This document shows positions 1 through 20,000 of a DNA stretch of 20,000 nucleotides, in pieces. The position numbers were made by a program, and so were the translations under genes. The stretch comes from an uncultured virus (IMG/VR IMGVR_UViG_3300042564_007246). Lineage: Duplodnaviria > Heunggongvirae > Uroviricota > Caudoviricetes. Where the stretch lies: IMG/VR virus record IMGVR_UViG_3300042564_007246. One strand, given 5' to 3'. The notes under the pieces are model-generated. The model did not search any database. It was given only the letters and a program-made list of their open reading frames with translations, and was not told the DNA's origin. Each line of letters opens with the position of its first letter. Positions within the stretch are counted from its first letter, which is position 1.

Positions 1-4
1 ATAT

Positions 5-538
5 ATGGAAGATATTCACCGTATTGATTTATCTGAATACGAAGATAAATTAAAAGCATTAGAAAATTTACAAGACGGTGAGTTGATACTAAAGTTTGCA
101 ATTCCTGGTAGACCTTCAACCAAAAAAACTTCACAAAGGGTAGTAAGACGAGGTGGTTTTACTAAAATTTTACCTTCTATTTTGTATGAAAAATATGAAA
201 AGCATTGTAAAACATTTTGTGAAGATGCATGGAAAAATCATAATCTTCCACCTATTGATTGTGGTATCGCAATCAAAATTAAAGTTTATTTAGATTCTTG
301 GATTGTTGGTGATGAATGCGGTTATCAACAAGCGCATGGAGACATAATTCAGGCTCATGGAGTCATAGAAAACGATATGTGGATTCATTGGGTTGATAAA
401 AATGAAAACATGATTTTTTATGATAAGGAAAATCCAAGAATTGAAATTGAAATATGTAGGCACAGACATGCCAAGGAAACTTTTAGGGAAGATCAAAGAA
501 TAAAGGAAGCAAAGAAGCTTGCAAAAATAAAAAAATGA
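5..538 (+). CDS. RusA-like Holliday junction resolvase (atypical)
   Basis: IPGRPSTKKTSQR N-terminal motif; D...DII...GVIEND and ENPRIEIEI segments typical of RusA-family phage proteins. The canonical DxDNxxK is replaced by DECGYQQ. Confidence 0.65.
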   Translation: MEDIHRIDLSEYEDKLKALENLQDGELILKFAIPGRPSTKKTSQRVVRRGGFTKILPSILYEKYEKHCKTFCEDAWKNHNLPPIDCGIAIKIKVYLDSWIVGDECGYQQAHGDIIQAHGVIENDMWIHWVDKNENMIFYDKENPRIEIEICRHRHAKETFREDQRIKEAKKLAKIKK

Positions 539-1035
539 AATGGTATGTTTATATTGCTAGAGATGATGAAGATATTGTCGAAGGCATTTGTAATGATTTG
601 ATAGCTGAAGATAATTTATTAAATTATGAAAATGATTGGGCTACAAATTATAAGATTGTATGGTTTCTAGAAACAAAAAATAAAATAGATGCACTTTCAA
701 AGTTGAAGTCTATATCTATCCTGTCTCTGGAGCAAAAATTAGATTTAATATCTGAATCTAAAAAAATAATTATCATGTCTGAAAATCATGACATTGATAA
801 AGAAAAATATCCCTTAGTGGTAAATTTAAAATGTACATTGGAAATTATCAATTTCTTCAATGAACTTCCAGAGCTTTGGAAACTTAATGATTTGTATCTT
901 GAAAATGTAGCTGAATATCTAGCTATAAGAAGAAGTCAAGTTATCAATGTGAAACTTTGGGATATTTCAATTGATTCATCCAAGTATGTTGGAATTATCA
1001 CCAAAGAAAAATTTTATCCTATTATTAAATACTAA
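535..1035 (+). CDS. Degenerate GIY-YIG (YhbQ/YazA-like) domain protein
   Basis: WYVYIAR...GICNDL and IVWFLE...KIDALS...LSLEQKLDLI follow the small GIY-YIG pattern. ATGA overlap with the upstream gene. Confidence 0.55.
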   Translation: MKWYVYIARDDEDIVEGICNDLIAEDNLLNYENDWATNYKIVWFLETKNKIDALSKLKSISILSLEQKLDLISESKKIIIMSENHDIDKEKYPLVVNLKCTLEIINFFNELPELWKLNDLYLENVAEYLAIRRSQVINVKLWDISIDSSKYVGIITKEKFYPIIKY

Positions 1036-1057
1036 AAGCGGACCGAAGTCCGCTTCT
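1034..1057. terminator. Intrinsic terminator between convergent genes (cUUCGg loop plus U run on minus strand)
   Basis: AAGCGGAC-CGAA-GTCCGCTT at 1036-1055; the minus strand reads CTTCGG loop followed by TTTT. Confidence 0.85.
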
Positions 1058-1079
1058 AATATTTTGAGTTTTATGACAA

Positions 1080-1406
1080 CTAAGCTGGAACAATAAAGTG
1101 TGGCTCAGTGTCAGAGATGGAAAATTCACCCTTAACACCAAGAGGCTCAATCAGATCCTTCATTCGCTCTTGAAGTGCAACAGTGTTCTCATTCAAGGAA
1201 TCATTGATTAGATTCAAGCGCTCTTGTGCCTGTTGAAGCTGTGCTGCATACTGCTGCGCAACATTGACAAACTCAAGAACATCAGCCTTCTGAGCCTTCA
1301 ACTCAAGAATTGACTGACGCATAGCTACTAACTCAAGATAATCCTCATGAGAAATTGTTGGGTTGTCTCCACCCTCAACCTCTGATACTACGTTCTCTTC
1401 ACTCAT
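1080..1406 (-). CDS. Hypothetical coiled-coil protein, probably highly expressed
   Basis: 108 aa with a Q/E/L/A-rich helical core; consensus promoter, GAGGT RBS and its own terminator. Confidence 0.8.
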   Translation of the reverse strand: MSEENVVSEVEGGDNPTISHEDYLELVAMRQSILELKAQKADVLEFVNVAQQYAAQLQQAQERLNLINDSLNENTVALQERMKDLIEPLGVKGEFSISDTEPHFIVPA

Positions 1407-1443
1407 TTTTTGGTTAACCTCTAATGATCATTTGATCTGTTTT

Positions 1444-1472
1444 ATGATACCCACAAAATATCATATTGTCAA
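1444..1472 (-). promoter_or_regulatory. Sigma70-type promoter TTGACA-N17-TATCAT
   Basis: Plus-strand TGTCAA at 1467-1472 and ATGATA at 1444-1449; 17-bp spacer. Confidence 0.8.
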
Positions 1473-1475
1473 TTG

Positions 1476-1504
1476 TTGACTATGCTTTTCATCCGTGGTA
1501 TATT
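1476..1504 (+). promoter_or_regulatory. Sigma70-type promoter TTGACT-N17-TATATT with extended -10 TG
   Basis: TTGACT at 1476-1481, TGG-TATATT at 1496-1504; AAGGA RBS before ATG 1539. Confidence 0.75.
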
Positions 1505-1538
1505 TCAAATGTATTTATACAACAAATAAGGATATCAA

Positions 1539-2225
1539 ATGAAAGAAGTTACAATTGCACCATCTGATTTTGCTTTTTTATATAGCGAATCTCCATGGGC
1601 TTTTCATCAGAAATATATCTCAGGCATCAGGAGACCACCATTAATTCTTCCTAAAATCTTTAACACAATTGATGGTGCAATCAAAGAATCTTATGCTGAC
1701 GAAGATTTTTCTAAAATATCTAAATACTTGCCCCAAGCTACTCTACGCACATCTTCAAAATGGGTAAAGTCCAAACCTATCGTCAATCCTCAATACGATA
1801 TTTCTGTTCAAATTATTGGCAAGATTGATGGTTATCTTGAATATCCTGATGGCAATGTATCTATTGTTGATTTCAAAACAAGTGAGATAAATGAAGAATT
1901 TGCACAAAAGTATAACTTGCAACTTCACTCATATTGCTATTCTGTGATAAATCCTGACAATAGTAATTGTTTGCATCTTGAAAATGTTACCGATCCTGGT
2001 TTATTAATTTTTGAACCTAAAAAGTTTATGATTGATCATGATTGTAAAGCTGGACTTAAGGGTAACTTGAAATGGATGTCTTTTAAACTTGATATTGATT
2101 TTTTCACGAATTTTATCAAGAATGAAGTGATTCCTTTATTAGCTGGTCCAGAACCAAAACCACCTGTAGAAGATCCATACTGGAAGTATTTACAACAATT
2201 TGGATTTGAGTACGAACAGGAATAA
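1539..2225 (+). CDS. PD-(D/E)XK nuclease (RecB/Cas4-like exonuclease family)
   Basis: GKIDG...IVDFKTS and QLHSY (QxxxY) motifs. Confidence 0.85.
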   Translation: MKEVTIAPSDFAFLYSESPWAFHQKYISGIRRPPLILPKIFNTIDGAIKESYADEDFSKISKYLPQATLRTSSKWVKSKPIVNPQYDISVQIIGKIDGYLEYPDGNVSIVDFKTSEINEEFAQKYNLQLHSYCYSVINPDNSNCLHLENVTDPGLLIFEPKKFMIDHDCKAGLKGNLKWMSFKLDIDFFTNFIKNEVIPLLAGPEPKPPVEDPYWKYLQQFGFEYEQE

Positions 2226-2275
2226 ACAATCTAGTATAAGAAGAAGACATTGAATATCTCAAAATGGAGTGAAGA

Positions 2276-3295
2276 ATGTCTTCTTTTTTATTTGATCTGA
2301 TCAACAAAGCAAAACAACTTGATATCGAAGGTAACTATGTCGAAGCTGACAGAGTGTATTTATCAATGCAAAAGATTGCACAAGCACCCACTGACCCTGT
2401 AGATTCAAGTTTTTCAGGAACAGCTCAAGATTCAATGCAACAAGCAACAGAATGGTTTGCAGGAAGCGAGTTAGACAGAAGACATAAAGCTAACAATATA
2501 TTAAATGCCATAATTAATTCATTATTTCGAATTGAATCTAAGCGCTCATATTCAGTAGGCAATATTTTTACTGGTGCTTCGTATGAAGTCTTTGAATTGT
2601 CAGAAGAGAATCTAAAGAAATTTAAAGATATAAGGAATGAACTTATTAGAATAAGACAAACTTATCGTGATAAATCAATTCCACCTAGAAAAGAATATGA
2701 TTACAAAATTATTGATATAGCAGCTGAAGAAACTTTAAATAATCGCATTGATCAGATTGCTACATACTGTGATGCTATAAATTCGTTAATCAATCATATT
2801 GATGGGCTTACTGCAAAAGATTTGGGATCAGCTAATTTAAATGCTGAACTTAAAATGATTAAAATTAAACTGGCTGAAATAAAAGATCCTACAAAAAAAT
2901 TCAGTCCAGAATTAATAAATCAAACTCGACAAAATATACATAATACAAGAAATACTGGATTTACTGACAAACCTACAGTTGGTCAACCATTCAAAGAGCC
3001 TAGTTCATGGAAAGAAAAAAGAATGCCTGATGCTGCACCTGATATCTTTGGTGCGACAGTTAGTGGGAGCAAGGCAGCAATTAACTCAGGTGTTGATAAA
3101 TTAAATAATACTGATGATTCTCAATTTTTAAATATTTACCAAGGTGAAATTGAAACGATTGAAAATGCATTTATTGCCAATGAAGGCAAATTAACAGGGC
3201 AAGAAAAAGCAAAATATCAAAGAGAGATGAAGAGTTTAGAAGATAGATATTATACTCTTCTATACAAAGATAAAGAAAAACCATTCGTAGATTAG
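2276..3295 (+). CDS. Hypothetical helical protein with N-terminal LD-x4-Y-x2-A...KIAQ motif
   Basis: 339-aa ORF with GGAG RBS; N-terminus is shared with ORF 8210-8575. Confidence 0.75.
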   Translation: MSSFLFDLINKAKQLDIEGNYVEADRVYLSMQKIAQAPTDPVDSSFSGTAQDSMQQATEWFAGSELDRRHKANNILNAIINSLFRIESKRSYSVGNIFTGASYEVFELSEENLKKFKDIRNELIRIRQTYRDKSIPPRKEYDYKIIDIAAEETLNNRIDQIATYCDAINSLINHIDGLTAKDLGSANLNAELKMIKIKLAEIKDPTKKFSPELINQTRQNIHNTRNTGFTDKPTVGQPFKEPSSWKEKRMPDAAPDIFGATVSGSKAAINSGVDKLNNTDDSQFLNIYQGEIETIENAFIANEGKLTGQEKAKYQREMKSLEDRYYTLLYKDKEKPFVD

Positions 3296-3354
3296 GGGCA
3301 TATTATGCCTTCTCAAGTTGACAATATATATGACAGATCTCTTAGTGATGATTA

Positions 3355-3930
3355 ATGCTTCTAGATGTAGAAATAAATAAATTATATAATTACGATTTTT
3401 ATGGATGTATAGACAAAAAAGAAAAACTTCTTAATTCCTTAAAATCTTTAGATCTTGAACTTGAATCTTTTGGTGTTTTCAATTTGATTGACCAAAAGAT
3501 TTCTTCTTTTAATATTCAAAACAATAATATCCAAAATATTAATAAGTTTAATATTGATGGTGTTCTTATAGAATCTAACAATTGGTTACATTCTCAACTT
3601 GATTCATTATTACACTCAAAATATTCCAGACAAAGTAGATATTTATTTAATAATGGTAGTGTGACACCAGAACTTCCAGCTCATTACAAATTTGATCAAT
3701 TAATTGCTGCTAAATTAGGCTATAAGAGCGATAATTCTTTATTCGTACCCATTTGGTCTAACACTATAAGAATATCTAAAAATACTGCAGAATTGATTTA
3801 TTTTCCAACACCTGAACAAACAAAAACTCTTTTGTCTTTGAACATAAATAATTATATAGTCAAAAATATACATGTTCGGGATGTCTTTGACGAATTAGTT
3901 GATAAATTGCCAGCTTTCCATTCATCTTGA
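3355..3930 (+). CDS. Hypothetical protein
   Basis: 191-aa ORF co-oriented with its neighbours; no motif recognised. Confidence 0.7.
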   Translation: MLLDVEINKLYNYDFYGCIDKKEKLLNSLKSLDLELESFGVFNLIDQKISSFNIQNNNIQNINKFNIDGVLIESNNWLHSQLDSLLHSKYSRQSRYLFNNGSVTPELPAHYKFDQLIAAKLGYKSDNSLFVPIWSNTIRISKNTAELIYFPTPEQTKTLLSLNINNYIVKNIHVRDVFDELVDKLPAFHSS

Positions 3931-3949
3931 TTTTTTGTATAATGTTTGC

Positions 3950-4735
3950 ATGGATATTAATTTTGGAGATGTTTTTGAACAAGAAAAGAAGTGGAAAAGC
4001 GCTCAACCTTATCATCATGTCGTAATAGACAATTTTCTTCCTATAGACATTGCTAATAAAGTTGCCCAGGAATTCCCTGATGTAAATAGTGATTTTTGGT
4101 ACGAGTATGCTAATCCATTAGAGATCAAGAAGGCATGCTCTGATTGGAATAAGTTTCCACCATCAATCTATCAAGTTTTCACTGCTTTGATGAATAGACA
4201 AGTGGTTGATGTTTTGTCTTTTTTCACTGGAAAAAACTTGATGGCAGATTCTGGTTTACATGGTGGTGGACTTCATTGCCACAAGGATGGAGGAAAGCTA
4301 AATACACATTTAGATTATTCTATTCATCCAAAAATCAACATGCAGCGCAAAGTAAACATTATTGTCTATGTAACTAAAGATTGGGATCCAGCATGGGATG
4401 GAGCATTAGGGCTGTGGGATAACGACAATTCTGATGGTGTTGACAAACCTGGCAATCTTGTTCAAAAAATAGAGTGCAAGTTTAACAGAGCTATAATCTT
4501 TGACACAACAATGCATTCTTGGCATGGTTTACCAGACCCAGTACTTTGCCCTGAGGGTAAATCCAGAAATTCTTTAGCAACATATTACTTGTGCGATCCA
4601 CCACAAGATGTTGATCCAAGAGGTAAAGCTCTTTATGCTCCTAGTGAGGATCAGAAAGGTGATTCTCATATTGAAGAGTTGATTCGTAAGCGAGCTAATC
4701 TACAAACATTCTCAGAGGTTTATAAAACAAAATAA
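3950..4735 (+). CDS. 2OG-Fe(II) oxygenase (prolyl-4-hydroxylase-like, 2OG-FeII_Oxy_3 type)
   Basis: HLD (HxD), SWHG and RNSLATYY (RxS) motifs; GGGLH and FNRAIIF. Start placed at ATG 3950, 6 nt after TATAAT. Confidence 0.9.
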   Translation: MDINFGDVFEQEKKWKSAQPYHHVVIDNFLPIDIANKVAQEFPDVNSDFWYEYANPLEIKKACSDWNKFPPSIYQVFTALMNRQVVDVLSFFTGKNLMADSGLHGGGLHCHKDGGKLNTHLDYSIHPKINMQRKVNIIVYVTKDWDPAWDGALGLWDNDNSDGVDKPGNLVQKIECKFNRAIIFDTTMHSWHGLPDPVLCPEGKSRNSLATYYLCDPPQDVDPRGKALYAPSEDQKGDSHIEELIRKRANLQTFSEVYKTK

Positions 4736-5448
4736 TGGCAACTTTAGATATTATTATGACTGGTTTCACAGGAAGTGATGAAATCAGAGAAATGACAGAA
4801 AGATCTATTAGATCATTGCGTGAATCTGAAGGTTCAGAAGATTTCAATATCATTTTCTTAGAATCAAATCAAGAATCAACTCACAAGTATAATGTTGATC
4901 ATCAGATTCATCCAGATTTTCCATATCATTGTAATAAGTATTACAACATTGGAATTCAATATGCAACTTCTGATTTTACAGGTATTGTAAACAATGACAC
5001 TTATTTTTACAAAAACTGGTGGACAAAAATGCATGCTGCAATGGAAAAGCATTCTCTAGATTCAGCATCTCCAAGAAGTCCAGTTGAGCAGTTTGGTCTT
5101 ATTGCACAATGCGAAATGAAACATAGATTTACACCTCCAACTAGAGTGGTAGAAGGTTTTCTTGCTGCATATACTTTTTGCGGTTGGTGTTGGGTAATCC
5201 GAAAAGAAGTAAGAGAATGGCTTTTCCCAGTTGATGAGCAATTTTCATTCTACTATAATGACAATGATGTTGCGATGCATCTTAAGGATCATGGATGCAA
5301 GCATGCACTAGTTGCTGGTTCATTGGTTGAGCATTATGGACAAAGATCACACAAGGCATTGCATGATCGTGGCGAATACTACAAGCATACTTTTGGGTTA
5401 GAAAAGAACTTTGTTGATAAGTGGAAACACATTTTCGACAAGCTATAA
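4735..5448 (+). CDS. Glycosyltransferase family 2 (GT-A)
   Basis: YNIGI...IVNND (DxD equivalent), GWCWVIR, DEQF..YYNDND, VEHYG; TAATG coupling to the oxygenase. Confidence 0.85.
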   Translation: MATLDIIMTGFTGSDEIREMTERSIRSLRESEGSEDFNIIFLESNQESTHKYNVDHQIHPDFPYHCNKYYNIGIQYATSDFTGIVNNDTYFYKNWWTKMHAAMEKHSLDSASPRSPVEQFGLIAQCEMKHRFTPPTRVVEGFLAAYTFCGWCWVIRKEVREWLFPVDEQFSFYYNDNDVAMHLKDHGCKHALVAGSLVEHYGQRSHKALHDRGEYYKHTFGLEKNFVDKWKHIFDKL

Positions 5449-5474
5449 AAAAACCCCCTTTTCAGGGGGTTTTT
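5447..5474. terminator. Bidirectional intrinsic terminator
   Basis: AAAAACCCCCT-TTTC-AGGGGGTTTTT between convergent genes. Confidence 0.9.
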
Positions 5475-5476
5475 CT

Positions 5477-6382
5477 TTACCAGGTTGGTTTACTCAAATC
5501 AGATAAGAAGTATTCAGCTACACCCTTTGTAGTGTTGTATTTCATAAAGTGAGCAACAATCTCACTTTGGTAATATTCATATTCTCTGTCCAAATATTTA
5601 GGTTCATTTCGGAAGAAGAATTCAATCTTTGTCATCAAAGCTTTAGGCGCTCTTGTCATAACAAATCTTGGGCTGTTAGCAATGTTCAAGAAAATTGGAA
5701 CACATCCATTTCCAATAATTTCCCAATGACGAAGACAATCCCAACCTGCCTTTGACATTGTAAATGCATATTTGGAAACTTGATAATCTTGGTAATAAGG
5801 TGCTTCGTCCTTGAAAACATATGTTTTTCGATCTCTAGGATCAACATGTGCCATTCTCTTTTCCTTCTTTGTGTCAGTGACAACATTGAAAGTTGGAAAA
5901 CCAAAACCAATTTGATTTACTTTGCCGAAGAACTGCTGATATTCGCCGTTATTTTCCCAGATACATTCACGCTTAAAATAACGAGCGCCTTCTCTGATCA
6001 GGGGATGGAACTTAGTGTTGTCTTCACCATCTACAAAAACAACCTTTTCCTTATCATAATGCTCTAAAACTGTTTCTAAATAATCCTGACATCGCCATAC
6101 ACTTCCGTATACAACATAGTCGAAGTATTTGTTTTTGATTTTCTTTACAATATCTTCACGATCTGTATCATCAGGATCTAAAGTTCGAGTTACAGTAAAT
6201 CCTTTACCATATTGATTTCGAGCTTCTTCATAAGGAAAATCCTTGTAAATATGGATTCTTGGGTTTACATCAACTACATCTGCGCCAAAAAGTTCTTTCA
6301 ATCCGATAAACAAACAGTCATCCTGGTAATCAACCATGTCAATTGGCTTACCAGCCTTTTTTGATATATAGAGAATTTTCAT
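5477..6382 (-). CDS. GT-B-fold glycosyltransferase-like protein
   Basis: C-terminal YYQDYQVSKYAF...GWDCLRHWEIIGNGCVPIF (exostosin/GT-B-like signature); VDGED; TATAAT promoter and GAGGT RBS. Confidence 0.7.
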   Translation of the reverse strand: MKILYISKKAGKPIDMVDYQDDCLFIGLKELFGADVVDVNPRIHIYKDFPYEEARNQYGKGFTVTRTLDPDDTDREDIVKKIKNKYFDYVVYGSVWRCQDYLETVLEHYDKEKVVFVDGEDNTKFHPLIREGARYFKRECIWENNGEYQQFFGKVNQIGFGFPTFNVVTDTKKEKRMAHVDPRDRKTYVFKDEAPYYQDYQVSKYAFTMSKAGWDCLRHWEIIGNGCVPIFLNIANSPRFVMTRAPKALMTKIEFFFRNEPKYLDREYEYYQSEIVAHFMKYNTTKGVAEYFLSDLSKPTW

Positions 6383-6427
6383 AAATTACCTCACACCTAT
6401 TATACATTTTTTTTGTACAATTAGAGT

Positions 6428-7117
6428 ATGAAAAATGTCGATTTAGATGTTGTTATCACCACAAATTCAAAAAATAGTGATCTTTGGACCATGACTCACA
6501 ATGCTATAAAGTCTTTGAGAAATTGTATTGGTGGAGAAAATTTCAACATAATAGTTGTTGAAACAAACACTAATGCTGAAGAATTTCCAGAAGCTGATGT
6601 TACAGTCAAACCAAATGAACCATTCCAAATAAATAAATTTTACAATTTAGGAGCTGATCATTGTCAAGGCGATTATTTACTAGTAACAAACAATGATGTT
6701 TTGTATGATGAGAATTGGTGGGTTCATATGAAAAAATCATTCATTGACAATAGTCTTGATACCGCATGTCCACAAGTGACAAATGAACAACCAGACATTT
6801 ACAATAAATGGTTCAAACAAAAAAATACATTTAAAAATCTTGAAGGATACGAATGGTTCTTTGGGCAGGCATGGCTAATTACCAAAGATGTCAAAGATTG
6901 GTTATTTCCATTAGATGAAAATATTCATTTTTATTTTAATGATGACGATATGGTAATGAGATTAAAAGAAAAAAATTGCAAACATCAGCTTGTTTACAAA
7001 TCAAAAATGCAACATTTCCAAGCTAAATCACACCACATTCTTAAAGAAGAGGGAAGATACCAGCAAGTTACCTGGGGAACAAAACAATATTTTGATTCAA
7101 AATGGAACAAGTCCTAA
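6428..7117 (+). CDS. Glycosyltransferase family 2, paralogue of 4735-5448
   Basis: YNLGA...VTNNDV, GQAWLI, DENIHFYFNDDD; collinear similarity with the 4735-5448 product. Confidence 0.85.
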   Translation: MKNVDLDVVITTNSKNSDLWTMTHNAIKSLRNCIGGENFNIIVVETNTNAEEFPEADVTVKPNEPFQINKFYNLGADHCQGDYLLVTNNDVLYDENWWVHMKKSFIDNSLDTACPQVTNEQPDIYNKWFKQKNTFKNLEGYEWFFGQAWLITKDVKDWLFPLDENIHFYFNDDDMVMRLKEKNCKHQLVYKSKMQHFQAKSHHILKEEGRYQQVTWGTKQYFDSKWNKS

Positions 7118-7680
7118 TAATCTAAAATTGAATAACAAATATCAACTTCATAGTCTTGGCAATGATCTACAAGTTTGTCCAATACATGAAGTTGATTCAG
7201 TACATTTTTATTCACAAAGTTTATATCGTCTGTAAAAGTCAACTTTTCTTTTGCGCTATTTATTTTATTTCTTAATGATGCTGGAAAAATGACACCTTCT
7301 TTTTTGAGATCCAAAATAAAAAGTATTGGATGAATAAAATCTTCGCAAACTTCTACTTTCAAATCAGAGCTATTAATGTCACATGAAAATAATTGAAATT
7401 CATACGTTGTGTAGTCCAAATCAAAAATGACATAACCTTTGCAATGGTCATGGTCAAAGTTCTTTTCAAATTTGAAGCCATTTTCTTCAAGTAATCTTTC
7501 CCATTCTTTTATTGTTCTTCGATTATTTACTTCAATATTATCTGATAATAAAACACTAGAAATAGAGTTGAATTTTGCTGGTTTTATTAATTGTGCTTTC
7601 CATAATATTGTTCCAGAAGAAACATTTGATGATTTAAGATCTAATATTGCTGGCTTGAATAATAAATATTTGTAGTTCAT
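7114..7680 (-). CDS. Hypothetical protein
   Basis: 188-aa ORF with TATAAT 8 nt upstream of the ATG. Confidence 0.7.
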   Translation of the reverse strand: MNYKYLLFKPAILDLKSSNVSSGTILWKAQLIKPAKFNSISSVLLSDNIEVNNRRTIKEWERLLEENGFKFEKNFDHDHCKGYVIFDLDYTTYEFQLFSCDINSSDLKVEVCEDFIHPILFILDLKKEGVIFPASLRNKINSAKEKLTFTDDINFVNKNVLNQLHVLDKLVDHCQDYEVDICYSILDY

Positions 7681-7702
7681 TTACTCTTATTATAAAAGAG
7701 TA

Positions 7703-8161
7703 TTAATCTATTTTGTAAGTTTCATCAAATTCTTGTCTGGCTATTCTGTAAACTTCACTAAAATTGGGACATGGAGATACAATCATGTCTCCAGTTTTCA
7801 AAACCATATTTCTACCCCAAGAAGCTACAAACTCCATATCGCTTCCTTGGTATACAGTCGCTCTCACTTTGCCCTTAGGTTTTAAGATATGTCCATTTTC
7901 AGTTTGATATAAAAAATCGTATCTCTGAATACACATTTCTTCTGTAACAATATATTCTTCTTGAGATTGAGTATTGAGATTTTTAAGCACAAAATCACCT
8001 TCTTTAGCATAGTTTGTTGTTTCTAAACCATCTGAAGTCCAAGTTTCTATAAACTCTCCAGATGCAGCTTTTCTAGCATAAACTAAAGAAGTCTTAGAAT
8101 ATATCTTTCCCTGAGATTCTATACAGGGGAAAAACATTTCATAGGCTTCTTTTTGGTTCAT
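7703..8161 (-). CDS. PGDYG-like protein with two internal repeats
   Basis: Two units: AKEGDFVL...EEYIV...QRY and LKTGDMIV...EVYRI...FDETY. Confidence 0.6.
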   Translation of the reverse strand: MNQKEAYEMFFPCIESQGKIYSKTSLVYARKAASGEFIETWTSDGLETTNYAKEGDFVLKNLNTQSQEEYIVTEEMCIQRYDFLYQTENGHILKPKGKVRATVYQGSDMEFVASWGRNMVLKTGDMIVSPCPNFSEVYRIARQEFDETYKID

Positions 8162-8209
8162 ACAGTATATATTCTAATAAGAAGATTCTATTTCTTATGA
8201 GGTTACATT

Positions 8210-8575
8210 GTGAATTCTAAATTATTATTTAAAATAATCAAAACAGCAAATGCATTAGACATTTTTGAAGAGTATGATGCAGCAAATTGTTTAACAAAAA
8301 TAGCTACTAAAATTGCTCAAATGGATTTAAAAGATGAAAATTCATTTTCAGAATGTGATAGCTTGATGTACGATCCTTTAATGACTAGATACAAAATGAT
8401 GCTTGAAGAAGACTCAAATAATATTGATCAGGAAATTGAACAAAAATTAATCATTAAAATAAACAATTGTTTATTTGGAACAAGATTAGATGGCAAAGGG
8501 GAATATGTTCTCAAGGATTTACTAAATGATAAATATGGAACAAAATACTCAACAATTTTAGAAAATATAGAATAA
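8210..8575 (+). CDS. Hypothetical protein with N-terminal LD-x4-Y-x2-A...KIAQ motif
   Basis: GTG start after GAGGT RBS; followed by a terminator. Confidence 0.75.
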   Translation: MNSKLLFKIIKTANALDIFEEYDAANCLTKIATKIAQMDLKDENSFSECDSLMYDPLMTRYKMMLEEDSNNIDQEIEQKLIIKINNCLFGTRLDGKGEYVLKDLLNDKYGTKYSTILENIE

Positions 8576-8576
8576 C

Positions 8577-8610
8577 AAAAAACCCTCGCATTGCGGGGGT
8601 TTTATTGTTT
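8577..8610 (+). terminator. Intrinsic terminator
   Basis: AAAACCCTCGC-ATT-GCGGGGGTTTT followed by T-rich sequence. Confidence 0.85.
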
Positions 8611-8640
8611 TAAATAGAATATTTCAAATAGAGGAAATCT

Positions 8641-8790
8641 ATGAAAAGTAAAATTTCTGCATTGGATATTATTGTTTGTTCAGTGGTTTTAGTAACAATG
8701 ATTTTGATATTTGTTCCTTTTTATTTGTATTCAAAAACAATGAATCATAAGCCAAATTATAATTACAAAAATTTGAAACTTCATAAATAA
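8641..8790 (+). CDS. Small single-pass membrane protein (49 aa, absent from the ORF track)
   Basis: GAGGA RBS; MKSKISALDIIVCSVVLVTMILIFVPFYLYSKTMNHKPNYNYKNLKLHK. Confidence 0.65.
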   Translation: MKSKISALDIIVCSVVLVTMILIFVPFYLYSKTMNHKPNYNYKNLKLHK

Positions 8791-8815
8791 AAAGACCCTG
8801 ATTATTCAGGGTCTT
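8789..8815 (-). terminator. Intrinsic terminator overlapping the stop of 8802-9365
   Basis: AAGACCCTGA-TTAT-TCAGGGTCTT with a T run on the minus strand. Confidence 0.7.
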
Positions 8816-9365
8816 CATCAAATGTAAGTTTTTGTTGTCCAGACTTCAAGTCATTAAGTTGCTGAGAATTATCAAATCCATGTTTGAAAATATTTCTTGC
8901 AGATTTCATATCTTCTTTTGATAAATCAAGCTTTGCAAATTTCATAAATGCTTGAAATCTTTCTTCAATTTCATCATCAGTATAAATTGAATTATGGATA
9001 GTAAACATACCACTATCCATACCTAAACCATAAGATTCAGGTCCAAAATTAAATTTATCATATAGCAAGCCTCTATATGAACCATTATCTTTAAAATAGT
9101 TTTCAAAGATAACATTTGTAATATAAAAGAATAAAAGTAGTTGATTATCAGTCTCTAAAGAATCATAATATTCTTTGGCTTTTTGCTTATATTGTTCTCT
9201 AACTTGTTCTTCTATTTGTAATAGTTCTTTATGTTCATCTGAATTTGACCATTCAGTGTATGAATTATAAGTTTTGCCGTTTATTTTAAATGGTTTACTC
9301 ATTGGATTACCTGTGCTTTCACGAATAGAATCTTCTTTACGTTGTTTGACTTCTTCCCATGTCAT
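8802..9365 (-). CDS. Hypothetical protein
   Basis: 187-aa ORF starting 4 nt after the upstream stop; contains a GSYRGLLYDKFNFGPESY motif-like segment. Confidence 0.75.
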   Translation of the reverse strand: MTWEEVKQRKEDSIRESTGNPMSKPFKINGKTYNSYTEWSNSDEHKELLQIEEQVREQYKQKAKEYYDSLETDNQLLLFFYITNVIFENYFKDNGSYRGLLYDKFNFGPESYGLGMDSGMFTIHNSIYTDDEIEERFQAFMKFAKLDLSKEDMKSARNIFKHGFDNSQQLNDLKSGQQKLTFDEDPE

Positions 9366-9369
9366 AGTA

Positions 9370-9987
9370 TCACACTTTTGCCACTAATGATTCAATGTTA
9401 TTCAAATCTGTATATGGAATATCCCAGTTCCAAAATTCCATTCCAGGCATTCTTGCTTTCTTGAAATAGGACTCGTTTATTAATGCTTTTTCAAAAAACC
9501 CCATGACAGCAATTTTAGCAAATTTATTTATTCTATCCTCATTAACAACATATGCTGCAATGTAAATATCATTGTTTAGCTTAAGACGAATGTTCTGATT
9601 GCCCCATTTTGTAGCAACAATTAAAAGTGCTCCATGTGATGTAGTGGCAGTTTTTACATCTGTTGGCAAGCCATTTATAATAAAATCTGTTTTATCTCCA
9701 CCTTTTTTATAAGTAATATTCATGGAAAGATCAAGTATTTTAGCCACAGCCATCTCTCCAAGACATCCACTTCTTTCTGCTTTACAAGGATCTTTGGAAT
9801 TATTAATCATCCCTCTTCCATAAATCCCACCCTTTTCTCGTGCCCACATTATTTCGCCAAAATCTTCACACACTTTGTATTCAGTGGGATTAATATCAAC
9901 AACAGCTGCATGAATATTTGTTTCTAAAACTTTGAAAGGAATTGATTCAAAGTTTAAATTGCACACTTCGGGTTTATAAAGGTTCAT
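9370..9987 (-). CDS. Putative PD-(D/E)XK (restriction-endonuclease-fold) protein
   Basis: GCLGEMAVA...GGDKTDF...DVKT (E...D...DxK). Start placed at ATG 9987, 6 nt after TGG-TATAAT. Confidence 0.6.
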   Translation of the reverse strand: MNLYKPEVCNLNFESIPFKVLETNIHAAVVDINPTEYKVCEDFGEIMWAREKGGIYGRGMINNSKDPCKAERSGCLGEMAVAKILDLSMNITYKKGGDKTDFIINGLPTDVKTATTSHGALLIVATKWGNQNIRLKLNNDIYIAAYVVNEDRINKFAKIAVMGFFEKALINESYFKKARMPGMEFWNWDIPYTDLNNIESLVAKV

Positions 9988-9994
9988 GATTATA

Positions 9995-10237
9995 TTATAC
10001 CAACGAAGTAAGTATATAGACAACATGGACACATTCAGCTTCTTCTTTTCGCAATGCAATATAGTAACCTCTTATGAAAATTTCGACAGGACCATTATGC
10101 ATTAAATTTCTTACAACTCTAACTTCTGTGTCTTTAGTAAAACCTAGTTCTGATAATCTTCCTCTTGAAGTTCCAGTTACATTTACAACTTTGTAAATAT
10201 ACTTTGAACTTGCACAACAAAGTTTCGTTGAATTCAT
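9995..10237 (-). CDS. feoA: FeoA ferrous iron transport protein A
   Basis: RLSELGF...EVRVVR...GPVEIFIRGYYIALRKEEAECVHV matches the FeoA SH3-like consensus. Confidence 0.88.
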   Translation of the reverse strand: MNSTKLCCASSKYIYKVVNVTGTSRGRLSELGFTKDTEVRVVRNLMHNGPVEIFIRGYYIALRKEEAECVHVVYILTSLV

Positions 10238-10295
10238 ATCATAGTATTCTCAAATTCATTATGTATTATCTTCTGAAAAATGTATAAAATACAAT

Positions 10296-10847
10296 ATGAA
10301 TGGAAACTCAATTTTTTTTGAAGGTCGATATACGCCTTATTACAATATAATTATCAATATTGCACAATCAGTAGGATGTGAAAATTTTTTAGAGCTAGGT
10401 TTAGCTAATGGTGTAAATCACATGTTTATGCGTAATTTTATACCAAATTGTGTAGGTGTTGATATGTCTAAAGGATTTGAAGGTGATATTCCTAGATTTT
10501 ATCAAATGACAACTGATGAGTTCTTTAAGCAAAATACAGAAAAATTCGACATTATTTTTATCGATGCTTGTCATAAATTTGATCAAGTAAAAATAGATTT
10601 TGAAAACTCTTTGAAATGTCTAGAAGACCGTGGAATTATTATCTTTCATGACACAGATCCATTCGATGCGCATATGCTAGATGATTCTTTTTCGTCAGAC
10701 TCATATAAAATCGCTAATTATGTAAGAAAAGAGCATCCAGAATTAGATTTTATCACTCTACCTGTAAGTAGTATGGGATTAAGCATGTGCAACAGAAGAG
10801 ATGACGCAAGGCATTTAAAGTTTACTAAACTTACATTTAATATTTAG
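10296..10847 (+). CDS. Class I SAM-dependent methyltransferase (Methyltransf_24-like)
   Basis: FLELG, TTDEFF, FDIIFIDACH, GIIIFHDT. Confidence 0.88.
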   Translation: MNGNSIFFEGRYTPYYNIIINIAQSVGCENFLELGLANGVNHMFMRNFIPNCVGVDMSKGFEGDIPRFYQMTTDEFFKQNTEKFDIIFIDACHKFDQVKIDFENSLKCLEDRGIIIFHDTDPFDAHMLDDSFSSDSYKIANYVRKEHPELDFITLPVSSMGLSMCNRRDDARHLKFTKLTFNI

Positions 10848-10850
10848 CTA

Positions 10851-10880
10851 TAAGGAGCCTTTCAAGGCTCCTTATTTATT
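10851..10880. terminator. Terminator hairpin between convergent genes
   Basis: TAAGGAGCCT-TTCA-AGGCTCCTTA followed by TTTATT. Confidence 0.8.
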
Positions 10881-11009
10881 TAACTTTAGATCGTCCTTCA
10901 CTGAATGCTTCATCAATTCTGAAAAAACTTGATCTCGTGTAAAAATATATATCTTATCTAAAAAATAAAACCAATCATTCTCGATATTGAGAACTTCTTG
11001 TAACTTCAT
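10872..11009 (-). CDS. Small hypothetical protein (45 aa), possible Tad2-like remnant
   Basis: ATG 2 nt after the upstream stop; MKLQEVLNIENDWFYFLDKIYIFTRDQVFSELMKHSVKDDLKLNK; ends at the terminator. Confidence 0.5.
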   Translation of the reverse strand: MKLQEVLNIENDWFYFLDKIYIFTRDQVFSELMKHSVKDDLKLNK

Positions 11010-11011
11010 TG

Positions 11012-11443
11012 TTACCACCAAAGGTCGAACCAGATTTCTCCTAATATTGCTGCAGCCTTTTTAAGATTGCTTACTCTTTCTTTCTCTAGCTCTAAGGAAA
11101 CTTCTTCATTTTCACCATTATAATATTCTTGAAATGATTTAAGGATGAAGTTTAGTTTTTCGTTAAAAGATTCTTCAGTTTCACCACTAGGGAATCCATT
11201 ATTAAGTTGAATAAATCTTTCTAATCTTGGAATTAAGAATAAGGCTAAAGTCTTATCTAAATGCCAAGTTTCAGTATCATCAAATCCCCTTTCATCCCTT
11301 TGCTTTTTATATTTCTCAAGTTTTTCGGGCTCATTTGGATAAACTTCTTGAGCAATACTAAAGTTGTTTTTTTCTGTAGTCGTAGATGATTGCAAGCAAT
11401 CTTTTGATTTCTTCTGGGTTGATTTTGATTTGTTTTGGTTCAT
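11012..11443 (-). CDS. Conserved phage-type hypothetical protein
   Basis: RGFDDTETWHLDKTLALFLIPRLERF...GFP...FDLWW pattern recalled from phage proteins of unknown function. Confidence 0.75.
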   Translation of the reverse strand: MNQNKSKSTQKKSKDCLQSSTTTEKNNFSIAQEVYPNEPEKLEKYKKQRDERGFDDTETWHLDKTLALFLIPRLERFIQLNNGFPSGETEESFNEKLNFILKSFQEYYNGENEEVSLELEKERVSNLKKAAAILGEIWFDLWW

Positions 11444-11448
11444 CTTGG

Positions 11449-11640
11449 TTACTCATTCTCTATCTTTTCAACTTTTTTATAATAATCCATTGCATTTCTC
11501 AATGACCATATGGCAAATGCGCCAAGAAGAAAATCACCTGGCAATGTATTGTAAGTGCGCCATGTATACAAAACTATCAAAATACAAATGGTGTTCCATC
11601 CTAATCCTGCAGCTTTATTGTCATCAATTTTATTTTCCAT
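11449..11640 (-). CDS. Small two-TM membrane protein
   Basis: 63 aa with two hydrophobic segments; TATCAT 7 nt upstream of the ATG. Confidence 0.7.
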   Translation of the reverse strand: MENKIDDNKAAGLGWNTICILIVLYTWRTYNTLPGDFLLGAFAIWSLRNAMDYYKKVEKIENE

Positions 11641-11657
11641 AATACTTATGATATCAC

Positions 11658-11687
11658 AAAAAAAGAAGGCTGTAAAGCCTTCTTTTT
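11658..11687. terminator. Intrinsic terminator ending the minus-strand small-gene operon
   Basis: AAAAAGAAGGCT-GTAA-AGCCTTCTTTTT. Confidence 0.88.
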
Positions 11688-11689
11688 AT

Positions 11690-11929
11690 CTAGTGGAATT
11701 CTTGGAAATAAGGACATTTTTGATAGCCAGAACCATCTCTGACCCATCCATTTCCTTTACATTTATTTTTGCCTTTTCCTAAGCATTCACAAACTCCAAT
11801 TGGATTTCCATTTCTTATGATAATATTATCGATTTTTGCTTGTTCTTCTTGAGTAAGATTAAGAAATTCTTCTACTGATCCTACTTTGAATCCAGCATTT
11901 TCCAATCGATTTTTCTTATCTTCATCCAT
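11690..11929 (-). CDS. HigA/XRE-antitoxin-like N-terminus fused to a Cys-rich tail
   Basis: MDEDKKNRLENAGFKVGSVEEFLNLTQEE followed by CEC...C.G.GW...CP. Start at ATG 11929 overlaps the upstream stop. Confidence 0.6.
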   Translation of the reverse strand: MDEDKKNRLENAGFKVGSVEEFLNLTQEEQAKIDNIIIRNGNPIGVCECLGKGKNKCKGNGWVRDGSGYQKCPYFQEFH

Positions 11930-12152
11930 TATTGAATCTTTCAAACCGCTTTTCAATTTGAAATTTTTCATCGAGAGGTAATACAAGCAAATCAGAAACT
12001 TGCCAATCATTAAGTGTTTGCTTATTGATGACAGTTTTAAATTCTAAATTACCATCAACCAATCGCCAATATTTCACAACATTCCCATTTGTATGTGAAA
12101 CTTCAGAACCTTGTTTCAACTCATAAAACAAATCAAAATTTATATTAAACAT
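11922..12152 (-). CDS. Hypothetical protein, possible divergent Tad2-like member; paralogue of 14096-14311
   Basis: ELKQG.V...YWRLVDGNLE...W....LLVLP. Confidence 0.65.
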   Translation of the reverse strand: MFNINFDLFYELKQGSEVSHTNGNVVKYWRLVDGNLEFKTVINKQTLNDWQVSDLLVLPLDEKFQIEKRFERFNNG

Positions 12153-12159
12153 AATTATC

Positions 12160-12564
12160 CTAATCTTCCTCTTCGTTATCAGAATCTTCTAGTGCTGCAG
12201 CTAAATCTGCAGGCACTACATCCCACATAAAACCTTTGTCTTCGAGAGTGTCTGTGTTCCAAGGTTCTAATTCTTCAAGCCAAACACGATAATCTTCATA
12301 AGTATCATCATATTCGTCTTGCAAAGTTTCAAAATCTAGTGAATATTCTTTACCATAAAACTTCATTGCTTTGTCAAAAATACTGCAATCGCAATCAATT
12401 TCAAGATAAGCATAACCTTCTTCATTCAAAGGTGTTCTACCAGTTCCAAGATATGAAAAATCACTAATGATTTCAATAAGATTTAAGTCATTGATAAGTT
12501 CAAGATCAACTTTCCAGTAATCATGACGATAGCAATCAATTGTTTGAATTGTAATTTTTTCCAT
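12160..12564 (-). CDS. Acidic conserved hypothetical protein
   Basis: H..WKV...ISDFSY...YAYLEIDCD motif; GAGGA RBS; D/E-rich C-terminal half. Confidence 0.75.
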   Translation of the reverse strand: MEKITIQTIDCYRHDYWKVDLELINDLNLIEIISDFSYLGTGRTPLNEEGYAYLEIDCDCSIFDKAMKFYGKEYSLDFETLQDEYDDTYEDYRVWLEELEPWNTDTLEDKGFMWDVVPADLAAALEDSDNEEED

Positions 12565-12646
12565 AATTATTTCCTCTTATTTTTCTGAAACTTCTGAATC
12601 TTAGTCAGCAGTAATATCAATGTCAAAAGATAAATTTAATTTGTAT

Positions 12647-12877
12647 TTAGCCATTGATTACCTCCCAATCATCATCTTTCATAATATCATGAAAGATTTC
12701 TTGAAGTTTGTATTGAGCCTCTTGTGGTGAATCAACATTTCTTAAATACATCCAACAAAGAGCTGGTGAATAATGAACCCAAGTGCCTACGTATTCAATA
12801 TAAGCACCAGGAGACCATTTAAGCATACGGATTTTCTTGCCTTGTTTCAGCAATTGTAATGCTTCTAATCCACTCAT
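12647..12877 (-). CDS. Tad2/DUF2829-like protein (array copy 6)
   Basis: MSGLEALQLLKQGKKIRMLKW...DIMKDDWEV. Confidence 0.75.
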   Translation of the reverse strand: MSGLEALQLLKQGKKIRMLKWSPGAYIEYVGTWVHYSPALCWMYLRNVDSPQEAQYKLQEIFHDIMKDDDWEVING

Positions 12878-13173
12878 TATCCATCTACCTTTTTGTTATC
12901 GTCAACAGTATCTTCTGTATCCCAATAATCAATGTCCCAATCATCAGCAATAACATCACCAGGTACTAAATCAAGACCCACTGATGCCAATTCATATTTA
13001 CTTCCAATTTCATCTGGTTCATCTAGATGATATACAGACACAAAAAAATTGTCATGATATACATACACAAAACAATTGTCATCTTTGTCGTAATACATAT
13101 ATTTTTGTTCCCAGGCAGCTCTTGTGATTGGTTTGCCTTCCATTAAAGCATCTAATACTTCAGATAATTTCAT
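12877..13173 (-). CDS. Tad2/DUF2829-like protein (array copy 5) with acidic tail
   Basis: MKLSEVLDALMEGKPITRAAW...DVIADDWDI; ATGA overlap with the upstream stop. Confidence 0.75.
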   Translation of the reverse strand: MKLSEVLDALMEGKPITRAAWEQKYMYYDKDDNCFVYVYHDNFFVSVYHLDEPDEIGSKYELASVGLDLVPGDVIADDWDIDYWDTEDTVDDNKKVDG

Positions 13174-13379
13174 TCTAATATCTCCCAATCATCACTCAAA
13201 AATTCAGTAGCATCAACAACTCTATTAGTCCAAATAAGTCTTCCGCCAAAGCCCCATCTAATTTCATTGTGTCGATCTATAGCTCCGAGCATCTGAAACA
13301 AATACTCACCTTTTTTCCAATGAAGCCTTCGTACTTGATAACCTTTACGAATTGCTTTAAGTGCTTTTATTCCAGTCAT
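13170..13379 (-). CDS. Tad2/DUF2829-like protein (array copy 4)
   Basis: MTGIKALKAIRKGYQVRRLHW..GEYL...EFLSDDWEILE. Confidence 0.78.
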   Translation of the reverse strand: MTGIKALKAIRKGYQVRRLHWKKGEYLFQMLGAIDRHNEIRWGFGGRLIWTNRVVDATEFLSDDWEILE

Positions 13380-13612
13380 TCTACTATCTCCCAATCATCC
13401 ATTAGAAAGTCATCTAATATCTCGTCTGTCAGGAGTACTGTATCTTCTAGATGATGTAAATCTTCTCCACGATATTGATTGTATTTTGGTGAAGGGGCAA
13501 TTTTACATCCATCACGAGTCACATAAGTCGCTAAATACTCGCCATCACGCCAGTGCTTACGCTTGACTTTTTTGTTTTCTCTTAGTGCTATTAGTGCTTC
13601 GAATCCAGTCAT
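13376..13612 (-). CDS. Tad2/DUF2829-like protein (array copy 3)
   Basis: MTGFEALIALRENKKVKRKHW..GEYL...DFLMDDWEIVE. Confidence 0.78.
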   Translation of the reverse strand: MTGFEALIALRENKKVKRKHWRDGEYLATYVTRDGCKIAPSPKYNQYRGEDLHHLEDTVLLTDEILDDFLMDDWEIVE

Positions 13613-13857
13613 TCCACTATCTCCCAATCATCCATTAGAAACTCACCAGCATCTATAGCATCAAAAATACTCATGTAATCAGCAAATTTAGGGTCATCAG
13701 GTACGTGCTCTGGAGCTGGTGAAATTGAATCACACTCAACACGAATTGACCAAAGATTATCAGAGAAATAAGCTTTACACTTTTCATCTGGTTCCCATGA
13801 TTCACGTCTAAGTGTAAATCCAGCTTGTAATTTGTCTAAAGCTTCTCTACCAGTCAT
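13609..13857 (-). CDS. Tad2/DUF2829-like protein (array copy 2)
   Basis: MTGREALDKLQAGFTLRRESW...EFLMDDWEIVE. Confidence 0.78.
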   Translation of the reverse strand: MTGREALDKLQAGFTLRRESWEPDEKCKAYFSDNLWSIRVECDSISPAPEHVPDDPKFADYMSIFDAIDAGEFLMDDWEIVE

Positions 13858-14099
13858 TCTAATATTTCCCAATCTTTCTTAAGTATATCATCAATTAATC
13901 CCTCTGCTATTTCTTGATTAAACATATTCGTCCAAGGGGTAATGGGATTTAAATCTGGTATTCTTGGAAACTCTTGTGCTTGATGAGAAAAATAACAACC
14001 ATCAGATGTGAAATAAAAGTGCCAATCAGGATTTCTCCAATTGACACATCTTATTTTCTTTCCTTTAGACAATTCTATTAAAGCTTCTATTCCGGTCAT
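13854..14099 (-). CDS. Tad2/DUF2829-like protein (array copy 1)
   Basis: MTGIEALIELSKGKKIRCVNW...DILKKDWEILE. Confidence 0.75.
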   Translation of the reverse strand: MTGIEALIELSKGKKIRCVNWRNPDWHFYFTSDGCYFSHQAQEFPRIPDLNPITPWTNMFNQEIAEGLIDDILKKDWEILE

Positions 14100-14311
14100 T
14101 CTTCATTTAACTTCTTAAAAGAATAATCTGCTTGCATAGGTAAAATTAAATATTTTATTGTCATCCAATTTGTTGTTCCTGATTTATGCTTTACTCTGTT
14201 TTGCAATTCATTGTTTTTGATTCGCCAAACAGTCAGATTTCTTTCATCTTTTACAATCAAAAAATATCCATCATTTAGTTTTTCAATAACATCAGAAGGA
14301 ATAGGCAGCAC
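14096..14311 (-). CDS. Hypothetical protein, possible divergent Tad2-like member; paralogue of 11922-12152
   Basis: DVIEKLNDG...VWRIKNNELQ...W....YLILP; GTG start overlapping the upstream TAG. Confidence 0.65.
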   Translation of the reverse strand: MLPIPSDVIEKLNDGYFLIVKDERNLTVWRIKNNELQNRVKHKSGTTNWMTIKYLILPMQADYSFKKLNEE

Positions 14312-14580
14312 TAGTCAACCTCATAGTTTTTCCTGAAAGTTTCTCTGACATTTTTATCCCAAAGCAACTCAGACGCAAAACCAATAGTACCGGAATCAAA
14401 ATGAACCCATACAGTTTTACCATCATCAGAGAGACTAATTTCAATGATATCGTCATTATTATATTGAAACTCTTCACAAAAAATAGATGCTATTTTAGAT
14501 AAATAAGCTTTAAATCTAGTAAAACTGTATATTCGACCCCTAACATATTCTTCGCCATAAATTTTTGGATCAGTTTGCAT
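14311..14580 (-). CDS. Hypothetical protein
   Basis: 89 aa; GAGGT RBS; overlaps neighbours at both ends. Confidence 0.7.
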   Translation of the reverse strand: MQTDPKIYGEEYVRGRIYSFTRFKAYLSKIASIFCEEFQYNNDDIIEISLSDDGKTVWVHFDSGTIGFASELLWDKNVRETFRKNYEVD

Positions 14581-14758
14581 AAGTGTACCTCACCAATAAA
14601 CTAACAATTAATGATAACATTGATATAATAATTAAGAGCTTAGTATTCATTTCAATAAAAGATTTGTCTTTTTCAAAAATAATTTTATATACCCCAGTCA
14701 TAAAGTAGCAAACTAAAATAAGACATATAAAAGATAATGCTAATAAAAGAATAGTCAT
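14570..14758 (-). CDS. Small two-TM membrane protein
   Basis: 62 aa with two hydrophobic helices; first gene after the promoter at 14777-14804. Confidence 0.7.
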   Translation of the reverse strand: MTILLLALSFICLILVCYFMTGVYKIIFEKDKSFIEMNTKLLIIISMLSLIVSLLVRYTYAN

Positions 14759-14761
14759 AAA

Positions 14762-14804
14762 AAAATCCCTATAAACAGTATACTGCGTATAAGGATTTTG
14801 TCAA
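14762..14804 (-). promoter_or_regulatory. Sigma70-type promoter TTGACA-N16-TATACT embedded in a 38-bp imperfect palindrome
   Basis: Plus-strand TGTCAA at 14799-14804 and AGTATA at 14777-14782; 19-bp arms at 14762-14780 and 14781-14799 with 3 mismatches. Confidence 0.75.
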
Positions 14805-14815
14805 GAAAATATATC

Positions 14816-15004
14816 TTACACAAGTTGCCAAGTGTCTACTTTTACATCTTCATCATTTAGATTTTTCACTACCCACTTTGTTTTGCTGTCAAATTTCTTC
14901 ATAATTTTGTTGTCTGTAAACTTTATATAAACAAAATCAGAGTCAATAGGTCTTTTTGCAATAGAGCCATTCTTCACAGATGCCCACACATCATAAAAAG
15001 TCAT
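14816..15004 (-). CDS. Divergent Tad2/DUF2829-like protein
   Basis: MTFYDVWASVKNGSIAKR...EDVKVDTWQLV; GAGGTG RBS. Confidence 0.62.
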   Translation of the reverse strand: MTFYDVWASVKNGSIAKRPIDSDFVYIKFTDNKIMKKFDSKTKWVVKNLNDEDVKVDTWQLV

Positions 15005-15045
15005 TTCTGTACACCTCTATTAGTATATTTTCAGAACAACACTTA

Positions 15046-15921
15046 CTAACCTTTCTTGTGCTCTTCTTGTATTTGGTCTACTTCTGCTATAACATCAACA
15101 GCTTCCCAATCATCTGCCAGCATATCTGTGTAATTGATAGTGAAAGATTTAGCAAATTTACCAACACCCAAATGAGGCAACCAACTTCTTCTTCTAATAG
15201 TCAATCCTTGATTTAAATCTTCTAAAACATCTTTGATTGTTCTGTTAGGTAAAATAACCCAATCTTCTGCAAAAAGATCCTCCACAGTGAAAATTGCTTT
15301 AGAATTGTCATATTTATCTGGTGGAAATAAATAAATATTAGGATTGCCTTTTCTTGTGACAATTTTACCATGATTGATCATTTTTAGAGCCCATGTGATA
15401 TCGGGCTTAAATTCTATATTATTTTCTTTAGCAAAATCATCAAAATTGCTTCCAATATATTTATTTCCAAAACTATCAAAAATTTCGGAATCAACAGCAT
15501 AGGGTAAATAATCTTCACCTGGATCTAAATAAGGAGAACCATTCTTATCCAATTTTGCTGCTTTCCAAGATTTATTTTTACTTTCATAGTGTGTGAAATC
15601 TTTGACTTCTTGACCCCACTGTTTAGTTTCATAATAATACTTATATATTTTACCATCAACATGAGCAAAACCATATTTAGCCCAATTAGTGCCATTAGAG
15701 CGAGGATCTTCTTCTGCTAATAAATCATGGTAGATATAACACCCATGAGTTTTCATCATGTTTATAGCTGCTGGTGTATTGTATTCTGCATTTTCGATAT
15801 TGAAATCATAAAATTTGCTTACATTTTTGACATTCATATTTATTCCAGTACGTTTTTCAAACTCACGAATTTTATTGTGATAATAATCTTTTTGACTTTT
15901 AGGCGATTTGTCCACGAGCAT
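15046..15921 (-). CDS. Multidomain protein ending in two tandem Tad2/DUF2829-like domains
   Basis: DITWALKMINHGKIVTRKG...EDLFAEDWVIL and TIKDVLEDLNQGLTIRRRSW...TDMLADDWEAV. The start may be GTG 15915 (GGAGG 6 nt upstream). Confidence 0.75.
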   Translation of the reverse strand: MLVDKSPKSQKDYYHNKIREFEKRTGINMNVKNVSKFYDFNIENAEYNTPAAINMMKTHGCYIYHDLLAEEDPRSNGTNWAKYGFAHVDGKIYKYYYETKQWGQEVKDFTHYESKNKSWKAAKLDKNGSPYLDPGEDYLPYAVDSEIFDSFGNKYIGSNFDDFAKENNIEFKPDITWALKMINHGKIVTRKGNPNIYLFPPDKYDNSKAIFTVEDLFAEDWVILPNRTIKDVLEDLNQGLTIRRRSWLPHLGVGKFAKSFTINYTDMLADDWEAVDVIAEVDQIQEEHKKG

Positions 15922-16144
15922 CCTCCAATGCAGAAATTAATTTATCAAGTTCTTCTTTATCTAAAACAACTGAATCTGAGTAAGCGAAACCATCAAAAAG
16001 AATTTTCAATCTTTTTTTCCAATTCAACTTACCATCATTAAAACCATAATTCCAAAGTGAAATATCTACAGTTTTTAATTCTACATCGGGGCGTACATGC
16101 AGAGAATGGCACAAACAATCACAGTTTATTATGGTAGTATTCAT
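15899..16144 (-). CDS. Hypothetical protein with CxCxxH motif
   Basis: NCDCLCH...WKKRLK; TGTGG-TATGAT 6 nt upstream of the ATG. Confidence 0.72.
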   Translation of the reverse strand: MNTTIINCDCLCHSLHVRPDVELKTVDISLWNYGFNDGKLNWKKRLKILFDGFAYSDSVVLDKEELDKLISALEDARGQIA

Positions 16145-16234
16145 ATCTTAATCATACCACAAAAAAATATTTTAAAAAACATTTACAACAATATTATCAC
16201 CACAAAAGTTTTATAACTTACAGGAGCAAAAAAA

Positions 16235-18574
16235 ATGTTTAATTTTTTTAAGAAAAAACTACCTAGCGATTTTGAGCAGGTACAAGAAAAGGGCAAGGAA
16301 TTAAGTGAAATTTTTTACAACCCAAACCAAGAACAACCAGATTTTAATTTAATTGATAAAGTAAAAAAAAGCAAATTCCAAGATTTTGAAGTAGCATCAT
16401 TTGCAAGTTTTTTTGAAAAGCTTGAATTGATACCTACTGTTGATCTTGGTGATGTAAATTTGAAGATTAGAACTACAAATCCTTCAGCACCAATTGATGC
16501 AGATTTATGTCAAGTTTGGATGAGAAGAACTTATACAAATCCAACAAATGGACAAACCACAGAACAATGGCTTAGTTGGGTTCCTAATGATGATGTAGCT
16601 AAAAAATATTTCAAGTTTAGTTTATTCTCTGGAGAAACGCAAACTTTCAATTTTGATGTAAGCACATTTGATGTTGGAAAATATGATAGTTTTAGATTTA
16701 TCTTCTTCACTTACCATTGGGACGTACTTGCAGATCAGACAGCTGAAAATGTTTCATTTGAAATTACTACAAAACAGAAAAGAGTAAAAACTCCATTTGT
16801 CGAAATTTTATCCAACAAGATTCAAGACCCAGGTGTTGATGGAAAATTGCATATTCCATATGTAATTAAGATGCCAGCTAAGACATTTACTACTTGGGGC
16901 GGGTGGTTCTTGTTAGCTAAAGGAGCTTCAATGTTTCAACAGCCTTGGATTCCATATGCTAAAAAGAATGGCGCAGATGTTCTTCCTGACGGTGCAACAA
17001 TGATAGCTGATGGTCCTGATCCATATTGGTATTCCGAAGGCGAAATTGTTTTTGATTATCCTTCTGTAAGTGGTATTCACAATTTACAATTTGGTTTGTT
17101 TGATTATAATTGGAAAATGCAAAACTGGGTTTATCCAGGCATTAATATTGAAGTCGGTGGAGATAATTGGGTTACTAAATGCCCAGATTCTAAATTGCCA
17201 CCAAGACTAAGAGTTATCAATGGACAATTGGTAAAGCTAAGTGGCACAGGCGGAACTGGTGGGACTATATCTAATTGTACACCTTATAATATTTATGAAG
17301 GCACAACTGGAGCCAATGCAATCACAGCTATAAGAGGTGGAAATTACGGCAATCAATATTTGTGGTCAGAAGCACCTGATTATAATCGTACTGGATATTT
17401 TAGTTCATTGAAGTTTCTTGGACATAAGTTCTTAAGACTTTTATTTAACCCAGATAAGTATATTGCTGACAAGATTTACAGAAATAGAATTCAAGACACC
17501 ATTGGTAAAATGCTTACTGCTGGATGTCATGTGATAGCTGGACCTCAACATATTCCATCAGGCAATGATTTGTATGAAAAATCTGAAGCTTTTTACAAGC
17601 TTGTTGAATTGATGGCTAACAATTGGAAGGGGTTACCAGTTTGGGTTAGCATTACAAATGAACCTAATGACATTGGTGACTGGAGTTTATGCAAGCCTAT
17701 CTTTGAAAAGGCAATAACAATTTATCGTTCCATTGATGCAGATGCATTTATTATTTGTCCAACTTCAAAGTGGTCAAAAGAAAATACAACACCAGAAGCA
17801 AATGATTTAATCGATCCTGTATTAGTTGATGCATATGCTTATCATGCATACAACAATGCTAATGAGGTTGTTCCAAATCTTAAACCATTATTAGATAAAG
17901 GCGTAGCTGTAATTGTTGAAGAGTATGGCTGTGGAGATGCTGAATGGCAAAAAAGTATTAACATTGAAATGCAAAAGCTTTCAAAATTATATCCAAACCT
18001 TATAGCGTTTGCTACTTGGGCTTGGACAAGAGCAGGGGAAGATGCCTGTCCAATGGTTGAGGATGGGAATCTTGCTAATGTCAAATTAACTGCAGTAGGT
18101 CAAATGCAAGCGAAGGATTTGAAAACTTGGGACAGTGGTAACTTTATTACTGAAGGTGGTGGAACTCAACCAAATCCACTTCCTAATCCACAACCCGTAC
18201 CTGTACATGTAGATGCTTACACAAAGGCTGAAATAGATACAAAATTTACTGAATCATTAGCTTTAATAAATGAAGATTTTAAATTACATGTTAAAACTTC
18301 TTTAGAAAGTTATGATGTTCTTCAAGATGCAGAAACAAAGCAATTTTTTGAATCTGCTGTAGTAAATTTAGAACTTGTAGATATTGCTGAAATTGATGCA
18401 AAATATACAGATGTGAGTGAAGTTTCAGTTTTGTCAGGTAAAGAAATTGCTAAGTTCAGAGCTGATTTATATAACAAAGCTCTTAGTGATTATAAGCTTA
18501 TGCTTAAAGCACCAACAGTAGCAAAATTGTCTGCTTATTTAGCCAAGTTTATTGAATATATAAAACCTGTCTAA
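16235..18574 (+). CDS. Glycoside hydrolase, GH5/clan GH-A catalytic domain with N-terminal beta-rich domains
   Basis: ITNEP (acid/base), YHAY, IVEEYG (nucleophile), TWAW; Pro-rich linker QPNPLPNPQPVP followed by AYTKAEID; AGGAG RBS. Confidence 0.8.
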   Translation: MFNFFKKKLPSDFEQVQEKGKELSEIFYNPNQEQPDFNLIDKVKKSKFQDFEVASFASFFEKLELIPTVDLGDVNLKIRTTNPSAPIDADLCQVWMRRTYTNPTNGQTTEQWLSWVPNDDVAKKYFKFSLFSGETQTFNFDVSTFDVGKYDSFRFIFFTYHWDVLADQTAENVSFEITTKQKRVKTPFVEILSNKIQDPGVDGKLHIPYVIKMPAKTFTTWGGWFLLAKGASMFQQPWIPYAKKNGADVLPDGATMIADGPDPYWYSEGEIVFDYPSVSGIHNLQFGLFDYNWKMQNWVYPGINIEVGGDNWVTKCPDSKLPPRLRVINGQLVKLSGTGGTGGTISNCTPYNIYEGTTGANAITAIRGGNYGNQYLWSEAPDYNRTGYFSSLKFLGHKFLRLLFNPDKYIADKIYRNRIQDTIGKMLTAGCHVIAGPQHIPSGNDLYEKSEAFYKLVELMANNWKGLPVWVSITNEPNDIGDWSLCKPIFEKAITIYRSIDADAFIICPTSKWSKENTTPEANDLIDPVLVDAYAYHAYNNANEVVPNLKPLLDKGVAVIVEEYGCGDAEWQKSINIEMQKLSKLYPNLIAFATWAWTRAGEDACPMVEDGNLANVKLTAVGQMQAKDLKTWDSGNFITEGGGTQPNPLPNPQPVPVHVDAYTKAEIDTKFTESLALINEDFKLHVKTSLESYDVLQDAETKQFFESAVVNLELVDIAEIDAKYTDVSEVSVLSGKEIAKFRADLYNKALSDYKLMLKAPTVAKLSAYLAKFIEYIKPV

Positions 18575-18582
18575 TTAAACAA

Positions 18583-18682
18583 ATAATGAACTTGTAAGGA
18601 TTCCTTACAAGTTCATTATGATAAGTTATTCGATAAATTAGAATAACTTGATATACCATTTTCGTGGTGTCACGAAAATGGT
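18583..18682. repeat. Three adjacent perfect inverted repeats
   Basis: 18-bp arms at 18583-18600/18602-18619; 9-bp arms at 18623-18631/18641-18649; 12-bp arms at 18655-18666/18671-18682. Confidence 0.9.
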
Positions 18683-18687
18683 TTCAT

Positions 18688-20000
18688 TTACAATATTTTT
18701 ACATTAGGAAAACTTGTCAATACTTCAAATCCCATATTGTCCCAGTGTCTTTCATCAGCAAAAGGTCTGAAGTTAATCCAATATGCATTGTCTGGCAACC
18801 AAGTTCTGATTTCACCAATTTCATTCCATGTATGATAAATCAAGTGAGTGAAATTGACATTAATATCTTCAAATGGGAAATCAACTGGTAATGGAGAATC
18901 AGCTACTAAATATCCATCTTCAATTGCCACCACTCTATTTTTAGATATATATAAATCAAATTGCGCTCTTCTATCTAAACCTTGCCAAGTTCTATTCAAT
19001 GGCTCTTTTTGTCTTTCGACACTAGGTCTGAAGAAAATATCACCCTCAAATAAACCTGTACTTGGATTTTTTATAGCCTTATAGATTATTGCACCAGAAC
19101 GAGTAGTGCAATAAGCATCCATTAGTTTTGTGAGCTTGTCTTTTGAATCTTGGCTAATCCACCAATATTCTGGATCAAAATTAATATTATCTAAAACTTT
19201 CAATGTGTCAGAGGTAAGTACATATTCATCTGCACCACCAAAGTCAGAAAATCTAATCCACCCAGATTTTGGTCTAGCTCCAGTATTCATAGTGAAAGCT
19301 GGAAACTTACCATTGTCATTAAAATTAGCAGTCCATTTTATATCAAGTTCGCTAGATGTTTCAACGACAGAATTGACTTTGAATGTGCCAACTTTGTATT
19401 CAGTAAGATCGTTTACTTTTCTATAAGGAGCCGGTAAATTCCAAGGCATATGGTCTCTGCCCGAATACTTCACTGGAATATTATAAGATTTTCTAGAACC
19501 ATCAGAATTATAACCAGTGTCCACATTCATATTGTTTGAACCAGGACCAATTTGCCATCTAAATAATTTACCAGATAATGTATTTTGTGCAATTTTATCT
19601 GCTGCTTTACCAGAATAGATTACTTCTCCAGCTGGTAATAAAAGAATGTCGCACCATCTTCTTCCTGAAAAGTGTGGATCAACTTCAAATGTTACGTGAA
19701 GAACTTTGTCTCCAGATATATTTGCAGTTTTCTTTGGACTCATCAACATTACACCATTGCTAACGTGAGAAGGTGTAGAAGACTGACCTAAAGTTCCACC
19801 ATCATAAATAGTGTCCATAAAGTGAGAACCCATTAAAAAAACAGTTGAAGCAGATGTGTCAAGATCATCTAAAAAGAATGACCATTTATCATTTTCATAC
19901 CATCTTAAAATGACATCACTTTTATTCCAATATTGCCAATTAGGTCCAAATCTTTGAGCAACAACATCCATTTTTTGTGGCATTTGAACAATTGGTTTGA
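18688..20000 (-). CDS. Large beta-rich hypothetical protein, probably 5'-truncated by the window edge
   Basis: The frame stays open upstream of ATG 19983 (KPIVQ-M) to the window end; W/D/N-rich, beta-sandwich-like composition. Confidence 0.75.
   Translation of the reverse strand, partial: KPIVQMPQKMDVVAQRFGPNWQYWNKSDVILRWYENDKWSFFLDDLDTSASTVFLMGSHFMDTIYDGGTLGQSSTPSHVSNGVMLMSPKKTANISGDKVLHVTFEVDPHFSGRRWCDILLLPAGEVIYSGKAADKIAQNTLSGKLFRWQIGPGSNNMNVDTGYNSDGSRKSYNIPVKYSGRDHMPWNLPAPYRKVNDLTEYKVGTFKVNSVVETSSELDIKWTANFNDNGKFPAFTMNTGARPKSGWIRFSDFGGADEYVLTSDTLKVLDNINFDPEYWWISQDSKDKLTKLMDAYCTTRSGAIIYKAIKNPSTGLFEGDIFFRPSVERQKEPLNRTWQGLDRRAQFDLYISKNRVVAIEDGYLVADSPLPVDFPFEDINVNFTHLIYHTWNEIGEIRTWLPDNAYWINFRPFADERHWDNMGFEVLTSFPNVKIL

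Follow-up and report, generated by a model that had tools for sequence, protein, structure and literature searches.

The window, the whole 20,000-nucleotide stretch of DNA analysed here, belongs to a 127,461-bp virus fragment (G000; 32% GC, 36% complete) of a large freshwater phage, one relative of which reaches 358 kb. From 14099 to 12647 its minus strand carries six tandem Tad2-like (PF11195) paralogues, designated T1 to T6 (Table 1). All six match the PF11195 profile (E 4.5e-6 to 3.9e-4), three of them above the curated cut-off of 25 bits, and the statement in the initial annotation that the sequences between the repeats are unrelated does not hold for the proteins. At the DNA level the cores of the six genes align little above shuffled sequences (z 0.1-4.9). 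The gene ends are alike because the genes are Tad2-like paralogues, a point missed in that annotation; it had placed the feature at 13170..13874, where the repeats do lie, but the array extends beyond these limits on both sides.

Table 1. Features of the Tad2-like array and its surroundings in the window
Feature	Coordinates	Strand	Evidence or remark
291-aa gene, C-terminal pair of fused Tad2-like domains; uncoupled control (DWE with GAA)	15046..15921	-	PF11195 E 5.5e-8
62-aa gene, perhaps a highly diverged Tad2-like copy	14816..15004	-	hhalign probability 16.6% only; no Pfam match
Two small genes, left array anchor in relatives	14096..14580	-	comparison of relatives
T1, Tad2-like, 81 aa	13854..14099	-	PF11195 E 4.4e-5, 24.4 bits
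Joint T1/T2, GGGAA variant, weak ribosome site	13854..13874	-	duplex -4.2 kcal/mol
T2, Tad2-like, 82 aa	13609..13857	-	PF11195 E 3.9e-4, under cut-off
Joint T2/T3, 38-bp repeat copy: FLMDDWEIVE and stop, GGGAG, ATGA, MTG	13604..13641	-	
T3, Tad2-like, 78 aa; common to unrelated small phages	13376..13612	-	PF11195 E 4.5e-6
Joint T3/T4, 38-bp repeat copy	13371..13408	-	sequence comparison
T4, Tad2-like, 69 aa	13170..13379	-	PF11195 E 1.4e-5
Joint T4/T5	13170..13193	-	pattern match; gene X inserted here in L039
T5, Tad2-like with acidic tail, 98 aa	12877..13173	-	PF11195 E 1.7e-5
T6, Tad2-like, 76 aa	12647..12877	-	PF11195 E 5.6e-5
Truncated post-array gene, right array anchor	12571..12654	-	70 aa in relatives

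The array is flanked by small minus-strand genes at 14096-14311 and 11922-12152, both of which match one and the same set of genes in relatives and seem to be distantly related paralogues. In the truncated gene behind T6 a stop comes after 17 codons. Some 700 bp found here in the related locus L008 are absent; they hold the remaining part of this gene, along with a membrane gene and one further gene. Within T5, a 27-bp tandem duplication (93%) lies at 13027-13080, a part in which indels occur among relatives and contigs of public sequencing runs. Elsewhere in the window, the regions 3899-7117 and 16235-18574 encode a 2OG-Fe(II) oxygenase, two GT2 glycosyltransferases and a 779-aa GH5 glycoside hydrolase, and a methyltransferase lies at 10296-10847. 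The runs richest in window sequence are lake or freshwater metagenomes, and RNA runs share only 0.06-0.12 of the window's words. Positions 12500-16200 gave no match among GenBank phages, and bacterial genomes gave a single weak one (L044, 54% over 26 aa), which was left out of the analysis.

The junctions between neighbouring genes, referred to as joints, resemble one another closely. As had been reported, the 38-mers at T2/T3 and T3/T4 are identical at 37 of 38 positions and lie 233 bp apart; their homology reaches 53/60 when extended. The pattern GATTGGGARATAKTRGAATGA, a degenerate core of 21 nt, matches four times (at 13170, 13376, 13609 and 13854), against a mean of 0.03 in 200 shuffled controls, none of which gave four matches; the T5/T6 joint is without the repeat. 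Each joint encodes the C-terminal DW-E-I/V-V/L-E of one protein, the motif GGGAG, a TGA/ATG overlap and the N-terminal MTG of the next protein. The overlap of stop and start (ATGA) was correctly described for four joints, and the mosaic sharing of FLMDDWEIVE, WEILE and DAxEFL among the copies can be read from the sequence as claimed; GGGAG at 8 nt before the next ATG applies to three joints, but T1/T2 has GGGAA. At the end of the array, the DWEV codons of T6 form a strong predicted ribosome site for the next gene. With a predicted ribosome site inside the upstream gene and a stop/start overlap, the array has the layout of a translationally coupled operon, and its genes are probably translated in this coupled manner. 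No extra copies of the joint or of the family were found elsewhere in G000, and relatives have single distant PF11195 genes.

Other roles of the joint were considered and rejected. Sigma-70-like promoter matches numbered 32 between 11500 and 16400, against 25.5 +/- 5.9 expected, and among the four repeat joints only one is touched by a match, at 9/12. A terminator or hairpin role found no favour in the folds, six of six being no better than shuffles.

The amino acids of the repeat can be identified as family termini, since solved Tad2 chains, to which alignment profiles of the array proteins match with E values of 1.3e-9 to 7e-6, start with EAL..L..G...R..W and end with DW.IVE. SPO1 gp34.65 (8SME), ModTad2 (9EIB) and HgmTad2/AcrIIA7 (8KBI) share the N-terminal EAL..L..G...R..W and the C-terminal D.L..DW.IVE with the window proteins, which differ from the solved proteins in their highly divergent cores and in their arrangement as a coupled row of six genes. 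Protein constraint would fix DW..I/V.E and MTG.EAL, translational coupling would fix GGGAG and the ATGA overlap, and through the two combined each joint would be nearly identical over 14-60 nt.

What the array proteins may bind is less readily read from their sequences. The gcADPR residues of HgmTad2 are, in the available text of PMC10680739, the W21/N22 pair together with W87 and S90/T92/D93; the WN and W..S.TD motifs formed by them are missing from the window proteins. By hand, the W of the first pair is present in all of T1 to T6 and the N in none. Counting from the last W, in an approximate, ungapped scoring by hand of T1 to T5 (T6, with an extra residue, was left out), D or E stands at the position of D93 in 5/5, T92 is present in one protein, and S90 and W87 are present in none. 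On these residues the window proteins would not be counted among the gcADPR sponges. Tad2 homologues sequester several immune signals, according to the portions available of 10.1101/2023.05.01.538930, PMC10680739 and 10.1101/2025.08.24.671296, and since homologues bind different signals (10.1101/2025.08.24.671296, available portion), the missing residues leave another ligand possible. The array proteins are at best Tad2-family-like cargo, with a putative role against host nucleotide-signal immunity. Fused multi-domain Tad2-like forms seem common among library matches (2249 matches, E <= 0.001), where P0001, P0145 and others show two to six matched stretches per protein.

Related loci were collected by way of a flank gene (9), the cassettes, and the joint pattern (6 viral, 19 metagenomic); the 19 metagenomic loci were fetched by the joint pattern itself, and the set is therefore biased towards the joint. 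Left out of the counts were records of L001 (L004, L007, L010 and L016), L008-type loci (L009, L021 and L022) and other duplicates (L012, L015, L014, L018 and L037, as well as L020 except in breakpoint mapping); L024 and L032 end before the array. The search with T2 returned, besides the L001 record L004, two unrelated 24-aa matches (L005 and L006), which were dropped.

The content of the array varies in relatives, with breakpoints mapping into the repeat, and the invariance expected had the initial annotation been mistaken was not found. Among 12 fully flanked loci there are 11 array compositions of 1 to 8 units, from T5 alone in L017 to eight units in L039. T5 is found in all 12; T6 was seen only in the window and L001, a locus 99.93% identical to the window with the same array. 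The DW core stands at 23 of 27 distinct adjacencies (21 loci). The order T1<T2<T3<T4<T5 is conserved, with T4 in L008 and the gene X described below as exceptions, and cassettes are therefore gained, lost, replaced and now and then relocated, but not freely shuffled.

Neighbouring cassettes, as judged from sequence identity, have different histories. T4 is 91-100% identical in nucleotides in relatives whose neighbouring genes are far more divergent: identity to the window is 76% for T3 and 97% for T4 in L039, 82% and 100% in L043, and in L008 T4 stands at 91% against 71-77% in most of the matched flanks, the high-identity stretch starting in the upstream joint and stopping in the downstream one. 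Contigs from public runs cover the joints as well. The window sequence is matched over its joints with 0 differences (for example X14 at 13359-13809 and X8 at 13166-13433), and is thus not an assembly artefact where so covered. In contigs of four public runs, at 85% likeness, 7 of the joints shown (15 of 23) lie at array joints; T1 is joined to T5 within the repeat (13182/13867) in contigs of X5 and X14, from two studies, with 101 letters on the shorter side. As these are contigs only, in which rare variants would not appear, matched at 85% likeness, such joints most likely come from related genotypes.

Comparison of 24 loci gave 28 pairwise rows. Once repeated cases had been merged manually, 8 distinct gains or losses inside the array remained, along with 3 events at its edges and 1 in the flank. 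Of the 8 internal events, seven have 13-60 nt of joint homology at both ends. The ends of the T3 loss map to the 38-mer repeat pair in L036 (53/60) and to the same pair, T2/T3 and T3/T4, in L041 (47/54); the absence of cassette U from L033 and L038 goes with 14/14, and the remaining homologies are 20/24 for T4 with X, 23/24 for X, 22/24 for T3 with Y, and 13/15 for c13. The internal event Y has just 5 nt of homology, the three edge events share 1-4 nt, ATG or ATGA only, and the flank event has 21/25; genes lacking the repeat come and go in the flanks as well. Homology alone is no proof of mechanism, because all cassettes end alike. In L033 and L038, T3 carries the spacer and tail of U after a 14-nt exact overlap, and in L041 the first codons of U are those of T3; these chimeric ends place the crossover inside the coding motif. 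Overall, the crossover position is not fixed and ranges from before the stop to beyond the next start codon. A cassette that collapsed in L008 has left a joint in another reading frame before c13.

One passenger of the array, gene X, is different in kind. It encodes 95 aa, and behind its stop codon lies a copy of the joint that is non-coding; searches of X gave no Tad2-like match, Pfam matches under the cut-off and Atlas scores of 0.78. It stands as T2-X-T3 in L029, T4-X-T5 in L037/L039 and T2-X-T5 in L045, and the order in L039 could have arisen by one out-of-register crossover between a genome with the T4/T5 joint and one with T2/X-T5. Just downstream of another cassette, V, the loci L031 and L039 have about 4-6 copies of an 11-bp unit, followed by a promoter-like TGATATAAT that restarts the operon; L033 is without these repeats and TGATATAAT, and V adjoins the next gene directly.

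T3 extends beyond the large phages. It is found from about ATG to TGA in unrelated small phages of 47-49% GC, with nucleotide identities of 89% (L002) and 84% (L003), which exceed those in several related large phages (76-78%), and in both small phages the copy sits within the phage's own Tad2-like row. Its GC3 in L002 is 0.29, against 0.38-0.56 in ten neighbours, which suggests an AT-rich donor for the L002 copy. The unrelated phages L002, L003, L013 and L040 (44-49% GC) have Tad2-like rows of their own with similar joints, some of the genes being fused, by eye, to helix-turn-helix-like N-termini, or in frame together. A small phage contig of 41% GC (L011) has two coupled Tad2-like genes beside four CRISPR-like repeats, which we take to be type I-E-like.

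Codon choice at the joints bears on whether their identity exceeds what the amino acids impose, as had been proposed. Of 59 coupled domains, those followed by a start, 51 encode the Glu by GAG, as do 2 of 24 uncoupled ones (51/60 and 2/23 when T4 of L008, which has GAA with ATG following, is moved to the coupled set), in counts that include orthologues and whose rows are not independent. That GAG tracks coupling points to a ribosome-site role. Among 13 cassette classes, the Glu after DW is GAG in 9/11 (genome frequency 0.16) and Ile is ATA in 7/10 (genome frequency 0.28); after the ATG, Thr is ACT and Gly is GGA in 7/8 each. At the C-terminus the pairwise rate of same-codon use over these classes, 151/254 (0.59) against 0.57 expected, shows no overall excess. 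Following the start, codons 2-8 agree in 140/228 against 0.45 expected and codons 9-22 in 110/283 against 0.46, although the pairs compared are not independent. The proposal is accordingly upheld for the GAG bias and the non-coding joint after X, but not for an overall synonymous excess at the C-terminus, and the extra identity of the joints probably owes much to their Shine-Dalgarno role.

The preferred reading, to which we give a probability of roughly 0.7, is that cassettes are exchanged by general recombination guided by the repeat, between joints that do not match in position. Homologous or microhomology recombination would pair such joints, whether in a single genome or between phages that infect the same cell; pairing would delete, insert or replace whole cassettes with the downstream ribosome sites kept, and unrelated genes between two joints could be carried along. 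We infer the recombination step and its enzyme from genome comparison, and G000 encodes RecA (E 1.7e-42). The variable arrays, the breakpoints and the chimeric ends give comparative support to the original proposal that recombination at the joints adds, deletes and swaps cassettes. The main alternative regards the joint as a by-product of protein constraint and of the ribosome site and overlap, with illegitimate recombination supplying the changes and selection keeping whole coupled genes. Such a process is clearly acting at the edges and flanks, where events share ATG(A) only or genes change without repeats, and it would also agree with the DW.IVE end of the solved Tad2 proteins, the dependence of GAG on coupling and the lack of a general C-terminal synonymous excess. 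As an account of the array itself it is nevertheless unlikely, in that the chimeric ends set crossovers within the shared coding motif, the non-coding joint of X is present in three contexts, and same-codon use exceeds expectation in codons 2-8 but not in codons 9-22. About two events, those with chimeric ends, alone separate repeat-guided recombination from selection at boundaries, and at this locus both short homology and illegitimate recombination with selection seem to be at work.

Two further explanations carry far less weight. Cassette-like behaviour and the relocation of X could suggest that a dedicated site-specific recombinase acts on the joint, much as the integron integrase acts on attC, and G000 is just 36% complete; but PF00589 and PF00239 are without a match in three of three records, including the 358-kb relative (89% completeness), all six folds are like shuffles with no hairpin (z -0.38 to 0.84), and the crossover point varies from before the stop to after the ATG, which makes a dedicated enzyme very improbable, although one supplied by the host could escape such a search. 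The annotation, too, had noted no dedicated recombinase in the window. It is hardly credible that repeat-induced misassembly of metagenomes accounts for most of the variant arrays. The data are indeed all metagenomic assemblies, a repeat of 38-60 nt is longer than small k-mers, and L036, as a single contig, could be misassembled at the 38-nt repeat; against this, variants with their own SNPs recur in separate contigs (L033/L038; L026/L027/L030; X in L029, L037/L039 and L045), overlaps in several variants are of 14-24 nt, and loci fetched by the flank gene differ too (L017, L019, L023 and L008).

Several known systems resemble the array exchanged in this way. Integron arrays likewise consist of tandem promoterless genes that are gained, lost and moved as units; here no integrase family matches, attC-like hairpins are absent, the crossover point is variable and the order is mostly conserved. 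With genes also gained and lost without repeats, the description as integron-like is apt only in a loose sense. The PeSLs of T4-type phages, as presented in the accessible part of PMC2839356, are intergenic elements of about 100 bp that contain a promoter and a stem-loop, and mini-circles were shown for them. As here, small accessory genes of a hypervariable region lie between short repeats, exchange at these repeats gains or loses genes and leaves a chimeric repeat (here by comparison only), and the elements were compared with integrons, with a dedicated recombinase not identified in that part of the paper. Unlike PeSLs so described, the joint measures 14-60 nt, lies in the coding ends of paralogues, and shows neither a hairpin nor a strong promoter match. 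In mosaic phages, according to the portion of PMC3029335 available, short conserved boundary sequences similarly allow homologous recombination at gene borders to produce single-gene mosaicism; the joint differs from these in comprising the family's own termini and a ribosome site and in recurring in tandem. The amplification of dmd-tifA in T4, in the text available of PMC9391042, is alike in concerning a counter-defence locus, short homologies (6-10 bp there) and general machinery, but involves identical copies and arbitrary microhomologies, whereas here the paralogues are divergent and the joint recurs and preserves the frame. The literature searched contained no paper on tandem Tad2-like arrays or on their joint-guided shuffling, and homologue supplements of preprints may list these proteins. 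What sets the array apart from these systems is a proposed recombination arm that consists of a paralogue family's coding ends together with a ribosome site.

The same few bases would thus encode a protein motif, provide a ribosome site and act as an arm for recombination, and a counter-defence-like gene set would be retuned gene by gene without a dedicated recombinase, along breakpoints that have been mapped. The locus is relevant to the long-standing debate over whether mosaic boundaries in phages derive from short homology or from illegitimate recombination followed by selection. About 13 divergent Tad2-like classes without the known gcADPR residues, together with X, are candidates for binding new immune-signal ligands. 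It is possible, though we hold the idea tentatively, that the family ends act as recombination arms common to unrelated phages of one host, a recombinase-free platform on which sponges of different signal specificity are swapped and counter-defence genes like X are captured, with coupled translation possibly giving mixed oligomers. If so, the pool of cassettes would be a catalogue of immune signals yet to be known.
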